A stretch of 64,000 nucleotides of DNA from Oscillatoria sp. FACHB-1406 (GTDB lineage Bacteria; Cyanobacteriota; Cyanobacteriia; Cyanobacteriales; Spirulinaceae). This document shows, in pieces, positions 1 through 64,000 of the stretch. The first letter of the stretch is position 1. Each line of letters opens with the position of its first letter. The stretch is taken from assembly GCF_014698145.1 (NCBI RefSeq), contig NZ_JACJSM010000001.1:24633-88632 (forward strand). The letters are read 5' to 3'. The notes below the pieces were generated by a model. It searched no databases and was not told where the DNA came from. It saw nothing but the letters and a program-made list of their open reading frames with translations. A program made the translations under genes and the position numbers.

Positions 1-1
1 G

Positions 2-1711
2 GACGATCGCGATCGCGTCGAACAGTGCGTGCCGGTACGCGGATCCCTGCGAGATCGCGAAAGGAAAGGCGACCCGGCAACAACAGACGGTTTCGACATC
101 GACTACCGCATTTTTCGACGCGATGGCACGCTACGTTGGCTCCGAGAACGCACCCGCGTCATTTACGATCGCACCGGGTTGGCGATTCGGTGCAACAGTA
201 TTGTCAGCGATATTACCGCCCACAAACAAGCGCAAGAACGCCTTCAGCAACAAATGGAGCGGGAACGCTTGCTCGCTCAACTCGCTCGCGATATTCGCAG
301 TTCTCTCAATTTAGATGAAATCCTTAACACAACCGTGCGCGAAGTGCAAAAGTTATTGGGCTGCGATCGCGCGGCGATCGTGCGTCTGGCCGCTCCGGAG
401 TCGGGGACAATTTCTCACGAAGCGCGCGCCGACGGCATAGAATCGCTCTCAAAGGTTCAACTCGCCGATCTGCAATTCCTCCACGCGCCCGCTCGCAACG
501 ACTCTCAAGCTAGTGCAGCGTCCGTCTCGCAAGAATACATCGAGGATACTGTCCCGAACTTACCGCCCGCGCTGCAAAAAATCGGTGTAAAATCTCAGCT
601 TGTGCTGCCCATTCTCCAACAAAAAGCATTATGGGGATTGCTGGTCGTTCATCAATGCCGAGAGCAGCGCGACTGGCAGGGTTGGGAAGTAGAATTGTTA
701 CAACAACTCGCCACTCAAGTTGCGATCGCGCTCTACCAAGCTCAATTGTTGGAGGAACAAACCCGCTATGCGCGCGAACTCGCCCGTTCCAATCAAGAAT
801 TAGAACAGTTTGCCTACATCGCCTCCCACGACCTCCAGGAACCGCTGCGAGCCGCGATCGGTTTTGCCCAACTGCTCGAACAAGAGTATCGAGACGTTCT
901 CGGCGCGGAGGGACGAGAGTACGTCGATTTTATCGTCGAAGGTGCAATGCGAATGCGCCAACTGATTCAAGACCTTTTGGCGCTTTCGCGGGTGGGGACT
1001 CGAGGCAAGCAATTTGCCCTCACCGATTGCGGGTACGCCCTCGAACAAGCCTTGGATAACCTGAAAGTCGCGATCGCAGAAAGTAACGCGCTTGTTACCT
1101 ACGACCCTCTCCCCACGATCGTAGCGGACGAGTGCCAATTGATTCAGTTGTTCCAAAACACGATCGCGAATGCCATTAAGTTTCGCTCCGAACGGCAGCC
1201 CCGCATTCACATCCGAGCGGAGTCAGAACCTGCCGATAGCGTGTCCCGTTCCCATTTTCGAGGAGACCTCAAGGGGCCGAAGCGCCGAGGTTCCCTCGGC
1301 AATCAAGCGCCGCCAAGTTCTGAAACTCAGTCTGTTACGAGTCCCGCTCCCATTTTCGAGGAAACCTCCAGGGGCCGAAGCGCCGAGGTTCCCTCGTCAA
1401 TCAAGCGCCGCCCCGCGAACACAGGAAACTCTACTGCCTGGTTGTTCTCCGTGCGCGATAACGGCATTGGCATTGAGGAGAAATACCGCGATCGCATCTT
1501 TGAAATTTTCCAACGCCTTCATACCCGCGAGCAATACGAGGGAACGGGCATTGGCTTGGCAATTTGCCAGAAAATCGTTCAACGCCACGAGGGACGGATT
1601 TGGGTCGAGTCAATCCCCGGTGAAGGCTCGGTATTTTATTTCACCCTGATGAGTGGTGAAGCCCCAGCCGAAGACATCCCAAAGGGCGGCACTTCAAGGC
1701 AGAATCCTTGA
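2..1711 (+). CDS. PAS-GAF sensor histidine kinase, 5'-truncated by window edge. H-box IASHDLQEPLR and ATP-binding motif DNGIGI are present; a roughly 70-aa insertion encoded by a palindromic tandem repeat sits in the ATPase domain.
   Basis: Frame is open from nt 2. PAS C-terminus (DITAHKQAQERL), GAF (LWGLLVVHQCREQRDWQ), HisKA H-box and HATPase motifs read from translation. Confidence 0.85.
   Translation, partial: DDRDRVEQCVPVRGSLRDRERKGDPATTDGFDIDYRIFRRDGTLRWLRERTRVIYDRTGLAIRCNSIVSDITAHKQAQERLQQQMERERLLAQLARDIRSSLNLDEILNTTVREVQKLLGCDRAAIVRLAAPESGTISHEARADGIESLSKVQLADLQFLHAPARNDSQASAASVSQEYIEDTVPNLPPALQKIGVKSQLVLPILQQKALWGLLVVHQCREQRDWQGWEVELLQQLATQVAIALYQAQLLEEQTRYARELARSNQELEQFAYIASHDLQEPLRAAIGFAQLLEQEYRDVLGAEGREYVDFIVEGAMRMRQLIQDLLALSRVGTRGKQFALTDCGYALEQALDNLKVAIAESNALVTYDPLPTIVADECQLIQLFQNTIANAIKFRSERQPRIHIRAESEPADSVSRSHFRGDLKGPKRRGSLGNQAPPSSETQSVTSPAPIFEETSRGRSAEVPSSIKRRPANTGNSTAWLFSVRDNGIGIEEKYRDRIFEIFQRLHTREQYEGTGIGLAICQKIVQRHEGRIWVESIPGEGSVFYFTLMSGEAPAEDIPKGGTSRQNP
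1243..1412 (+). repeat. Two copies of a 72-bp palindromic (hairpin) element, 98 bp apart, in-frame inside the kinase ATPase domain.
   Basis: GTCCCGYTCCCATTTTCGAGGARACCTCMAGGGGCCGAAGCGCCGAGGTTCCCTCGKCAATCAAGCGCCGCC repeated twice. Internal inverted repeat CGAGGRAACCTC / GAGGTTCCCTCG. Confidence 0.9.
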
Positions 1712-2046
1712 ATCAATCTTGCCTATCGCATATTTCCATAGATCTTTTTCGTTCTAAACTAGAAGCAGGAAAAACGTTGTTAACGTCAGAATTTACTCAA
1801 ACTGCCGAACAGCATTATGTTTTTGAGGAGTGGCTAAAAACTGTTACTGTCATCATGAGCAAAATCGGCGAATACTATGCCTCATTACTCGTTAATGATG
1901 AAGGCTTGCGAGTCTTAGCATTAGCAACCAGCGCTATGGCTCGAGCAGATCGTGCAAGACCGAAGCGCAGACGTGAGTCCTCCGTAGAGTTTATTATTGT
2001 TGAGTGGGGCAGCCCCGTCCAAAGCGTGGGTGGGTCAATTTACTGA
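1708..2046 (+). CDS. Hypothetical 112-aa protein with start and stop overlapped by its neighbours: ATGA overlap with the kinase stop, TGATG overlap with the regulator start.
   Basis: ORF exactly fills the gap between HK stop (1709-1711) and RR start (2046-2048) with overlapping stop/start codons. No recognisable domain. Confidence 0.3.
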   Translation: MNQSCLSHISIDLFRSKLEAGKTLLTSEFTQTAEQHYVFEEWLKTVTVIMSKIGEYYASLLVNDEGLRVLALATSAMARADRARPKRRRESSVEFIIVEWGSPVQSVGGSIY

Positions 2047-2492
2047 TGAGGCGCTTTCCCCCCCGACCGATCGAAATTCTCTTGGTTGAGGATTCTATTA
2101 GCGATGCCAAACTGATGGCTAAAGCCCTCAGACAATGCAAAATCGCCACTCAGATTCATCGCGTTCGAGATGGAGTCGAGGCACTTGATTTTTTGCGGCA
2201 AGAGGGGCAATATGCTGACTGTCCGCTACCGCATTTAATCCTCCTCGACCTCAATCTGCCTCGAAAAAATGGTTGGGAGGTTCTCACAGAAATTAAGTCT
2301 GACCCGCGTCTGCGTGCAATTCCCGCGATTGTCTCGAGCAGTTCTGACGACAGTCGGGATATTTTGCGAGCTTACCAACTCCATGCCAATTCTTACGTGG
2401 CTAAACCGACCAATCTCGAACAATTTAGGGATTTAGTTCGCTCGCTTGAAGATTTTTGGTTAACTCTGGCTAAACTTCCTTCTTTATATTGA
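2046..2492 (+). CDS. Single-domain CheY-like response regulator (Rcp1-like receiver).
   Basis: ILLVEDSISDAKL ... LILLDLNLPRKNGWEVL ... receiver motifs with conserved Asp and Lys positions. Start taken at the internal ATG overlapping the upstream stop. Confidence 0.85.
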   Translation: MRRFPPRPIEILLVEDSISDAKLMAKALRQCKIATQIHRVRDGVEALDFLRQEGQYADCPLPHLILLDLNLPRKNGWEVLTEIKSDPRLRAIPAIVSSSSDDSRDILRAYQLHANSYVAKPTNLEQFRDLVRSLEDFWLTLAKLPSLY

Positions 2493-2758
2493 AACTTAAG
2501 GGTCTTCAAGTATTGACTGCATTCGTCCTAGAGTCCTTCTCGCGTGCTGCTGAGGGGAGCGGCTTAATTGCGAGTTTCGTGAATTTGTGGATAAAACTGG
2601 AACAGGGACAATGCCGATAACTTGAAATACCATCGATTAAGGTGAGTTAGACCGAAATGTCAATTTTGGGGATTACTGCGAAAGCATGAGACTATCGACT
2701 TACGACAGAATCAAGGTTTTAAGCTCCCTCAAACTTGCCTTAATTCCTTGAAATTAAG

Positions 2759-4654
2759 ATGCTGACAACGGTGCTACTGGTTGAAGACAATTCTGCGGAT
2801 GCGCGTTTGCTGGAGCTTTTTTTAGCTCGCACGAAGGGTAAGCAATACAGCTTTGTGAGAGTGGAAACGCTGGCAGCAGCACTGAAAGCGGTCGAGGAAA
2901 ACGAATTTAGTGCAATCTTGCTCGATTTATCGTTACCCGACAGTCACGGACTGGAAACGTTAGGTCATATGTACGAAACCGCAGCGAACGTTCCGATTGT
3001 TGTCTTGACGGGATTTGATGATGAAGAACTGGCGATCGCGGCGCTCAGAGAAGGGGCGCAAGATTATTTGATTAAGAATGAGATCGATTCTAACGTTTTG
3101 AGGCGGGCGATTCACTACGCGATCGAACGGCAGCAGATGCTGGCTCAAATGCAAGCATCTGAAGTCCGATATCGCGGTATTGTTGAGGATTTAACGGAGT
3201 TTATTTGCCGGTTTTTGCCCGATGGAACGATTACTTTCGCTAATGATGCTTACTGCCGCTATTTTGGTTTAGAAGTGGGTAGCGCGATCGGACAGCGTTT
3301 TTTGCCGCCGATTCCGTTTGAGGATGCTGAGTTAGTGCGGCAGCATTTTGAAGCGATCGCGCCGCAAACACCAACGCACACCATCGAACATCGCGTTATC
3401 GTCCCGAACGGCGAGATTCGCTGGCAACAGCGCATCGATCGCGCTATTTTCGACGAGCGCGGGCGCATTGTCGAGTATCAGTCCGTCGGACGCGATATTA
3501 CCGCCCTCAAGCAAGTTGAGGAGCAACTGCAACAACGTCTCGCCCGCGAGCGTTTGCTCGGTTTGATTACTCAACGTATCTTGCAATCGTCCGATCCGCT
3601 CGCAATTCTTCAAACGACGGTGGATGAGTTAAGCACTTTTCTCGAATGCGATCGCGTCATTGTCGGGCAATTTCAGCCCGATGGTAGCAGCCAAGTCATC
3701 GTCGAAGCCTTACGTTTCAATGCCCTTTCTATGCTCGATTTTACCTTGCCCGAGTTTGGGATTGTGGACGCTTTAAGGCGCGTTGGCACGAAGGAGGAAA
3801 TCGATCCGCTCTGCTGGCAACACGAGGCTTTATCGAACGAACTAGCGCAATTTCGGATTCAAAGTCAATGGGTGGTGCCGATTTGGACGAGCGGGCGGGG
3901 CGACTCGGATGACTGCCATTTATTTCTCCCCACGTGCGAGGGAGGAACAGCAGAAACGAGTTCTCGCGTCTGTTTGTGGGGGCTGCTTGCCGTTCATCAG
4001 AGCAACCGCGCGCGCCAGTGGGATGAATCGGAGACGAGCTTGCTCGAGCAGGTGGCCAACCAATTAGCGATCGCGATTCAGCAGTTTCAACTCTACCAAA
4101 ATCTTAAAGCGGCTAATCAAGAGCTAAAACTGCTGGCTTCAGTGGATGGTTTGACGCAAGCGGCAAATCGTCGTTGTTTCGACGAGTATCTCGATCTGCA
4201 ATGGGAGCGCAGTCTGAAGGAAGGCTTGCCGTTATCTTTGATTTTGTGCGATATCGATTTTTTTAAGTTCTACAACGATTGCTACGGACATCTGGCTGGC
4301 GACGAATGCCTCAAGCAAGTGGTTGCCCAAATCAGCAGCGTCGTGCGCAATGCGTCGGGTTTAGTGGCGCGCTATGGGGGGGAAGAGTTTGCGATTGTTT
4401 TACCCGATACGGCTTTGACTAGAGCGTATCAGATTGCTCAGCAGATTTCGGCTCGCGTTAAAGCGCTCCAGATTCCTCACGCCAGATCGGAGGTTAACGA
4501 TTACGTGACGCTGAGTTTGGGGGTAGCGAGTACGATTCCCCGACGCGAGGGCGATAGCTTGCAACTGATTGCGGCGGCAGATCGGGCGTTGTATCATGCT
4601 AAAGCGAGCGGGCGCGATCGCGCCGTGCAAAAATTGATGGTGGTTTTGGATTGA
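2759..4654 (+). CDS. Response-regulator receiver + PAS + GAF + GGDEF diguanylate cyclase.
   Basis: N-terminal receiver (VLLVEDNSADARLLE ... ILLDLSLPDSHG), PAS (RYRGIVEDLTEFICRF), GAF (LWGLLAVHQSNRARQWDE), GGDEF motif RYGGEEFAIVLPD. Confidence 0.9.
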   Translation: MLTTVLLVEDNSADARLLELFLARTKGKQYSFVRVETLAAALKAVEENEFSAILLDLSLPDSHGLETLGHMYETAANVPIVVLTGFDDEELAIAALREGAQDYLIKNEIDSNVLRRAIHYAIERQQMLAQMQASEVRYRGIVEDLTEFICRFLPDGTITFANDAYCRYFGLEVGSAIGQRFLPPIPFEDAELVRQHFEAIAPQTPTHTIEHRVIVPNGEIRWQQRIDRAIFDERGRIVEYQSVGRDITALKQVEEQLQQRLARERLLGLITQRILQSSDPLAILQTTVDELSTFLECDRVIVGQFQPDGSSQVIVEALRFNALSMLDFTLPEFGIVDALRRVGTKEEIDPLCWQHEALSNELAQFRIQSQWVVPIWTSGRGDSDDCHLFLPTCEGGTAETSSRVCLWGLLAVHQSNRARQWDESETSLLEQVANQLAIAIQQFQLYQNLKAANQELKLLASVDGLTQAANRRCFDEYLDLQWERSLKEGLPLSLILCDIDFFKFYNDCYGHLAGDECLKQVVAQISSVVRNASGLVARYGGEEFAIVLPDTALTRAYQIAQQISARVKALQIPHARSEVNDYVTLSLGVASTIPRREGDSLQLIAAADRALYHAKASGRDRAVQKLMVVLD

Positions 4655-4667
4655 GGCTGGGCTGGCG

Positions 4668-5996
4668 CTAATCATTCCGAATCGCGCGCTCGAACAAGCG
4701 AAAATACTCTTTAGCAATAATTTCTGGAGTAAAATGCTCCATTAAGTAAGCGCGCCCCGACGATCCCCAATTTTTCACCAGTTCGGGAGTTTTTGCTAAA
4801 TGGCGAATGAAATTTGCTAAACCCAGACTGTCGCCATTGTTGAAGGCTCGCCCGCAGTCGGCGTTATCGAGCAGTTCGCGCAAGTAGGAGTGCGGCTCGC
4901 AAATTGCAGCAACCGGACGACCGGCGGCTAAAATACCGTAGAGTTTGCTGGGCGCGATAACTCCTTCTAAGCCGCAGCTAATGCTAACAATTGAGAGATC
5001 GCAAGCGGTTAGGGAGTACGGCAAGACAGATTTATCTTGATAGGGCAAAAATAAGCAATTATTTAAGTTTAGGGATTTGACTCGTTCGATGCAACTTTCG
5101 AGTTTGGCTCCCTGCCCGATGAAGACAAATTGAATGGGTTCGTCTTGCAATAGATGGGCGGCATCCAAGAGCGTATCGAGATCGTGGCAGCGTCCGAGGT
5201 TGCCGGAGTAGAGGACGGTGAATTTTTCGGTGAGGTCGAATTTGCGCGCGAACCAGTTCTGTTGTTTTTCGATGGGTGCGATCGCCTCTGGATCTGCCCA
5301 ACTGGGTATAATGGCGATTTTATGGGCAATTTCGGGATACTGCGCCACAACTCGATTTTTCATGCTCGGAGACAGGACGATAATGCTCTGGGCGTGTTTC
5401 CAAGTCTGGCGGTTGCACCAATTCCAAAGGCGTACCAGCCAATGCCGAGGCGAGATCACGTTCAATTCGACAGCGACATCGGGATAGAGGTCGTAGAGGA
5501 TACAAATATAGGGAAGTCCGAACAGTAAATGGGCGAGGTAGCCTAAGAAGGGTAGATATGCAGGTTCCGTGGAAATTGTCAAGAGGTCGCGCTGTTTTGC
5601 CGTTTTCAGCAGGTGCATCGCCGCGCGCAGACAAAATAGCAAACCGTTGATGGCACGCCCGCGAATGCGTAAGGGTAAAATTCGGGAAGTTCGCGATCGC
5701 TGAATGCTAACGCACTCGGTAACTTCGCGCTTAGGAGCGGAATCTTTCTTGAAGGCATATCCGGGCTGTCCCGTAAAGATATTGACTTGCATCCCCAACC
5801 CTCCCAAACGAGCGGCTAGTTCGGAAATTAGCTGTCCGGTAGCGGCGTAGTCGGGCGGGTAAAACTGAGTAACGATTAGAAGCCTTTGCTCGTCGCACGC
5901 CCCCGCGATATCTTTATGGGGTTTGCGCTTCCCTCGAGACTGAAACTGTAGGGGCAAAAACCAGGATTTAGGTAGATGTTCGTTGACCATGCCCAA
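4668..5996 (-). CDS. Family-4 (GT-B fold) glycosyltransferase.
   Basis: C-terminal GT1/GT4 signature (FVFIGQGAKLE ... LFLPYQDKSVLPYSLTACDLSIV ... SKLYGILAAGRPV). Confidence 0.75.
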   Translation of the reverse strand: MGMVNEHLPKSWFLPLQFQSRGKRKPHKDIAGACDEQRLLIVTQFYPPDYAATGQLISELAARLGGLGMQVNIFTGQPGYAFKKDSAPKREVTECVSIQRSRTSRILPLRIRGRAINGLLFCLRAAMHLLKTAKQRDLLTISTEPAYLPFLGYLAHLLFGLPYICILYDLYPDVAVELNVISPRHWLVRLWNWCNRQTWKHAQSIIVLSPSMKNRVVAQYPEIAHKIAIIPSWADPEAIAPIEKQQNWFARKFDLTEKFTVLYSGNLGRCHDLDTLLDAAHLLQDEPIQFVFIGQGAKLESCIERVKSLNLNNCLFLPYQDKSVLPYSLTACDLSIVSISCGLEGVIAPSKLYGILAAGRPVAAICEPHSYLRELLDNADCGRAFNNGDSLGLANFIRHLAKTPELVKNWGSSGRAYLMEHFTPEIIAKEYFRLFERAIRND

Positions 5997-6499
5997 TGTT
6001 AGCGGAACGGGGGTGGAAGAGCGGTTACTGCACAGTCGAGTATCGGGGGTTGGGGATGGAAGCTCGCGATCGAGTTAACCCCTGTAAGCCTTAAGTTGCA
6101 ATAGATTGGAGGTCTTCGAGGGCAGCGAGTCGGCGACTAGCTGCTAAGGAAGCACAATTACTCCAAAAACGCTTAAATCAAGAGTGGACAGTTACCCCGG
6201 TAAATCGATCGAACTTAGGGTGCGATTGCAAAGGAGATTATACTGCACTGCGAGATAATTCAGCGGAAGTTAGCCGCTAGAACTTTTGAACTCAGCAACT
6301 CTTCGCAATTTGGTCTATCTTTGCAATTTGGGTGAAAATACTGAATTGAGAGTTTTATAAGGGCGTTGACTCTCGCTTTGGGAATGGTATTAGAGGCGTT
6401 TTCGGGAAATACTGACTTTGCATATCCGAGCTTTTATTGAATTTGCGATCGCTTCTTAAAGATTCTGTAAAGTTGACGGATTCGGGTTTTCAGAAGTTC

Positions 6500-7438
6500 C
6501 TAGCGTTCGTCGCTACTTAAGAGTTTCACGAGGGCGCGATTGCCAAGGACGGTGAGATGAACGCTATCGCGAAAGTAAGTTTTGACGGTGGCGGGAGGCA
6601 GTTTCGACCAAGCCGCCTGACTATCGTATGCACGAATATTTAATTCTGTCAATATTTTTAGGAATTCTGCTTTAAACGGCGGTTCGCTGGGCTGGGGTAA
6701 GATATCCGTCCAATTGGGGGTATAAAGGACGGAAACGGGGATATTTTGCTGGCGTGCGAGGGTGGCGATGGCGCGCAGCGATTGCATATTTTGGCGGAAT
6801 TGGGTTTCGGGAGTTGCGGTTGTCGGAATTTCCTTCGGGGGTGGTGCGGGAAAAATGCGCGGCAGAAGATAGCGGGCGAAGAGTTCTTGTAGGGCGAGGA
6901 GGGGGCGATGGTTGGGATAGTTGGGATCGATTCCGACGCGATCGCTCGTACTGGTGGGCTGAACGAGATCGTGCGTACCAATTTGTAGGATGAGGGCGTT
7001 ACTGTCGAATAAGCCGAATTCGCGCAAGTATCCTAAAGCATTGCCAATTCCCCAAGATCCGGCGGAAGCGTTGAGAACTTCGACTGATTTTTTTGTTTTT
7101 GCGAGTTCGGCTTGAAAAAGGGCGGTAATTGTCTCATTTTGGGCGATGGGCGTACCGCCATTGAGAACGGAATCTCCTGTCATCAGGATGCGGAACGTCG
7201 GGGCGGGTTTGGGGGTTGCGATCGCGTTGGAACGCTGGGAATATTGATTGTAGGCGATCGTGCGTCCGAAGCGAACGACGTGCTGATTGGGCTGGAAGCG
7301 ATATCCCGTCAGAGGATCGGCTTGAGAGAGAACGGGCGTTCCTAAGCCGAAGGCTAAGCGCAGGAAAAGTTCGATCGCGATCGCGCCAATGACTACTCCC
7401 CCTAAAAAAAGTTTAAATCTTTTGCGTCGTTTCCTCAT
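6500..7438 (-). CDS. Membrane-anchored SGNH/GDSL-family hydrolase.
   Basis: N-terminal TM helix; GDS(V) block ILMTGDSVLNGG; C-terminal DSVHLT block typical of SGNH hydrolases. Confidence 0.65.
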   Translation of the reverse strand: MRKRRKRFKLFLGGVVIGAIAIELFLRLAFGLGTPVLSQADPLTGYRFQPNQHVVRFGRTIAYNQYSQRSNAIATPKPAPTFRILMTGDSVLNGGTPIAQNETITALFQAELAKTKKSVEVLNASAGSWGIGNALGYLREFGLFDSNALILQIGTHDLVQPTSTSDRVGIDPNYPNHRPLLALQELFARYLLPRIFPAPPPKEIPTTATPETQFRQNMQSLRAIATLARQQNIPVSVLYTPNWTDILPQPSEPPFKAEFLKILTELNIRAYDSQAAWSKLPPATVKTYFRDSVHLTVLGNRALVKLLSSDER

Positions 7439-8160
7439 GCTTTAACGCGCCCTACCCAAACTACCGTACTATTTAAGAGATTTCCTAAAAGCGGAAATGG
7501 CGAAAAATAACGCCGTTCGATCGCGATTTTATCTTTCACTATTTTTTCGAGTTTGCGATAATCAAATCCTTTATGCGCTCTCAGTTCGACATCTTCGCGA
7601 TGGGAAGAGGGAAAACTTTCTGCATCCCAAAAAAGACTGGCGGAAACTAACTCGGAAATTCTGTAGCGTTCGTAACCGTAGCGTCCTTTTAAGTTCGCAA
7701 AATAGCGCCCTATTTGTTTGACGAGGAGAGAGGGGCCGACTTCAATCGGGACGGAAATAATTATTTTAGCGCCGGGTTTAGCATAGGGCAAGAAATCCGC
7801 GATCGCGCCTTCTGCATTGCCGACGTGTTCTAGGGTTTCCGTACATAAAATTAAATCGCAACTTTGGGGCAGAATGCGATTTTTCATTTCGTCGGGTTTC
7901 ATAAACTCAAATTCCTGGTTTCCCGAGAACAATTCTTCGCACGCCGAGAGCATATAGTCGGAAATATCGACACCGTAGCCCGATTGAATGATGCCTTGCT
8001 CTCGCGCAACTTTTAACAACCAACCGTCGCCGCAACCAAAGTCTAAAACCCGTTGATAGGATTGGTTATCCAGCGCATCAATTACTTGTTTGAATCGCGA
8101 TTGATGGGCGAGGCGAGTAATCGATGTGCCTTGTTGTAGGAGGCGTTGGGAATAAGACAT
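7435..8160 (-). CDS. Class I SAM-dependent methyltransferase.
   Basis: Motif I VLDFGCGDGWLL; 4-nt overlap with the downstream SGNH gene (operon). Confidence 0.8.
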   Translation of the reverse strand: MSYSQRLLQQGTSITRLAHQSRFKQVIDALDNQSYQRVLDFGCGDGWLLKVAREQGIIQSGYGVDISDYMLSACEELFSGNQEFEFMKPDEMKNRILPQSCDLILCTETLEHVGNAEGAIADFLPYAKPGAKIIISVPIEVGPSLLVKQIGRYFANLKGRYGYERYRISELVSASLFWDAESFPSSHREDVELRAHKGFDYRKLEKIVKDKIAIERRYFSPFPLLGNLLNSTVVWVGRVKA

Positions 8161-8164
8161 TTAA

Positions 8165-8420
8165 ATTAAATTATGAATGATGAGTTATGAGTTATGAATG
8201 GGGAAATTATAAATTATGAGTAATGAGGGGAAAGTTATAAATCATGAATGATGAAGTGTTAAGAGTGAATACTGAATGAAGAACGGTGAATTGGAAATGA
8301 TGAGCAATGAATGGTGGCTGATGACTAATTGATGAGGCATAAACAATACCTAATATAAACTATTGAAAGACAAAGGTCATAATTCATTATTTCTTCATTC
8401 ATCACTCATCACTCATAATT
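8165..8420. repeat. Degenerate heptamer (STRR-like) array of about 27 units (consensus GAATGAT/AATTATG) with a short inverted array at its 3' end.
   Basis: aattatg aatgatg agttatg agttatg ... and, inverted, tcattca tcactca tcactca taattca. Confidence 0.8.
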
Positions 8421-9592
8421 CATAATTTCTTTTGAATAATGCGCTCGTATATAGGGATAAGCTGAGTTGCATTCGCCTCCCAACTGTAGCGCCCGCGCGC
8501 CCAATTCCTGCCATTGTCCCCCATTTTTGCGCGCTGAGTCGGCGAAGTCAAGAGTTGCGCGATCGCGCGTTTTAATGCCTCTACTTCTCCTTCTACCACA
8601 ATTCCTGCCTCCGCTTGCACGATATCGGGGGCAATTTGAATTCCTTGAGTGATAATAACGGGTAATCCCGCTGCCATTGCTTCAGCTACCGCGATCGCAA
8701 AATTATCGGCATAGGACGGTAAGATAAATACATCGCAGCCTTGCAACAAGATATCTTTTTCTTCCCCGCTCGCAAACCCGATAAAAGAGACGCACGATTT
8801 TAAGTCCAAGGCTTCAACAAGTGCTTGAAGTTCCTCAACATAATCTGCCTCTCCCGTTCCCGCAAAAATGAGATGAAACTTTTGCTCCTTCGGCAGAGAA
8901 GATAAAGCTTCTAGCAGTAAATCCGGACGCTTTTTGTAATGCAGTCTCGAGAGGAAAAGAAGCAGAGGAACGTCCCTCGGAAGCTGATAGCGATCGCGAA
9001 CTTTATCCGATGCTTCAGGAAAGCGCGGCGGAACCGGAACGCCGAGGGGAAGCGTAATAGTCGGGTTCATTAAACCGAAGTTTCGCACATCTTGTTCTTC
9101 GCCGCTAGAAGTACAGTGAATTGCAGCTGCTTTTTCTAAGTTGCGTCCTTCGATTAAGCGCATATAAATCTGTTTTTTCTTTCGACTTTGAGCTAATGCC
9201 CAAGGAGAAAGTTGTCCCATCGTTCGAACGGTATAAGGAATGTTATAAAAACGAGCAATTGCCGCCGCGCAACTCGGTGCGTAAGAGAATAAGTAATGAT
9301 TATCTGAAATATCGTAGTTGCGAATATTGTTGACAAACCATTGAGTAATAGCGGGAGAAAAAATGAATTCTTTCAACGGCGGTGAGAAACGCGGTAAAAA
9401 CCAGACGGGAACGCCTTCATATTCAATTTTACGATTTAAAGGAACCTTTAAACGTTCGTTGCCGCAATCGTCTGTCGTAACAATTTCCACGGTTGCACCC
9501 GCAGATTGCAATGCTTTTGTCAAACAAATTGCAACTTGTGTCGGCCCTCCCAGTTCGGGGTTTAATGAAGGAATAACTTGTAATATTTTCAC
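8420..9592 (-). CDS. Family-4 glycosyltransferase.
   Basis: GT-B fold features; the E-x7-E-like region (AVAEAMAAGLPVIIT) is typical of GT4. Confidence 0.8.
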   Translation of the reverse strand: MKILQVIPSLNPELGGPTQVAICLTKALQSAGATVEIVTTDDCGNERLKVPLNRKIEYEGVPVWFLPRFSPPLKEFIFSPAITQWFVNNIRNYDISDNHYLFSYAPSCAAAIARFYNIPYTVRTMGQLSPWALAQSRKKKQIYMRLIEGRNLEKAAAIHCTSSGEEQDVRNFGLMNPTITLPLGVPVPPRFPEASDKVRDRYQLPRDVPLLLFLSRLHYKKRPDLLLEALSSLPKEQKFHLIFAGTGEADYVEELQALVEALDLKSCVSFIGFASGEEKDILLQGCDVFILPSYADNFAIAVAEAMAAGLPVIITQGIQIAPDIVQAEAGIVVEGEVEALKRAIAQLLTSPTQRAKMGDNGRNWARGRYSWEANATQLIPIYERIIQKKL

Positions 9593-10722
9593 GAAATTTT
9601 TGTAGCTAAAATTTGAGCGAGCGTGCGGTTGAATTGTTCGACTCCATACACTTCTATCACTTTTTCTCGTAAATGTTCGGGCTGATACATCAACGGATTG
9701 GGATAAGTTCCTTGTAAAATATTAACCAGCGTTGCCGCAATTTCTTCCACCGAATCCGGATTGACTAACGCGCCTAGTTCTCCCCCTCGCAACGCATCGA
9801 TCGCGCCATCGCAATTTCCCCCTAGCGCCGGTTTGCCGCAAGCCAGCGCCTCCAGGTAAACAATGCCGAATCCTTCCCCTTTAGAAGGCATGGCAAAAAC
9901 ATCGCAGAGGTTATAATAATCCAAAATTTCCTCGTCGGGAACGAATCCCGCGAGGGTGACGAAATCCTGAAGTTGCAAGCCTTCGATTAAACCTTCAACG
10001 CGATCGCGATCGCTCCCCTTTCCGACTAAAATATAATGAATATTGGGGATTTGCTGGCGAATTAACGGTAAAGCAGAAATAATCTTATCGTAGCCCTTAT
10101 ATTGCTCGCTATCGTCGAGGCGAGCGACAGTTAAAATAATTTTTGTATCGGGTTTTAAGCCATAGCGATCGAGCAAGGTTTGAGACTTGGGCGCAATCTG
10201 AAAGCTGCTTGCATCGAAGGTACAAGGAAGAAGAGAAAAGCGTTGCGGATCGAGGTTTTGTTCTTTGAGGAGGCGATCGCGCGTATACTCGCCGATGGAG
10301 ATGATGCGATCGGCATTCTGTAATGCAACTTTTAAACGACGGCGTTGAATATTCCAAGCATCAACGCCATAAACGATTGTCCAATAAGGAATCCCGAACT
10401 GTCGTTTTAACCAATAAGCGGCGGGTGTAAAATTGAGGTGCGTGGTGAGGATGAGATCGGGCTTTTCTACCGCGCCGTAGTACAAAACTTGCGAGGCAAA
10501 CATTAAAGTACGGATGGATAAAGACCACTTTCCCGTACAGTGAAAGCGTAGATTTTCTCGTCGTTCTAACTCTGGCGGGTAGCGCTTATCGTGCTTGAGA
10601 AAAACCTCATAATGCGTTTCGGGCGCGATCGATTGTAAGGCATCGAGAAGGAAGGCTGAATAAACTTGAATGCCACCTTTGAATTCAAAAATGTTGGGGA
10701 ACCAGAGATGACAGCGAAACAT
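9589..10722 (-). CDS. Family-4 glycosyltransferase.
   Basis: GT4 motifs (GEGFGIVYLEALACGKPAL). Start placed at internal ATG (MFRCHLWFP) because the upstream 33 codons are encoded by the TGGATAA repeat array. 4-nt overlap with the upstream GT. Confidence 0.75.
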   Translation of the reverse strand: MFRCHLWFPNIFEFKGGIQVYSAFLLDALQSIAPETHYEVFLKHDKRYPPELERRENLRFHCTGKWSLSIRTLMFASQVLYYGAVEKPDLILTTHLNFTPAAYWLKRQFGIPYWTIVYGVDAWNIQRRRLKVALQNADRIISIGEYTRDRLLKEQNLDPQRFSLLPCTFDASSFQIAPKSQTLLDRYGLKPDTKIILTVARLDDSEQYKGYDKIISALPLIRQQIPNIHYILVGKGSDRDRVEGLIEGLQLQDFVTLAGFVPDEEILDYYNLCDVFAMPSKGEGFGIVYLEALACGKPALGGNCDGAIDALRGGELGALVNPDSVEEIAATLVNILQGTYPNPLMYQPEHLREKVIEVYGVEQFNRTLAQILATKIS

Positions 10723-10960
10723 AATTGATAATTGACAATGGATAATGGATAACGGGATTTTGATAATGGATAACTGGACTTTAACAAAAGATATTTCGTA
10801 GGGTGGGCAGCGCCCACCCACCTTAATTCAACGCTATTCGATAATGGATAATGGGACTTTGAAAACAGTCATGGATAACGAGACATTTCGTAGGGTGGGC
10901 AGCGCCCACCAACCTTAACTCAACGCCATTCGATCTGGATAACGATACTTTGACCAAAGT
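10721..10960. repeat. TGGATAA-type short repeats plus two copies (92-bp period) of a hairpin element ATTTCGTAGGGTGGGCAGCGCCCACC(C/A)ACCTTAA.
   Basis: Direct repeats at 10793-10845 and 10885-10937. ggataatggataa motifs; same family as 55240-55492 and 29672-29700, in inverted orientation. Confidence 0.8.
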
Positions 10961-10989
10961 CTGGATTAAAAAGGGCTGAAAACCTTATC

Positions 10990-11898
10990 TTAATACTCCT
11001 CCGTTACCCTGTCCCCATCGTTCGGCAGTTCCAAAGGAATTTCGCCCATAATTCCCTTACGAAAATCATTTAAAAACAAAACGGAGACTCGTTCCACATC
11101 GCCGCGATAGCGAGTTTGCGCGAGGTTGTAAATATACTCTTCCCCCGTTAACATTTCCGCTTCGAGTTGATAGCGGGATTTTAATATCTCTGCAAATCCA
11201 AGCTTTATAAGCAAATCAACTAATGCTGCTGCGACGCGCTGATTATCATAAGCCGCTTCGCCAATATCTTCACAAATGGCAAGTTTAACCGCATTCTCTT
11301 GATTTTCCAAACGCCAGGGAATTACGCCCGGTGCGTCCAGAAGCTCGATTTCGTCCGAAATTCGCACCCATTGAAGCTGGCGCGTCACCCCCGCGCGGCG
11401 TTCGCTGCGGACGGCTTTACGCCCGACTAAACGGTTAATCAGCGCGGATTTGCCCACGTTGGGCATCCCAATGACGACAGCGCGCACCGAACGAGGCAAC
11501 ATTCCGCGATCGCGCCGTCGCTGATTCATCGCCACTCCTGCTGCTTGGGCGGCCTTTTTAACCGCATTAATCCCCTTCCCGTGCTTGGCATCGGTAAAAT
11601 AGAGAGTCTCGCCGCGATCGCCAAACTCACTTTTCCACCCCTGTTGCACCGATATCGGGATCGTATCCATGCGATTGAGAACGATCACGCGCGGTTTGTC
11701 GCCAATCCACTCCCTCACTTGCGGGTGGTGAGAGGCGAGAGGAATGCGCGCGTCGAGAACTTCCAGAACGACATCAACGCGCTTGAGTTGTTCTTTGAGT
11801 TGCCGTTCGGCTTTGGCAATATGTCCGGGATACCACTGAATTAGAGCGCTCAAAGTTCCGTTTGCTACCAATAGATCTGTTACAGCATTTTTACACAC
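10990..11898 (-). CDS. rbgA: Ribosome biogenesis GTPase A (YlqF/RbgA), a circularly permuted GTPase.
   Basis: IQWYPGHIAKA N-terminus, permuted order G4 (LNRMD) before G1 (GMPNVGKSALINRL) and G3 (DAPG). The true start may be a non-ATG codon near 11850. Confidence 0.8.
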   Translation of the reverse strand: MCKNAVTDLLVANGTLSALIQWYPGHIAKAERQLKEQLKRVDVVLEVLDARIPLASHHPQVREWIGDKPRVIVLNRMDTIPISVQQGWKSEFGDRGETLYFTDAKHGKGINAVKKAAQAAGVAMNQRRRDRGMLPRSVRAVVIGMPNVGKSALINRLVGRKAVRSERRAGVTRQLQWVRISDEIELLDAPGVIPWRLENQENAVKLAICEDIGEAAYDNQRVAAALVDLLIKLGFAEILKSRYQLEAEMLTGEEYIYNLAQTRYRGDVERVSVLFLNDFRKGIMGEIPLELPNDGDRVTEEY

Positions 11899-12124
11899 CC
11901 GTTCTATTTTCTGTTGTCGATTGCCCGTTGTCCATTACCCGAAGGGCGCACGGCGCGAAGATTAAGTTATTGTTCCCCGCTGCGGCCCAAATGCGATCGG
12001 GACTTTAGTTCTAGTCTCAAAATGGGAAGATCGATCCATGCGGATCGTAGAGATTGCCTCGTAAGCTGAGAGTATCGAATCCCTCAAAGGTTCGTTCCTC
12101 TCACTCCTCAATTCAGAATCGACC

Positions 12125-12631
12125 ATGAAATCGAAAACGAAATTACTCTCTATTTTCGCGGGTTCTATTGCCCTTTCTTGCGCCCTCTCCTCAACATTAC
12201 CCGCCTTCTCTCAAAATAATAATCCGACGACTCCCCCGCAACACGGTCGGATGCACCACCCTGACTTGAATTTGACGGACGCACAAAAGGCGCAAATGCA
12301 GCAAATTCATCAAGAAGAGCGATCGCAGATCGAGGCTATTTTAACCGACGCACAGAAAGCGCAACTCCAAAGCGAACGTGCTAATCGCCAACAGGGTCAA
12401 GCCGGAGAACGTCGCCAACCGCCTCAAGCTGGCGCGAATGGCGGCAGACCTCCTTCGCCCTTTGCTTCTCTCAATCTTACCGACGAACAACGTTCTCAAA
12501 TTGAAGCCATCCGTCGCGCCACCAAAGAAAAAATGGATGCAGTTTTGACCCCAGAACAGCGCCAACAAATGGAACAACACCGCCAAGAACGCCAACAGCG
12601 CCGTCAAGGAAACACGCAGAACCCGAACTAA
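12125..12631 (+). CDS. Spy/CpxP-family periplasmic chaperone-like protein (LTxxQ repeats).
   Basis: Signal peptide; four LTxxQ motifs (LNLTDAQKAQMQ, LTDAQKAQLQ, LNLTDEQRSQIE, LTPEQRQQME). Confidence 0.7.
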   Translation: MKSKTKLLSIFAGSIALSCALSSTLPAFSQNNNPTTPPQHGRMHHPDLNLTDAQKAQMQQIHQEERSQIEAILTDAQKAQLQSERANRQQGQAGERRQPPQAGANGGRPPSPFASLNLTDEQRSQIEAIRRATKEKMDAVLTPEQRQQMEQHRQERQQRRQGNTQNPN

Positions 12632-12647
12632 GGGATAGCATCAAAAA

Positions 12648-12675
12648 GTAGGGACGTTCTCGATAATGTCCCTAC
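12648..12675 (+). terminator. Hairpin downstream of the Spy-like gene (possible terminator; no T-tract).
   Basis: GTAGGGAC-(12 nt)-GTCCCTAC. Confidence 0.25.
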
Positions 12676-12872
12676 GGAAATAGAGAACGATTTATATCGT
12701 CCTCTGAAAGCTTTAACTAGATCTTGTTAGAGTCTCCTTGTATGGGGGAGCCAAGAGCCAGTGCTAAACTGTGGAAGTTTGGAGCGCTGGCTTTTGCTTT
12801 TATACTGCGATCGCAACATCCGCATCCATCCAGTTATGCCAATTCCCAATCCTGACCGTAGGGGCAGCATGG

Positions 12873-13059
12873 GTGTCAACTTAAGCTTAACCCCCGCTCA
12901 GAAAGTGGAATCGCCCTCACCCCCAGCCCCTCTCCCAACCCTGGGAGAGGGGAGCAAGAGAGAATTCTTCTCCCCCCTCGCCCAAAATTGGGAGAGGGGG
13001 GTCGGGGGGGGTGAGGGCTGGGATGACGCTATAACAAACACTCGTGCTTAAGTTGACAC
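12873..13059. mobile_element. MITE-like 187-bp element with perfect 14-bp terminal inverted repeats and GC-rich internal palindromes.
   Basis: TIRs GTGTCAACTTAAGC / GCTTAAGTTGACAC. Internal CCCCTCTCCCAACCCTGGGAGAGGGG and CCCCCCTCGCCCAAAATTGGGAGAGGGGGG hairpins. The core is related to the elements at 21244 and 62318. Confidence 0.7.
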
Positions 13060-13284
13060 GAATGGCCCTAATTCTGCTTCTCAGATGGTGGTGTGGCAAG
13101 GTTGTCAGAACAGTTGTAAGGGCGGAAATGAGCGATCGCAGCCCTCCCTAGTTGCCAGCCGCCAAGAGGAGAACGAGAGCAACAAATATACACATTTAGG
13201 GCTAAAAATCAATAACACTACACTACAATAGACTGAATGTGATTTCACTGCCAAACACTCTTCAAAAATCATCAAGGAGTAACG

Positions 13285-13689
13285 ATGGAGCCTATTTCCA
13301 TGATTATTGCTGCTTTAGGCGCTGGTGCGATCGCCGCGACTAAAGATACCGCCGAAACAGCCGTTAAAGATGCCTATCAAGCGTTGAAAACTCTGATTAA
13401 GAAGAAGTTTGAAGGTGAACCAAAAGCAGAAATGGTTTTGGAAGAACATGAAACAGATCCTGAAACATATAACGCACCCCTTAAAAAGAAATTAGCTGAA
13501 GCTGGTGTTGATAAAGATGCAGCTATTCTTCAAGCGGCTCAAGAGTTATTAAATCAAGTCAAAGAACAGCCCGGTGGACAGCAGATTATTACCCAAAATA
13601 TCAGTAATGTCAAGTATGCCGCTACCTCTGGTTCTGGTAGTGAAAGTATTAGTGGCATCACCGAACAAAGTTTATCGAAAGACGAGTGA
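13285..13689 (+). CDS. Small helical Bell-like protein with a C-terminal amyloid-signalling-like motif; partner of the downstream STAND NTPase.
   Basis: Strong SD (AAGGAG 8 nt upstream). N-terminal hydrophobic helix MIIAALGAGAIAA, charged helical middle, C-terminal QQIITQNISNVKYAATSGSGSESISGITEQ. That motif recurs at the N-terminus of the next gene. Confidence 0.7.
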   Translation: MEPISMIIAALGAGAIAATKDTAETAVKDAYQALKTLIKKKFEGEPKAEMVLEEHETDPETYNAPLKKKLAEAGVDKDAAILQAAQELLNQVKEQPGGQQIITQNISNVKYAATSGSGSESISGITEQSLSKDE

Positions 13690-13802
13690 AACGAACTAGC
13701 GTTTTTCAAATGGATGAGGTACAAAAATTGCAATTAGATTGGTAGGGGCGAATGGCCTTCGCCCGCGCAATGTACCTCATTTAATGAATCACAGGGTATG
13801 TT

Positions 13803-16800
13803 ATGTCCGAGCAAGGCGATATCCAACAAAGTATTACAGGAAGTGAATACGCGGCGACCTCCGCGACGGGCAATGCCACGATCTCGATTACCAATTACTA
13901 CTATCGAGAAGAAGCAAGATTAGTCCCGTCTGATTCTACCGAAGCTGCTGATGACAATCTCCCCTGTCCTTATCGGGGGTTGTTTCATTTTGGCCCCAAT
14001 GATGCGGATGTATTTTTTGGGCGGGAAATCTTTACCGAAGAACTTTATCGTGCAACTCAAACCCGTAATTTTATTCCGGTGTTAGGTGCATCAGGAAGCG
14101 GTAAATCTTCGGTCGTCTTAGCGGGATTAGTCCCTAAATTGCAAAAAGAAAGGTATTGGAAATTTACTCACTTTCGTCCGGGTGCTGTACCGTTTTATGC
14201 TTTGGCTGAGGCCCTCGTTCCGCTTTATACACCCGAATTAGATGAGACCGAGCAAATTGCCCAAACCCGAAAACTAGCGGATTACTTGCTCGATAGCACT
14301 GTTTCTCTAGCTGATGTTTTAAAAAAAATTAAACAAAATCACCTCAATCATCGGGTGCTACTGATTGCCGACCAATTTGAAGAAATTTACACGCTCTGTA
14401 ATAACCTGGAAATTCGCCGTCAGTTTCTCGACTGCTTATTAGCCGGTTTAGAAACTCCGACTTCTTTGTCTGCATCAGCGACGGTGTTGGTAACAACGAT
14501 GCGAGCAGATTTTTTGGGAAATGCGCTCTCCTATCGTCCCTTTGCTGATGTCTTGCAAAAGGCTGATGTGAAACTGGGGCCGATGAATCGGGGGGAACTC
14601 ACAGAAGTTATTGAAAAACCTGCCCAAAAATTAGGGGTGACGTTTGAGTCGGGATTGGTAGAACGGATTCTCGATGATGTGGAAAACCAACCGGGAAATT
14701 TACCGTTGCTCGAGTTTGCTTTAACTGAGTTGTGGAACAAGCGCACGGGTAAACAATTAACTCACCAAATCTATGAAGCAATTGGTCAAGTAGAAGGTGC
14801 ATTAGCTCGCCATGCGGATGAAAAATATGGCAACTTGACTGATGAAGAAAAAGAAAAAGTTCGGCGAATTTTTATTCAATTGGTGCGTCCGGGGGAGGGG
14901 GCAGAAGATACCAGACGCATCGCCATGAAAGCGGAATTGGGAGAGCAAAGCTGGAGTTTGGTCAAACAATTAGCTGATGCTCGGTTGGTGGTGACAAGTC
15001 GCAATGCTACCAGTCAAGAAACGGTGGAGGTCGTCCATGAAGCGCTGATTCGCAATTGGGGAGAACTGCGAGCATGGATGAATACAAACCGCGATTTTAG
15101 GGCTTGGCAAGAGCGACTGCGGGCAGCAAAAGGGCAATGGGAAGCAACGAATCGAGATTCCGGTTCATTGTTGCGGGGTGCAGCACTAGCGGAAGCAGAA
15201 GAAAAACTGAAAGAACGCCCAGAAGACTTACTCGACGAGCAAGAATTTATCGAGCAGAGTATCCAAGAAGGAAATCGCCTCAAACAAATCGAAGCAGCCC
15301 GCAGGAAGCGCGACATTAGAACAGCTTGGGGGGTGGCGGTGGGTTCGTTGGTGGCGGTGGTGATTAGTGCGGGATTGGGTTTGACGGCATGGAATCAGAA
15401 AAACCAATCGGAACTCAATCAAGCCGAATCTCTGGGTCGATATTCCTTATCTCTATGGAATGAAAATAAACAATTAGAGACTTTTGTCCCAGCAATCAAG
15501 GCGGGAAAAATCCTGCAAAGCCAACACAAAACGAACCCAGAGATCATGAAGGCTTTAGAGGCAGTTCTTGTTCAAGGAAGAGAACGCAACCGCTTAGAAG
15601 GGCATAGTGATGTTGTCATTAGCATCAGTTTCAGCCCCGACGGCAAGACTTTGGCTTCTGGCAGTTCTGACAACACCATCAAACTGTGGAATATCGAGAC
15701 CGGAAAAGAAATCCGCGCCCTCAACGGACATAGTGAATCTGTCATTAGCATCAGTTTCAGCCCCGACGGCAAGACTTTGGCTTCTGGCAGTCGGGATAAG
15801 ACCATCAAACTGTGGAATATAGAGACCGGAACTGTAATCCGCACTCTCAACGGGCATAATAGCCCTGTCATTAGCGTCAGTTTTAGCCCCGATGGCAAGA
15901 CTTTGGCTTCTAGCAGTGATGACCAGACCATCAAACTGTGGAATATAGAGACCGGAACTGTAATCCGCACTCTCAACGGGCATAATAGCCCTGTCAGTAG
16001 CATCAGTTTCAGCCTCGACGGCAAGACCTTGGCTTCTGGCAGTTCTGACAACACCATCAAACTGTGGAATATCGAGACCGGAAAAGAAATCCGCGCCCTC
16101 AACGGACATAGTGAATCTGTCATTAGCATCAGTTTCAGCCCCGACGGCAAGACTTTGGCTTCTGGCAGTGATGACAAGACCATCAAACTGTGGAATATCG
16201 AGACCGGAACTGTAATCCGCACTCTCAACGGGCATAGTGGCACTGTCAGTAGCGTCAGTTTTAGCCCCGACGGCAAGACCTTGGCTTCTGGCAATACAGA
16301 CAAGACCATCAAACTGTGGAATATCGAGACCGGAAAAGAAATCCGCACTCTCATTGGGCATAGTGGCACTGTCAGTAGCGTCAGTTTTAGCCCCGACGGC
16401 AAGACCTTGGCTTCTAGCAGTGATGACAAGACCATCAAACTGTGGAATATCGAGACCGGAACTGTAATCCGAACCCTCAACGGGCATAGTGAGTCTGTCT
16501 ATAGCGTCAGTTTTAGCCCCGACGGCAAGACCTTGGCTTCTGGCAGTGATGACAACACCATCAAACTGTGGAATATCGAGACCGGAACTGTAATCCGCAC
16601 CCTCAACGGGCATAGTGAGTCTGTCTATAGCGTCAGTTTCAGCCCCGATGGCAAGACCTTGGCTTCTGGCAGTTATGACCAGACCATCAAACTCTGGAAT
16701 ATAGAGACGGGAAAAGAAATCCGCACTCTCAACGGGCATAGTGAGTCTGTCAGTAGCGTCAGTTTTAGCCCCGACGGCAAGACTTTGGCTTCTGGCAGTT

Positions 16801-16961
16801 ATGACCAGACCATCAAACTCTGGAATCTTCCAGAATTGGAGCTAGACCCCTTAATGAAGCGTAATTGCGATTTGGTACGCGCTTATTTAACCCATAATCC
16901 TAATGTCAGCGAGAGCGACAGGCACTTGTGCGACGGTATCGGCACGCAAAAAAGCCTGTAA
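13803..16961 (+). CDS. STAND (NACHT-like) P-loop NTPase with an N-terminal BASS-like motif, a single TM helix and 10 WD40 repeats (NLR-like).
   Basis: N-terminal QQSITGSEYAATSATGNATISITNYY; CPYRGLFHFGPNDADVFFGRE; Walker A GASGSGKSS, Walker B LLIADQFEE; TM WGVAVGSLVAVVISAGLGLTAW; ten near-identical 42-aa WD40 units (GHS..V.SVSFSPDGKTLASGS.D.TIKLWN). Confidence 0.9.
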   Translation: MSEQGDIQQSITGSEYAATSATGNATISITNYYYREEARLVPSDSTEAADDNLPCPYRGLFHFGPNDADVFFGREIFTEELYRATQTRNFIPVLGASGSGKSSVVLAGLVPKLQKERYWKFTHFRPGAVPFYALAEALVPLYTPELDETEQIAQTRKLADYLLDSTVSLADVLKKIKQNHLNHRVLLIADQFEEIYTLCNNLEIRRQFLDCLLAGLETPTSLSASATVLVTTMRADFLGNALSYRPFADVLQKADVKLGPMNRGELTEVIEKPAQKLGVTFESGLVERILDDVENQPGNLPLLEFALTELWNKRTGKQLTHQIYEAIGQVEGALARHADEKYGNLTDEEKEKVRRIFIQLVRPGEGAEDTRRIAMKAELGEQSWSLVKQLADARLVVTSRNATSQETVEVVHEALIRNWGELRAWMNTNRDFRAWQERLRAAKGQWEATNRDSGSLLRGAALAEAEEKLKERPEDLLDEQEFIEQSIQEGNRLKQIEAARRKRDIRTAWGVAVGSLVAVVISAGLGLTAWNQKNQSELNQAESLGRYSLSLWNENKQLETFVPAIKAGKILQSQHKTNPEIMKALEAVLVQGRERNRLEGHSDVVISISFSPDGKTLASGSSDNTIKLWNIETGKEIRALNGHSESVISISFSPDGKTLASGSRDKTIKLWNIETGTVIRTLNGHNSPVISVSFSPDGKTLASSSDDQTIKLWNIETGTVIRTLNGHNSPVSSISFSLDGKTLASGSSDNTIKLWNIETGKEIRALNGHSESVISISFSPDGKTLASGSDDKTIKLWNIETGTVIRTLNGHSGTVSSVSFSPDGKTLASGNTDKTIKLWNIETGKEIRTLIGHSGTVSSVSFSPDGKTLASSSDDKTIKLWNIETGTVIRTLNGHSESVYSVSFSPDGKTLASGSDDNTIKLWNIETGTVIRTLNGHSESVYSVSFSPDGKTLASGSYDQTIKLWNIETGKEIRTLNGHSESVSSVSFSPDGKTLASGSYDQTIKLWNLPELELDPLMKRNCDLVRAYLTHNPNVSESDRHLCDGIGTQKSL
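15594..16850 (+). repeat. Ten near-identical 126-bp tandem repeats encoding the WD40 blades.
   Basis: Nucleotide-level repetition (...cagttttagccccgacggcaagac(t/c)ttggcttctggcagt...). Generates spurious long antisense ORFs. Confidence 0.9.
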
Positions 16962-17280
16962 ACTCCCTCAAACAGTAAAGTCCACATTTATTAGTTTTGA
17001 AAAAAATCTCTTTAATCCGGTATGAATATAGATTCACCTTGACGACATTGATAGCAATAGACACATCAATGAGGACAATTCGATGGGTGGAAAACCGGGC
17101 GAATGCCATTCGCCCCTACCCAATTTTGTCCTAACTGCCTTGACGATGGCGATAATTAATGACTCCCTGCGACTTCAACAATACTGAGTGGGTCGCAGCC
17201 GCATCTAACATTCCGTTACAGCGAACAGCAATCTATCAACCATGACAAACCATGCCTATAAGTTACTGTACGCTAGATAA

Positions 17281-17352
17281 AAGGCGACACCCGGATTTGA
17301 ACCGGGGAATAGAGGTTTTGCAGACCTCTGCCTTACCGCTTGGCTATGTCGC
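17281..17352 (-). tRNA. tRNA-Cys (anticodon GCA).
   Basis: Reverse complement folds as a cloverleaf: acceptor GGCGACA/TGTCGCC, D-arm with GG, anticodon stem GAGGT/ACCTC with loop CUGCAAA, T-loop GGTTCAAATCC. CCA not encoded. Confidence 0.85.
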
Positions 17353-17529
17353 CAGACATATAGCTCTGAATTATAACATATAATCTGCCTCTCGATCCAG
17401 CAGTCCGGACGCAGAATTTTGTAACTAATTGTTATGGTGGGTAACAAAGGCTTAACGGCGGTCTGCTGCTGCGATAATCTAGATCGGGTAATTCACAGAC
17501 CGATTTTATTGTTCGAGAGAGCTTGTTCC

Positions 17530-18495
17530 ATGACCTCTACTGCTTCTAGTTCGGTGCAAACCGTTCGCATTGCTTCCCGTAAAAGTCAACTCGCGCTGGT
17601 GCAAACCCATTGGGTGCAGCAACAACTGCAACAGCATTATTCCGATCGCGCCTTTGAAGTAGAGATGATGAGTACCCAGGGCGATAAAATCCTGGATGTG
17701 GCTCTCTCGAAAATTGGCGACAAAGGACTGTTCACCAAAGAATTAGAAGTCGGAATCCTGAATGGCAGCGCCGATTTTGCCGTTCATTCCCTCAAAGATT
17801 TACCGACGCGATTGCCGGAAGGCTTGATGCTGGGCTGCGTTACCGAACGAGTTAACCCCGCCGATGCACTCGTCGTCCATGAAAACCACCGCGACAAGCA
17901 AATCGATACCTTACCCGAAGGCGCGGTAATCGGAACTTCTTCGCTGCGACGCTTGGCACAACTGCGCTACCACTTCCCCCACTTAGAGTTTAAGGATATT
18001 CGCGGCAACTTAAATACGCGCTTGGCGAAGTTGGATGCGGGCGAGTACGATGCGCTCATTCTAGCAGTAGCGGGGCTGGAGCGCTTGGAAATGAGCGATC
18101 GCATCCAGCAAGTCATCCCCAACGAAATCTCCCTCCACGCTGTCGGACAAGGTGCGCTAGGGATTGAATGTCGCGAAGGCGATACAGGTATCCTCGAACT
18201 GCTGAGAGTCCTCGAACACGAACCCAGCAAACAGCGCGCCCTCGCCGAACGGGAGTTTTTACGCTGTTTGGAAGGCGGTTGCCAAGTGCCGATCGGCGTG
18301 AATACCACCATTGAAGGCAAGACCTTAACCTTAACCGGAATGGTGGCGAGTTTGGACGGGAAACGCTTGGTAAAGGATGTGGTTTCCGGTAGCACTAGCG
18401 ATCCCGAAGCGTTAGGGCGCGATCTCGCCGAACGGTTAAAAGTACAGGGCGCGAAAGAAATTCTTGATGAGATTTTCGCTGAAATCGGTCGGTAA
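17530..18495 (+). CDS. hemC: Hydroxymethylbilane synthase (porphobilinogen deaminase).
   Basis: [14 protein letters not shown] ... [11 protein letters not shown] ... ECREGD; cofactor-binding Cys region GGCQVPIG. Start placed at the internal ATG (MTSTASS). Confidence 0.9.
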
Positions 18496-18749
18496 ATTGC
18501 AACGTTTGCTTGTACGTTTTTAAAGGATGCTGGGCAACGGCGGCGATGATTGCGTTCTATCCGCAGGTCAATTTAAGCTTCACCGTTGCCAGCCCTTGTA
18601 TGTTGAGATGGTAAATAAGTAACGTTCTATTCGGTGCGTTACGCTGTCGCTAACGCACCCTACAAAAACTAAATTTTAAGAGATTTCAATTTCGAGGTAA
18701 TACCAATTCTCATTAATTTTGCACGACTCCCGAAGAGGGCATAACAATG

Positions 18750-18977
18750 TTATGCCCCTACGACGAAAAATTTAGTGCATCGTAACTGAGAATTGGTATA
18801 AGCACCTGGCGCAATATTCTCGATCGCGTTCTCAATCTCGTTGGTATGTCTTTGAATTCGGGGCCAAGAAGTAGAGAGTAAGACCACAATAGCAATGTGT
18901 CGGCTTGTCAGATTTTGTTGATAACGCAAGTTGCGATTAAACTCTCGACTTGAGCGCGAGTTCCCCCCGGAAACCAC
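18750..18977 (-). pseudogene. Probable remnant of a DUF5615 (Mut7-C/PIN-like) toxin partner of DUF433; C-terminal part only.
   Basis: IAIVVLLSTSWPRIQRHTNEIENAIENIAPGAY resembles the C-terminal block of DUF5615 proteins (..IILLTCGNTSN.RL.EIL...L.EAI.LLE.GE). The N-terminal roughly 60 aa are missing and the ORF overlaps DUF433 by 70 nt in another frame. Confidence 0.3.
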
Positions 18978-19120
18978 TCGATGAACTGGTCAATAGAAGC
19001 TCCATCTTTAAGATTCTCAAACAAAGCGGCAACTGGCACGCGCGTTCCTCGGAATACCCATACACCGCTAACCCGATTGGGGTGACGTTCGACGATTTCA
19101 AATAGGTCGATATCTTTCAT
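18908..19120 (-). CDS. DUF433-family small protein (antitoxin-like).
   Basis: 70 aa with the DUF433 core VWVFRGTRVPVAALFENLKDGASIDQFIEWFP. Confidence 0.7.
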   Translation of the reverse strand: MKDIDLFEIVERHPNRVSGVWVFRGTRVPVAALFENLKDGASIDQFIEWFPGGTRAQVESLIATCVINKI

Positions 19121-19257
19121 AACAATTTGTCGCGAGTCGGGGATGGAGTTGTTGCCCTAATAGCGTAGTTTAACAGGTTGTCAGCAAGAAAGAAGTCGGA
19201 AGAGAACTTGCTAAAAAGGCAATTAGAAAACGTATTTTCTTTAATTTTAAATGGCTT

Positions 19258-21183
19258 TCAAACTTGCTGTAAATAATGCTCGTAACGCTGCTGCAATTGC
19301 GCGCTACTGAGGTTTTGCGCCCAGTATTCGACTAACGCATGGCCGAACGCCCAAGCATCGCGATCGGGCGTACTGGGATGCTCGAGTAAGAAAGGCCATA
19401 ATGCGAGTAAGTCGAAGTTGCGTTTTTCGGAGTCGCCGCCGTTTAATAAAGAAAAGAGATCGTAAGCCATTTGCAACTTACCGATCGCGACGGGCAGTTG
19501 TTCGATGGGAATTTGCGTCGCTAGGGCGGTGGCGAGGGTGGCAGAACCCGTGGTAAGCGTAGAGATGAATTGCAGGATCGGGCTTTTGAGTAGGGCGGTT
19601 AAGCCTTGCGCGGTGGACATTTGGAAGGTGTAGCGATCGATGATGCGGGCGGCGGCGGTGACTTTGCTGCTGCGATCGCGCAAAAAACGGGCGAGGCGCA
19701 GTTGTTGGGCGGGCGCGATCCCTTCCAGGAGTGCGTTAGAGAGTGCATCGGCGTTCCATGCGGCTCTGCCGGTTTGCCCATCATCTGTTACCATCGGTAA
19801 GACGAGATTGCAATATTCCCCCAACTGCTCGGCTCGATATTGCGTCGCTTCGCGAATCGATTTTTCTTTGGGACGTTCGCCCCACTGCCAATCGTAGGGC
19901 GGCTGCCACTCGCGAATCGGGCGCAAGCGATCGACTTGCGTGACAATCGCGATCGCGGGCAGTTCTTGCACCTGTTCTCGCATTTCTTGCAAGAAGTCTG
20001 CATCCATTTGCAGGGCGGGATCGAGGGCAGGCGTAACTAGCAGCAATAAATCGGCTTCGGTGGCGTAGTCGAGAACCAATTCGCGCAAATCTTCGCGTTT
20101 TGCTTGTTCGTAACCGGGAGTATCCCACAGTACCAGTTGACTTTGCATCGATGCGCCCGGTTCGTCACTCTGCCAATTGTAAGTCTGGACGCGATCGGTA
20201 CTGGGCAAGACATCGACAGCGGCGAGTTCGGCTTGAAAAAGGGTATTAATCAAGCTGCTTTTTCCCGCGCCGGTGCGCCCGACGAGGAGGATATTAACGG
20301 GTTTTTCTCGAACGGTTTGGGTGGGTTGCGATCGCTCGATAATTTCGCTGAGGGTTTGCGTTTTCGCTTTAGGAAGCGTTGGCGGACTGGCTGGGGCTAA
20401 TCCCGGCAGGTTATCGCCGCCATAAAGTGCCGCAGCTTGGCGCGCGAGGTTGCGTAAAGCCGCTTCTCGCAGCGATTGCCCTAAATTGAATAATAATTGG
20501 CGATCGGCGCGGGTGCTGGATTTTTGGGAGGCGACGCGGGCGGCGGCGGCGACGGGATTGAGAAGCCACTGCGCCCAATTCCAAGCTTTAAAGAGTTTGC
20601 GGGCGGAGGGTTCGAGTTTTTGGTAAACTTCGTAAGCTTCGTAAGCTTGACCGACGGTGACTTGTCCGAGGGCGGGGGAGAGTTGGTTCATCCAGCGATC
20701 GAGATCGTCCACCGTACCGCGAATTAAGCCGTAAGCTTGGGGGACGTAGATGTTGAGGAGGGGGTATTTAACTTCGGGATGGTAGATATTCGCGATCGCA
20801 ACGATTAAGTCTCGGCAACGCTGAAAAAAGGTCGTCCAATCTTCCCAAAGCGGTGCATCCTCGAGGGTCGACTCTAAAACCTTTTGCAGCGCGGTTTCGA
20901 CTTTTTGGGCAGCATCGCCGCCACTGGTTAAAGGCGGTGAATTCTGGAAAGATTCGACTTCTGCATTCATCTCTTCGATCGCCGCTTCGACTTGGGCGAG
21001 GGCGGGAGTCGTCCACTTCACCAGCAACCAGCGCCAACCGACAAAGACTAGAGTAAAGATGCCCCAAATCCAGTTAATTCGCCAAGTATGAATTTGAAAA
21101 CCCGCCGCCACGAGAAGGAAAGCAACGATCGCCGCGATCGGCGCTGCTAGAATAATCCACTGCCAAGTTTTTAAACGCACCAT
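19258..21183 (-). CDS. Membrane-anchored GTPase (HSR1/MMR1-type G domain with C-terminal DUF697-like region).
   Basis: Two N-terminal TM helices; G1 LLVGRTGAGKSSLINTLF, G3 LWDTPGYEQ, G4-like VTQVDRL. Confidence 0.55.
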   Translation of the reverse strand: MVRLKTWQWIILAAPIAAIVAFLLVAAGFQIHTWRINWIWGIFTLVFVGWRWLLVKWTTPALAQVEAAIEEMNAEVESFQNSPPLTSGGDAAQKVETALQKVLESTLEDAPLWEDWTTFFQRCRDLIVAIANIYHPEVKYPLLNIYVPQAYGLIRGTVDDLDRWMNQLSPALGQVTVGQAYEAYEVYQKLEPSARKLFKAWNWAQWLLNPVAAAARVASQKSSTRADRQLLFNLGQSLREAALRNLARQAAALYGGDNLPGLAPASPPTLPKAKTQTLSEIIERSQPTQTVREKPVNILLVGRTGAGKSSLINTLFQAELAAVDVLPSTDRVQTYNWQSDEPGASMQSQLVLWDTPGYEQAKREDLRELVLDYATEADLLLLVTPALDPALQMDADFLQEMREQVQELPAIAIVTQVDRLRPIREWQPPYDWQWGERPKEKSIREATQYRAEQLGEYCNLVLPMVTDDGQTGRAAWNADALSNALLEGIAPAQQLRLARFLRDRSSKVTAAARIIDRYTFQMSTAQGLTALLKSPILQFISTLTTGSATLATALATQIPIEQLPVAIGKLQMAYDLFSLLNGGDSEKRNFDLLALWPFLLEHPSTPDRDAWAFGHALVEYWAQNLSSAQLQQRYEHYLQQV

Positions 21184-21189
21184 TTGCCT

Positions 21190-21238
21190 ACAAATTAAAA
21201 ATTAAAAATTAAAAATTAAAAATTAAAAATTGAAAATT
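21190..21238. repeat. Heptamer tandem array (ATTAAAA)x5 plus two variant units, immediately upstream of the GTPase gene start.
   Basis: aaattaaaaattaaaaattaaaaattaaaaattaaaaattgaaaattca. Confidence 0.9.
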
Positions 21239-21243
21239 CACAA

Positions 21244-21375
21244 CTCACGCCTAATGTGAATTAGAAGCCAGAAAGCTCGAGCTTGCTGTTCTTTCTCCCC
21301 TCGCCCACCGATTGGGAGAGGGGCTGGGGGTGAGGGAAATCAAGACTTTTGGATAATGCACATCAGACGTAACTC
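21244..21375. repeat. Roughly 130-bp GC-palindrome-containing dispersed element (copy A).
   Basis: cgcctaatgtgaattagaagccagaaag ... cccctcgcc..gggagaggggctgggggtgaggg ... gataatgcacatcagacgtaa. About 90 percent identical to the reverse complement of 62318-62470. Confidence 0.85.
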
Positions 21376-21494
21376 ATAATTTATTAGCATTTCCAGCGAA
21401 CTAAAAAGCTTAGAACTGCCTAAATATAGCCACTTCGATTTTATCGTAGATTTTTTGGTCGGGTAAAACGCCTCTTTAGACAGCCGTTAACCCC

Positions 21495-21908
21495 TTATAC
21501 AACTGGCAGTTCAAGCTGCGCGAACCAAGTGTGCTTGTCAATGTAGCCCCGCTGAAACTTGATTTTGCCCTCCACAATATGAAAAAATCCACAGCCCTGC
21601 AAAGTGAAACTCTTGCCGTTGGGAACATTGCCACCGAGTTCGCCCAAAAACGTTCCGCTGCCTTGCCATTCAACAACCGCCCATTCGCCATCTTCCAAAA
21701 TATGGATCGGATGCGTGGAGTTATCCGGGAATGCACGGAAGAAGGCAACAAAACTTTCAAGAAGAGCGTCACGACCGCAAATAGGAGCGCCAAAAGCGAC
21801 CTGTTGATTGACGGCATCATCGTGATACAGTTCGATGAGCGCATCAGCATCGCGAGCATTGTAAGCAGCAAGCCAATCTTTAATAACAGCCTTTGGCGAT
21901 TTCATCAC
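21495..21908 (-). CDS. SnoaL-like / NTF2-fold protein (ester-cyclase family).
   Basis: IKDWLAAYNARDADALIELYHDDAV pattern typical of SnoaL_2/NTF2-like proteins. Confidence 0.6.
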   Translation of the reverse strand: MMKSPKAVIKDWLAAYNARDADALIELYHDDAVNQQVAFGAPICGRDALLESFVAFFRAFPDNSTHPIHILEDGEWAVVEWQGSGTFLGELGGNVPNGKSFTLQGCGFFHIVEGKIKFQRGYIDKHTWFAQLELPVV

Positions 21909-21975
21909 GTCCGATCCGATTCAAACTTTGCGCCCCCAACTAAGCTACGCGCTGCTGCACGATTTTTGCTCGTAT

Positions 21976-23535
21976 TTAACGATTCGGCAACTGGAAGGGA
22001 TCGATCGCGCAACGCTGCCATTTGCTGTGCGTGCGTTCGATAGCGAGCGGTTGTACGGTCATTTGGGGTGGAGTCCCCGCACCGACATCAATGCGAATCG
22101 CTGAATAAGGTCGTTGCTTGTTTTTACCGCGCCCCATCCGACCGAGGAAAAAGTGCGATCGCGCCACCCATTCCCCATCTTCCATTAAATCCGGCCCTTC
22201 GGAGCGTTGGCGGCGCAAACTATAACCGCTTCCCCCGCAAACAATCCAGTTCGTCCCAGCATCGCCGCGTCCAGTATCGCCCGTTCGCAAGTATTCCAAG
22301 CAGTGTGCGTGTCCGTTGAGGACAAGATCGACAATCGGGCGATTCTCAGCGAATTGTCCCACAGTACGAGCCACGCGATCGAGGACGGCGCGCAGGCGAT
22401 TGCGCACTTCCAGCGTTTGCGCTTGCCCCCATTTCGTCGCCTCCGTCACGTAAGGCGGATGGTGAAAAAAGATAACCCGTCCCCGCACGCTCTCGGTATA
22501 CCAGGATTCAATTAAGCGTTCCTCGAGCCAATGTAATTGTTCAATATCCGTGGCGGTGGTTTCGTTGGCGTTGAGTTGCTTCTCAATGTCCAACTTCATC
22601 TCTTCAATTTGCTGCAATTTAACTTGAGCGTCGTCCAGTTCGTCAAGTTGTTCGAGATCGTTGCGATCCATTGTCGCCATTTCTTCCAAGATTTGCTGCT
22701 GCTGTTGCTCTAATTCTTGCAAGCGTGCGGCTAAATCGCTGCGCCGCACGTCGCCTTCTTGGGTATCCGGGATCGGAGTCGGAGCATTGAAGGTATTGGA
22801 ATCGAGAGCAAAAAAGTCAATTCCCCCGTAACAAAACGTATAGTAACGATTGGGCAAGCGGGTAAAGATTCCGGGTTGATAGCGCAAGCATCTTCCGGTA
22901 GGCGTTTTAACCGTGTAATAAAGATCGAGATGGCGATCGAGTTGTCCGGGAAGGTTGTAGTTTTGCAAGTAGTCGAGGAAAGCCCTAGCGTAGGCATCGC
23001 CTTGTCGGGAACCGTGCCAGCCCACATCAATATCGATTTTACTGCGTAGGAGGCGACGCAAGGGCCAAGCCATCTGCGCAAGTAACCCATAAACGAAGGG
23101 AAGATCGTAATAATCGTGATTGCCGGGGACGGGCAAAAAGGGAAAATTAAAGGTCATGCGATCGTAAGCAATTTGTGAGACGCGATCGCCGCCGACTAAA
23201 AATTTGCGATAGGGTTTGATAAAGTTATCGCGGTAATATTCGCTCGAACCGACGAGATAAACCACATCGCCCGTATGCAGCAAAAACCGACAGCGCGAAC
23301 GTTCTTCCTCGAGTAGTTCGGCGACTTGGTGTTGGGGGCTTTGTCCGTAGCGATTTCCCGTCCCACTGTCACCAATTACCAAAAACGAAAATTCCGGATC
23401 GCGATCGCCGCCATCGTCAATGGACAAGCGCGTTTGATCGATTTGGCGCTGCGCGATCGCGCCTTCCTGCCACCGCACCCGTTGCTTCATTACACCGATC
23501 TTTGTCGCAATGGGCGGTTCTGAAACAAATTTCAT
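21976..23535 (-). CDS. Calcineurin-like metallophosphoesterase with a roughly 90-aa coiled-coil insertion.
   Basis: Motifs GDSGTGN, HTGDVVY, GNHDY, FFHHPPY, NGHAHCLE. Acidic coiled-coil (LQELEQQQQQILEEMATMDRNDLEQLDELDD ...) inserted between motifs. Confidence 0.75.
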   Translation of the reverse strand: MKFVSEPPIATKIGVMKQRVRWQEGAIAQRQIDQTRLSIDDGGDRDPEFSFLVIGDSGTGNRYGQSPQHQVAELLEEERSRCRFLLHTGDVVYLVGSSEYYRDNFIKPYRKFLVGGDRVSQIAYDRMTFNFPFLPVPGNHDYYDLPFVYGLLAQMAWPLRRLLRSKIDIDVGWHGSRQGDAYARAFLDYLQNYNLPGQLDRHLDLYYTVKTPTGRCLRYQPGIFTRLPNRYYTFCYGGIDFFALDSNTFNAPTPIPDTQEGDVRRSDLAARLQELEQQQQQILEEMATMDRNDLEQLDELDDAQVKLQQIEEMKLDIEKQLNANETTATDIEQLHWLEERLIESWYTESVRGRVIFFHHPPYVTEATKWGQAQTLEVRNRLRAVLDRVARTVGQFAENRPIVDLVLNGHAHCLEYLRTGDTGRGDAGTNWIVCGGSGYSLRRQRSEGPDLMEDGEWVARSHFFLGRMGRGKNKQRPYSAIRIDVGAGTPPQMTVQPLAIERTHSKWQRCAIDPFQLPNR

Positions 23536-23611
23536 AGCTCTCGTTGCTTAGACCAGCACCATCAAAACACGATTTGGGGGCAAATGGATCGTAGCGCGAG
23601 GAAGAATAGTC

Positions 23612-23760
23612 AGAGCAACGGCGGGAATTACACCCGCATCACCCGGTATACTCCAGGGCGTTCTGCTGTTTTGAACTACGTTGCAGTTGGCAGCGGGCTG
23701 ACTCAAACAGCCATATGAAAAAAGCAAACAAGGAACGCTTTACCCTTAAGCTACACTGCC
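23612..23760 (-). ncRNA. tRNA-like unit 1: acceptor, D and T arms conserved, no anticodon stem; followed (3') by a conserved roughly 80-nt module.
   Basis: 5' GGCAGTG-TA-GCTT..AAGC and GGCTG-TTTGAGT-CAGCC-CGCTGCC-A seen in reverse complement. Anticodon region replaced by a 24-nt unstructured segment. Confidence 0.5.
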
Positions 23761-23800
23761 TTATTTTTCCTATTCTACAACCCATACAACAATACACCAA

Positions 23801-23948
23801 GAGCAACGGCGGGAGTTACACCCGCATCGCCCGGTATACTCCAGGGCGTTCTACTGTTTTGAACTACGTTGCAGTTGGCAGCGGGCTGACTCAAACAGCC
23901 TATTTCCCGTTTGGAAGACGGGCGCTTTATCCCTTAAGCTACACTGCC
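23801..23948 (-). ncRNA. tRNA-like unit 2: complete 73-nt cloverleaf with anticodon UCC (Gly-like) and a non-canonical T-loop TTTGAGT (tRNA part 23876-23948), plus the conserved 3' module.
   Basis: Hand-folded: acceptor 7 bp (one G-U), D-stem GCTT/AAGC, anticodon stem CCCGT/ACGGG with loop CUUCCAA, T-stem GGCTG/CAGCC, discriminator A, no CCA. Confidence 0.55.
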
Positions 23949-23970
23949 TTATATTCCCTATTTTATCGAG

Positions 23971-24118
23971 AGCAACGGCGGGAGTTGCACCCGCATCACC
24001 CGGTATACTCCAGGGCGTTCTACTGTTTTGAACTACATTGCAGTTGGCAGCGGGCTGACTCAAACTCGCCACCTTCCCCGCTTGCTGGCGGGGCGCTCTA
24101 CCGTTAAGCTACACTGCC
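23971..24118 (-). ncRNA. tRNA-like unit 3: 8-nt anticodon loop, disrupted T-stem, plus the conserved 3' module.
   Basis: Same acceptor/D-arm as units 1 and 2; anticodon arm CCCCG-CCAGCAAG-CGGGG. Confidence 0.45.
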
Positions 24119-24123
24119 GAGTG

Positions 24124-25203
24124 TTACCATTCTACTTCTGCGTAATCCTTATAAAACTGCCCGAAGCGATCCCGCCCTTCATTCAAACTGACAAAGATTG
24201 GGGCGCAAATGCGCGCGGCAGCATCGATATAATCGAAGGAAAGTTTAACCCCTCGCGATCGCATTCCTTCAACTTGGGGATGGGGATGTTGGAAACTCAC
24301 CCAACCCGGATCGACACAGTTCATATAAATGCGATATCGAGCGTATTCTTTAGCACAGGTGCGCGTCATCATGTGCAGCGACGCTTTCGCCATATTAGTA
24401 TGCGGATGTCGCCAAGGTTTCTCCACGCCGTTAAAGCGTCCTTCCATTGAAGAAACGTTGATAATGTACTTTTTATCATCGGGATGGGCTTGCATTAAAG
24501 GTTTGAGGCGACTGTTGAGAATGAAGGGCGCGATCGCGTTAATTAAATGCACCTCCAACAGTTCCAAAATACTCACTTCATCGTCCTTCATCAACCAACT
24601 ATTAAAAGGGCGAAAGTCGAGTTGTTCTCCATCTTCTCCCAATTCTCCCGGCGGAAAAAAGGCTAAATCTTCTTCAAATTCAGCCAGATTATTAGCAGCA
24701 GGAGGAAGCGCGAGTAATGGTTGTAATTGGGGTGGAAGTTGTTGCATTTCCGCCGCTTCTAAAGAACGGTAAAAAGCCGCAGGACGGCGCACGGTTTGAG
24801 CCGCGTTATTAATAATAATATCGAGTCGAGGAAAATGGTTGCGAATGTGGTAAGCAAATTGTTCGACAACAGCGGGATTCTTAAGATCGAGGCTATAAAT
24901 CGAAAGGCGATCGCGCCATTGCTCGAAATCCTCTTCCCGCGCGTAACGTTGCGCTGCATCGTTGGGAAAGCGCGTCGTTGCGATGACTTGCGCCCCCGCT
25001 CTCAATAACTTCAATGTTACTGCACGACCGATTTTAACTCTTGCCCCGGTTACTAAAGCAATTTTCCCTTGTAAATCTGCGGTTTGTTCGCGTTGAATTT
25101 GATTGAAATCGCCGCAGGAAATACACAATCCGGGATAAAAATTATGGGGTCGATCGACAAAGGCTTTACAGATGTAGCAACGTTGGCTTTTCTTGTCCGT
25201 CAT
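24124..25203 (-). CDS. SDR-family NAD(P)-dependent oxidoreductase with an N-terminal Cys-rich (zinc-ribbon-like) segment.
   Basis: CYICKAF ... CISCGDF Cys pairs; Rossmann motif KIALVTGARVKIGRAV. Start chosen at the ATG forming an ATGA overlap with the upstream pentapeptide gene. Confidence 0.75.
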   Translation of the reverse strand: MTDKKSQRCYICKAFVDRPHNFYPGLCISCGDFNQIQREQTADLQGKIALVTGARVKIGRAVTLKLLRAGAQVIATTRFPNDAAQRYAREEDFEQWRDRLSIYSLDLKNPAVVEQFAYHIRNHFPRLDIIINNAAQTVRRPAAFYRSLEAAEMQQLPPQLQPLLALPPAANNLAEFEEDLAFFPPGELGEDGEQLDFRPFNSWLMKDDEVSILELLEVHLINAIAPFILNSRLKPLMQAHPDDKKYIINVSSMEGRFNGVEKPWRHPHTNMAKASLHMMTRTCAKEYARYRIYMNCVDPGWVSFQHPHPQVEGMRSRGVKLSFDYIDAAARICAPIFVSLNEGRDRFGQFYKDYAEVEW

Positions 25204-26474
25204 TGTTTTGTGCCATCCGGCATTGTACTGTTCCAAAAATGGATGTGGCTCAATTCAATCCCAAAAAGATTCGCCCCCGTTAAGTCGCTCTCCCACAACG
25301 CCGTATTATAACAGTTTGCTCCCATCAAATCTGCATTTTTTAAATTGACCCGATTAAAGTAAATCTGACTCAAGTCTGCCCCAATTAAATTTGCCCCGCT
25401 CCAGTCTGCATCCCCAACCCTACAGCCGGTAAAATCAGCTTCAATGGCACTCATTCCGGTTGCTAAAGTTCCTTCGAGATTCGCTCCTTTAAGTCGAGCG
25501 CGATCGAAATTTGCGCCTTGTAAGTTAGCACTTTGAAGATCGGAATTTTGAAGTTTAGCCTCGCTGAAGTTTAACCCGTCAAGCGTCGAGTTTTTAAAAT
25601 TCGCTCTTTTTAAGTTAGCGCGACTAAAGTTGACATTATTCATAACCTTCGTACTAAAATCGACATCGGATAAATTAGCAGAACTGAGATCGGCTCCCTC
25701 AAGCTCTGCATTATTCATTTTCGCAGATTTTAGATTAATCGATTTAAGGTTACATCCGGTTAAATTAGCACGCTCAAAGCTCGCGCGTTCAAAGGTGGTA
25801 CGATCCAGTTTAATATTCGTAAAATCGACTCCATAAAGGTTCGCTTTTGTAAACCTCGTTCGTCTCAGGAGCGCACCGTCAAATTTTGTATAACTTAAGT
25901 TAGCACCCGAAAAATTAATTTTGTAAAAATACCTGTCGCTAAAGTCAAATTCACTTAAATTTGTTCTTTTAAAATTGACTTCCTGCAAGTTCGTTTCGGT
26001 TAAAATGCTTCCTTCTAAGTTAGCGCGGCTGAGGTTTGCTCCGCTTAAGTTGGCATTGCTCAAATCTGCCTCTCTGAGGTCTGTTTTGTAGAGTTTAGCC
26101 CCGCTCAAATCTGCCCCGCTTAAATCTGCACCTCGAAGATTGCATTCGCGAAAATTAACTTTCTTTAAATCTTTCCCCCGTAAGTCTACGCCACTGAGAT
26201 CGGCTTCCCAACCGTCGAGATAAACGGTTATCGCTCGCCATTTATTCCAAGTTTGAACGCCTTGGGATAGCAAAAAAATTAAGTCCGATCGCGTGACAAA
26301 GCGCTTACAAGCAACTTCTCTTACCCACTCGATTTCATCGTGCAGCGATCGCGCGGCTAATTCCAACCCCGCCTCGCCATAATCGCCCAATTTCTCCAGC
26401 GCCGCAACCCGTTCTTCCGCTATCGTGCTATTGAGGCATTCTTGCAATTGTTCTAATGTTTCGCGATCGGACAC
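25200..26474 (-). CDS. Pentapeptide-repeat protein with an N-terminal HEAT-like helical region.
   Basis: Long run of A(D/N)LxG-type pentapeptides (ADLSGADLSGAKLYKTDLREADLSNANLSGANLSRANLEG ...). Confidence 0.85.
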   Translation of the reverse strand: MSDRETLEQLQECLNSTIAEERVAALEKLGDYGEAGLELAARSLHDEIEWVREVACKRFVTRSDLIFLLSQGVQTWNKWRAITVYLDGWEADLSGVDLRGKDLKKVNFRECNLRGADLSGADLSGAKLYKTDLREADLSNANLSGANLSRANLEGSILTETNLQEVNFKRTNLSEFDFSDRYFYKINFSGANLSYTKFDGALLRRTRFTKANLYGVDFTNIKLDRTTFERASFERANLTGCNLKSINLKSAKMNNAELEGADLSSANLSDVDFSTKVMNNVNFSRANLKRANFKNSTLDGLNFSEAKLQNSDLQSANLQGANFDRARLKGANLEGTLATGMSAIEADFTGCRVGDADWSGANLIGADLSQIYFNRVNLKNADLMGANCYNTALWESDLTGANLFGIELSHIHFWNSTMPDGTKQ

Positions 26475-26566
26475 AACTCCTCTCCCTTAAACTGGTAAAT
26501 TCCTTTATTAGACCCTAGATTGACCTGCTAAACTCAAAATAAGGAAATGAAGCGGGGCATAATCCA

Positions 26567-27484
26567 ATGCTAAAATCGGAAATTCAAAATCTCCCTAGCA
26601 GCGCCGAACTGCCCTGTTCGGACGACACCCCCGTGGATAACGAAGAACAAAACTTTATTCCCAACTTCCTCTTATTTTTACTCGAATATATTTGGGGCGA
26701 TCGCCAAGATTGGTTTTTTGGAGTCGATATGGCGGTGTATCACACTAGCGGAGAAAACCCTCGCATTCCCATTATCCCCGACGGATTTTTAGCTCTCAAC
26801 GTCGAACGGCGTAAAGGCGGACAATCGCGCAGCAGCTATGTGATGTGGGAAGAAAGCAACGTCGTACCTATCCTGGCGCTTGAAGTCGTCTCTCAAACCC
26901 CCGGAGGAGAATACAGCAGCAAAGAAGAAATCTATGCCAAGTTAGGCGTGTTGTATTACATCGTCTATAATCCCCGGCAATTTGGAGGCGGCCGCCACCG
27001 AGGATTAGAGGTGTATAAATTAGTTAAGGGAAAGTATAGCTGGCAGGTGCAAGAACCATTCTGGATGCCAGAAATTGGCTTAGGAATCGGTCGGAGTATC
27101 CGTAATTATCGGGGAGTAGAAAGAGAGCTTTTATACTGGTTTGACGAGCAAGGCAATCGCTATGCTGGTACGGAGGAGGAATTGGACATCGCCCGACAAC
27201 GGGCAGAACGAGAACGGGAACGGGCAGAACGAGAACGGGAACGGGCAGAACGAGAACGGGAACGGGCAGAACGAGAACGGGAACGAGCCGAAACAGAGCG
27301 ACAACGGGCAGAACGAGAACGGGAACGAGCCGAAACAGAGCAGCAGCAGCGAGAATTTGCCCAACAACAAGCCGAAACGGAACGACAACAGGCAGAAAAA
27401 GAACGACAACTGCGCGAACAACTGCAACGAGAACTCGAACGCTACCGCCAGCAACTAGGCGATCTATCCGAACCGCCGAATTAG
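26567..27484 (+). CDS. Uma2-family (DUF820) restriction-endonuclease-like protein with a C-terminal E/R-rich repeat tail.
   Basis: PD-(D/E)xK-like core (PDGFLALNVE ... LALEVVSQTP ... YAKLGVLYYIVYNP), then about 100 aa of RAERERE repeats encoded by a 21-bp periodic DNA repeat. Confidence 0.7.
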   Translation: MLKSEIQNLPSSAELPCSDDTPVDNEEQNFIPNFLLFLLEYIWGDRQDWFFGVDMAVYHTSGENPRIPIIPDGFLALNVERRKGGQSRSSYVMWEESNVVPILALEVVSQTPGGEYSSKEEIYAKLGVLYYIVYNPRQFGGGRHRGLEVYKLVKGKYSWQVQEPFWMPEIGLGIGRSIRNYRGVERELLYWFDEQGNRYAGTEEELDIARQRAERERERAERERERAERERERAERERERAETERQRAERERERAETEQQQREFAQQQAETERQQAEKERQLREQLQRELERYRQQLGDLSEPPN

Positions 27485-27525
27485 TAAACTAAGACACATT
27501 TAAGTTGGGTACATTCAATCTCCCC

Positions 27526-28581
27526 TCAATGCAACAATTTCTGCAATTGCCGCAGAGTTTTGTACATTTCCGGCAAACGCTTGTAAATGGCAGCCGCTTT
27601 AACGAAAACGGCGTGAGGAATGGCAGGAACGCCGGTAACGACGGCTCCAGCGGCGACGTTGCTATGCACGCCTGCTTTTGCTGTTGCGATCGCGCGATCG
27701 CCAATTTCCACATGATCCACAATCCCCACCTGCCCCGCCAGAATAACGCCATTGCCCACTTTCACGCCCCCCGCAAGCCCAACCTGTCCCGCGATCGCGC
27801 AACTTTGTCCGATTTGGCAGCCATGACCGATTTGCACTAAATTATCGATCTTAGTGTTGCGCCCGATGCGCGTTTCTCCCACCGAGGGGCGATCGATCGT
27901 ACTATTTCCCCCCACTTCCACGCTATCTTCGAGGACTACATAGCCCGATTGCGGCATTTTAAACCACCCCGTCGCAGTGGGAACGAAGCCGAAGCCTTCA
28001 CCGCCGACGATCGCACCGCTATGGATAACGCAATCTGCCCCAATGCGAGTGCGTTCGTGGATGGTGCAGTTCGCATGGAGAACCGTGCGATCGCCGATTT
28101 CAACGTTGGGGTATAGTACCGTATGGGCGTGAATGCTGACGCGATCGCCGATTTTAGTCCCCGCGCGTACCACCACATAAGGCCCAATGTAAACATCTTT
28201 GCCAATTTCAGCAGTCGGATGAATAACAGCGGTAGAGTCGATTTCAGCTTCGGGGCTGTCGGGTTGATAAAAAAGCGCGATCGCGCGGGCAAACAGCAAG
28301 CGCGGTTCCTCCGTCGCCATCCAAGCAATCCCCCGTTCTGTTGCCTTGGCTTGTAGCGCTGCATCGATGGGGAGAATGAGAGCTTTTGCCGCAGTGGTGT
28401 CCAGGTACGAAGCAAACTTATCGCCTTGAATATGGGCAAGCAATTCAGCCGTTGCCTCTTCAATCGCCGCCACGCCGCTAACTTCCGGATTCACTTCGGG
28501 TGAGGCGCTTAAGCTACTGTCTCGGACGCTAGAACCCAATTGCTCGACAATTTCGCTAAATTTCATAAACAACGTTCTCAA
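27526..28581 (-). CDS. lpxD: UDP-3-O-(3-hydroxyacyl)glucosamine N-acyltransferase.
   Basis: N-terminal LpxD domain (MKFSEIVEQLGSS) and a long left-handed beta-helix of hexapeptide repeats (IGDRVSIHAHTVLYPNVEIGDRTVLHANCTIHERTRIG ...). Confidence 0.85.
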   Translation of the reverse strand: MRTLFMKFSEIVEQLGSSVRDSSLSASPEVNPEVSGVAAIEEATAELLAHIQGDKFASYLDTTAAKALILPIDAALQAKATERGIAWMATEEPRLLFARAIALFYQPDSPEAEIDSTAVIHPTAEIGKDVYIGPYVVVRAGTKIGDRVSIHAHTVLYPNVEIGDRTVLHANCTIHERTRIGADCVIHSGAIVGGEGFGFVPTATGWFKMPQSGYVVLEDSVEVGGNSTIDRPSVGETRIGRNTKIDNLVQIGHGCQIGQSCAIAGQVGLAGGVKVGNGVILAGQVGIVDHVEIGDRAIATAKAGVHSNVAAGAVVTGVPAIPHAVFVKAAAIYKRLPEMYKTLRQLQKLLH

Positions 28582-28636
28582 TCGCTTGCGACTGGCTGAA
28601 TTACACTTATATCAGTTTTCAGCGCCACCCAACTCA

Positions 28637-28660
28637 GTAATTCGTAATTCGTAATTCGAT
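28637..28660. repeat. Heptamer tandem repeat (AATTCGT)x3, intergenic.
   Basis: gtaattcgtaattcgtaattcg. Confidence 0.85.
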
Positions 28661-29415
28661 TAAGAAGAAAGTTTATCCTTATTCCGTTTATCGCGCTTCG
28701 ACAGCAATATCCAAATTGGAATTCCCCAGAAACCGATCGCTAAAATTTGAAGCCCTTTCGTCAACCCCTCAGCTATAGGATTTTTTACAGGAATTTCACT
28801 CGCAAAATTAGCCATATCAATCGAAGATGGGGTAGCTAACTCTTGAGTCGGTAAGGGAACTACTTCGCTTGTTGTCGCCTTCTCCTGAAAGTCAAACGAA
28901 TTTTTGAGTTTAGGGGAGGAAGGAACAGTCGAAGTATTGAGTTTAGGAACCTCGAACGGTTCCGATTTCGTTTTAGGCAGTTTTGTTCTCTGAAGTTTCA
29001 CAGGAGACGTAGTTTCTGGTTCGTAGCCATCGTTCCAATTTGAATGAATTTTGCTACCAGACTTAACGCCTAAAGACTTTTTAATTGTGGAAGAGCGTGT
29101 TTCCACCACTTGCTGAGTATTGCGTTTGATGCTGCGGGGATGAGAGCGCGTTTCCACGACTTTGTTTACATCTGAGTTCTTAACACTGCGAGGATTGGAG
29201 CGCGTTTCCACCGCTTTATTAGTTTGGACTCGGGTGGCGGACTTAGAACGGGCAGCTTGTTCGGGGTTTTCTCCCTCGCGAGCTAAAACGGTCGAGCCAA
29301 AGGTTAGCGCGTTTGTTTGTTGCGAATCGTCGGGGATTTGCACCGCGAGCGGACTGACAACGCAAGAAGTCAGTATAGCGGCTAGCAGGTGCTTGTATTT
29401 AAGTGTGTGTGACAT
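28660..29415 (-). CDS. Secreted/anchored hypothetical protein with three VVETRSxPRSxK repeats and a C-terminal TM helix.
   Basis: Signal peptide (LLAAILTSCVVSPLAVQ), repeats AVETRSNPRSVKN / VVETRSHPRSIKRN / VVETRSSTIKKS, C-terminal TM LQILAIGFWGIPIWILL. Confidence 0.5.
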   Translation of the reverse strand: MSHTLKYKHLLAAILTSCVVSPLAVQIPDDSQQTNALTFGSTVLAREGENPEQAARSKSATRVQTNKAVETRSNPRSVKNSDVNKVVETRSHPRSIKRNTQQVVETRSSTIKKSLGVKSGSKIHSNWNDGYEPETTSPVKLQRTKLPKTKSEPFEVPKLNTSTVPSSPKLKNSFDFQEKATTSEVVPLPTQELATPSSIDMANFASEIPVKNPIAEGLTKGLQILAIGFWGIPIWILLSKRDKRNKDKLSS

Positions 29416-29697
29416 GGTGTATGCACTTAGGTTTAACCCTGCTTTAGTTTTACACCATTTTTCAACTAAGTTTCGAGTAGAGAAAATTAAGTTCGCGAGG
29501 GAAAGACAAGTCGTTGTGAAATAATTGACATCGATTTTCTGAGTTGACTCAGTTTTCAGAATTCATCCGCATAATTTTGTCAAGACCGAGTAATTGACCG
29601 GCTCTCCTGGGCTTGGGTGCGATCGTACTGAAAAGACACTAGACCTTAACAGAGCAATGAACGGCTCCGAACGTTATCCATTATCAATTGTCCATTG

Positions 29698-29964
29698 TCA
29701 ATTATTCAGCATTTCTACCAGTTTATGATGGGCTTCTTTCGCATCTTGCAGTTCGCGATCGAAGTTGACGCGCACGGGTAAGGTTTCGCCGTTGGCGATC
29801 GCGTTTAAATCCATTCCTTGCAAATCAATCGCAACCATCGTTGCGCTCTCGGCTTGGCTGCAATTGCCGTACTGCTGGGCGTAAAAGAGAACCGCATCGG
29901 CATGATCTTTATTCATGTGCTTGCAGATGCGATCGCTAACGGCGGGAGTAATGGGTTCGGACAT
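29698..29964 (-). CDS. DUF2470-family protein.
   Basis: MSEPITPAVSDRICKHMNKDHADAVLFYAQ ... pattern typical of DUF2470. Start at internal ATG; the longer ORF would overlap cobK. Confidence 0.55.
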   Translation of the reverse strand: MSEPITPAVSDRICKHMNKDHADAVLFYAQQYGNCSQAESATMVAIDLQGMDLNAIANGETLPVRVNFDRELQDAKEAHHKLVEMLNN

Positions 29965-29978
29965 GATTGAGTAAATTG

Positions 29979-30740
29979 CTATGGGTTGACAAATTGACGA
30001 CAAAATGCTATTACATCTTCTAAATGGGATGTTTGCTGAGTATAGGCCACCTTGGGACGAGCAATAATAATTAAGGGAATCCCCAATCGTTCTGCCACCG
30101 ACCGTTTTACGTCTTCTCCGCCCGCCTTGCCCGAAGCTTTCGCAACAACGAGGGAAATTTGCCATTGCTGCCAGAGTGCTGCTTCCAGTTCCGCACTAAC
30201 CGGAGGACGCAGAGCAATGATGCGATCGCTGCTAAACCCAGCCTTCAACGCCACCTCTAAAGAGTTTACCGCAGGAAGAACCCGCGCAAACAGCGTCGAT
30301 CGCGTTTGCCAAGCCTGAAACAACGGCAACGCCTTGCATCCCACCGCTAGCAACACCCGTTCTCCCGCCAAATAATTCCCCTCCAGCAACTCCGAGTAAT
30401 TCGTAATTCGTAATTCGTAATTCGTAATTGGTCGTTCCTCATCCCGCTCGTAACGCAAATAAGAAATCCCTACTGCCGCCGCCGCCGCGATCGCATTTCG
30501 GGAAACCTCTACCGCAAATGGATGAGACGCATCAATAATTGCAATAACCTTCTCCCCCTGCAAAAAAGCTGCAAACCCGCTCTTATCCATCCGCCCCACC
30601 CGTACTTGTAGATAAGGAGAAGCGGGGTATAAACTCCGAGCCGCATCCGTGGCTACCGAAATCGTACAAGAAATCCGAAGGGACGCGATCGCCGTTGCAA
30701 TCTCCTTGCTTTCCTGCGTCCCTCCAATCACCAAAAGCAT
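29979..30740 (-). CDS. cobK: Precorrin-6A / cobalt-precorrin-6A reductase carrying an in-frame heptamer-repeat insertion.
   Basis: MLLVIGGTQESKEIA N-terminus and overall CobK/CbiJ-like sequence. (AATTCGT)n tract at 30396-30432 encodes ITNYELRITNYSELLE. Confidence 0.75.
   Translation of the reverse strand: MLLVIGGTQESKEIATAIASLRISCTISVATDAARSLYPASPYLQVRVGRMDKSGFAAFLQGEKVIAIIDASHPFAVEVSRNAIAAAAAVGISYLRYERDEERPITNYELRITNYSELLEGNYLAGERVLLAVGCKALPLFQAWQTRSTLFARVLPAVNSLEVALKAGFSSDRIIALRPPVSAELEAALWQQWQISLVVAKASGKAGGEDVKRSVAERLGIPLIIIARPKVAYTQQTSHLEDVIAFCRQFVNP
30396..30432. repeat. Heptamer tandem repeat (TAATTCG)x4 plus a variant unit inside the cobK coding region.
   Basis: gtaattcgtaattcgtaattcgtaattcgtaattgg; reading frame preserved. 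Confidence 0.85.
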
Positions 30741-30774
30741 TTTCTAATTTCTGCTCACCGCCTGAAACTTTAGC

Positions 30775-30975
30775 TTATCGTCCCCTCAACGCTTTCTGAA
30801 AATTTTGACGATAAGATGGATTAACCGCAACCAATGCCGGCCAAAGTATAGTTAAGGCAATACGACTCGTTAAACTCGGCTGAAAATTCGTTCGGGTAAA
30901 CCCTTTCCAAAACTTCCAGCCTCCCCAAATATAACCTGCGACCAAAGCAATTCCGAGCAACTTAACAAGAAACAT
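30775..30975 (-). CDS. Small two-TM membrane protein (hypothetical).
   Basis: 66 aa, two hydrophobic helices; no other support. Confidence 0.3.
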   Translation of the reverse strand: MFLVKLLGIALVAGYIWGGWKFWKGFTRTNFQPSLTSRIALTILWPALVAVNPSYRQNFQKALRGR

Positions 30976-31586
30976 TGCAATCCACTCCTAGTTAACCAAT
31001 GAGGGCGCTATTTTCTCTCAATTCTAGTCTACCGTTGTTCTAAATGGGAATTGACTTTCTTTAAAAAAAATAAAATCTCTTCTTAGCTAAATCTTAGCAA
31101 TCGCTTCAACTCAGAACAATTAAAATTTTTATTTCAGCAAAAATAAAAGCTCGTTTATCCCATCAACTTACCATATACAAAAGAAATCGACCCCCACAAA
31201 AAATCAAAATAAGCGCAAAAAGTCCGGATTCGATCCAATCAATTGTCGGTCATTTTTACTCGAAACAGAACCGCAGAAAGTATCTCTTTTTCCCAAAGAG
31301 GCGGTTCTGCTCGACCGATCTCATCCTTTTAGCACTTCTAGAAGCGGTAGCCAAAATGGTAAAATGCAAGGGATTTTTCACGAGCGCTTTGATGATGATT
31401 AAAATCAAGCCATGCTCTCCTCACACCCTGACTTTAAATCTGAAGCCCGTTCATTAGCGATCGGAAAACAGTTTAGCCAGCCCTAACCGAAGCTCAACTT
31501 TTAATTCAAAGAGTCGAGCCTTCAGAGAGCAATGCCCCATCAAAAGCGTCTCAATTTAGCGAATAAACGACCTTTAAGGAGGAATT

Positions 31587-34106
31587 ATGCGGGCAGTGTT
31601 AATGGCTGGTGGTTCCGGAACCCGGCTGCGCCCCCTCACTTGCGATCTACCCAAGCCGATGGTGCCAATTCTCAATCGACCCATCGCCGAACATATTATC
31701 AACCTTTTAAAACGCCATCACATTACCGAAGTCATAGCGACTTTACATTATCTGCCCGATGTGATGCGAGACTACTTCCAAGATGGTAGCGACTTTGGCG
31801 TACAAATGACCTATGCCGTCGAAGAAGATCAACCACTCGGCACAGCAGGCTGCGTCAAAAACATTGCCGACTTGCTCGACGATACCTTCATCGTCATCAG
31901 CGGCGATAGCATCACTGACTTCGACCTCAGTGCTGCCATTGAGTTTCACCGTCAGAAAAAATCCAAAGCCACCCTCATTCTCACCCGCGTTCCCAATCCC
32001 GTGGAATTTGGTGTCGTCATTACCGATAAAGAACAGCGCATCTCTCGCTTCCTCGAGAAGCCATCGACCAGCGAAATCTTTTCCGATACGGTCAATACCG
32101 GCACTTACATCCTCGAACCCGAAATCCTCCAGTATCTCCCCGAAGCCGAAGAATCGGACTTTTCCAAAGACTTATTCCCGCTCATGCTCGAGCGAGGCGA
32201 ACCCATGTACGGGTACATTGCCGAAGGATACTGGTGTGATGTCGGCCACCTCGATGCTTATCGAGAAGCACAATACGACGGCTTGCACGGCAAAGTAAAA
32301 CTCGACTTCGCCTACCCCGAACAATCGCCCGGAATTTGGGTCGGTCAAAACACCTATATCGACCCTGCCGCCAAAATCGAAACCCCTATCCTCATCGGTA
32401 GTAACTGTCGTATCGGACCGCGCGCCCGCATTGAAGCAGGAACCGTCATTGGCGATAACGTTACGATTGGAGCCGATGCCGACCTCAAACGTCCCATTGT
32501 CATGAACGGCGTTATCGTCGGGGATGAAGTTCAACTGCGCGCCTGTGCCATTTCCCGAGGCGCTCGCGTAGACCGCCGCGCTAATATCCTCGAAGGAGCC
32601 GTCGTCGGTCCGCTGTGCAGCGTCGGCGAAGAAGCCCAGATTAGTCCCAATGTTCGCGTCTGGCCGAGCAAGCGTATCGAATCCGGCGCAATCCTGAACA
32701 TTAACCTGATTTGGGGCGAACAGGCCAAACGTAACCTGTTCGGACAGCAAGGCGTTTCCGGTTTGGCAAATATCGACATTACCCCTGAATTTGCCGTCAA
32801 ATTAGGCGCGTCCTACGGTTCGACGCTAAAACTCGGGTCGGCAGTAACCGTTTCTCGAGACCAACGTGCCATCTCGCGCATGGTCAGCCGTTCCTTAATT
32901 GCAGGGCTGATGTCGTCGGGAATTAACATTCAAAATTTAGAAGCGACGGCGATTCCGCTGGCTCGGACGACAGTGCCGACGCTGCAAGTGTCAGGCGGCA
33001 TTCACGTCCGCTTGCATCCCGACCGTCCCGACTTTATTTTGATCGAATTTTTTGACGAACAAGGGATTAATATTTCCAAATCCAAGGAAAAGAAAATCGA
33101 GGGGGCTTATTTTAAAGAAGATTTGCGGCGCGTTCCCATCGCTGAAATTGGGAATATGGCTTACCCTTCGCAAGTTTTGGAAATCTATAGCACCTGTTTT
33201 GAAAAGCACCTCAATAGCGAAAGCATTCGTAACAGTCGCTCTAAGGTTGTTATTGACTATGGCTATGCAGTATCCGGGGCAATTTTACCGATTCTGCTGA
33301 CAAAGTTTGGTTGCGATGCCGTTGTACTCAACGCCAGTTTGAGCGAACGCGCGCTGTCGAACGAAGAACGGGAAGGATTGCTCAAACAGTTAGGCCAAGT
33401 GGTTGAAGCATTGAGGGCGAACTTCGGCGTGCAGGTTTCGGGGAATGGGGAACAGTTAATTTTAGTGGATGAGTCGGGACAGCCGGTTCGCGGCGAACTA
33501 CTGACGGCGATGATGGTTCATATGATGCTGACTGCTCAGCCCAGAGGAACCGTCGTCGTGCCGGTTCATGCTTCGAGTGCGGTAGAACAAATCGCTCGCC
33601 GCCACGATGCTAAGGTGATTCGCACTAAAGCGAATCCGACGGCGCTGATGGAAGCTTCCCAGGATAATCCTAACGTGGTGTTAGGCGGTAGCGGCGATAT
33701 GGGCTTTATTTTCCCGCAGTTGCACCCCGGTTTCGATGCGATGTTCTGTATCGCGAAGCTGATTGAAATGCTGACGGTGCAGGAGCAATCTTTAGCCCAA
33801 GTTCGCAGCGAATTGCCGCGCGTTTGTCACCGAATGTATACCATGCGCTGCCCGTGGACGGTGAAAGGATCGCTGATGCGGCATATGGTGGAAATCCATC
33901 CAGCCGAACAGTTGGAACTCATCGATGGGGTAAAGATTGTCAGTTCGCAGGATGATAATTGGGTACTGATTTTACCGGATGCGGGAGAACCGTTAGTTCA
34001 TATTTACGCCAATAGCGAGGATCGCGATTGGGTCGATGATGCAATTAAGGATTATCGCCAGCGCGTTCAAAACTTCATTGATGGCGAGCAAGGGAGCGAA
34101 AGCTGA
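31587..34106 (+). CDS. Fusion protein: N-terminal sugar-1-phosphate nucleotidyltransferase (mannose-1-P guanylyltransferase-like) with a left-handed beta-helix, and a C-terminal phosphomannomutase/phosphoglucomutase domain.
   Basis: [22 protein letters not shown] nucleotidyltransferase motif, hexapeptide repeats, PGM/PMM-like C-terminal half (..[11 protein letters not shown]..). Confidence 0.8.
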
Positions 34107-34226
34107 GGGTTACTCGTTGAGATTAAAATCCGGTTAGATAATCTTTAAATGGAGTTAGTAGGGGCATTCCAATGCAATGCCCCTATTTTTCTTTTTCAGA
34201 GCCAATTGTCAAACTCGCGTTTTATA

Positions 34227-35654
34227 TTAAATCCAATTCCGAAAAAACATTCGGATTTTATAGCCTGTTGGGGATAGAGGAAGACCGATAAAAATAGGCA
34301 GCCAATAGATAAAGCCCAGAATCGCGATCGCGAGACTAGCTAAAGCAATTTGACGGAAAATATAGCGCCGACTGTGTAATAAAAGCTCGATAAACCAAGC
34401 CAGGGCTAAAGTACAAAACACTGAAGCCGCCATGTAGTGATAAATAAAAGTACAGCGCGTCACCTTCAACCAAGGCAACAAGTTCGCACCGAAATTGCAC
34501 AGTAAATAAACTCCCAGCCAACTCGAAGCCGCGTTGGATTCTTGCCATAATTGACGCTGCCAGAGGCGTTTCAGTATTAAAAACAATAACCCTAAGATCG
34601 CAGCAGAAGAGAGCCACCAAAGCGGTGGGTTTCCCATCGCGTGAACGTCGTAGATGACTTTTGCAGAAGCGGGCGGTAACGGGGGAAGTGAAGGAATGGC
34701 TTCGCGGGTATCGCGCGCGGTTTGGTAGAGGTAGGCAACGGGTCGCTCCATGATAAACCAGCTATACCAAGGCGAACAGTAGGGGTGAACCTTGGGACCA
34801 TTGCCGACGGATTGGTGAAAGGATAAGATGCGCTGCTGCATTTCCCAGAAGGAAGGTTTGGGGTTCATCAGCAAGTGAGGAATCCAACTGAGGCAGTAGG
34901 TGGCAACGGGAATCACTCCCAAATAGAGGATAAAAGCCAGAGGGGTAAGCTGCTGGAGATTTTGTAGGGGTAGGGGACGGGAAACGGGGGGGGAATCGGC
35001 GGGGCGATCGCGCGGTTGTCGGATAAATACGAGAATGAGGTGTAAGAAGGCCACTAGATAAATACCGAGCAAAAAACCCAACCCATTCCATTTAATCGCG
35101 GCAGAGAGACCGAAAAATAGACCCGAAAGCAGGAGTTTCGACCAGCGACGGTTTGGCGGTGTGTCGAGGGCGAGAAAGAGCAATAATTGACCGAGCAGCC
35201 CAAAAAGCACGAGGTAGATATTATTAAGGGCAAATCTAGACTCCACGAGGAAGAGGCCATCGAGAGCGGCTAGGAGGGCTGCGATCGCGCCGTAACTGCG
35301 ACGACGAGTTAGACGATAAGCAATTTCCCCAATAACCAAAGGAATAAACGCACCGGTGAGGGCATTGAGCCAGCGATAGCTAAAGGTGGAACGAACCGAA
35401 CCGAGAAATCCGTTAGTTATCTCGTGCGGAAATGGCATTTTTTCTCCCAGCCAAATTCCCACGGCAATCAGATATTGACTGAGGGGAGGATGGGCATTAT
35501 AGACAGGTTCGCCTAATAAGTAGCGGTTGGCGAACACGGGGTAATAAACTTCGTCAAAAACTAAGGTATTAAAGAAATCGACGCGCCAAAAGCGAAAAAA
35601 TAAGGAAAGAAAAAATATGACAAGCAAAGCGAGTTTATAGCCAGATTTGTTCAT
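34227..35654 (-). CDS. GT39 / PMT-family (ArnT-like) membrane glycosyltransferase.
   Basis: Multi-TM protein with N-terminal FDEVYY motif and loop characteristic of dolichyl-phosphate-mannose protein mannosyltransferase-like enzymes. Confidence 0.7.
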   Translation of the reverse strand: MNKSGYKLALLVIFFLSLFFRFWRVDFFNTLVFDEVYYPVFANRYLLGEPVYNAHPPLSQYLIAVGIWLGEKMPFPHEITNGFLGSVRSTFSYRWLNALTGAFIPLVIGEIAYRLTRRRSYGAIAALLAALDGLFLVESRFALNNIYLVLFGLLGQLLLFLALDTPPNRRWSKLLLSGLFFGLSAAIKWNGLGFLLGIYLVAFLHLILVFIRQPRDRPADSPPVSRPLPLQNLQQLTPLAFILYLGVIPVATYCLSWIPHLLMNPKPSFWEMQQRILSFHQSVGNGPKVHPYCSPWYSWFIMERPVAYLYQTARDTREAIPSLPPLPPASAKVIYDVHAMGNPPLWWLSSAAILGLLFLILKRLWQRQLWQESNAASSWLGVYLLCNFGANLLPWLKVTRCTFIYHYMAASVFCTLALAWFIELLLHSRRYIFRQIALASLAIAILGFIYWLPIFIGLPLSPTGYKIRMFFRNWI

Positions 35655-35804
35655 TCGCCCCTCGATAATTCCATGCTTATTATTGCTTGCTTGCTCTCAA
35701 TTGGCGACGCTCAACCCCGAATGCACAAATAAATATCTTTGTCAAGGTGTAAGGCAGTAATTCTAAAGTGAATGGGTATGAGAGCTTAAATTACATTTCG
35801 GCAT

Positions 35805-38800
35805 TTACGATTTATTCAAAAGAGGTTGTGTTGCTTCAATTACAGTATCGAAGCGAAAATTTTCGACTAAATCCCTTAAAGCTTCAATGAGAGCGTTTTG
35901 TTCGGGTGGGATGAGATCGAGTGCTTCGCGCAGTTGTCGCTGGCTGCACTGGGCCGCTGCAAAATGAATCTGTTGGAGCCAAGATTCTGGCATTGAAACA
36001 AAATACGTTTGCAGTTGTTGCGCGCTAACCAGATGGGGCGGGCAGTTGGGACGTTTGGTCGCGGGTTCTTCGGCATAGAGATAGTGTGCGTCTAGATAGT
36101 GAGCCATTTTTGCAAATAGCTCCTCCTCGCGGAAAGGCTTGCGTAAAAAGTCATCGCAGCCCGCTGCTAAAATCAATTGACGCTCCTCCTCAAAAGCACT
36201 GGCCGTGAGTGCCAAAATCTTGGTGGGTGCTGCTGTTTCGCCCGTTCGCTCCTCATTGCGAATTTGGCGCGTCGCATCGTAGCCGTTCATCACGGGCATT
36301 CGCACGTCCATCCAAATCAGATGGGGCTGCCAACTGCGCCAAATTGCAAGGGCTTCGCGTCCGTTGGCGGCTTCTTTGACCTCAAAACCGACCGTTTCGA
36401 GTAAGCGCACCAGTAACAAGCGATTATCCTGCTGGTCTTCAACGACTAAAATCCGATAATTAGGCTGCTGCGGTGCGAGGGCAATAATTCTCTGGACGGG
36501 CAGGGGTGGGGCTAAGTCTATTTCCTCAGCGAGTTCGACTGCAATACTAAACGAGAAGCAACTGCCTCGATTGATTTCACTTTCAACCCGAATTTCGCTT
36601 CCCATCAAGCGTGCGAAAGTTTGCGCGATCGATAAACCCAAACCCGTTCCTCTACCGTGTTTCAGACCTGCTTGCGTTTGTCCGAAGGGTTGAAATAATT
36701 TACTTAAATCCTCAGCCTCAATACCGATTCCTGTATCGGCAATCTCAAATGTGAGGATGCAGTTTAAAGCAGCCTCGGACGAGCTAACTTCCAACGTTAC
36801 GCTACCTCTCTCTGTAAACTTAATGCTGTTGCTGAGGAGATTGAGTAAAATTTGACGCAGTTTGCCTTCATCGGCAGCGATATATTGTGGTACGTTGTCC
36901 GATCGCTGAAACTGCAATTGCAAGTTTTTGCCCCGCGCTTTAAAGCTGAGCATTTCTTCAAGATTGTCGAGCAGAAAGAAGAGGTCAAAGTTACTCGGTT
37001 GAAGGGTAAGTTGTCCGGCTTCGATTTTTGACATTTCCAGCACGTCGTTAATGAGGGTGAGGAGGTGCTGACCGCTGCGATTGACGATTTCGAGATCTTG
37101 GCGCTGGCGGGAATCTAAAGCGAGATCGTGTCTGAGTAACTGAGCGAAACCGAGGATGGCGTTTAGGGGGGTGCGCAGTTCGTGGCTCATACGGGCCAGA
37201 AATTCGCTTTTAGCGCGGTTAGCAGCATCAGCGGCTTCTTTCGCCGAGCGCAGTTCTGCCGATTGCTGTTGGGTTCGGGCGAGCAGTTCGGCTTGCTGAA
37301 TGGCAATCCCGAGGTGCGTTCCGATTTGAACGAGCATTTGAATATCGGCTTCTTCCCACTGGCGCAAACTAGAGTATTGGCAGGCAATTAATAGCCCCCA
37401 GTTGTTATTCCCCGCCCAAATCGGAGTGCTGATGTAGGATTGGGGGAAGCTCGAGGATGCGAGTTCGTCGGGGGCAGTGAGGGAGATTGGGCAAGAATTC
37501 AAGTTTGGGGGCCAGAAGTAACCGGAGCGAACGTCTCGAGAGAATTCTTCACGATCTAGACATTCCCAGGAGGGCTTGTTATTGGGGTCGGGTAAGGGAT
37601 GCTCGGTTTCGGGGTTGAGGGATTGGGCGACGGTGGTTCCTTCGGTGGCGGAGTTAAATTGGTAGATGAGGACGCGATCGCATTCAATCCCTTGCCGTAG
37701 TTCTTCGGTGGTGGCGGCGAAGATACTCTGAATATCTAACGATTGTCGCATTCGACTGACGATTTTCGAGATGGCACGCTCCCGGGCGATGCTATCGCGC
37801 AATACTTCTTCGACATGAATGCGCTCGATTTCGGCCCCGGCTCGCGCTGCAAAAATGCGTAAAATCGATTCTTCATCGGGAGCAACAGTTAGGGGTTTTA
37901 CATCCATCACTGCTAAATGACCGAGCGTTTGACCTTCGGAGTCGAGCAATAGTATCCCCCAGTAGCTTTCAACTCCTAATTCTGTTAAAGCGCTATCGTT
38001 GGGAAATAACTCTTGCACGTTGCTGGGGTAGTAGCAAGCGTTTTGGGCATAAACGTTATTGCAGGGAGTATCTGCCAGATTGTACTCGAAGTTGTTGAGG
38101 AAGTCGGTTCCATCCCAAAATGCGAGCGTGCGGACTTGCTGGGAACCGGGCTGGACTAATTCGCTGACGAAGGCATAGCGGACTCGCAAGGCGCGAGCGA
38201 GAAAGTAGGCGCAGGAGCGAAAAAACTCGCGGCCGGTTTCTGAAGCGGTTCCTTCAACGACGAGCTTGAGGGCTTCTTCGAGTTGTTTGCGTTCGGTGAT
38301 ATCGGTATAGGAACCGACCATGCGAATCGAATTCCCGGCTTCGTCCCAAAAGGCTTGGGCGCGATCGAGAATCCAGCGATAGTGACCGTCTTTGCCGCGC
38401 AAGCGATACTCAACGCAGAGATTGGGTGTTAGACCGTCGAGATGGGCTTGACGGGCTTCGACGACGCGAGCGTAGTCTTCGGGATGGACGCTAGCGGTCC
38501 ATAAACCGGCGAAATATTCAAGCTCGTTGGTGCGGTAGCCGAGAATTTGAGCTAGGCGTTCTGAGAGGATGACTTCGTTGGTTTTGAGGTTCCAATCCCA
38601 GATGCCGTCGTTGTTGGCGCGCAGGACGAGTTGCCAGCGCTCTTCACTTTCGCGTAGGGCTTCGGCGATGGACTGGCGATCGCGGATTTCTTGTTGGAGT
38701 TGCTGATTTTGTCGGTTGAGGATTTGACGTTGCTGCTTTTCTTGGGCGAGTAAATTGGCTTGAGCGATGGCAATCCCGACTTGGGCAGCAATTGCTTCTA

Positions 38801-41800
38801 TTAGTTCGATTTCCTCTTGCGTCCAATGTCGATAGCGATCGCACTGATGGACGCAGAGTAGTCCGTTGGCTTCGCCTTGATAGGAGGTACGCACCACGAG
38901 CATCGATTTGAGATTAAATCCCTGACACAGGAGGTGGCAGCCAACGGAGTCTAAAAGCGGTTCGGTATAGACATCATCGGAGGCGATCGCGCGATCGCTT
39001 CCGAGGGCGGTTAAAGCGTGGAGATTGCCTTCTACAGGAATATCCAGTCCCATCATCGATTCGTAATTCCCACTCACGTACTCGGCCATCCAAGGAATCA
39101 TCGGGGTGGGATGGGCAATATAACTATGAATTAAACAACGACTGGTACTAAAAGCTAAGCCAACTTGATGGGCAGTAACTTCAAAAATTTGTTGGGAATT
39201 GAGTTGAGAGCGAATTTCTTCAGTAATTTGTCTCAGCAAGACTGCCCGCTCGTATTGCTGTTTGAGAGCATTCTCAGCCGCAACGCGATCGCTAATATCT
39301 AAGATCAAACCATCCCAAACCGTATCGCCGTTGCTAAGACGTTTCGGGCGAGATTCGCAGCGCAACCACTTCGTCGCGCCCGAAGGCGTTTGAATGCGAT
39401 GTTCCGAACGGAAAGGTTCTAAAGTTTCAGCGGACAGTCGCAGGCTTTCGAGAAAAGCAGGGCGATCTTCGAGATAAATTTGCTCGAATAAGCAATTAAT
39501 ATCCTGCAACGCAACTTCCGGCGAGACTTCATAAATTTCCTGACAGACCGAACTGATATAAGTAATGCGCTGAGTGCCATCCGACCGCATCAAATAACGG
39601 TAAATCGCGCCTGGAACGTTTGCAGCCAAGTGCTGAAATCTCGCTTCGCTCTGTCGCAACGCCTCGAGAGATTCGCTTTGGGCCAGAGCAAGGCTGAGTT
39701 GGTCTGCGAGTTGTTGCAGCAGGTCGATTTCAAAACTCGACCATTGATGAGGGGCGCGGCACTGATGTACGACCAACCGCCCCCAAAAGCTTTGGTTTTG
39801 CCGGATGGGAACGACTAACTTTGCCTTGACTCCCCATTGGTGCAGGCAGTTCCACCAATGGGGAGTCAAGTCGTCTGCCATCCGAGCGATATCGTCGATC
39901 GCGATCGCTGCTTCGCGACTCTCGAACAACGCGGCATTATCGCTCCACGACTCGCAGTCGTAAGGTAAAAACTCAATTTTTCTCGGCAGAGGTGAAAAAG
40001 GAGGTAAAACGATTTCAGTCACTAACCCGCCGCTGCCATCGGCTTCGAGGCGATATATCGCCACCCGATCGGCGGAGATCATTTTCTGCACGGCGCTGAC
40101 AGCAGTTTGGACGATCTCTCCAAACTCTAGCGATTGACGCATTTTCAGCGTCAGTTCGGCAAGCAGTTGCGATCGCTGGCTTTGCCGCAACGCTTCTGCC
40201 TCGGCTTGCTTGCGTTCGGTGATATCCGTTGCCGTTCCGACGATCTCCCGGGGGCTTCGATTCGGGTTCCAAGTTAACACGGCTTCTCGACTGAGGAAGG
40301 TACGCCATTCGCCTCGAGCGTCGCGCAGTCGATACTCTAATTCCAGAACGTCTCCGGCTGAGAGTTCGGCTAAACGCTGGCGGTGTTGCTGGGAAAAGTG
40401 ATGGTAATCATCGGGGTGCATCCAAGTTTCAAAAACAACGGTTTCTAAGTCTTGAATCGATCGCGACTTATCGCCTAAAACTTTGAGCGCTTCGCTGTTG
40501 AGGTACAAACAGCACTGTTGCTGCCAATCGTAGAGGTACAGAAGGTTAGGAGTTGCATCGGCAATCTGTTGGACGAAGTGCTGACTGGCTAAAAGTTGGA
40601 CGGTACGCTCGCGGACTCGCTCTTCCAAAGCCTCATTGACCTGTTTCAACGCGACCTCAGCCTGCTTGCGCTCGGTAATTTCGGTTGCCGTTCCCAACAT
40701 TTGTTGGGGAGTGCCTTCCGATACCCTCATGAAGACAGTTTCCCGCGCGAGAAACCATCGCCATCGATCTTCAGCATCCCGAAGTCGGTACTCGACTTCA
40801 AGAATTTCCCCGTCAGCGGCAAGGCTGCATTTTTGTAAGTGCGTCTGGACGACGGTTAGATCTTCTGGATGCAAGATTGTCAGCCAAAATGCACGATCGG
40901 TCATTTCGCTGCTTTGAGGCGAATAGCCCAGAAATTCGCCAATATCTCGGTTGCAGTAAATTTGAGAGTTTGCTTGCAGGTTGTAGAGGTACAGGAAACT
41001 GGGGATAGCGTTGGCAATTTGTTGCAGTAGGTGCTGACTTTTTTGGAGTTCTAGGGTTCGGTCGCCGACGCGGCGCTCGAGATCGGCGTTGAGTGCGATC
41101 AGTGCTTCTTCAGCGGCGACGCGATCGCTGATATCTTGTCCGACGGCTTGGAATTCGAGAATTTCGCCGTTCTCGTCGAATAGGGCGCAATTCGTCCACC
41201 GCTGCCACCCAAGTTCGCCATTAGCTTGTAAGACAGAATGCTCGTGTACCAGTTCGGGGCGATCGAGCTTTAAGGTTACTAAACTCTCGAGTTGTTTTTC
41301 GACCTGGGATCGGGCGGCTTCGGGAATCATATCGATAAATTTTTTCCCGATTAGTGCCTCAGCAGGTTGCTGGAAATAGCGACAGTAAGCACCGTTTACG
41401 AAGGTGAGGGTACTATCCTTTTTAAAGCGGCAAACCATTTCAGTTTGAGCATCAACGATGTTCCGGTAAAGCATTTCGCTGCGTCGGAGTGCTTCTCGAG
41501 CGGCAACGCGATCGCTGATATCTTCTGCTAGACCGGCAATGCGATAGATTTTACCTTCTGCATCCCTCACGGGAAAGGCACGAGCGCGAAGAGAGCGAAT
41601 TTCGCCATCAGGACGCACAATTCGGTATTCAATATCGTAATGGGTTCGAGATTTTTGGCGGATGGTCTCGAGAACGCGATCGCGATCTTCAGGATGAATC
41701 GCCTCAGTCCAAGTCATCGGTTCGTTCAACAAACTTTCGCACGAGCGCCCCCAAACTCTCTCGTAAGCGGGACTGACGTACAATTTTTGCCTGTTGTCGG

Positions 41801-42416
41801 GATCGTACAACCAGAAAACCTCGTCGATGTTTTCAGCTAACTGCCGGAATTTTTCTTCGCTATCGCGTAAGGAAGCTTCCATTCCTTGGCGATCGACCCG
41901 GAGAATTAAATCTGTCGTGTTTTCAGCAAGCCCGTGAAAGTCTCTTGGCGATCGCGCTTCCGAACTGTTTGCGGCTTCCCCGAGGGTGCGTAAGCGATCT
42001 TTTTGGCGCGCGATCCCGCAGGGATCCCCGTAGCGGCGCGCCACGTGCTGCTCGATTCGCGTCCGGACTTCTGGTAAGTGAAAAGGCTGAGAAAAATAGT
42101 CATCCCCTAACTCAAATGCTCGCGTTTTTGCCTCCCAACTCTCAACTGCACTGGTACACATGAGAGGCAGCGATCGCGTTAGCGCATGGCTTTTAAAAGC
42201 TTGAATCCAGTTTCGAGCGCTTTCCTCTTCGATTCCCTCTAAATCGAGGATGGCTAAATCGGGAGCAAAGCCTGCAATTTTTTCGCTCTCAAACGTTCCA
42301 ATTTTAAGACGTTCGATGCAACATTGCTGTTCTGCCAGGAGTCGGGCGAACTGTTCTAGAGACCGGGAGCCATTATCGATTGCTAAAATTTTAACGCTCG
42401 CCAACCGGACGACCAT
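35805..42416 (-). CDS. Giant multi-sensor hybrid histidine kinase (receiver, many PAS/GAF, HisKA-HATPase, receiver, HPt).
   Basis: 2203 aa. N-terminal receiver, repeated PAS (DITERKQAE) and GAF (VHQC) modules, H-box MSHELRTPLNAILGF, HATPase (DTGIGI), C-terminal receiver (ILVVEDQQDNR .. IWMDVRMPVMNG) and HPt-like tail. Confidence 0.9.
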   Translation of the reverse strand: MVVRLASVKILAIDNGSRSLEQFARLLAEQQCCIERLKIGTFESEKIAGFAPDLAILDLEGIEEESARNWIQAFKSHALTRSLPLMCTSAVESWEAKTRAFELGDDYFSQPFHLPEVRTRIEQHVARRYGDPCGIARQKDRLRTLGEAANSSEARSPRDFHGLAENTTDLILRVDRQGMEASLRDSEEKFRQLAENIDEVFWLYDPDNRQKLYVSPAYERVWGRSCESLLNEPMTWTEAIHPEDRDRVLETIRQKSRTHYDIEYRIVRPDGEIRSLRARAFPVRDAEGKIYRIAGLAEDISDRVAAREALRRSEMLYRNIVDAQTEMVCRFKKDSTLTFVNGAYCRYFQQPAEALIGKKFIDMIPEAARSQVEKQLESLVTLKLDRPELVHEHSVLQANGELGWQRWTNCALFDENGEILEFQAVGQDISDRVAAEEALIALNADLERRVGDRTLELQKSQHLLQQIANAIPSFLYLYNLQANSQIYCNRDIGEFLGYSPQSSEMTDRAFWLTILHPEDLTVVQTHLQKCSLAADGEILEVEYRLRDAEDRWRWFLARETVFMRVSEGTPQQMLGTATEITERKQAEVALKQVNEALEERVRERTVQLLASQHFVQQIADATPNLLYLYDWQQQCCLYLNSEALKVLGDKSRSIQDLETVVFETWMHPDDYHHFSQQHRQRLAELSAGDVLELEYRLRDARGEWRTFLSREAVLTWNPNRSPREIVGTATDITERKQAEAEALRQSQRSQLLAELTLKMRQSLEFGEIVQTAVSAVQKMISADRVAIYRLEADGSGGLVTEIVLPPFSPLPRKIEFLPYDCESWSDNAALFESREAAIAIDDIARMADDLTPHWWNCLHQWGVKAKLVVPIRQNQSFWGRLVVHQCRAPHQWSSFEIDLLQQLADQLSLALAQSESLEALRQSEARFQHLAANVPGAIYRYLMRSDGTQRITYISSVCQEIYEVSPEVALQDINCLFEQIYLEDRPAFLESLRLSAETLEPFRSEHRIQTPSGATKWLRCESRPKRLSNGDTVWDGLILDISDRVAAENALKQQYERAVLLRQITEEIRSQLNSQQIFEVTAHQVGLAFSTSRCLIHSYIAHPTPMIPWMAEYVSGNYESMMGLDIPVEGNLHALTALGSDRAIASDDVYTEPLLDSVGCHLLCQGFNLKSMLVVRTSYQGEANGLLCVHQCDRYRHWTQEEIELIEAIAAQVGIAIAQANLLAQEKQQRQILNRQNQQLQQEIRDRQSIAEALRESEERWQLVLRANNDGIWDWNLKTNEVILSERLAQILGYRTNELEYFAGLWTASVHPEDYARVVEARQAHLDGLTPNLCVEYRLRGKDGHYRWILDRAQAFWDEAGNSIRMVGSYTDITERKQLEEALKLVVEGTASETGREFFRSCAYFLARALRVRYAFVSELVQPGSQQVRTLAFWDGTDFLNNFEYNLADTPCNNVYAQNACYYPSNVQELFPNDSALTELGVESYWGILLLDSEGQTLGHLAVMDVKPLTVAPDEESILRIFAARAGAEIERIHVEEVLRDSIARERAISKIVSRMRQSLDIQSIFAATTEELRQGIECDRVLIYQFNSATEGTTVAQSLNPETEHPLPDPNNKPSWECLDREEFSRDVRSGYFWPPNLNSCPISLTAPDELASSSFPQSYISTPIWAGNNNWGLLIACQYSSLRQWEEADIQMLVQIGTHLGIAIQQAELLARTQQQSAELRSAKEAADAANRAKSEFLARMSHELRTPLNAILGFAQLLRHDLALDSRQRQDLEIVNRSGQHLLTLINDVLEMSKIEAGQLTLQPSNFDLFFLLDNLEEMLSFKARGKNLQLQFQRSDNVPQYIAADEGKLRQILLNLLSNSIKFTERGSVTLEVSSSEAALNCILTFEIADTGIGIEAEDLSKLFQPFGQTQAGLKHGRGTGLGLSIAQTFARLMGSEIRVESEINRGSCFSFSIAVELAEEIDLAPPLPVQRIIALAPQQPNYRILVVEDQQDNRLLLVRLLETVGFEVKEAANGREALAIWRSWQPHLIWMDVRMPVMNGYDATRQIRNEERTGETAAPTKILALTASAFEEERQLILAAGCDDFLRKPFREEELFAKMAHYLDAHYLYAEEPATKRPNCPPHLVSAQQLQTYFVSMPESWLQQIHFAAAQCSQRQLREALDLIPPEQNALIEALRDLVENFRFDTVIEATQPLLNKS

Positions 42417-42558
42417 ATCTTGATTTGAAGCTTGTCAAACTTTAAACCCATGATAGCGCAGCTATCTAAGAAAGGTATTTGAGAGAATAAACTACTCGAA
42501 TTCTTTCCTTCAAACTAAAACTTCGCTAGCTCGCATTCACAGTTCGCCTAAAGCGAAG

Positions 42559-44361
42559 TTACCATTCCGGAGAAACTAACATAAAATCGACAGCTTTATC
42601 GACCTCTAAGGGAGGCGCAAATAAATAACCTTGGGAAAAGTCGCAATCTAGCTCTCGCAGCAATGCCAACTGTTGAGGTGTTTCGATCCCCTCCGCAACC
42701 ACATCCATTTTCATCGTGCGCGCGATACTAATCATAGCGGGAATTAACCCCAAGCTTTTCGAGTTATTATCGAGTCTTTGCACAAAAGACTTATCAATTT
42801 TAAGGGTATCTACGGGGAAAGCGTGAAGATAGCTTAAAGAAGAATAACCCGTCCCAAAATCATCGATACTCAACTGAATTTTTCGAGCGCGCAACTGCTT
42901 GAGAATCGTCGATGCAGTTTGAGGATTTTCCATAATTGCACTCTCCGTAATCTCCAGCTTTAAGTTTTTCGGGCTGAGGTGAGTTTTTTCGAGAATGCTA
43001 TCGATTTTATCAATTAAATTTGGCTGAGCAAATTGACGTGCAGAAAGATTGACGCTAACGGAGATCGAAGCATCGGCAAATCCTCCCTCTTGCCAAGCGC
43101 GTAACTGACGGCAAGATTCTTGTAAAACCCAGTAGCCAATCGGCCCAATTAAACTCGTCTCCTCCGCCACGTGAATGAACTCTACTGGGGAGACAAGACC
43201 TCGAGTCGGATGCTGCCAGCGCACTAAGGCCTCAAATCCAGCGATTTTTCCAGTGGCTAAGGAAACAATGGGTTGGTAACGCACGATGAATTGCTCGAGG
43301 GCGTTTCCTGCAATAGCTGCCCGGAGATCGCGTTCGATCTCGAAAAATTGAATGGCGTTGGCGTGCATTGCTGGCTCGAAAATTTGGTAGCAATCTTTTC
43401 CTTGGGCTTTCGCCTGATACATGGCGGTATCGGCATCGCGCAGCATATGCTCGGGTTGTTCGTAGCCGCGATCGCTCAACACAATTCCGATACTAGCACT
43501 GATAAAAACGTCGAGACCCAGCACTTCAAAAGGCTGGGCGAACGATTGCAAGAGTCTCTCGGCTACAGCAATCGCATCGGTATAACTCTTAATTCCCGAC
43601 AGCAGTATTGCAAATTCGTCGCCGCCTAAACGGGCAATGCTATGCTGGGGTTCTAGGCAAGTTTCTAGGCGGCGAGCCGCATCGCAGAGCAGCTTATCGC
43701 CGACAGGATGACCGAAGGAATTATTGACGATTTTAAAGCGATCGCAGTCGAGAAACAGTACCGCGAAGCTATAACCTGCTTCTGTTTTCGCACGTTCGAG
43801 GGCTGCTTGCAGGTGTTTGAGAAAAAAAATACGATTGGGCAGCCCGGTCAGCGTATCGCGCAGGGCAACTTCCAGCAGGCGCATATGGGCGGCTTCGAGT
43901 TGTTGGGTGCGCTCTTCAACTCGACGTTCGAGGGCATTATTCAGTTTGACGACTTCTTGGAGGGCCGCCCTTAAATTGAGTTGGTTTTGGATGCGCGCTA
44001 GCACTTCCTCAACTTGAAACGGCTTAGTAATATAATCGACTCCGCCTGCGGTGAAGGCTTGGACTTTATCAAAGGAACTACTCAGCGCGCTTAAAAAAAT
44101 GATCGGAACCGAGGCGGTTTCCGCAGCAGTTTTCAAGCGCCGACATACTTCATAACCATCGATCCCCGGCATCATAATATCGAGTAAAATCAGATCGGGA
44201 ACGACAGTGGTTGCCGCTAGCAAGCCCATCTCTCCATTGATGGCAATCCGCACGTCATAGCCTTGTTGGGCTAGCATCGACGATAGGAAACTAAGATTTT
44301 CTTGAGTATCATCGACGACCAAAATATCGGCTTTGTATGGATGACGATTCGTGCTATTCAT
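42559..44361 (-). CDS. Response-regulator receiver + GGDEF + EAL (c-di-GMP cyclase/phosphodiesterase).
   Basis: Receiver ILVVDDTQENL .. LILLDIMMPGIDG; GGDEF RLGGDEFAILL; EAL motif GFEALVRWQHP and downstream EAL catalytic blocks. Confidence 0.9.
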   Translation of the reverse strand: MNSTNRHPYKADILVVDDTQENLSFLSSMLAQQGYDVRIAINGEMGLLAATTVVPDLILLDIMMPGIDGYEVCRRLKTAAETASVPIIFLSALSSSFDKVQAFTAGGVDYITKPFQVEEVLARIQNQLNLRAALQEVVKLNNALERRVEERTQQLEAAHMRLLEVALRDTLTGLPNRIFFLKHLQAALERAKTEAGYSFAVLFLDCDRFKIVNNSFGHPVGDKLLCDAARRLETCLEPQHSIARLGGDEFAILLSGIKSYTDAIAVAERLLQSFAQPFEVLGLDVFISASIGIVLSDRGYEQPEHMLRDADTAMYQAKAQGKDCYQIFEPAMHANAIQFFEIERDLRAAIAGNALEQFIVRYQPIVSLATGKIAGFEALVRWQHPTRGLVSPVEFIHVAEETSLIGPIGYWVLQESCRQLRAWQEGGFADASISVSVNLSARQFAQPNLIDKIDSILEKTHLSPKNLKLEITESAIMENPQTASTILKQLRARKIQLSIDDFGTGYSSLSYLHAFPVDTLKIDKSFVQRLDNNSKSLGLIPAMISIARTMKMDVVAEGIETPQQLALLRELDCDFSQGYLFAPPLEVDKAVDFMLVSPEW

Positions 44362-45017
44362 TACGGGTTTTGCCTCGGTCTAAGCACTCGGCTCTATGCG
44401 TAAATGGTAACGGGAGTTGGGAACGGAGAATGGGGGATTTCCCAATTTGAATCCTCAACAGCCTCAGCCCGCTCTTCTTCGTGTTTATCGAGAAAATCCC
44501 CTTACCTACCAAACTTGGCATAATCGATCCCGATCGCGCAAACAACTTTGGCTCGATTTCCGGCACTTGCGCCTGACTTTAGGGAGGGAGCGAGTAAGAG
44601 CTTCTTGAAGGTACGTTTGTTTAAGATACCCATTCAGGCTCTTTTAAGCGAACGATTGAGGCTTTCAGCCGATCGTAAGGTTAATCTTCCCGGTTCTGTC
44701 GAACTCGCATTTCCGATCTCTCCGCGTTTTGAGTGCGCTAGCGATCTTATCTGACCTATATTATTCGGAATTATGAAAATTTCCTACCTTTGGAGAATTT
44801 AATCGCGGTGTAATGCCATCCTGCTAGAAGGGTAAACGATTTCTGCACAAAGCCTTTAAACTCTGGGATAATGAGGGTTATATCCTATCTACACCTCTTC
44901 GGTTCCGAGCGCCACTCTAAAAAGGGCTTGCGGTTCGATTCGGGGAGTAGCTTGGTCTGGAAAATTTTTGCCCTAGTGCGCTATTGTCTTCAATTCGGCG
45001 GTCGATATTCAAAACTT

Positions 45018-45578
45018 ATGAAGTTCGTGTTGTTATTAGCAGTAACATTTGCAGCATTCTCGGTCGATCTTCAGGTTGCCCCAAAGGTATTAGGGGAAAC
45101 AACTTCGAGCGGCAGCGAGATAACGGCTAGCGCTCTGGAAGCGAACGAAGCCTTCGGTGAAGGTTATGAAGTTGGCTACCGCATGGGTTTAAACAGAGGA
45201 TTCGAGTCGCGATCGGCCAACACCGACTATTTGCCGGAAATTCTCGGCATTGGGGGAGAATTTGGCGATGAAATCGACCGGCGAGCCTCAGCAGGATTTC
45301 AGGCGGGATTTCAGGCGGGATTTCACGAAGGTTATTATGCCCGCGATGCTAATACCTCCCGGGCAGAAATCGAACGTTTTAACGACGGTTACAGTCGGGG
45401 ATACGAGCGGGGGTTTGAGGACGCATTACTCTGCCGCCAAGTGCGCGACTGTGCTTATGCTCCAAAACCAGTTCCAGACCGACTGAATGACGCTCAATAC
45501 CAGAGTGGCTATCAGTTAGGTTATTGGCAAGCTTTTGAGAAAGGGTGGACGAGCGACAGCAATGCAGGTCGCTTTTAA
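45018..45578 (+). CDS. Secreted hypothetical protein with AGFQAGFQAGFHEGY repeats.
   Basis: Signal peptide MKFVLLLAVTFAAFS; repeated G(Y/F)xxGYxxG(F/Y) blocks. Start placed at the internal ATG that begins the signal peptide. Confidence 0.5.
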   Translation: MKFVLLLAVTFAAFSVDLQVAPKVLGETTSSGSEITASALEANEAFGEGYEVGYRMGLNRGFESRSANTDYLPEILGIGGEFGDEIDRRASAGFQAGFQAGFHEGYYARDANTSRAEIERFNDGYSRGYERGFEDALLCRQVRDCAYAPKPVPDRLNDAQYQSGYQLGYWQAFEKGWTSDSNAGRF

Positions 45579-45860
45579 GCCCCGGTTCTCCAATTGCCAA
45601 TTTTCGATGCACCAGGGAAGATTCGACGCTCTGGTGCTATTGTTGATGGGCAACAATTGTGTATAATGACGAGCGAGTTTGCTAACTCGCAACAAGCTTT
45701 TTTTCCATAACCCGAACCTGAATGGAGTCTGCCATCGCCCAGCGTTCGCAGGAACCCTCTTTTAGGAGCAGGACGGAATTGGCAACCCCAATTATTGCGA
45801 AAGTAAAATTCTTATGGCGGTTGGGGAAGTCTCAGAATTCAATAGCGCGATTGAAGAGCG

Positions 45861-47141
45861 ATGAGCCAAGCTGGAATCTTTGATTTACCGAACCGCGAAG
45901 ACTCGACTTCTGCCGAAGTTCCGGCTCTCGAGCCAGAGAGTTCCGAGCTTCCCCAAACTGCCGAAGTTCCGGCGGTCGAGCGCTTCGAGCAGCGTATCGC
46001 GCCGGAGGGTGCGTCGGCCAGCGCGATTCCGGAACGATTTCCTCGCTTGAAAGAAGCGGACTGGTTTTCTTTGGCTCGGAAACTACGCCAGCGCAATCGC
46101 GATTTGTTAAAGAAGGTCGCAGAATTGGAACAGTTAGTGGCAACGGCTCGGGAAGGCTTACAGGTGGAAGTAACGCGATCGCGCAGCGTCGAAACCCTCA
46201 GTCGCCAGCACGCGATCGAATTAGAAGCCGCCCGCACTAAAATTAGCCTCCTTTACGGCGAACTCGAAGCCTCTCAGCACGCCGAGCGAGAACGGACTCG
46301 CAGCGTCGAACAGCTTTCGCAGCAGTTGGAAACAGCCAGCGATCGCATCGCCGCCCTCGAACGAGACTGCGCCCTTCTCCAGCAGCGCTGCAACGAGCAA
46401 TCTTATCGCGTGGAAACCGCAGAACAACGCAGTCGCGAACTTGCTGCTCGCTTGGAATGCCAGCAACACCGCACGTTACAATTTAAAGCGGCTCTGGATA
46501 AGTGTTTGGAGCGGGGTTTGCCGGAATTTCTTTTCGAGTCTGAAAGTCCGAATCCTTCGTCCCCCGAAGCGAGCGAGGAAATAACGGAGGAGTTTACACC
46601 GCTGAAAACTCAGCCGATTCAGCCTTGGTCGGCTCGGGGCGAACAGGTTGTAGAATTCTCTGATAATTTACCCGATTGGGGCGGTTCGGTGCCGAGTGAA
46701 GAACCCCCTTCCGCGCCGTTAACCCTGTTTGAAATGCGATCGCTTGAGGATTCTGAAGAACTCCCCGAAAGCGACGAACCCGACGAAGAAGCGATCGACT
46801 CTAAGGTTGAGGAAGAACCCGTAGTAGGTTCTTGTTTAGCAACTTTTGAGTCGATTGAATGGGAAGTCGAACCGAGCGAGAGCGATGGCTTTGATGCTAT
46901 CTTTGAAACTCTTGAGGAGCGATCGCAACTGCCGGTTGAGTCCGAGGAGTTATCAGAATCAGAAGATCCCTCCGAAATCGATGACGAAGCAGAACGACTT
47001 TCCGCCTTCTCCTTAGAACGGACGTTTGAAGTCATAACCCCAGCACAATCTAACTTTCCCGCTCCTCTAGTCTATCCCCACCGTCGGGAGAGAAAACATC
47101 GATCTTTAGCGACAATTGAATTACCGAATTTTCGCCACTAA
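45861..47141 (+). CDS. Acidic coiled-coil hypothetical protein.
   Basis: Long ORF with a heptad-like charged central region and an E/D-rich C-terminal half; antisense ORFs are shorter. Confidence 0.5.
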   Translation: MSQAGIFDLPNREDSTSAEVPALEPESSELPQTAEVPAVERFEQRIAPEGASASAIPERFPRLKEADWFSLARKLRQRNRDLLKKVAELEQLVATAREGLQVEVTRSRSVETLSRQHAIELEAARTKISLLYGELEASQHAERERTRSVEQLSQQLETASDRIAALERDCALLQQRCNEQSYRVETAEQRSRELAARLECQQHRTLQFKAALDKCLERGLPEFLFESESPNPSSPEASEEITEEFTPLKTQPIQPWSARGEQVVEFSDNLPDWGGSVPSEEPPSAPLTLFEMRSLEDSEELPESDEPDEEAIDSKVEEEPVVGSCLATFESIEWEVEPSESDGFDAIFETLEERSQLPVESEELSESEDPSEIDDEAERLSAFSLERTFEVITPAQSNFPAPLVYPHRRERKHRSLATIELPNFRH

Positions 47142-47219
47142 TGAGCGTCACCCTCCCTATAACTTTGGAATAGAAGCAGGAAGGCTAACCAGAGGTGCTG
47201 CTTTGGGTTAATGGATTGT

Positions 47220-47423
47220 TCAAGAAGAAGCAGCACTTGCCAGTTGGCGAGATTCTTGCCGAACTTGTCCGTCCATTACTGCTCGCTGCAAGCGCATAAA
47301 AGCCCGTAAGTCTTCTAGACCGTATTCCGTATGCTGTAGAAGCACTCGCAAGCGCGCTTCTGCTTCTTGGGTCAGACACCCTGTCGTCAACGCCTGTTGA
47401 ACGATATCGCGAATGGAAATCAT
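47220..47423 (-). CDS. Small hypothetical protein (67 aa).
   Basis: ORF only; helical, no motif recognised. Confidence 0.25.
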   Translation of the reverse strand: MISIRDIVQQALTTGCLTQEAEARLRVLLQHTEYGLEDLRAFMRLQRAVMDGQVRQESRQLASAASS

Positions 47424-48230
47424 AGGTATGGGATGTTGATGTATCTATCTCAATCTTTAAAGTTTTGATGGAGTTATAATGATGCAACTCAGATCAAAAC
47501 AAGCATTGAATCCCTACGATTGTTAATACAGCCAAAATTCTTCCCTAGAATATAAGCCCGATCGTACAGCCCCGTTGATGGACAGTCTTGCTTGAATTTG
47601 GATGGCTTATATATAGGCTCCCTCTCCCCGATTGAGACTCTACAGGGAATAAAGGAAAACGGTTGACGCACGCAGGGCTAGGTGTTCGATCTCAGTTACG
47701 GATTCCTACAAATCTCTACCCAGTGAGAATTTAGAACGATCTCATCTTTGATAAGATCGCGATTGGAGCTTGGCTTCGCCTTCGGCTGGGAAAAGGCAAT
47801 CGCTTTTCATCGGGAATCTCTAGTGTCCGGAACATTTAATAAAACTCTATATTATCCTAAACTTTCCCAATTTGTCGCTTTTTTTTGCCAATGAGACAAG
47901 ATTAAGTTTAAAAACTAGCTGAATTAAGGCTTAGAACCCTGCTAGCGTCCAGCTTGTTGCCCGCTTCGTGCTAGCTTCACTTTTTTTCCCAGCCGGAAAC
48001 ATAACCCTTCAAAATCCTATCTCTCAATAATTTTACTGAGTTAGAAGCGATTGTTAGAGTTGTCCTAACTGGCGAAAACGCGATCGCCATACCTTCCTCT
48101 TGACAAACAAGTATTATGTATGTAGCATAAAAGTAGTGCTTTAGTTAGGAGGTCTTCGCGATGTTCAAAAAACAGAATTTTGTGACGGTCAAGTCATTCT
48201 CCCTCTTAGATTTTTCTTTACCGAACAAAA

Positions 48231-48995
48231 TTGCAACAAAACTCAAACATGAGCGAACATCGACTGGATAGAATTATCATCGAACGGCCTCGCGGTGGAA
48301 GGCGAATTAGTTCGACTCGCATCACAGGCTATCAAAAAGAATTAGCCCGAATTACGGCGGTCGCCAGCGAAGAGGGTTTGCTACAACCCTACCTCATAAA
48401 AACTCGAAATCGCACCAAATACTTTTCCGACCATCTCGCTCCCCTGCGACGTTTTCTGAATTCTAAAGTTGGCAAACCGTGGGATTTAGTCTATAGCGAA
48501 TTGTGTCATAAGCTGGATATTACAACCCTTTCCGGACAGCATATTCTCTCGCACTTGTGGGATTTCGTAGAACGTTACGTTATTTTCATTGACGGCGTTC
48601 TCTACGCTCGTCATCGTCAAAACTATCCCTTAGTACGCGGGCAAGGACAGTGGAGAAATCGATTTTATATTCACCCAGAAACGGGTGTTTTATGTCTGAT
48701 TCCGATCGCGCCACAAGAGCGTCTTCAACTTGTCGATGATTGGCTTTGGGAAGGGAGCGATCGCTGCTATCGCCAGATCGAGGGAATTTGGTACTTTGTA
48801 ACCTTTAGCAGTGCGCCGATAAAAGGCAAAATTATCGATCTTCTCCTGCAATCGGAACTGACCTACTCTACGGCTCAGCAAGAATACGGACGGCCGATTT
48901 ATGCCTGCCACAAACGTCATGCGACTAAAAAAGAAATTCGCACGATTCGGCAGAAATTAAAAGCCAGACTTAAAAGCCGTAAAAAGGCAAGTTAA
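48231..48995 (+). CDS. Hypothetical protein with a basic C-terminus.
   Basis: 254-aa ORF with lysine/arginine-rich tail (RQKLKARLKSRKKAS); no recognised domain. Confidence 0.45.
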   Translation: MQQNSNMSEHRLDRIIIERPRGGRRISSTRITGYQKELARITAVASEEGLLQPYLIKTRNRTKYFSDHLAPLRRFLNSKVGKPWDLVYSELCHKLDITTLSGQHILSHLWDFVERYVIFIDGVLYARHRQNYPLVRGQGQWRNRFYIHPETGVLCLIPIAPQERLQLVDDWLWEGSDRCYRQIEGIWYFVTFSSAPIKGKIIDLLLQSELTYSTAQQEYGRPIYACHKRHATKKEIRTIRQKLKARLKSRKKAS

Positions 48996-49250
48996 ACCCC
49001 TAAATAGCGCGATGTAAAACGATTCGCCGCGCCCCAACTTCAAAAGCTTACATCCAACGGCTGCGTTCGTTTAAACGGTTAAGTAAAGACTCCCAAACTC
49101 GCATCGGGAATGGGGGATTGATGCCCCTACGCAACAAGATTTAACGCTTTTGTTCTAACTCGCGCGGGCTTCTTCCCTCGAACACATCGAGCTAATTACC
49201 ATCCACTTTCATGATTTTTCAACTGATGTAACCCAAGGAGTTTATTTCTC

Positions 49251-50480
49251 ATGGTACGCGCTACCTTTGAACTGACTAAACCTCACGTGAATATTGGCAC
49301 CATCGGCCATGTAGACCACGGTAAAACGACGCTGACAGCCGCGATTACAATGGCATTAGCAGCGATCGGTCGGGCAGAAGCAAAGCGGTATGATGAGATC
49401 GATGCAGCACCCGAAGAAAAAGAACGCGGCATTACTATTAATACAGCCCATGTCGAGTACGAAACTGCCAATCGTCATTACGCACACATCGACTGTCCCG
49501 GACACGCGGACTACGTGAAAAATATGATTTCCGGGGCAGCACAGATGGACGGCGCGATTTTGCTGGTTTCTGCTGCTGATGGCCCAATGCCGCAAACGCA
49601 CGAACATTTGCTTCTTGCCAAGCAGGTTGGCGTTCCTTACCTAGTCGTTTTCCTCAACAAGCAGGATTTGGTGGAGGACGAAGAATGGTTGGAACTGGTG
49701 GAGTTGGAGATGCGCGAACTGCTGGATGCTTACGACTTCTCTGGCGCGGAAACTCCCATTCTTGCCGGTTCTGCGTTCAAGGCGCTGCAAGCGCTGGTGG
49801 CGAACCCCAAGCTGCAACGAGGCGAAAATAGTTGGGTGGATGGCATCTATGCGTTGATGGATGCTATAGATGCTTACATTCCCACGCCGGAACGCGAAAT
49901 CGATAAGCCGTTTTTGATGGCAGTGGAGGACGTATTCTCGATCGCGGGACGCGGAACCGTGGCGACGGGTAAAATCGAGCGGGGGACGCTGAAACCGAAC
50001 GATAAAGTCGAAATTATCGGCTCGAGCGGTTCTCGCGAAGCGGTGGTGACGGACATCGAAATGTTCCAAAAAACCGTGGCAGTCGCACCAGCGGGATTCA
50101 ATGTCGGCGTGCTGTTGCGGGGGATTCGGAGTAACGAAATCGATCGCGGTATGATGCTGGCGGCTCCCGGCGCGATCGCACCCCATACCCAGTTTATCGC
50201 CCGAACGTACATTTTAACCGCCAAAGAAGGCGGCCGTCACAAGCCACTATTTCCCGGCTATCGCCCTCAATTCTACCTTCGTACTGCTGATGTTACCGGA
50301 ACCATTCGTTCGCTGATGTCGCAAGCAGGGGACGTTGTAGAAATGGTCAAACCGGGAGATTGCGCGGATATGACAGTAGAGTTGCACCAAGCAATCGCTA
50401 TCGAACCGGGAATGCGCTTTGCCATTCGCGAAGGCGGACGAACCATCGGCGCGGGAATCGTCTCGCAGATTGTCGCCTAA
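49251..50480 (+). CDS. tuf: Elongation factor Tu paralog (divergent, outside the str operon).
   Basis: SD AAGGAG. G1 [10 protein letters not shown]3 DCPGH, G4 NKQD, G5 SAF, domain II/III blocks ([13 protein letters not shown] ... [15 protein letters not shown]). About 20-25 percent of positions differ from canonical bacterial EF-Tu. Confidence 0.8.
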
Positions 50481-50553
50481 TTTCAACCGCGAAAAAGTGA
50501 GTGAGGGGCTGTTATAAACAACAGTCTCTCATTTCAATCGCGAAAAAGTGAGT

Positions 50554-50591
50554 GAGGGACGTTGCAATTAACAGTCCCTCTTCACCCTTTT
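50554..50591 (+). terminator. Candidate intrinsic terminator after the tuf-like gene.
   Basis: GAGGGAC-(12 nt)-GTCCCTC 7-bp stem followed by TTCACCCTTTT. Preceded by a 50-bp tandem direct repeat that carries a second hairpin. Confidence 0.35.
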
Positions 50592-50643
50592 AAATTGGTA
50601 GTAAGATTGGGATCGTTACGTTAAAGCGCCTGCCGACTCGAAA

Positions 50644-52116
50644 ATGACCAATCGAGATTTTCCCTCCTCTACCGCCGAATCAAAACCGTTACTCCCCAAA
50701 ATTAACCTCTTTACCATGTTCCGTTTGGGACTGTTCCAAATGGGGTTGGGGATTATGTCTCTCCTGACTTTAGGCGTTCTCAACCGGATTGCGATTGACG
50801 AGTTAGCCGTGCTGCCTTTCCTGGTTGCAGGCGCGATCGCTATGCACCAATTCGTCTCTCCGGCGCGCGTATGGTTCGGGCAGATGTCAGATGCAAAACC
50901 GATTTTGGGCGGGCATCGTACCGGCTATGTTTGGCTGGGTGCTGCCTTATTCACGACCTTATCCTTTGTCGCACTGCAAGGCGTATGGCAAGTCGGATAT
51001 AGCTTACAAGCAACGGGTTGGAGCGCGCAAACTTACGGATGGGTAGGGGTACTCGCTTTTATTTTCGCGCTGTACGGTTTGGCGCTGAGTGCTAGTTCTA
51101 CGCCTTTTGCGGCTTTGCTTGTCGATGTTTCCGATGAAGATAACCGATCGCAACTCGTGGGTGTAGTCTGGTCGATGTTGATGGTGGGGATTGTCATCGG
51201 TGCGATTGTCAGCGGTACACTGCTTCAACAACCGGAAATCTGCGGCGCGGCGATTATTTCTTACGACCCGACGCAAACGGGTAAAGTAGCAGATATTCCA
51301 ACTTTACAAGCGAAAATTAACCCCGTCTTTACTTTAATGCCCGCGATCGTTTTTGGACTTTGTTTGCTGGCAACTTTTGGCGTAGAAAAGCGCTATTCTC
51401 GTTATACCTCCCGCTCTTCTATTGTCGCTCGCGAAGACCAAATCACGCTCGGACGAGCCTTGCGCGTTCTCACTGCCAGCCGACAAACGGGGTTATTCTT
51501 CGGATTTCTCCTGATTTTAACCATCAGTATTTTCATGCAGGATTCGATCTTAGAACCCTACGGCGGCGAAGTGTTTGGGATGTGTATCGCGGAAACGACA
51601 AAACTCAACGTTCCCTTTGGAATGGGGACATTAATCGGGATTTCTAGTACCGGATTTTTGCTGCTGCCGCGTTTGGGAAAAAAGAAAACGACGAAAATCG
51701 GCTGTTTGGCAGCGGCGGTTTGTTTTGGCTTAATTATTATGGCGGGTTTTGCCCGGAATCCCGGTTTGTTGAAAACAGGTTTATTCTTATTCGGACTCTC
51801 TTCGGGGATGATTACGGCGGGGGCTACCAGTTTGATGCTAGATTTAACCGCAGCAGAAACGGCAGGAACGTTTATTGGGGCATGGGGTTTGGCGCAGGCA
51901 ATGGCGCGCGGACTAGCGACGCTTCTCGGCGGTTTGGTATTGAATCTCGGTAAGGTTGCGTTTGATTCGCCGGTACTGGCTTACAGTAGCGTCTTCTTCC
52001 TGCAAGCGGTTGGTATGATCGTTGCGATTTGGGCTTTAAGTTTTGTGAATATCCGCGAGTTTCAGGAAAATGCGAAGGCTGCGATCGCGGCAGTAATGGA
52101 AGGAGAGTTAGATTAA
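50644..52116 (+). CDS. BCD/PucC-family MFS transporter.
   Basis: MFRLGLFQMGLGIMSLLTLGVLNRIAI N-terminal signature of PucC/BCD-type MFS; 12 predicted TM segments. Confidence 0.7.
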   Translation: MTNRDFPSSTAESKPLLPKINLFTMFRLGLFQMGLGIMSLLTLGVLNRIAIDELAVLPFLVAGAIAMHQFVSPARVWFGQMSDAKPILGGHRTGYVWLGAALFTTLSFVALQGVWQVGYSLQATGWSAQTYGWVGVLAFIFALYGLALSASSTPFAALLVDVSDEDNRSQLVGVVWSMLMVGIVIGAIVSGTLLQQPEICGAAIISYDPTQTGKVADIPTLQAKINPVFTLMPAIVFGLCLLATFGVEKRYSRYTSRSSIVAREDQITLGRALRVLTASRQTGLFFGFLLILTISIFMQDSILEPYGGEVFGMCIAETTKLNVPFGMGTLIGISSTGFLLLPRLGKKKTTKIGCLAAAVCFGLIIMAGFARNPGLLKTGLFLFGLSSGMITAGATSLMLDLTAAETAGTFIGAWGLAQAMARGLATLLGGLVLNLGKVAFDSPVLAYSSVFFLQAVGMIVAIWALSFVNIREFQENAKAAIAAVMEGELD

Positions 52117-52550
52117 GCTGAAGGAGGCAGAATTTCGCTTAAAGCAATCTCGCTCTGGGGAAAGGCAAGGGGAGCAACTCGATTGGGTTCGGAAATGATA
52201 AGATGGCGCGTATAACCCGTTGGCGTTGGCTCGCGGAAAATATGGAGTTGGCGGTTGCGGACATCGAGAACCCAATAGTCAGAAATTCCGGCGCGGGCGT
52301 AGAGTTTATCTTTAATTTCGCAGTCGGTTTTTAAGGTCGAATCGGCAACTTCGACGATTAGATAAATGTCCTCCGGACGAGGATGGGTTTCGCTGTAGTC
52401 TAAAATCGTGCCGCGCGCGACGACTAAATCGGGTTCGGGTTCGGAGAAAAGGATAGCTTGACAAAATAAGACTAAAGTGCATTGCCTAATTTTGACTTCG
52501 AGGTTTGGGTTTAAACCAGAAATGACAATGCTCGCCCTTACATCCGCCAA
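52113..52550 (-). CDS. Uma2-family (DUF820) endonuclease-like protein, probably N-terminally truncated.
   Basis: PDLVV ... EVADSTLKTDCEIKDKLYARAGISDYWVLDV core. The PD motif lies only about 40 aa from the start, whereas typical family members have about 90 aa before it. Confidence 0.5.
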   Translation of the reverse strand: MADVRASIVISGLNPNLEVKIRQCTLVLFCQAILFSEPEPDLVVARGTILDYSETHPRPEDIYLIVEVADSTLKTDCEIKDKLYARAGISDYWVLDVRNRQLHIFREPTPTGYTRHLIISEPNRVAPLAFPQSEIALSEILPPSA

Positions 52551-52557
52551 TTTTTAC

Positions 52558-53859
52558 TTAAAACACGCGCAGAACGCTAGCAATACTAATATTATCGCCG
52601 CTTTCGGCTTTGATTTTCTCGATCGCTTGCCGGAAGTTCCCTTCGCGCACGTTGTGAGTAACGACGACAATTTCGGCTAAATCCCCTTGGAACCCAATCT
52701 GAACGACGGATTCGAGACTGACATCATTTTGACCGAAGTAAGTGCCTAAATGTCCGATTACGCCGGGTCGATCGCCGCAAAGAAAGCGAGCATAGAAACG
52801 GGTAACGAGTTCTGAAAGCGGGGCGACGCTATGGTACTCCTGATGGGAACAGCCCAGTAGCGGATTGAGGGAACCCGCAGTCTGACAGCTTTTGAGAATG
52901 CCGACGATGCAGAGAATATCGGAAACAACGGCGCTAGCGGTCGGCCCAGAACCCGCACCGGGGCCAAAGAACATCACTTGTCCGATAGGTTCGCCTTCAA
53001 TAAGGATAGCGTTATAAGCGCCGTTAACGCTGGCGAGGGGATGGTCTTTGGGGACGAGGGTCGGATGAACGCGCACTTGCAAAGCAATTTCGGGTTCGCT
53101 CTGGATTTGTTGCGCGATCGCCAGTAATTTAATCCCAAAGCCCAATTTATCGGCGTAGGAGATATCGGCGGCGCTGACTTGACGAATGCCTTCGCAGTGA
53201 ATGTCTTCGCGCTTGATGCGCCCGCCAAAGGCAAGGGAAGCGAGGATAGCTATTTTATCGGCCGCATCAAGTCCATCTACGTCTGCGGTCGGATCCGCTT
53301 CGGCGTAGCCAAGTTTTTGGGCTTCGGCGAGGACATCAGCGAAATCGGCTCCCGCCTGCGTCATCTGCGTGAGAATATAGTTCGTCGTACCGTTGACAAT
53401 TCCCGTCACGCGGGCGATGCGGTTAGCACCGAGGGACTCTTTCAGGGGCTTGATGATGGGAATACCGCCGCCGACGGCAGCTTCTTGCATCACATAAACG
53501 CCCGCTCGATTGGCAGCAGTGTAGATTTCGTCGCCGTAGCGGGCGATGACGGCTTTGTTGGCAGTGACGACGTGCTTTCCGGCAGCAATGGCTTTAAGAA
53601 TCAGCGATCGCGCCGGTTCCAGCCCGCCGATTAATTCAACCACAATCTCGATTTCTGGGTCGGTTGCGATCGCTTCTAAATCTGTAGTTATCAGTTCCGA
53701 TGGAATTGGCACGCTTCTGGGTTTATCGAGCGATCGCACGCCCACGCGCGCAATTTCTACCTCTTGCACCAGCGGATAGCGTCCTTCCGGGTTCAACAAA
53801 ATTTCCGCCGTTCCCGTTCCTACCGTTCCCAATCCGAGCAAACCGACTTTAAACGTCAC
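52558..53859 (-). CDS. hom: Homoserine dehydrogenase with a C-terminal ACT domain.
   Basis: VGLLGLGTVGTGTAEIL NAD-binding start, catalytic domain, ACT-like tail. Confidence 0.85.
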   Translation of the reverse strand: MTFKVGLLGLGTVGTGTAEILLNPEGRYPLVQEVEIARVGVRSLDKPRSVPIPSELITTDLEAIATDPEIEIVVELIGGLEPARSLILKAIAAGKHVVTANKAVIARYGDEIYTAANRAGVYVMQEAAVGGGIPIIKPLKESLGANRIARVTGIVNGTTNYILTQMTQAGADFADVLAEAQKLGYAEADPTADVDGLDAADKIAILASLAFGGRIKREDIHCEGIRQVSAADISYADKLGFGIKLLAIAQQIQSEPEIALQVRVHPTLVPKDHPLASVNGAYNAILIEGEPIGQVMFFGPGAGSGPTASAVVSDILCIVGILKSCQTAGSLNPLLGCSHQEYHSVAPLSELVTRFYARFLCGDRPGVIGHLGTYFGQNDVSLESVVQIGFQGDLAEIVVVTHNVREGNFRQAIEKIKAESGDNISIASVLRVF

Positions 53860-53990
53860 AATTTCAACGACAATCTCTACTTCTTCGCTTAGTGTAGCTC
53901 GAATCGGGGACGGGCAGCGAGTCCGAATCCGATCGCTCCCCTCCAGTCTGTTAAACTTAACATCAAAGCTATTCGAGTGCTGTCTAGACT

Positions 53991-55214
53991 GTGAACCCGA
54001 CCCCCACGAGATCGCTCTCAGACGATCTTCGCGAAGCTGCGATCGCCTGCCGTCAATCCACCCTAGCTTTATATGAAGGCATCGATGCGACGACCTTCTG
54101 CCAGCAAGCCCATCCTGAATTTAGTCCGGTCGGATGGCATTTAGGGCATATTGCCTTTATCGAAGCCTGTTGGATTCTCGAGGGCTGCGCCGGACAAACA
54201 CCCTTATTTCCGCAATATCGAAAGCTATTCGCCGCCGATGCCTTACCCAAAGCGCAACGCCAGAATTTACCGGATTTACCCATTATTTTGGACTATCTCC
54301 ACACCGTCCGAAGCCGCGTTCTAGACTACTTAGAAACCGCAGCCATCGTCCCGGAAGAACGCCTCTGGCGCTGGTTAATCCAACACGAAAGCCAGCACGC
54401 AGAGATTATCACCTTTATCCTACAGTTACATCGCACTCGAAAAGCCGATCTTCCTGCACCTCCGGTTTCCCGTTCCGCTGTTGTTACTGAAACCATTGCG
54501 ATTCCCGCCGGAGAATTCAATCTCGGCTGGGACGCGATCGAAGCCCAAGATCACGAACGTCCCTCTCGGCGGCTGCATTTGGATAGCTTTGAGATCGATC
54601 GCTATCCGGTTACTTGCGCCCAATATTGGTATTTTATCGAAGCGGGCGGCTATCGAGAGCGAAAATGGTGGTCGGAGGCAGGCTGGCAGTGGTTGCAAGC
54701 CAATCCCGTCGATCGCCCATTATACGCAGCCGATGGCGACGATTGCCCCGTCTGCGGCGTGAGTGCTTACGAAGCAGAAGCTTATGCTAACTTCGTCGGC
54801 AAGCGCTTACCCACGGAGGCAGAATGGGAAAAAGCAGCGAGTTGGGATGCGGCGCTTAGCAAAAAATCACCCTATCCGTGGGGAACTGCCCCGCCGGATG
54901 CCGGTACGTGCAACCATAACGGTCGAAGCGGACGTACCACTCCCGTCAGCGCCTACCCTCAAGGCAAAAGTCCCTACGGTTGCGAAGATATGTTAGGTAA
55001 TGTGTGGGAGTGGACGGCTTCCACGTTTGCCGGTTATACAGGATTTAAGTTTTATCCCTATCGAGGTTATTCGGAAGTTTACTTCGATGGAGAACACCGC
55101 GTTCTGCGCGGCGGCAGTTGGGCAACGCGACCTTGGGCTTTGCGGTCGAGTTTTCGCAATTGGTATCATCCCAGCGTGCGGCAGATTTTAGCGGGGTTTC
55201 GTTGCGCCCGATAA
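53991..55214 (+). CDS. DinB_2 + FGE-sulfatase-domain protein (EgtB-like sulfoxide synthase).
   Basis: DinB-like N-terminus (GWHLGHIAFIEACWIL .. HESQHAEIITFI) and FGE-family C-terminus (SPYGCEDMLGNVWEWT .. RGGSWAT). Confidence 0.6.
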   Translation: MNPTPTRSLSDDLREAAIACRQSTLALYEGIDATTFCQQAHPEFSPVGWHLGHIAFIEACWILEGCAGQTPLFPQYRKLFAADALPKAQRQNLPDLPIILDYLHTVRSRVLDYLETAAIVPEERLWRWLIQHESQHAEIITFILQLHRTRKADLPAPPVSRSAVVTETIAIPAGEFNLGWDAIEAQDHERPSRRLHLDSFEIDRYPVTCAQYWYFIEAGGYRERKWWSEAGWQWLQANPVDRPLYAADGDDCPVCGVSAYEAEAYANFVGKRLPTEAEWEKAASWDAALSKKSPYPWGTAPPDAGTCNHNGRSGRTTPVSAYPQGKSPYGCEDMLGNVWEWTASTFAGYTGFKFYPYRGYSEVYFDGEHRVLRGGSWATRPWALRSSFRNWYHPSVRQILAGFRCAR

Positions 55215-55239
55215 GCTTATAAAGTTATACATTAGAATT

Positions 55240-55492
55240 GACAATGGATAATTGATAATGGACAAAGTTCGTACAAATTAATTGCTCTTTATATTGTCCA
55301 TTATCCAAGACGTTATCCATTGTCAATTATCCATTACCCAAGACGTTATCCATTATCCAAAACGTTATCCATTGTCCATTGTCAATTATCCATTACCCAA
55401 GACGTTATCCATTGTCCATTGTCAATTATCCATTACCCAAGACGTTATCCATTGTCAATTGTCAATTATCAATTATCAATTATTCCTTCCCC
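55240..55492. repeat. Tandem array (about 4 units of about 40 bp) of TTATCCATTGTCCATTGTCAATTATCCATTACCCAAGACG-type repeats.
   Basis: Directly readable. Related short copy at 29672-29700 and inverted copy at 10721-10790. Confidence 0.85.
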
Positions 55493-55547
55493 CCTTAGCA
55501 ATTTCAAATCCAGCAGGGTAGACTAGCTAGGTGTAGTTTGAACCTAC

Positions 55548-57611
55548 TTGGCTATGTCTAATCGCCTTGCACAATCTCAAAGTCTTTATTTGCGCAAACA
55601 CGCTGAGAACCCCATTGACTGGTGGCCTTGGTGCGAAGAAGCCTTAGCCAAGGCGGATGCAGAAAATAAGCCCATTTTTCTATCGGTTGGGTATTCGAGT
55701 TGTCACTGGTGTACGGTGATGGAAGGAGAGGCTTTTTCCGATCGCGCGATCGCCGACTACCTCAACGCCCACTTTGTGCCGGTTAAACTCGATCGCGAAG
55801 AACGCCCCGATCTCGACAGCATCTATATGCAAGCCCTACAAGCCATGACGGGGCAGGGCGGTTGGCCTCTCAATATCTTTCTGACTCCTGGCGATCTCGT
55901 CCCCTTTTACGGCGGCACTTACTTTCCCATCGAACCGCGTTACAGCCGTCCGGGATTTTTAAAAGTGCTGCAAGCCGTGCAACAATTTTACAAAGTCGAA
56001 ACCGAAAAGTTACAAAACTTTAAACGCGAGATCCTCAGTACCTTAGAGCGCGGAGTTCATCTATCTCCTTTAACCGATGCTCCCAGCGATCGCCTCCTGC
56101 TGCAAGGCATCGAAACCAGCACGCAAATTGTCGGACGCAAAGAGTACGGCAGTCCGTGCTTCCCGATGATGCCCTACAGTTTTCTCGTCCTTGAAGGCAG
56201 TCGCTTTGGCATCCGTTCCCCCTACGGCGATGCCAAACAAGTTGCCCGACAGCGCGGTGACGATCTCGCTCTCGGCGGGATTTACGACCATGTAGCGGGC
56301 GGATTTCACCGCTATACGGTCGATTCCAATTGGACGATCCCGCATTTTGAAAAAATGCTCTACGATAACGGTCAAATTCTTGAATATTTGTCGAATTTGT
56401 GGAGTTACGGCTTTAAGGAGCCTTTTTACGAACGCGCGATCGCGGGAACCATCGAATGGCTGACGCGAGAGATGACCTCAGCCCGAGGCAGTTTCTATGC
56501 CGCCCAAGATGCCGATAACTTCCCCACTCCAGAAGCCAGCGAACCGGAAGAAGGCAATTTCTATCTCTGGCCCTACCGCATCATGGAAGGTTTAATGACG
56601 GAGTTGGAATTTAAGGGGTTGCAGACCGCATTTAGTTTGAGTCCAGAAGGCAATTTTGAAGGTCAGAACGTCCTCCAAAGACAGCAAAAGTCAAAATTAA
56701 CCAAAAAGCAGGAGAATGCCCTCGGAAAGCTGTTTAAATTGCGATATGGAGATAGCCGAGAAGCCCTAGTTCGGTTTCCACCAGCGCGCAATAATGCAGA
56801 AGCCAAACAGGGGCATTGGAAAGGTAGAATTCCCCCCGTAACTGATGTGAAAGCGATCGTCGCCTGGAATGGTTTAGCGATCTCCGGAATCGCTCGGGCA
56901 GCCGTAGCCCTCGATTGCGTTTCTTGGCTCAACCTCGCCGCCAAAGCAACCAATAGTATCCTCGAAGCGCAACGGGTTAACGGACAATTCTACCGCCTCA
57001 ACTACGAAGGCAAAATCGCGGTTCCCGCCCAATCGGAAGATTATGCCTTTTTCATTAAAGCCTTACTCGATATTCAACAAGCCAGTGCAGTGCTAGGGAG
57101 TAAAAGTTACCCCTGGTTAGAACGAGCCATCAGCTTGCAAGCTGAATTTGATGAATTGCTCTGGAGCGAGGAAATGGGAGGCTATTACAATACCGCTAAA
57201 GAAGCAAGTCGCGACCTGTTAATTAGAGAACGCAGCTATATCGATAATGCTACGCCCTCAGCCAATGGTATCGCGATCGCGAATTTAGTTCGCCTCGCCT
57301 TGCTTCTCGATAAACAGCAATATCGCGAGCGAGCCGGACGCGGGTTGCAAGCCTTCAGCAGCATTATGCAGCAATCGCCCCAAGCTTGCCCGAGCTTATT
57401 TTCTGCCCTTGACTGGTATCTTAACGGAACGCTCGTTCGTGCCAGCGCTGAAGACATAAAATGGTTGGCGGCTGAGTATTTTCCCAGAACTACTTACCAA
57501 GTCAGTGCGGAACTGCCTGAAGGCGAGATAGCGATTGTTTGTCGCGGCGAAGCGTGCTTACAACCGATCGAGTCTCGCGAAGCGTTAATACAATTATTAA
57601 AATCAAGTTAA
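55548..57611 (+). CDS. YyaL-like thioredoxin-domain (DUF255) plus six-hairpin glycosidase-like protein.
   Basis: N-terminal NPIDWWPW .. [17 protein letters not shown] thioredoxin-like DUF255 signature. Confidence 0.8.
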
Positions 57612-57656
57612 TCGAACTCGAAAGAATCCTGCGCCCGCGCGCGAGAAAATATTAAC

Positions 57657-60600
57657 CTATCCATCCACAATCGTCTGCGCGTCGGGATTCCAGTCATCCT
57701 CAACCGCAACGGTAGGTGCTTCGGCAATAGAGTTGCCAATTTTGGCAACCAGCGCATCCTCAGCCAGGGTGGCTGCGTCCGGATCGATTTTGCTCGGTCT
57801 GGCGTGCTGAACGTTTTCAGATTCTACCTTTTCCCAGGGCTGAGTTTCCCACTCGCTGGGCAGTACAGGTTCTCCTTCCGCCACTTGGATGTGTAGCGTT
57901 GAGTCCATCTCCAAAAAGTTCGCTGCGCCGGAATCGAGTAAGTCGCCATTGCGAAAGTTGTTCGCCAGAGATTGGCTGTACTCTTGAAAAGCGTCCCAGG
58001 AAAAAAATGCTCCTTGCTGGCGGGCGAGTTGGCGCTGTTCTTCTTCGAGTTTGGCACCAAACAAGCAAGCATTAGCAAGGTTAGCGCGATCGAGGTTTGC
58101 ACCTAACAGATTCACCTGGGAAAGATTCGCTCCTTCTAAATTGGCTCGCGCCAGATTGCAATTGTGGAGATCCGCTCCGGCTAAACTCGCCCAGGAGAGA
58201 TTCGCTCCCGAGAGGTTGGCTGAGACGAGATTCGCTCGATAGAGTTCGGCGATCGATAGATTGGCCCCCGCGAAGTTACTTTGGGGGAGCATAATCCGAT
58301 GCAAGCGAGCGCCGACTAATTGAAGTTGGCTCAAACCTTGGCGCGCCCGCTCGAAAAAGCAGGTGGGAGAGAGAACAGCAGAACGCGCGATCGCGCTGGC
58401 AAAGCGATCGGCATCAAATCCTTGGGGCTGGTTGGGGTTGCCGCAAGGCCAAAACGGTACGCTAGTGGCGCGGGACAGAGAACACAGCAGCAGAAAAACG
58501 TTCAAACCAACAGCGGCATCGATCTGCAAGACATTGAGTGAATTTCCGAGCGCTTGCAAGCGGCCATAGGCTTCATGGGCAATGCCTTCATCAACCCAGC
58601 GTCCCTGACAGTGGGAGCGATAAAAGCGTTCGAGGCGATCGCACAAACCGATTAGCGAAAACTCCTTACTGCGCTTTTCCTCACGGCACAGCGATTCGAC
58701 CAAAAGTTCTTCGAGTTCCATCGATAAGAGTCCGTAACCGAGTAGTTCGTAAAGATGGCGAGCGACATCCAAGGCTGAGGCAACCTCAAACGCGACTTCG
58801 CCGTAGCGATCGCGCTTTGACCGAACTAAGGCTTGTAAATTACGCGCGATCGCACCTGCGGCTAGAGATGTCCCCAAACTGAGGTGAGAGAAAGTAATCC
58901 GGCTGGGTCCTTGCGGAACCAGAAAACGATGATCCCAAATGCCACTGCTCGAGTAACTGCGCTCCGCGCTCCAAATTCCATCTCGATATTCTGCCGACGG
59001 CGGAGTCGATCGCGAAAAAAACATTGGGGGTAGGGGTAAACCCAGCGATGGCAAAGTCGTCAGTTTCGCCTTATCCTCCGTTCCGTCCGAGTCAATTTTC
59101 CAGGCTCCAGTGTGCCAGAGGGTGAGAGCAAACTGCTGAATCGATTCGCGTGCTTCTCGTAACGGTCTGCCAGCCAAAAGTGACGCGATCGCGTCCGCCC
59201 CGCGATTGGCATGAGCCATACCCTCCCGTACTCCTTCCGGCAGAAATTTCCGCCCGCGCGACTCTCCCAGCAACCAGCGGGTAAGCCGTTCGTAGACTTC
59301 AAACTTAAATTGCGGCAGCGACATCTCAAACAGTTCCCCATCGAGCAAACCATCGCGGTGCAAGATTCCCAATAAATAAAGCATTAAGGGCTGATGGACT
59401 AGCCGCGCCAACTGGGAATTGGGAAAGCGTTTGCCGAACAAACCGAGCGATCGCAAAAAAGTAAAATAACGATGGGAAATTTGCTTCGATTGCAACTTCG
59501 ACCACTGAACGAACCATTGCTGTAAAGCGCCTCGATCCATCGGTTGAATCGAAAGGCGTTGGAGTTGGGCTTGTAGGGGAAAAAAGCTTCCGACCCGATA
59601 GCGGCGACTCAACCCCTCAAAAAAATTCGGGCTGCCGGTCAACAAAATCTTATGTTTGAGAGGGGGCTGACTGCTGAGGCATTGAGCGTGAAACTGCATC
59701 ACTTGGTCCACTAAAGTATGGTGGTGGCGCAATTTGTACGGCGAGGGGGGCAGTTCGTCCAGTCCATCTAAAATTAACAATAAAGGCGGCGACTGAGGAG
59801 ATAGCCACCCATCTGCTTCTGAAAAGCGTCCTTGAGGCAGCAAGCTTTCCAGAGTTTGTTCCAAGGTTTCGCCCAGTTCTACCTCGCCCAAACGAATCAC
59901 AATCGGCATCCACTCCGGATAGCGCTCGCGGGCGATTCGACTGGCGAAGATTTGACAAAAACTCGATTTGCCACCGCCGGACTCCGCTTCAATCGCGGCG
60001 AGACTCTGAGTGTCTTGTAGTTGCGCGATCGCCCATTCATATAAATCAATGCGGTTTTCCTCAGATGCCTCGCCCTCCCAGGAGAGGGCAGCATCTACCA
60101 ATACGGGAACACCTTTGAGAGGAACGTATAAATCTTGCAAAGAGAAGGTTGCGCCGAACATCGGTTCGCTTAACATTCTCATCAATTGCGCGCGGTAGCG
60201 TTCGCGTTCGAGGTCGATTGTCCAATCCGGTAGCTCGCTCTCGGGATCTCCATCGCCAACGAGCGGTATGCCCAGACCTACAAACTTCTGCAATTGGGCA
60301 AGCGGGATGGCATTTTCCGCAATTACCGCCAGTAAATGCCCGGGTAGTCCGTCCGTTAAGCGTTGGGCGATTAGTTGCGCTTCCGTTTCCTCTGCTCCAT
60401 TCGTCACTAGCCACCCGATCGTCAACTTATTCATTTGCTGCACTAACAGCGAATCTCCCACCTCTACTAGCGCTTGTTCGGCTTGACTATCGCTGAGGCG
60501 GCCGGGACGCAGCGTTTGTAACAATCCTTGTAAATAAGGATCGCTAAAAGGGCGGGCAGTCTCCTCGCCGACGGGAACATTAGCGCGATGAATCCACGGT

Positions 60601-61001
60601 CGTCGCAGGCGCGCCTCTTGCTCTAAAATCTCCTGCAACGCATTGAGGTAGGCGATTTGAAAGGTCAACCACGTTCCTTCCGAGCGTTTGAGCGTTTTTT
60701 TGCGGCTGGCGAGGCGCAGCAAACTGACGGTTAGTTGGGCGATGGGCTTGGCGACTCGAACGCTCGCTCGCAAAGGTAATTCCAAAACATCCGCGACCGA
60801 ACAAATATCGAAAGGGGTGAGGCTTTTGAGTTCCATTTCTTGGAGCGCGCGAAATGCTACCCCCGAAACTTCCACACCCGGACTCAAAAGATTGTCGAGG
60901 TCGATTTGGCGATCTACCAGCCATTGCCGAATATTGAAGCTCATTTCATTATTTTTGAGGAAAACTTGGTCGCTAAAGCCGAACTTGTCCTCCGAAGACA
61001 C
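57657..61001 (-). CDS. STAND (NACHT-type) P-loop NTPase with an unknown roughly 320-aa N-terminal domain and C-terminal pentapeptide repeats.
   Basis: Walker A AESGGGKSSF preceded by a DLYVPLKG-type segment; Walker B-like LLILDGLDELP; C-terminal ANLxxANLSGANLS pentapeptide run; acidic tail. Confidence 0.8.
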   Translation of the reverse strand: MSSEDKFGFSDQVFLKNNEMSFNIRQWLVDRQIDLDNLLSPGVEVSGVAFRALQEMELKSLTPFDICSVADVLELPLRASVRVAKPIAQLTVSLLRLASRKKTLKRSEGTWLTFQIAYLNALQEILEQEARLRRPWIHRANVPVGEETARPFSDPYLQGLLQTLRPGRLSDSQAEQALVEVGDSLLVQQMNKLTIGWLVTNGAEETEAQLIAQRLTDGLPGHLLAVIAENAIPLAQLQKFVGLGIPLVGDGDPESELPDWTIDLERERYRAQLMRMLSEPMFGATFSLQDLYVPLKGVPVLVDAALSWEGEASEENRIDLYEWAIAQLQDTQSLAAIEAESGGGKSSFCQIFASRIARERYPEWMPIVIRLGEVELGETLEQTLESLLPQGRFSEADGWLSPQSPPLLLILDGLDELPPSPYKLRHHHTLVDQVMQFHAQCLSSQPPLKHKILLTGSPNFFEGLSRRYRVGSFFPLQAQLQRLSIQPMDRGALQQWFVQWSKLQSKQISHRYFTFLRSLGLFGKRFPNSQLARLVHQPLMLYLLGILHRDGLLDGELFEMSLPQFKFEVYERLTRWLLGESRGRKFLPEGVREGMAHANRGADAIASLLAGRPLREARESIQQFALTLWHTGAWKIDSDGTEDKAKLTTLPSLGLPLPPMFFSRSTPPSAEYRDGIWSAERSYSSSGIWDHRFLVPQGPSRITFSHLSLGTSLAAGAIARNLQALVRSKRDRYGEVAFEVASALDVARHLYELLGYGLLSMELEELLVESLCREEKRSKEFSLIGLCDRLERFYRSHCQGRWVDEGIAHEAYGRLQALGNSLNVLQIDAAVGLNVFLLLCSLSRATSVPFWPCGNPNQPQGFDADRFASAIARSAVLSPTCFFERARQGLSQLQLVGARLHRIMLPQSNFAGANLSIAELYRANLVSANLSGANLSWASLAGADLHNCNLARANLEGANLSQVNLLGANLDRANLANACLFGAKLEEEQRQLARQQGAFFSWDAFQEYSQSLANNFRNGDLLDSGAANFLEMDSTLHIQVAEGEPVLPSEWETQPWEKVESENVQHARPSKIDPDAATLAEDALVAKIGNSIAEAPTVAVEDDWNPDAQTIVDG

Positions 61002-61125
61002 CTATCGGATCGAGCGGTTCGACCTGTAAAAGCCGATCGCTTCCTAAAAACATTGACTTGGAGAGACATATAGAGAAAAATAATCGAATTAAATCTCTTA
61101 AGAGAATCTACAGCAATCTGGATTT

Positions 61126-62301
61126 GTGGTTAAGTTCTCCTCCTTCACCCGGCAGTTTATTGCTCTTCGCTCCCTGTTTGGGCGCGCTAGTCTACTTCAG
61201 TTAACCCCGCGAAAGGGGAACCAGCGAACGATCCGGCTGGTTCGCACTTTGCACGACCGTTCCCACTTCGAGCGGAATTCGGCATCGCCCCAAAGAAATA
61301 CGAGCAGTCGTTGGCAGTTGCTCCATCTGTGGTCGATCGCAGCACTCCTGCTCATTGGAACGACCGGACTGGGTACAAAATGGCTATTTCGCCATTGGTC
61401 GGCGAGTAGTTGTCAGACCATTCTGCCGATGACTTCCGATAGCGAACGCCTTTACTGCATCCAAGTTGCTGCTGAATCGGGTGACTTAGAGGCTTTGCTC
61501 GGAGCCATAGACCTGGTAGGAAGTTGGGACAAAAGTCATCCCTTGTATGTGGAAGGTCAGACCCTCCTGCGCGATTGGTCGAGTATGCTTTTCAATCTAG
61601 CACAACACCAACTCAATACTGGGCGTTTGGAAGCTGCTCTCGATTTGACGGACAAGATTCCGGTGAAAAGTCCCTTGTATCCGGAAGCTCGTCTGGCGAT
61701 CGCGGCTTGGCAGCAGGAGTGGCAGCGGGGCGAACAAACGGTCGCTCAGTTTGAAACGGCGCTGCAACATCGGGAGTGGAAAGCGGCGATGAAGCAAATT
61801 GAGGGTTTTTCGACGTTTAAGATTGACTATTGGCGCAAGCAACGAGCGATCGAATTGTTAACGCGCTTGGGCAAGGAAAAGGAAGCGACAACAACGTTGC
61901 AAATGGCTCGGGATTTGGCCCAAACGCCGAACTCTGAATCTTTGGCAGAGGCGATTGCGCTGGCGAAAAAAGTCGATTCCAGTACCTATGTCGGTCGAGA
62001 AGCAAAAAGCGCCCAAACGCTGTGGAGTCGAACGTTATTGCAGATGACCGCCGAACGCCTCCAGCAGGAAGATTATGCAGGTGCGATCGCGACGGCGAAG
62101 GCGATTCCCCAAGGCGATGCCCTCTACCAAGAAGCCCAAGATTGGATTGCGCTCAGTCGCGCTTCGGAATCGGCGCAAAAAAATGATGTTAAAGCTATCC
62201 TCTTAGCCCTAGAAACCGTCCGTAAAATCGACCCTCACAGTCCCCTGTTCGCCCAAGCTCAAACTCGCGTCCAGGTTTGGCAGGCAAAAATTCAAGGATA
62301 A
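61126..62301 (+). CDS. Membrane-anchored hypothetical protein with TPR-like helical repeats.
   Basis: One TM helix (LLHLWSIAALLLIGTTGLG) then repeated LY.EA..W-type helical hairpins. Divergently oriented to the NACHT gene. N-terminal start uncertain. Confidence 0.45.
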   Translation: MVKFSSFTRQFIALRSLFGRASLLQLTPRKGNQRTIRLVRTLHDRSHFERNSASPQRNTSSRWQLLHLWSIAALLLIGTTGLGTKWLFRHWSASSCQTILPMTSDSERLYCIQVAAESGDLEALLGAIDLVGSWDKSHPLYVEGQTLLRDWSSMLFNLAQHQLNTGRLEAALDLTDKIPVKSPLYPEARLAIAAWQQEWQRGEQTVAQFETALQHREWKAAMKQIEGFSTFKIDYWRKQRAIELLTRLGKEKEATTTLQMARDLAQTPNSESLAEAIALAKKVDSSTYVGREAKSAQTLWSRTLLQMTAERLQQEDYAGAIATAKAIPQGDALYQEAQDWIALSRASESAQKNDVKAILLALETVRKIDPHSPLFAQAQTRVQVWQAKIQG

Positions 62302-62317
62302 TTCGTAGTTGGTAATT

Positions 62318-62470
62318 TACGTCTGATGTGCATTATCGAAAAGCCTTGATTTCCCTCACCCCCAGCCCCTCTCCCGATCCCCCCTAACCCCCCTTACTAA
62401 AGGGGGAAAATGCGAGGGGGGAAAGAACAGTAAGATCGATCTTTCTGGCTTCTAATTCACATTAGGCGTA
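62318..62470. repeat. Copy B of the same element, in inverted orientation and with an extra roughly 30-bp internal hairpin.
   Basis: Reverse complement aligns to 21244-21375 across both flanks and core. Extra cccccctttagtaagggggg hairpin. Confidence 0.85.
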
Positions 62471-62533
62471 ATTTGTAATTGGCAGTAACAATTAACTGTT
62501 GTGCGATCTATAGGGTTTCCTCGGAGATTAAAA

Positions 62534-64000
62534 ATGACTCAAACCATAGACTTATTATTGGTCAACGAGGAACCCTTATTCCAACAGGGATTAAGCGCTG
62601 CCTTGCGCGATTGCCCCGATCTGCGTGTTGTCAGCCAAGCGATCGCGAATTCCCCTCTCGAAGCTCTTCCCGGAGTCAGTCCCCGCGTTGCCGCAATTGA
62701 AGGGAGTTTATCGTCAATCTTGCAACAAGGGGAAGCGATCGCGCGCCTTTACCCAGAAGCTCGCAGACTCGCCCTCTGCGCGCCTCCCAACGCCCAACAA
62801 CTCCACCAACTGCGCTCTGAGGGGTTCGCCGGTTACTGCCCGAAAAGCAGCACGATTGAGGAAATTGTTGCAGCAATCCGACAAATTGCTGCCGATCGCG
62901 ATTATTGGTCGCCTGCTATCGCTGTGGGAATGCCCGTTGTCTCCGGATGGCCCGCCAATCGCTTTCAATCGTGGCTGTATGCGTCCTGTCAAACCGGACT
63001 CGATCGCATTGATACTGAATTGGAGGAGATCGCAAAAAAGCTCGCTGACGAGCATTTAGGAACGGTGGGTTGGCTGTTTTGGACGGGGCGACAGCGAGAA
63101 TTACGCGCCGCCCGCGTTGCGATCGCGCAATTCTCCCCCGGTTGGACGATTATCGTTCCCGAATTCTCCTCCCGTTCCGGCGGCGAAACGTCAGGAGCGC
63201 TAGAAGCCGTTCGGATTGGGGAGATCGTTACTCCCGATCTTCCGTCCCCGACCGCCGCTTCTCTGTTCGATCGCGCTTCGACTCAAATTAAAATAGGAAT
63301 GGAAAATCGCAGCGGTCAAACTTTAGAAATCGAGATTCTTCAGCCGGAAAAGCAACGAGAATTGCTTTATTTAGTGCTGCATCGGACGCAGGATATTATC
63401 GAGAAGTGGCGATTTTTAGAGATTGCTCCCGAACAGTTACCCGAGCGCCGGGTTCAGTTCTTTCAACAAGTTTGGCAAAGTTGCGTCCTTGAATTTATCG
63501 GTCAGTATCGCACCGCCGCGATCGTTCCTGCACTCCCGGCCATCGCGCTGCAAGATTCCTTGGAAATTGAGAGCGTAACGCTTCAGAAACTCCCTTTATC
63601 TCTTGACTTATTGACTTATTTGTTATACAGAGCGCCTTTAATTATCGATCGCGTTCCTTACAGTAGCGAAACCCCCGAAGCGATCGTGCGAGCCAACCTC
63701 CTGCTCGATAACGCCATTATCGCGATCGCGAATAGCGTCGTGCAATTCCTCCTTAATAATTTTCCTGAAGAAAGCACGCTTATTTATAACCTTTACCAAC
63801 GCCGTTACTGGTCGTCCCGAGAAATCGCCCGTTTTCGTAACGATTTATCCTGGCAATACCGTCAAAACTACTATATCGAAGACCCCAAAGCTATCTTTGA
63901 AAGCCGTTATCGCCTGCTCGGTTTCGAGCATAATGCGATTAGAACTTTCAATGTTTTTGCATCACGCCGCGAGGAACTTGAAAACTTACAAGGATTGCGC
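62534..64000 (+). CDS. Receiver-like N-terminal domain + DUF3685-type protein, 3'-truncated by window edge.
   Basis: ATG at 62534; frame open to the window end. LLLVNEEPLFQQGLSAAL receiver-like start; remainder resembles cyanobacterial DUF3685 proteins. Confidence 0.55.
   Translation, partial: MTQTIDLLLVNEEPLFQQGLSAALRDCPDLRVVSQAIANSPLEALPGVSPRVAAIEGSLSSILQQGEAIARLYPEARRLALCAPPNAQQLHQLRSEGFAGYCPKSSTIEEIVAAIRQIAADRDYWSPAIAVGMPVVSGWPANRFQSWLYASCQTGLDRIDTELEEIAKKLADEHLGTVGWLFWTGRQRELRAARVAIAQFSPGWTIIVPEFSSRSGGETSGALEAVRIGEIVTPDLPSPTAASLFDRASTQIKIGMENRSGQTLEIEILQPEKQRELLYLVLHRTQDIIEKWRFLEIAPEQLPERRVQFFQQVWQSCVLEFIGQYRTAAIVPALPAIALQDSLEIESVTLQKLPLSLDLLTYLLYRAPLIIDRVPYSSETPEAIVRANLLLDNAIIAIANSVVQFLLNNFPEESTLIYNLYQRRYWSSREIARFRNDLSWQYRQNYYIEDPKAIFESRYRLLGFEHNAIRTFNVFASRREELENLQGLR

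Follow-up and report, generated by a model that had tools for sequence, protein, structure and literature searches.

A Bell-like protein and an adjacent nSTAND1-WD40 receptor with a common terminal motif in Oscillatoria sp. FACHB-1406: a putative cell-death cassette

The locus

Within the 64,000-nucleotide stretch of the Oscillatoria sp. FACHB-1406 genome analysed here (the window), two genes encoding proteins of 134 and 1052 aa adjoin each other (Table 1), both where an earlier note on this DNA, made from the letters alone, had placed them, and an AAGGAG Shine-Dalgarno sequence is found 7 nt 5' of the start of the shorter one. The expectation that the pair would be unannotated did not hold, as both genes are already in NCBI and only a functional annotation is missing. 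Around the locus no recognisable defence island was found, and neither protein is covered by a PADLOC system model. As judged from their translations, the flanking genes resemble housekeeping genes (a GTPase and a porphobilinogen-deaminase-like ORF).

Table 1. Features of the two-gene locus (nucleotide positions in the window)
Feature	Position	Strand	Basis
Gene, 134-aa Bell-like putative executioner	13285..13689	+	ORF; NCBI MBD2576109.1 'hypothetical protein' (exact match)
Bell-like helical domain (aa 1-95), with hydrophobic 'MEPIS' helix (aa 1-19: MEPISMIIAALGAGAIAAT)	13285..13569	+	AF2 model
Effector-side motif copy (aa 99-128: QQIITQNISNVKYAATSGSGSESISGITEQ)	13579..13668	+	alignment to receptor N-terminus, score 53
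Intergenic imperfect hairpin, outer stem ATGAGGTACA/TGTACCTCAT	13711..13783	+	spacer folding
Inner hairpin GGGCGAA-TGGCC-TTCGCCC	13746..13764	+	sequence
Gene, 1052-aa receptor	13803..16961	+	ORF; NCBI MBD2576110.1 'WD40 repeat domain-containing protein'
Receptor-side motif copy (aa 6-31: DIQQSITGSEYAATSATGNATISITN)	13818..13895	+	alignment to small-protein C-terminus
nSTAND1 STAND NTPase module (aa 56-453)	13968..15161	+	Pfam PF20703, E 8.8e-123
Walker A GASGSGKS in nSTAND1 module	14085..14108	+	sequence
Predicted single TM helix (aa 508-530, AWGVAVGSLVAVVISAGLGLTAW), RRKRDIR just before	15324..15392	+	hydrophobicity
Ten WD40 repeats, 42 aa / 126 nt each, predicted sensor	15594..16853	+	direct repeats; Pfam 10 WD40
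C-terminal tail, Cys pair C1022...C1043 (...NCDLVRAYLTHNPNVSESDRHLCDGIG...)	16854..16958	+	conserved in partners
Second, inverted copy of 25-nt hairpin core, 3' of receptor gene	17096..17120	-	inverted repeat I1

The inner hairpin between the two genes, which the earlier note had pointed out, is present as described. The 119-nt intergenic spacer has a folding energy of -35.5 kcal/mol (z -3.46), while the hairpin lacks a terminator-like U-run and found no match in Rfam. Of ten motif-class relatives whose spacers were measured, eight have one of 31 nt, and these eight spacers match only the last ~25 nt of that in the window; by sequence comparison, the hairpin is a lineage-specific insertion lying outside the conserved cassette. 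Its core is probably a dispersed palindromic element, and the inverted repeat I1 pairs positions 13741-13765 with 17096-17120 at 96% complementarity, where 0 matches are expected by chance.

The small protein

For the 134-aa protein, AF2 confidently predicts a five-helix bundle (helices at aa 3-19, 25-41, 46-57, 59-73 and 79-94; pLDDT about 81-95) followed by a disordered tail with pLDDT <50 from aa 109. The N-terminus, with an acidic residue 2 and a hydrophobic helix 1, is of the type termed MEPIS, a signature named for the Bab, Bell and Hell executioner domains. Published Bell and Babybell domains have, in addition to MEPIS, a helix 1 that is cupped by four helices, and both the predicted bundle and the MEPIS start agree with this description, which supports the designation as Bell-like. 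Residues M1, A10, L11 and G14 are invariant among the relatives. All 396 homologs carry the precomputed Pfam assignment HetE-N (PF20701); the window protein itself scores 14.2 bits against this model, under the threshold of 25, whereas its relative P0143 reaches 44.8 bits, above the gathering threshold of 25. Fold searches with the model recovered generic helical bundles only, and not HeLo, MLKL or Bab.

A short motif common to both proteins

The small protein at its C-terminus and the large protein at its N-terminus have in common a motif of ~25 aa (I-x-Q-x-[IV]-[ST]-x3-Y-A-A-T-S-x2-G-x-A-[ST]-I-[ST], in the following the YAATS motif), as claimed from inspection of the sequence. The top local alignment of the two entire proteins joins aa 101-123 with aa 6-28 at a BLOSUM62 score of 53. 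When both 45-aa termini were shuffled 20,000 times with their composition kept, a mean score of 22.6 (sd 4.5) was obtained and 53 was reached once, an outcome that was unchanged with the 30-aa low-complexity cores alone. Therefore, the similarity lies above background in the shuffled-sequence control that the earlier note had proposed, and is not an artefact of G/S/T composition.

With about 25 aa, a richness in I, T, S, A, N, G and Q, a lack of L and very few P, K or charged residues, the motif agrees in length and in L/P/K depletion with the bias of published BASS motifs, its S/T/A content being above what is typical of these. Both copies are predicted by AF2 to be disordered in the monomer, the pLDDT of receptor aa 1-50 being about 26-30. 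Comparison with representative BASS1-10 sequences revealed no significant similarity, the nearest representative being BASS4 with a score of 39 (p about 0.017, uncorrected for the ten families), and an amyloid nature can therefore not be borrowed from a tested family. Likewise, the motif string is absent from the BASS pair table of Dyrka et al. 2020 (bioRxiv 10.1101/2020.01.06.895854), which contains none (0/6) of six nSTAND1-paired motif or linker strings. As far as these strings tell, the pair belongs to a branch that the catalogue published in 2020 does not include. When 1.84 billion representatives were searched exhaustively with a motif profile, 52 hits were obtained, nearly all of which are located at the C-terminus of ~120-160-aa proteins, within residues 1-38 of 700-1300-aa proteins, or in short fragments thereof, and the few others in chimeric or repeat proteins.

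Pairing across other genomes

Of 80 related genome loci, 61 have a small protein whose C-terminal end is matched by the N-terminus of the collinear ORF directly downstream. Together with the window these loci form a set of 62 pairs, in all of which (62/62) the motif class of the small protein agrees with that of the adjacent receptor. Alignment scores average 62.6 for cognate pairs in contrast to 19.8 for pairs of differing motif class, and the top-scoring receptor N-terminus is of the small protein's own class in 62/62 cases. The YAATS motif is found on both genes at 15 loci, i.e., in the window and in 14 species-level genomes (the hosts including Nostoc, Microcystis, Phormidium, Cronbergia, Dolichospermum, Anabaena and Nodularia), which bears out the co-occurrence elsewhere by which the earlier note had proposed to judge the pair. 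Inside the YAATS class fine-scale co-variation is weak, the observed value being reached in 812 of 20,000 permutations.

While the helical domain is kept, its relatives carry several alternative C-terminal motifs, a BASS3/RHIM-like one in sister loci and others elsewhere. At locus L082 the YAATS motif resides on a protein with an EAD1-like domain, directly 5' of a YAATS-nSTAND1 gene; at L081 a Bell relative bears two different motifs in tandem, the second of which is matched by the neighbour; and L080 encodes a single Bell-nSTAND1-WD40 protein, fused by recombination within the motif. Motifs, effectors and sensors are thus exchanged modularly among loci.

The receptor

The large protein consists of the motif, the nSTAND1 NTPase, a TM helix, ten WD40 repeats and a tail with a Cys pair, and Pfam (nSTAND1, 10 WD40) and the hydrophobic segment at aa 508-530 support the layout read from the sequence beforehand. 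The nSTAND1 core, in which the Walker A motif GASGSGKSS occupies aa 95-103, is confident in the AF2 model, and the Foldseek neighbours of this model comprise Cdc6/ORC, tomato NRC3/NRC2 and Apaf-1. Of the label 'NLR-type' STAND NTPase the STAND part holds, but the protein is not a classical NACHT/NB-ARC NLR, its clade being nSTAND1 according to Pfam; the PADLOC models did not recognise this NTPase.

The predicted TM segment has a Kyte-Doolittle 19-residue mean of 2.14 as compared to 1.20 for the runner-up, and a low AF2 confidence. At the equivalent position 48 distinct hydrophobic segments were found among the relatives; a combination of TM helix and sensor is hence the rule in this receptor family and not, as had been assumed, unusual. 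K and R residues are more numerous before than after the segment in 44 of these 48 (mean 5.15 before, 2.04 after; p = 4e-9), and in P0267, a relative of the YAATS class, an SLH cell-wall-binding domain follows the TM helix. This strong positive-inside charge bias and the one SLH-bearing relative suggest a C-out topology, with the WD40 sensor outside the cytoplasm.

The WD40 repeats form a direct repeat family of 10 copies in exact units of 42 aa or 126 nt, and the eight copies between the two outermost copies and the reference are 84-94% identical to the reference at the nucleotide level. Except for the divergent end of the last repeat, variation is limited to positions 2, 5-7, 9, 11, 15, 23-25, 27, 38-39 and 42. 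A C-x(15-30)-C tail occurs in 27 of 39 complete partner proteins.

Interpretation and alternatives

Taken together, the two genes probably make up a regulated cell-death cassette of the Bell/BASS-NLR type that works by amyloid templating. The proposal that a Bell-like executioner and a STAND receptor are coupled via a shared motif is in line with the shuffles, the 14 genomes, the class agreement in 62/62 pairs, the MEPIS N-terminus and the BASS-like composition. A precedent comes from E. coli, where abortive infection by Bab/Agp is carried out by a Bell-like protein that is activated via an amyloid motif common to both partners (bioRxiv 10.1101/2024.11.07.622273). By analogy with HET-S/NWD2 and Bab/Agp, the motif would form amyloid and act by templating, and the small protein would form pores and kill the cell; a role of the putative cassette in defence or allorecognition is conceivable.

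According to this model, one TM helix would anchor the receptor in the cytoplasmic membrane, with the motif and the ATPase in the cytoplasm and the ten hypervariable WD40 repeats on the side of the periplasm or thylakoid lumen. Binding of a cue by the repeats would let the NTPase modules oligomerise and gather the disordered N-terminal motifs into a cross-beta fold, which in turn would template the corresponding motif at the small protein's C-terminus. Conversion of this tail would destabilise the five-helix bundle and free the MEPIS helix, which would insert into the membrane and kill the cell. The motif might thereby act as an address label that separates the sensor-executioner pair from parallel pairs with other motifs.

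It is rather unlikely that the two proteins are instead coupled by a non-amyloid homotypic contact, i.e., beta-strand augmentation or a small oligomeric beta-sheet, which would leave a sensor-effector cassette, though one without a templated, self-propagating fold. In similar organisms, neighbouring genes do have a short adaptor in common (EAD coupling; Kaur et al. 2020, PMC7159879), one motif carrier has an EAD1-like domain, and no experimentally tested BASS family shows significant similarity to the motif. However, nearly all of the described EADs consist of alpha-helices only and one is of mixed alpha+beta type (PMC7159879), and the Pfam EAD1 model covers 90 positions as opposed to a predicted-disordered motif of ~25 aa. 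In the L082 protein the motif is a part distinct from the EAD1-like domain and is therefore no EAD itself. In addition, the motif has BASS-like length and L/P/K depletion, and the tested motifs of comparable genomic type all formed amyloid.

Since the receptor itself appears to be membrane-anchored, the small protein, by its hydrophobic helix, could co-localise with it and, docking via the motif, serve as membrane-associated regulator, inhibitor or co-receptor of the NTPase, the output lying elsewhere. The toxicity of the small-protein family is itself inferred, and the fold searches provide no tie to a known pore former; we nevertheless regard such a role as decidedly improbable, because the receptor comprises only motif, NTPase, TM helix and repeats and thus has no effector domain. 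Mutation of the MEPIS helix abolishes killing by Bab, and this helix is conserved in HeLo-like executioners; moreover, in the L080 fusion the Bell-like domain takes up the effector position at the receptor's N-terminus, and L082 exchanges the domain for an EAD1-like one while keeping motif and receptor, as expected of an output module.

There is very little to recommend activation by proteolysis instead of templating, with the small protein as an EACC1-like pore-former. EACC1 is likewise small and membrane-active with a glycine-rich hydrophobic helix, and in multicellular bacteria its gene precedes that of a large sensor, sometimes with nSTAND1. Yet what defines EACC1 systems is that the partner bears a caspase-like protease, and a protease domain is absent from the window receptor and from nine motif-class relatives scanned full-length; the EACC1 helix is central with alpha+beta flanks, whereas that of the window protein is N-terminal in an all-alpha bundle, and proteolysis leaves the motif common to both proteins unexplained.

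Finally, a chance match between two G/S/T-rich, low-complexity termini of functionally unrelated genes, although both termini are compositionally biased, is refuted by the shuffles (only 1/20,000 composition-preserving ones at score 53), by recurrence of the pairing in 14 other genomes and by covariation of the motif classes in 62/62 pairs.

Comparison with known systems

With the Bell/BASS and NLR pairs of filamentous bacteria (Dyrka et al. 2020, bioRxiv 10.1101/2020.01.06.895854) the pair shares a filamentous cyanobacterial host, a ~130-aa helical protein with hydrophobic N-terminal helix and acidic residue 2, and a ~25-aa Q/N/G/I-rich C-terminal motif that is repeated at the N-terminus of an adjacent collinear STAND-WD receptor; sister loci of the window family even carry the BASS3 (RHIM-like) motif. 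In contrast, the NTPase of the window is nSTAND1 while the published pairs are defined by NACHT/NB-ARC, its motif lies outside the pair table and is dissimilar to the BASS1-10 representatives, and the receptor has a conserved TM helix, the word 'transmembrane' being absent from the main text of the preprint.

Bab/Agp of E. coli (Ibarlosa et al. 2024, bioRxiv 10.1101/2024.11.07.622273) resembles the pair in its small Bell-related executioner with MEPIS N-terminal helix, in a C-terminal amyloid motif that recurs N-terminally in the adjacent large sensor, and in the proposed templating followed by release of helix 1. However, its motif is BASS11, Babybell has ~80 aa and a different helix topology, and Bab/Agp resides in a prophage defence hotspot, the window pair among housekeeping-looking genes. 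Its function has been demonstrated, whereas the window pair is known from sequence and predicted structure.

In Podospora anserina, the gene of the NACHT-WD receptor NWD2, which has an N-terminal amyloid motif, adjoins that of the HeLo pore-former HET-S. As in the window, the receptor's N-terminal motif matches the C-terminal motif of the partner (the prion-forming domain in HET-S), and the WD repeats are highly conserved internally and hypervariable. This system is eukaryotic and has no detectable sequence homology to the window pair; HET-S has two motif pseudo-repeats as opposed to one motif in the small protein, and NWD2 is soluble and cytoplasmic without a TM helix, whereas the window receptor is predicted to span the membrane.

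EACC1-caspase systems (Kaur et al. 2020, PMC7159879; Evans et al. 2025, bioRxiv 10.1101/2025.11.14.688446) also have a small membrane-active effector 5' of a large modular sensor, are enriched in multicellular bacteria and may include nSTAND1, as does the window receptor, but EACC1 is activated by caspase-like cleavage, shares no terminal motif with its partner and has a different effector fold. The antiviral STAND NTPases Avs and bNACHT, in turn, are soluble single-protein systems without amyloid relay, and the nSTAND1 of the window receptor forms a clade separate from their NTPases. They follow, however, the same logic of STAND NTPase and repeat sensor, and in some of them a MEPIS-type N-terminal domain is fused directly, as may be compared with L080.

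Gene pair and small protein

The two genes lie collinear on the same strand with 113 nt between them, and both proteins exactly match NCBI records of Oscillatoria sp. FACHB-1406. An earlier note, made from the sequence alone, had taken the genes to be likely unannotated; NCBI already calls both, as 'hypothetical protein' and 'WD40 repeat domain-containing protein', respectively, and only their function is unannotated.

Coordinates of the gene pair, of the receptor domains and of neighbouring elements (nucleotide positions in the window; aa, residues of the receptor)
Feature	Position	Strand	Remarks
Small gene	13285-13689	+	ORF, 134 aa
Receptor gene	13803-16961	+	ORF, 1052 aa
nSTAND1 NTPase	aa 56-453		Walker A GASGSGKS; Pfam PF20703, E 9e-123
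Predicted TM helix	aa 508-530		strongly hydrophobic segment, one in receptor
WD40 repeats			ten, exactly 42 aa each; Pfam and repeat analysis
C-terminal tail	16854-16958	+	two cysteines
25-nt element, first copy	13741-13765
25-nt element, second copy	17096-17120
Nested palindrome	12868-13064		~200 nt, upstream of small gene
Nested palindrome, outer arms	12868-12886 / 13046-13064
Nested palindrome, inner arms	12927-12952 / 12974-12999		CCCCTCTCCCAACCCTGGGAGAGGGG
tRNA-Cys(GCA)	17282-17353	-	~320 nt downstream of receptor gene

Modelled by AF2 with 101 homologs, the small protein is a bundle of five helices (residues 3-19, 25-41, 46-57, 59-73 and 79-94; pLDDT about 81-95), followed by 26 final residues with a pLDDT <50. 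Bell domains have been described as comprising about 100 aa and five helices, of which the first is hydrophobic, with residue 2 or 3 being acidic, and the proteins carrying them as short (about 120-140 aa), the family being defined by jackhmmer from ONI86675.1 (Dyrka et al. 2020, 10.1101/2020.01.06.895854). According to model and sequence, the small protein has this length, a helical domain, a hydrophobic helix 1 and an acidic residue at position 2/3. In addition, its N-terminus, MEPISMIIAALGAGAIAAT, is a literal match to the 'MEPIS' motif, the name given to the N-terminus that is conserved among Bab, Bell, Hell and a number of antiphage NLRs and mutation of which abolishes killing (Ibarlosa et al. 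2024, 10.1101/2024.11.07.622273). Evidence of direct homology to Bell is weaker: taking the Pfam family HetE-N as a proxy, the small protein reaches 14.2 bits, which is below the gathering score of 25, and its motif-sharing relative P0143 44.8 bits, and HetE-N is a precomputed match in 120 of 120 small-protein homologs among the matches listed. Fold searches with the small-protein model returned generic helical bundles only, a profile made from the family alignment matched no solved structure below E = 0.5 and the NCBIfam search gave nothing informative; amongst the PADLOC models none fits the small protein, and the receptor was matched solely via its WD repeats.

A motif shared by the two proteins

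When both complete proteins are aligned locally, the best alignment (score 53) is that between aa 101-123 at the C-terminal end of the small protein (ITQNISNVKYAATSGSGSESIS) and aa 6-28 at the N-terminal end of the receptor (IQQSITGSEYAATSATGNATIS). Shuffled termini of the same composition score 22.6 ± 4.5, and since only one of 20,000 shuffles attains 53, this shared motif, which the earlier note had pointed out and which is here called YAATS, is real and not an artefact of low complexity. It is about 25 aa long, predicted to be disordered and of beta-prone composition, being rich in I, T, S, A, N, G and Q, devoid of L and almost devoid of P and K; in composition and length, it fits the features of the BASS motifs. 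An exhaustive search of 1.84 billion representative proteins with the motif profile yielded 52 matches, nearly all of which lie at the C-terminus of proteins of about 120-160 aa, within residues 1-38 of proteins of 700-1300 aa, or in short fragments of either, with a few chimeric or repeat matches carrying the motif elsewhere; a search with a padded motif query returned fragments of 35-82 aa only.

With respect to the relatives of the small protein, 24 aligned homologs with 60-85% overall identity to it keep the first ~95 residues, and their last 25-30 residues alternate between unrelated motifs. Of 80 loci taken from species-representative genomes, 61 show a match between the C-terminus of the small protein and the N-terminus encoded by the next downstream ORF on the same strand. 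Cognate pairs have a mean score of 62.6, in contrast to 19.8 ± 4.3 for pairs of different motif classes, and each of 62 small proteins has its best-scoring receptor N-terminus within its own motif class. It is this covariation between classes that argues most strongly for the motif as a functional link between the two proteins; within the YAATS class, fine-scale coevolution of the motif copies is weak (812/20,000 permutations reach the observed value) and does not count among the evidence used here.

The YAATS motif itself is present on both genes at 15 loci, i.e., in the window and in 14 other genomes, so that the co-occurrence on which the earlier note had staked its reading is borne out in other cyanobacteria, namely in Nostoc, Microcystis, Phormidium, Cronbergia, Dolichospermum, Anabaena and Nodularia; a homolog labelled Nostoc punctiforme (P0024) bears the same motif. 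The host order is Oscillatoriales, which are filamentous, and relatives are found in Nostoc, Anabaena, Microcystis and others; the pair thus occurs, like the Bell/BASS-NLR pairs, in filamentous or multicellular prokaryotes.

Exchange and fusion of modules

Several loci show the motif in other combinations. Directly upstream of a YAATS-nSTAND1 gene, at a distance of 31 nt, L082 (373-1402) codes for a protein in which an EAD1-like and not a Bell-like domain precedes the YAATS motif; motif and EAD1-like domain are here separate modules of one protein, which shows that effectors or adaptors addressed by the motif need not be of the Bell type. At another locus (L081:493-1252), the HetE-N/Bell protein P0143 carries two motifs in tandem, YAATS followed by QTNTASGNTVSGDLNFSPVQ, and the receptor encoded downstream matches the second of these, which suggests one executioner wired to two sensors. 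Fusions are found as well: Nostoc sp. CMAA1605 (L080:6001-9852) has a single Bell-nSTAND1-WD40 protein whose parts meet within the shared BASS3-like motif, just as recombination between the two motif copies would have it, and in Nostoc sp. CHAB 5715 (L013:5974-8589) Bell and motif are fused straight to the TM-WD40 part, the NTPase being deleted. At sister loci, the motif aligns to published BASS3 (RHIM-like) sequences with a score of 60, and one metagenome-assembled genome, Nostoc sp. isolate P2090 bin 22, combines a YAATS pair (L014) with a BASS3-like one (L025). All these arrangements fit a motif that serves as a short, portable address label, connecting a particular sensor with a particular effector.

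In Microcystis aeruginosa W13-11 (L010), the small gene is intact; the protein P0126, whose recorded contig is as long as that of L010, is a remnant of 43 aa consisting of the N-terminal motif of the receptor alone, and many motif-only fragments of 35-80 aa are found in metagenomes, suggesting frequent decay or turnover of receptors. A metagenomic fragment of 292 aa (P0163) combines a COR-B (Roc-COR) domain and a YAATS-type motif with a subsequent region that is TIR-like by eye and has no Pfam TIR match at E ≤ 0.001; the motif may sit inside other multidomain conflict proteins, too.

The receptor as a predicted membrane-spanning STAND protein

The NTPase had previously been read as an NLR-type STAND protein, of which the STAND assignment and, by Foldseek, the NLR-like fold hold, whereas by Pfam its clade is nSTAND1 and not NACHT or NB-ARC: the 25 best Pfam families of the receptor include neither of the latter, and nSTAND1 is present in 60 of 62 partners, with only two reaching the NACHT model at 1e-5. 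In the AF2 model of residues 1-600 the NTPase core is confident, in contrast to aa 1-50, which are disordered (pLDDT about 28), and the Foldseek neighbours of the model include Cdc6/ORC, tomato NRC3/NRC2 and Apaf-1 (probability 1.0). The receptor is, in the broad sense, an NLR-like STAND NTPase, a type in which helical and winged-helix modules and then a repeat sensor come after the P-loop NTPase.

The TM segment is modelled by AF2 with low confidence. In the relatives its position is conserved and its sequence is not, there being 48 distinct versions. On average, the 15 residues before the segment contain 5.15 K + R and the 15 after it 2.04, with more K + R before it in 44 of the 48 (p = 4e-9, Wilcoxon test), and by the positive-inside rule the NTPase would therefore be cytoplasmic and the C-terminal domain extracytoplasmic. 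The domains that follow the segment in motif-class relatives include WD40 repeats, pentapeptide repeats and, in P0267, SLH (40.6 bits), which agrees with this topology, as the cell-wall polymers to which SLH domains bind lie outside the cytoplasmic membrane. The WD repeats end in a C-terminal cap with two cysteines about 20 residues apart (C-D-x-V-R-x-Y-L-x-x-N-P-N-V-S-E-S-D-R-H-L-C-D-G-I-G), which is also seen in the last 50 residues of partners at related loci (e.g., L031, L059 and L076), the cysteine pair being present in 27 of 39 complete partner proteins. Such a pair would suit an oxidising compartment, in agreement with an extracytoplasmic C-terminal domain, where the cap may plug the propeller and be stabilised by a disulfide.

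Most differences among the ten WD repeats fall on a restricted number of positions. The eight between the two outermost copies and the reference have 84-94% DNA identity to the reference, and among relatives the number of repeats ranges from 10 to 14. Variation of this kind is typical of rapidly diversifying NLR sensors.

Hairpin, repeats and genomic surroundings

The intergenic hairpin mentioned in the earlier note does exist and forms the core of an insertion of about 80 nt into a spacer that is 31 nt long in eight of ten motif-class relatives measured. As a functional part of the cassette it was rejected, because it has no U-tract and is not terminator-like, matches no Rfam family and is absent from relatives; the insertion may affect the relative expression of the two genes.

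The 25-nt core of the hairpin is a self-palindromic element, GGTAGGGGCGAATGGC[C/A]TTCGCCCG, that is present in two copies in the 64 kb of the window, which are inverted with respect to each other and bracket the receptor gene exactly, the downstream copy lying just past it. It is probably a dispersed palindromic element and could represent a REP/MITE-like repeat or else label the receptor gene as a unit that can be exchanged. The nested palindrome upstream of the small gene, for which Rfam gave only chance miRNA-like matches below threshold, is probably another MITE-like element.

The receptor gene is followed by a gene for tRNA-Cys. Integration often takes place at tRNA genes, so that the cassette may be a small island acquired in this way; its GC profile is unremarkable. 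By translation, the flanking ORFs look like housekeeping genes (a ribosome-biogenesis-type GTPase and a porphobilinogen-deaminase-like protein), and the pair is not located in an evident defence island.

Proposed mechanism and alternatives

The analysis shows the two genes with their domains and shared motif, their conserved adjacency, the covariation of motif classes, the swaps of modules and the predicted disorder, and it supports the interpretation put forward at first reading. We consider it likely that a membrane-anchored nSTAND1 sensor signals to a Bell-like pore-former through a relay by amyloid templating, where the cross-beta conversion, the killing, the topology and the biological role are what we infer. 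For amyloid formation and for conversion of the effector-side copy by the receptor-side copy, the biased composition and the predicted disorder of the motif speak indirectly. The main competing explanation assigns the same motif to homotypic docking of a non-amyloid kind and appears rather improbable. An identity with EACC1 systems is rejected because the protease partner is missing: partners in EACC1-caspase systems bear a caspase-superfamily peptidase or a cNMP cyclase (Kaur et al. 2020, PMC7159879), and neither the receptor nor any of nine motif-class relatives scanned over their full length contains a peptidase domain.

Extended from the pair to its family, the amyloid-templating relay would make the nSTAND1 proteins single-pass transmembrane outside-in sensors that signal to Bell pore-formers under orthogonal motif labels, a generalisation which we offer tentatively and hold to be somewhat doubtful. 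An extracytoplasmic, rapidly diversifying domain made up of WD40 repeats, pentapeptide repeats or SLH would detect a cue in the envelope or periplasm, whereupon the cytoplasmic NTPase would oligomerise within the plane of the membrane and amyloid templating would carry the signal to the Bell-type pore-former, with mutually orthogonal motifs, the uncatalogued YAATS among them, serving as wiring labels.

The predicted transmembrane, outside-facing sensor is the most interesting feature of the pair, for the conserved membrane-spanning helix would put the variable sensor outside the cytoplasm, and we know of no characterised NLR-type receptor that senses from the extracytoplasmic side. If confirmed, the question becomes which envelope-side cue triggers cell death in multicellular cyanobacteria, candidates being phage adsorption or ejection, wall damage and neighbouring cells of the filament. 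The closest precedent found for such a sensor is the predicted periplasmic sensor of a DGR-diversified STAND protein; the word 'transmembrane' is absent from the main text of the preprint by Dyrka et al.

Relation to known systems

Amyloid signalling from an NLR-like sensor to a pore-forming executioner is established in fungi. In bacteria, Bab/Agp provides one functional proof of it (Ibarlosa et al. 2024, 10.1101/2024.11.07.622273).

The motif reported here is not part of the published catalogue as far as it was compared. The string 'YAATS' does not occur in the 346-pair Table S2 of Dyrka et al., nor do six strings taken from the motifs or linkers of loci with an nSTAND1 partner, and five genomes or strains bearing loci or homologs used here are not named in that table. 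Compared with representative sequences of BASS1-10, which are not the published profiles, the YAATS motif has no significant similarity to any (best BASS4, score 39, p about 0.017 uncorrected), and the literature search found, among the papers open to it, none that contains the motif strings or links nSTAND1 or PF20701 to amyloid signalling. As the screen by Dyrka et al. required NACHT or NB-ARC (10.1101/2020.01.06.895854), pairs with nSTAND1 were undetectable in it, and nSTAND1 receptors are the partners of every close relative of the small protein examined here, which suggests that the catalogue of bacterial amyloid signalling is incomplete in a systematic way; on the tentative outside-in reading of the family, a whole branch with several motif classes in many cyanobacterial genomes would have gone unseen by published screens.

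EAD-coupled STAND systems share a folded domain (nearly all EADs described are entirely alpha-helical, Kaur et al. 2020, PMC7159879; the Pfam EAD1 model spans 90 positions), whereas the element shared here has about 25 aa and is predicted to be disordered. The Bell/BASS-NLR pairs (Dyrka et al. 2020) resemble the present one in that a motif of about 25 aa is found on the C-terminus of the effector and on the N-terminus of an adjacent collinear receptor, and differ from it in that their receptors combine NACHT or NB-ARC with TPR or WD repeats, in contrast to nSTAND1 with WD repeats. Being a STAND protein with an NLR-like fold, the receptor therefore fails the operational definition of these pairs and not their architecture. 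The kind of system is thus already known from the Bell/BASS-NLR pairs and Bab/Agp, from which the present pair differs in its motif, in the clade of the partner and in the transmembrane helix.

What the first reader, a model, noticed from the sequence alone, without database searches (positions are those of the whole stretch)
23612..24118. Tandem triplet of tRNA-like units with divergent anticodon arms and a conserved 3' module
Seen in sequence (minus strand): three roughly 150-bp units share an identical acceptor stem (GGCAGTG/CGCTGCC), D-arm (GCTT-AAGGGNTA-AAGC), T-arm with an unusual T-loop TTTGAGT, discriminator A, no CCA, and then a conserved roughly 80-nt 3' extension with internal hairpins. 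Unit 2 folds into a perfect 73-nt cloverleaf with anticodon loop CUUCCAA (Gly-like UCC). Unit 1 lacks an anticodon stem (24-nt unstructured insert) and unit 3 has an 8-nt anticodon loop and a broken T-stem. The most variable part is the anticodon region, while the flanking module is conserved. Inference: candidates are a tRNA-derived ncRNA family, tRNA-like decoys or pseudo-tRNAs, a SINE-like repeat, or non-canonical tRNAs co-transcribed with the upstream SDR gene, whose stop is 5 nt away.
Basis: seen in the sequence. Interest (0 to 1): 0.7.

Follow-up and report, generated by a model that had tools for sequence, protein, structure and literature searches.

The report
Paired tRNA-like genes beside a dehydrogenase
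The three repeats are copies of a two-part gene, a tRNA with a swappable anticodon arm joined to a second, non-decoding tRNA look-alike, and this pair sat next to the same unusual dehydrogenase gene in all 11 cyanobacterial lineages sampled, which points to an undescribed tRNA-linked function.

Summary
The "conserved 80-nt 3' module" is itself a tRNA-like cloverleaf, which I call B. Each unit is therefore a head-to-tail dimer A-B, present three times on the minus strand from 24118 to 23613.

- **State of the copies:** only A2 is an intact tRNA (anticodon UCC, 60.5 bits on the Rfam tRNA model). A1 and A3 have damaged anticodon arms. All three B copies are intact.
- **Conservation elsewhere:** the source is Oscillatoria sp. 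FACHB-1406. In all 11 cyanobacterial lineages sampled, homologues of the upstream zinc-ribbon SDR (short-chain dehydrogenase/reductase) have tRNA-like genes beside them on the same strand. Ten lineages have 1-3 A-B pairs. One distant lineage has solo hybrid elements.
- **Structure support:** both cloverleaves covary strongly.
- **What varies:** the body of A is nearly fixed, but its anticodon changes from locus to locus (UUC, CUC, CAU, UGC, GCU, CGG, GAC, UCA, UCC). B is more conserved than A. B has A33, a conserved U·C mismatch in its anticodon stem and a variable discriminator, so it does not look like a decoder.
- **Known families:** Rfam recognises the elements only as weak tRNAs. I found no paper describing them.

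The most likely reading is an undescribed family of non-canonical tRNA/tRNA-like RNA genes that work with the SDR operon. The molecular function is inferred, not shown.

The parts
24045..24118 (-). A1: tRNA-like element. Acceptor, D and T arms are conserved. The anticodon arm is non-standard (8-nt loop CCAGCAAG, or a 6-bp stem with a 6-nt loop) and the T stem has an extra base.
   Evidence: Rfam tRNA 37.0 bits; fold; alignment
23970..24042 (-). B1: second tRNA-like element of unit 1. It starts 2-3 nt after the discriminator of A1.
   Evidence: Rfam tRNA 35.3 bits; B covariance model 89.0 bits
23876..23948 (-). A2: the only intact A copy. It is a 73-nt cloverleaf with anticodon loop CUUCCAA (UCC), T-loop UUUGAGU, discriminator A73 and no encoded CCA.
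   Evidence: ARAGORN tRNA-Gly(tcc); Rfam tRNA 60.5 bits; MFE cloverleaf, z = -2.99
23801..23873 (-). B2: second tRNA-like element of unit 2.
   Evidence: B covariance model 90.1 bits; cloverleaf MFE
23688..23760 (-). A3: tRNA-like element. The anticodon arm and variable loop are replaced by a U-rich 23-nt stretch that does not pair.
   Evidence: Rfam tRNA 38.7 bits with a 19-nt unaligned insert; fold
23613..23685 (-). B3: second tRNA-like element of unit 3.
   Evidence: B covariance model 91.3 bits
24129..24134 (-). -10-like hexamer TAGAAT, 16 nt upstream of A1, inside the last codons of the SDR gene. Equivalent hexamers are TAAAAT at 23960-23965 before A2 and TAGAAT at 23772-23777 before A3.
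   Evidence: TANNNT at -13 to -18 in 14 of 20 units across genomes. The strict two-hexamer promoter scan found nothing.
24124..25203 (-). SDR-family gene (359 aa) with an N-terminal CxxC...CxxC zinc ribbon, a long insertion, and RHPHTNMAK in place of the classical YxxxK motif. It was the conserved genomic partner of the tRNA-like pairs in all 11 cyanobacterial lineages sampled.
   Evidence: Pfam adh_short; 100% identical to the Oscillatoria sp. FACHB-1406 SDR; family alignment; structure model and fold search
25200..26474 (-). Pentapeptide-repeat protein with a HEAT-like N-terminus. Its stop codon overlaps the SDR start codon (ATGA). The same gene precedes the SDR in several other genomes.
   Evidence: Pfam Pentapeptide; homologous upstream genes in L006, L009, L016 and L018; NCBIfam

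Best explanation
The locus is a tandem triplication of a conserved two-gene RNA unit, A-B, which belongs to a cyanobacterial family that appears to be undescribed.

**Shown**
- A is a class-I tRNA. Its acceptor stem (GGCAGYG/CGCUGCC), A73, D arm and U56 T-loop are almost fixed. Its anticodon arm and variable loop are exchanged or shifted from copy to copy.
- B follows A by 0-3 nt. In most genomes the A of A's encoded CCA is nucleotide 1 of B.
- B is a strongly conserved tRNA-shaped RNA. It has A33, a conserved U·C mismatch in its anticodon stem, a T-loop with G55, a D-loop without GG, and an unconstrained discriminator.
- In this genome two of the three A copies have lost a usable anticodon arm, while all three B copies are intact.
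- The units lie beside a zinc-ribbon SDR gene, usually in the order pentapeptide-repeat gene, SDR, then (A-B)n, in all 11 cyanobacterial lineages sampled.

**Inferred**
- Each unit is transcribed from its own promoter as a dimeric precursor.
- RNase P cutting at the 5' ends of A and B, plus RNase Z or the CCA-adding enzyme, releases two stable small RNAs.
- These RNAs act outside ordinary decoding as partners, substrates or regulators of the adjacent SDR system. A would provide an anticodon-specific handle, most often of the Glu type. B would provide the constant module.
For: **Anatomy**

**Homologous units**
- They lie next to SDR homologues of 54-71% identity. Details are (L006, L008, L009; L016 Calothrix, 3 pairs; L018; L020, 3 pairs; L021 Nostoc, the same 5-nt spacing as here; L025; L022, solo elements upstream; L075, 2 pairs).
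- That is 11 of 11 cyanobacterial SDR lineages sampled, always on the SDR strand.

**Covariation**
- A: 95.5% of cells are paired, against 29-53% when partners are slid. 15 of 21 pairs change on both sides, including all 5 anticodon-stem pairs.
- B: 93.8% paired against 40-52% slid, with 9 of 21 pairs changing on both sides.

**Conservation of B**
- Mean column identity is 82% over 17 copies. All 17 score 78-96 bits on the B model, and nothing else in 223 kb exceeds 48 bits.

**Anticodon shift**
- L016a and L016b differ at 4 of about 76 positions. Two of those are inside the anticodon (CAU versus GCU), with C32, U33, A37 and A38 kept.

**A2 is not a standard tRNA-Gly**
- It has A73, G2-C71 and C3-G70. 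The bacterial Gly determinants are U73, C2-G71 and G3-C70 (Table 1 of PMC9976931).

**Own promoters**
- TANNNT lies at -13 to -18 in 14 of 20 units.
Against: - There are no expression, processing, aminoacylation or binding data, so the functional link to the SDR rests on conserved gene neighbourhood only.
- Some pairs occur away from an SDR: L009 8596-8740, and L015, where the SDR is missing.
- One SDR homologue on a high-GC contig that does not look cyanobacterial has no tRNA-like neighbour.
- Most intact A copies keep a normal 7-nt loop with U33 and a purine at 37, and anticodon arms that resemble genuine tRNAs. This fits real decoding just as well.
- The B-type elbow also occurs in apparently normal phage tRNAs, so an odd elbow alone does not exclude use in translation.
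- I could not scan whole genomes, so copy number per genome and true co-occurrence statistics are unknown.
Confidence: 0.5

Rival explanations
1. The A copies are supernumerary but genuine decoding tRNAs, a small array possibly of phage or array origin, used in translation. Uses could include back-up under translational stress, supply of particular codons, or deliberate mis-decoding. B would be only a processing helper or a derelict tRNA-Tyr-like partner. Proximity to the SDR would be historical.
For: - 13 intact A copies keep 7-nt loops, almost all with U33 and a purine at 37.
- Their anticodon arms resemble genuine tRNA-Glu and tRNA-Ala arms. This comparison rests on E. coli tRNA sequences recalled from memory.
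- CCA is encoded in many copies.
- Each unit has promoter-like -10 boxes.
- Phage tRNA arrays contain tRNAs with the same unusual elbow as B.
- Cyanobacterial accessory tRNA arrays that respond to translational stress are known (PMC8421152).
Against: - The acceptor stem and discriminator are the same whatever the anticodon, and they do not fit the identity sets. A(UCC) lacks U73, C2-G71 and G3-C70. A(UGC) lacks G3·U70. A(GCU) lacks a long variable arm.
- All Oscillatoriales and Nostocales A copies except L025A and L025X have U56 instead of C56.
- Copies with destroyed anticodon arms keep perfectly conserved bodies and B partners.
- B is more conserved than A but is unfit for decoding.
- The association with the SDR holds across orders while other neighbours change.
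Confidence: 0.2
2. The tRNA-like elements act in cis on the pentapeptide-SDR mRNA. RNase P or RNase Z would cut at them to define or stabilise the 3' end of the message, as in tRNA punctuation or the MALAT1-mascRNA case. The released small RNAs would be by-products.
For: - The first A starts 5-63 nt after the SDR stop codon in six lineages, and exactly 5 nt after it in two.
- No terminator lies between the gene and the array in the window.
Against: - In L022 the elements lie upstream of the SDR, and a terminator-like hairpin with a U run follows the first.
- In L018, L020 and L025 they are 150-1900 nt away, in L020 with a gene in between.
- Pairs exist without an SDR.
- Internal units have their own -10-like boxes.
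- A cleavage signal would not need anticodon-loop signatures, anticodon shifts, or two different cloverleaves.
Confidence: 0.12
3. The A copies are decoys or sponges for proteins that read anticodon arms, such as anticodon nucleases, tRNA-targeting toxins, or enzymes like GluRS or GluTR. The operon would be a conflict or regulatory system whose specificity follows the anticodon arm.
For: - A constant scaffold carries arms that vary quickly and look authentic.
- Substitutions concentrate in the anticodon.
- In Nostocales the cluster sits next to a MoxR-type AAA+ ATPase and a DUF2201 (vWA-like plus metallopeptidase) pair.
- In two lineages the SDR is paired with an LRR protein. These are gene types common in conflict systems (PMC7159879).
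Against: - No nuclease or toxin gene is conserved in the neighbourhood.
- The idea explains neither B nor the SDR.
- Copies without any anticodon arm are retained.
Confidence: 0.1
4. The array is evolutionary debris: one odd tRNA gene plus decaying duplicates. Gene conversion would keep them looking similar, and they would sit beside the SDR by chance.
For: - Two of the three A copies here, plus copies in L009, L015, L021 and L075, have defective anticodon arms.
- Within an array the copies are more alike than between genomes, which suggests concerted evolution.
Against: - Compensatory changes maintain all four helices of both A and B across genera.
- B is 82% identical across lineages whose SDR proteins are only 54-71% identical.
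- The association was found in 11 of 11 cyanobacterial lineages sampled.
Confidence: 0.05

Closest known systems
Canonical bacterial tRNA genes and dimeric tRNA precursors (Rfam RF00005; for example the tRNA-Thr/tRNA-Tyr dimer of Synechocystis, which RNase P cuts at two sites, mentioned in PMC6202907)
   Same: - Cloverleaf with four covarying helices.
- A 7-nt anticodon loop with U33 and a purine at 37 in intact A copies.
- Head-to-tail dimer with almost no spacer.
- Scores above the Rfam tRNA threshold.
   Different: - The body and discriminator are fixed whatever the anticodon, and the identity elements do not match the anticodon.
- A has U56. B has G55 and lacks G18G19.
- B has A33, a conserved U·C mismatch in the anticodon stem and a free discriminator.
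- Copies lacking an anticodon arm are retained.
- The genomic link to one protein family is conserved.
Non-proteinogenic tRNAs and pseudo-tRNAs, such as the Staphylococcus tRNA-Gly isoacceptors used for peptidoglycan bridges and tRNA-Other of Bacillus cereus (PMC3399842)
   Same: - tRNA-shaped RNAs with altered D-loop/T-loop elbows.
- They work, or are thought to work, outside ribosomal decoding.
- They are encoded alongside normal isoacceptors.
   Different: - Those are single tRNAs of one specificity, not A-B dimers with many anticodons.
- Their partners (Fem transferases and others) are unrelated to an SDR.
- No biochemical evidence exists for the elements described here.
Accessory tRNA gene arrays (the L-arrays of Anabaena PCC 7120 and other bacteria, PMC8421152; phage tRNA arrays)
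   Same: - Extra tRNA genes in tandem, some defective, with many anticodons.
- Phage arrays contain tRNAs with the same D-loop/T-loop variant as B.
   Different: - L-arrays hold up to 43 different tRNAs with individual bodies and spread by horizontal transfer.
- Here there are 1-3 repeats of a strict A-B unit with a common body, chromosomal and syntenic with an SDR operon.
- BLAST found no similarity in the plasmid or phage collections.
Bacterial Y-RNA-like YrlA (RF02553) and other tRNA mimics bound by a dedicated protein (Rsr/Ro60)
   Same: A tRNA-like module encoded next to the gene of a protein partner. There is a weak hit to the YrlA model across the B-to-A junction.
   Different: - The hit scores 23 bits against a threshold of 69. 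It is explained by a T arm, an acceptor and a D arm happening to be adjacent in two neighbouring cloverleaves.
- No Ro/TROVE gene appears among the Pfam-annotated genes of the loci examined, and there is no Ro-binding stem.
- Most loci have a single pair and therefore no B-to-A junction.
Human mitochondrial RNase P subunit MRPP2 (SDR5C1/HSD17B10). This comparison is from my own knowledge.
   Same: An SDR-fold protein that works on tRNA as part of an RNA-processing complex. It shows that an SDR/tRNA partnership is possible.
   Different: No specific homology beyond the SDR fold. Here the partnership is inferred only from gene neighbourhood.

Membership tests
Canonical tRNA (RF00005), tested on A2 | Cloverleaf recognised by the covariance model above the gathering score | tested here: met
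   60.5 bits against 29. ARAGORN calls it tRNA-Gly(tcc).
Canonical tRNA (RF00005), tested on A2 | Universal elbow nucleotides G18, G19, T54, Psi55 and C56 | tested here: not met
   The T-loop is UUUGAGU, with U56 in place of C56. The tRNA-Cys of the same window has the normal UUCAAAU.
Bacterial tRNA-Gly, tested on A2 | Identity set U73, G1-C72, C2-G71, G3-C70, C35, C36 (Table 1 of PMC9976931) | tested here: not met
   A2 has A73, G1-C72, G2-C71 and C3-G70. Only G1-C72, C35 and C36 fit.
Canonical tRNA, tested on B | 7-nt anticodon loop with U33, a fully paired anticodon stem and a conserved discriminator | tested here: not met
   - The loop is G-A-G-Y-W-K-A, with A33 nearly invariant.
- U·C is present at the second stem pair in 16 of 17 copies.
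- The discriminator is A, C, U or G.
- The four-helix cloverleaf itself is met.
YrlA / bacterial Y RNA (RF02553) | Model score at or above gathering, a Ro-binding stem, and a neighbouring rsr gene | tested here: not met
   23.1 and 19.8 bits against 69. No TROVE/Ro domain appears among the Pfam-annotated genes.
tmRNA, including two-piece forms | tRNA-Ala-like domain plus a tag reading frame | tested here: not met
   ARAGORN and Rfam report no tmRNA in the window.
Long accessory tRNA arrays (L-arrays) | Long tRNA gene arrays of up to 43 different genes, spread by horizontal transfer, often on plasmids | tested here: not met
   There are six tRNA-like elements of two types. No plasmid or phage BLAST match was found. 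The definition is taken from PMC8421152.
Dispersed SINE/MITE-like repeat | Many copies scattered through the genome, unrelated to gene context | tested here: inconclusive
   There are no extra copies in the 64 kb window or in about 220 kb of related loci, and the copies are syntenic with the SDR. Whole genomes could not be scanned.
Non-proteinogenic tRNA (a functional class) | Aminoacylated, but excluded from EF-Tu and the ribosome, and used by a dedicated enzyme | not testable with these tools
   This needs acid-gel or tRNA-seq charging assays, EF-Tu binding assays and enzymology.
Classical SDR enzyme, tested on the neighbouring protein | TGxxxGxG cofactor motif, NNAG motif and a Ser-Tyr-Lys catalytic triad (YxxxK) | tested here: inconclusive
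   - The fold is a classical SDR.
- NNAAQT is kept.
- The glycine motif is TGARVKIG.
- YxxxK is replaced by invariant T-N-M-A-K, preceded by H-P-H.

The most novel reading that the evidence does not exclude
A is a dedicated, non-ribosomal aminoacyl carrier. The host synthetase would charge it through its tRNA-like anticodon arm, most often with Glu. The zinc-ribbon SDR, perhaps held on the constant B module, would be a new kind of aminoacyl-tRNA-dependent NAD(P)H enzyme, for example a reductase comparable in role to glutamyl-tRNA reductase. That would make this a previously unknown tRNA-dependent metabolic or signalling pathway in filamentous cyanobacteria.
Probability: 0.12. Interest if true: 0.9.

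Novelty: new variant of a known kind. Interest (0 to 1): 0.72.

Why it matters
tRNA-shaped RNAs that work outside translation are few, and each one found has opened new biology. Examples are cell-wall synthesis, Y RNAs and tRNA-dependent natural products.

This is a conserved, easily recognised RNA family in ecologically important filamentous cyanobacteria. It has three unusual properties:
- a strict two-cloverleaf unit;
- a constant body whose anticodon arm is repeatedly exchanged or shifted;
- a fixed genomic partnership with an atypical zinc-ribbon SDR.

If the link is functional, it gives a testable entry to a new RNA-protein system. It would also assign a role to a widespread uncharacterised SDR family.

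There is also an annotation consequence. Genome pipelines are likely to call these elements tRNA-Gly, tRNA-Glu, tRNA-Met, tRNA-SeC and so on, as ARAGORN did here, which would distort tRNA gene counts and codon-usage inferences for these genomes.

Tried and rejected
- **Genome-collection scan:** The pattern was too strict, since the D-loop of B differs in relatives, and the source genome is apparently not in that collection.
- **Metagenome scan of the A-B junction:** one new true locus (L015) and one duplicate. The other three hits were chance.
- **BLAST of units against plasmids and phages:** no match. This argues against a plasmid or phage element, within the limits of those collections.
- **Exact-protein look-up of the downstream metallophosphoesterase:** not on record. 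That gene and the GTPase beyond it are not conserved neighbours elsewhere, so I dropped them.
- **YrlA, tymovirus tRNA-like structure, group II intron and other sub-threshold Rfam hits:** rejected as side effects of adjacent cloverleaves.
- **Alternative 6-nt-loop pairing for the anticodon arm of B:** rejected. It has no compensatory changes and breaks in L020. The 7-nt-loop model with a U·C mismatch has compensatory changes at two pairs.
- **Viral scans with B-derived patterns:** no true B. They revealed phage tRNAs that share the B elbow.
- **Structure prediction and PDB fold search of the SDR:** only a generic classical SDR fold, with no functional clue.
- **NCBIfam:** no specific family for the SDR. 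The 'Alr5209 family' hits for the pentapeptide protein look like generic repeat matches.
- **Eight literature searches, including searches for the sequences themselves:** nothing describes the pair or its link to the SDR.
Full report
**1.

Read on the minus strand, 24118 to 23613 contains three tandem units with start-to-start spacing of 169 and 188 nt. Tandem Repeats Finder and the repeat finder both report them, with a 101-nt core 93-97% identical between copies. Two diagnostic oligomers each occur three times in the 64 kb window and never in shuffled sequence.

- The middle unit (23876-23948) is called tRNA-Gly(UCC) by ARAGORN. It scores 60.5 bits on the Rfam tRNA model against a threshold of 29, and folds alone into a clean cloverleaf.
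- The copies at 24045-24118 and 23688-23760 score 37.0 and 38.7 bits. The first has an 8-nt anticodon loop and an extra base in the T stem. The second has no anticodon stem.
The anticodon arm plus variable loop is 27-60% identical between copies. Everything else is 88-100% identical.

**2. The "3' module" is a second tRNA-like gene**

The permissive Rfam search aligned 23970-24042 to the tRNA model at 35.3 bits. I call the first element of each unit A and the second B.

B has these features:
- a 6-7 bp acceptor stem, (U/A)GCAACG paired with CGUUGCU;
- a D arm GUUC/GAAC whose loop has no GG;
- an anticodon-like arm;
- a T arm GCGGG-UGYAAYU-CCCGC.

B begins 2-3 nt after the discriminator of A. 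The array is therefore A1-B1, A2-B2, A3-B3, which makes six tRNA-shaped elements rather than three.

**3. The unit is conserved and tied to the SDR gene**

The upstream ORF is 100% identical to an SDR of Oscillatoria sp. FACHB-1406. Its nearest homologues are only about 67% identical, and the named ones are all from filamentous cyanobacteria. I fetched the genomic context of eleven further homologues. In all ten that are cyanobacterial, tRNA-like elements lie beside the gene on the same strand.

| Locus | Organism or source | tRNA-like elements (A anticodon) |
|---|---|---|
| L006 | metagenome contig | A(UCA)-B, 10 nt after the stop |
| L008 | metagenome contig | A(CUC)-B |
| L009 | Aerosakkonema | A(CAU)-B, a degenerate pair, and a third pair A(UUC)-B 3 kb away |
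| L016 | Calothrix NIES-2098 | three pairs: CAU, GCU, UUC |
| L018 | Oscillatoriaceae Prado104 | one pair: UUC |
| L020 | cyanobacterial contig (distant SDR) | three pairs after an intervening LRR gene: UGC, UGC, UUC |
| L021 | Nostoc FACHB-152 | one pair 5 nt after the stop, as in this window; A arm degenerate |
| L025 | Oscillatoria PMC 1051.18 | an extra tRNA-like element (CGG), then A(UUC)-B |
| L075 | metagenome contig | two pairs: one irregular loop, one GAC |
| L022 | distant, AT-rich lineage | two solo elements upstream of the SDR, with A-like anticodon loops (CUC) and B-like elbows |

- Counting the window, that is 11 of 11 cyanobacterial lineages sampled. The other neighbouring genes differ in nearly every locus.
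- A metagenome scan found one pair (L015) behind the pentapeptide gene where the SDR is absent.
- One SDR homologue on a high-GC contig that does not look cyanobacterial is followed by an LRR protein and has no tRNA-like element.
- The gene upstream of the SDR is a homologous HEAT-plus-pentapeptide-repeat protein in the window, L006, L009, L016 and L018.
- In L016 and L015 that gene is preceded by a MoxR-type AAA+ ATPase and a DUF2201 protein.

**4. Both structures are under selection**

- **B:** on 17 copies from 10 genomes, 93.8% of cells pair, against 40-52% when partners are slid. 9 of 21 pairs show changes on both sides. The anticodon-like arm is best described as a 5-bp stem with a conserved U·C mismatch (16 of 17 copies) and a 7-nt loop G-A-G-Y-W-K-A. 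A 6-nt-loop alternative shows no compensatory change.
- **A:** on 18 copies aligned by hand to the cloverleaf, 95.5% of cells pair, against 29-53% slid. 15 of 21 pairs change on both sides, including all five anticodon-stem pairs. Because I placed the gaps myself, these A counts lean towards the structure.
- **Specificity of B:** a covariance model of B finds all 17 B copies at 78-96 bits. In 223 kb nothing else exceeds 48 bits. A copies score 25-45 bits. The canonical tRNA-Cys of the window is not detected.

**5. What distinguishes A and B**

A:
- The acceptor stem (GGCAGYG/CGCUGCC), A73, the D arm (GCUU-AAUGGUA-AAGC) and a T-loop with U56 stay almost unchanged across genera. The anticodon arm and variable loop are completely different from copy to copy.
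- Intact copies carry UUC (5), CUC (3 including the solo elements), CAU (2), UGC (2), and UCC, UCA, GCU, CGG and GAC (1 each).
- Almost all keep U33, all have a purine at 37, and most have C32 and A38.
- The UUC copies also share the CUUUCAC loop and the 4-nt variable loop of genuine tRNA-Glu. The UGC copies share the arm of tRNA-Ala. These comparisons use E. coli tRNA sequences from memory and were not tested here.
- Two neighbouring copies in Calothrix differ at four positions, and two of those lie inside the anticodon (CAU versus GCU). The related L015 copy has GCC with a 1-nt loop deletion. The anticodon itself therefore seems to be what changes.
- The constant acceptor end does not fit the anticodons. 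A2 has A73, G2-C71 and C3-G70, where bacterial tRNA-Gly needs U73, C2-G71 and G3-C70 (PMC9976931). A(UGC) lacks G3·U70. A(GCU) lacks a long variable arm.
- Several copies have lost a usable anticodon arm yet keep the rest intact: A1 and A3 here, plus L009b, L015, L021 and one in L075.

B:
- B is more conserved than A, with 82% mean column identity.
- It has A33, the stem mismatch, G55 in the T-loop, no G18G19 and a discriminator that can be any base. It does not look like a decoder or an aminoacylation substrate.
- The B-type elbow is not unique. Viral-contig scans turned up apparently normal phage tRNAs (tRNA-Lys(UUU), for example) with nearly the same D and T arms. B may descend from such a tRNA, and the elbow alone does not rule out function in translation.

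**6. Transcription and processing (inferred)**

- A TANNNT hexamer lies 13-18 nt upstream of A in 14 of 20 units, including all three in the window.
- In L025 an intrinsic terminator follows B, and in L022 a hairpin with a U run follows the first solo element.
- The strict two-hexamer promoter scan found nothing in the window. The promoter evidence therefore rests on a positional -10 signal only.
- In seven copies from three genomes (L006, L009, L016) A ends ...GCC-A-CCA, and the last A is nucleotide 1 of B. In the window and in L008 the same three positions read ACU.
- The simplest model is a dimeric precursor cut by RNase P at the 5' ends of A and B, which also creates the 3' end of A. RNase Z or CCA addition would finish the job, as with known cyanobacterial dimeric tRNA precursors (PMC6202907). 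None of this was tested.

**7. The protein partner**

- The SDR family has an N-terminal CxxC...CxxC zinc ribbon and an insertion of variable length.
- It keeps the NNAAQT motif and has an invariant RHPHTNMAK where classical SDRs have YxxxK, so the catalytic Tyr is replaced by Thr.
- No NCBIfam family reaches its cutoff.
- The best PDB sequence and fold matches are generic FabG-like reductases.
- Its function is unknown. A zinc ribbon is compatible with RNA binding, but that is conjecture.

**8. Explanations**

- **Best (confidence 0.5):** an undescribed family of paired non-canonical tRNA/tRNA-like RNA genes, transcribed independently and processed like a tRNA dimer, acting with the SDR operon outside ordinary decoding. 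The anatomy, conservation and genomic linkage are shown. The processing and the functional partnership are inferred.
- **Rivals:** genuine accessory decoding tRNAs with B as a helper (0.2); cis-acting processing or stability elements for the SDR mRNA (0.12); decoys for proteins that read anticodon arms (0.1); neutral debris (0.05).
- The debris model is hard to reconcile with compensatory evolution in both elements and with the high conservation of B.
- The cis model is weakened by the upstream, self-terminated elements in L022 and by pairs that have no SDR.

**9. Comparison with known systems**

- The elements work like tRNAs in shape and probably in processing. However, A2 fails the tRNA-Gly identity test and the C56 test, and B fails the anticodon-loop tests.
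- They are not YrlA (23 bits against 69, no Ro gene), not tmRNA, not a long accessory tRNA array, and not matched by any other Rfam family.
- The nearest functional analogies are the non-proteinogenic tRNA-Gly species of Staphylococcus and pseudo-tRNAs such as B. cereus tRNA-Other (PMC3399842). Another is protein-partnered tRNA mimics such as Y RNAs (PMC4201824).
- Eight literature searches, including searches for the sequences themselves, found no description. The library excludes most subscription-journal papers, so prior description cannot be ruled out.

**10. Verdict**

It is a new variant of a known kind, tRNA-derived non-canonical RNAs, with an unexpected architecture and a conserved protein partner. 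Interest is 0.72. The main weaknesses are the lack of any expression or biochemical data and my inability to scan whole genomes for co-occurrence.

Noticed in passing
L030 149-223; L042 4304-4376; also L047 6680-6755, L049 2158-2390 and L053 2928-2998 (viral contigs): Apparently normal phage tRNAs, such as tRNA-Lys(UUU) with a CCA end, carry the same unusual elbow as B: a D-loop without GG and a T-loop UGCAAUU with G at position 55. Their D and T arms are nearly identical to those of B. This elbow variant seems to recur in phage tRNA arrays.
   Followed up: partly
window 24124-25203 and homologues P0001-P0120: The SDR family next to the array has an invariant RHPHTNMAK in place of the catalytic YxxxK motif (Tyr replaced by Thr). 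It also has an N-terminal CxxC...CxxC zinc ribbon and a long variable insertion. No curated family covers it.
   Followed up: partly
window 25200-25203: The stop codon of the pentapeptide-repeat gene overlaps the SDR start codon (ATGA). This suggests translational coupling of the two genes.
   Followed up: no
L016 6602-11155; L015 7075-11091: In two Nostocales-type loci the pentapeptide gene is preceded by a MoxR-type AAA+ ATPase and a DUF2201 protein (metallopeptidase plus vWA-like domain). In L015 the SDR is missing between the pentapeptide gene and the A-B pair, and the A copy there has a 6-nt anticodon loop.
   Followed up: partly
L020 11122-12906; L026 9158-10384: In the two most distant SDR homologues examined, the gene directly downstream encodes a leucine-rich-repeat protein rather than the SDR being preceded by a pentapeptide protein. 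A solenoid repeat protein may be a constant partner of this SDR.
   Followed up: no
L018 11220-11290 and 11742-11800: Nearly identical long hairpin repeats (GTTTGTAGTG.GGACTTCAGTCCGC...) flank the A-B unit on both sides. They look like a miniature inverted-repeat element and may explain the 400-nt gap between the SDR and the pair in this genome.
   Followed up: no
window 15600-16826: There are 9.7 tandem copies of a 126-nt unit at 89% identity. The unit length and content suggest highly similar WD40 repeats within one coding region.
   Followed up: no
window 17282-17353 (minus strand): A canonical tRNA-Cys(GCA) scoring 68.1 bits, with a normal UUCAAAU T-loop and no encoded CCA. It served as an internal control for what ordinary tRNAs of this genome look like.
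   Followed up: yes
window 27194-27410: 21- and 42-nt tandem repeats (AACGGGCAGAACGAGAACGGG) lie inside the ORF at 26567-27484, which has an Uma2-type endonuclease domain.
   Followed up: no
window 10721-10953 and 55293-55483: Heptamer-based tandem repeats (GATAATG / TTATCCA families, up to 25 copies), reminiscent of cyanobacterial short tandemly repeated sequences.
   Followed up: no
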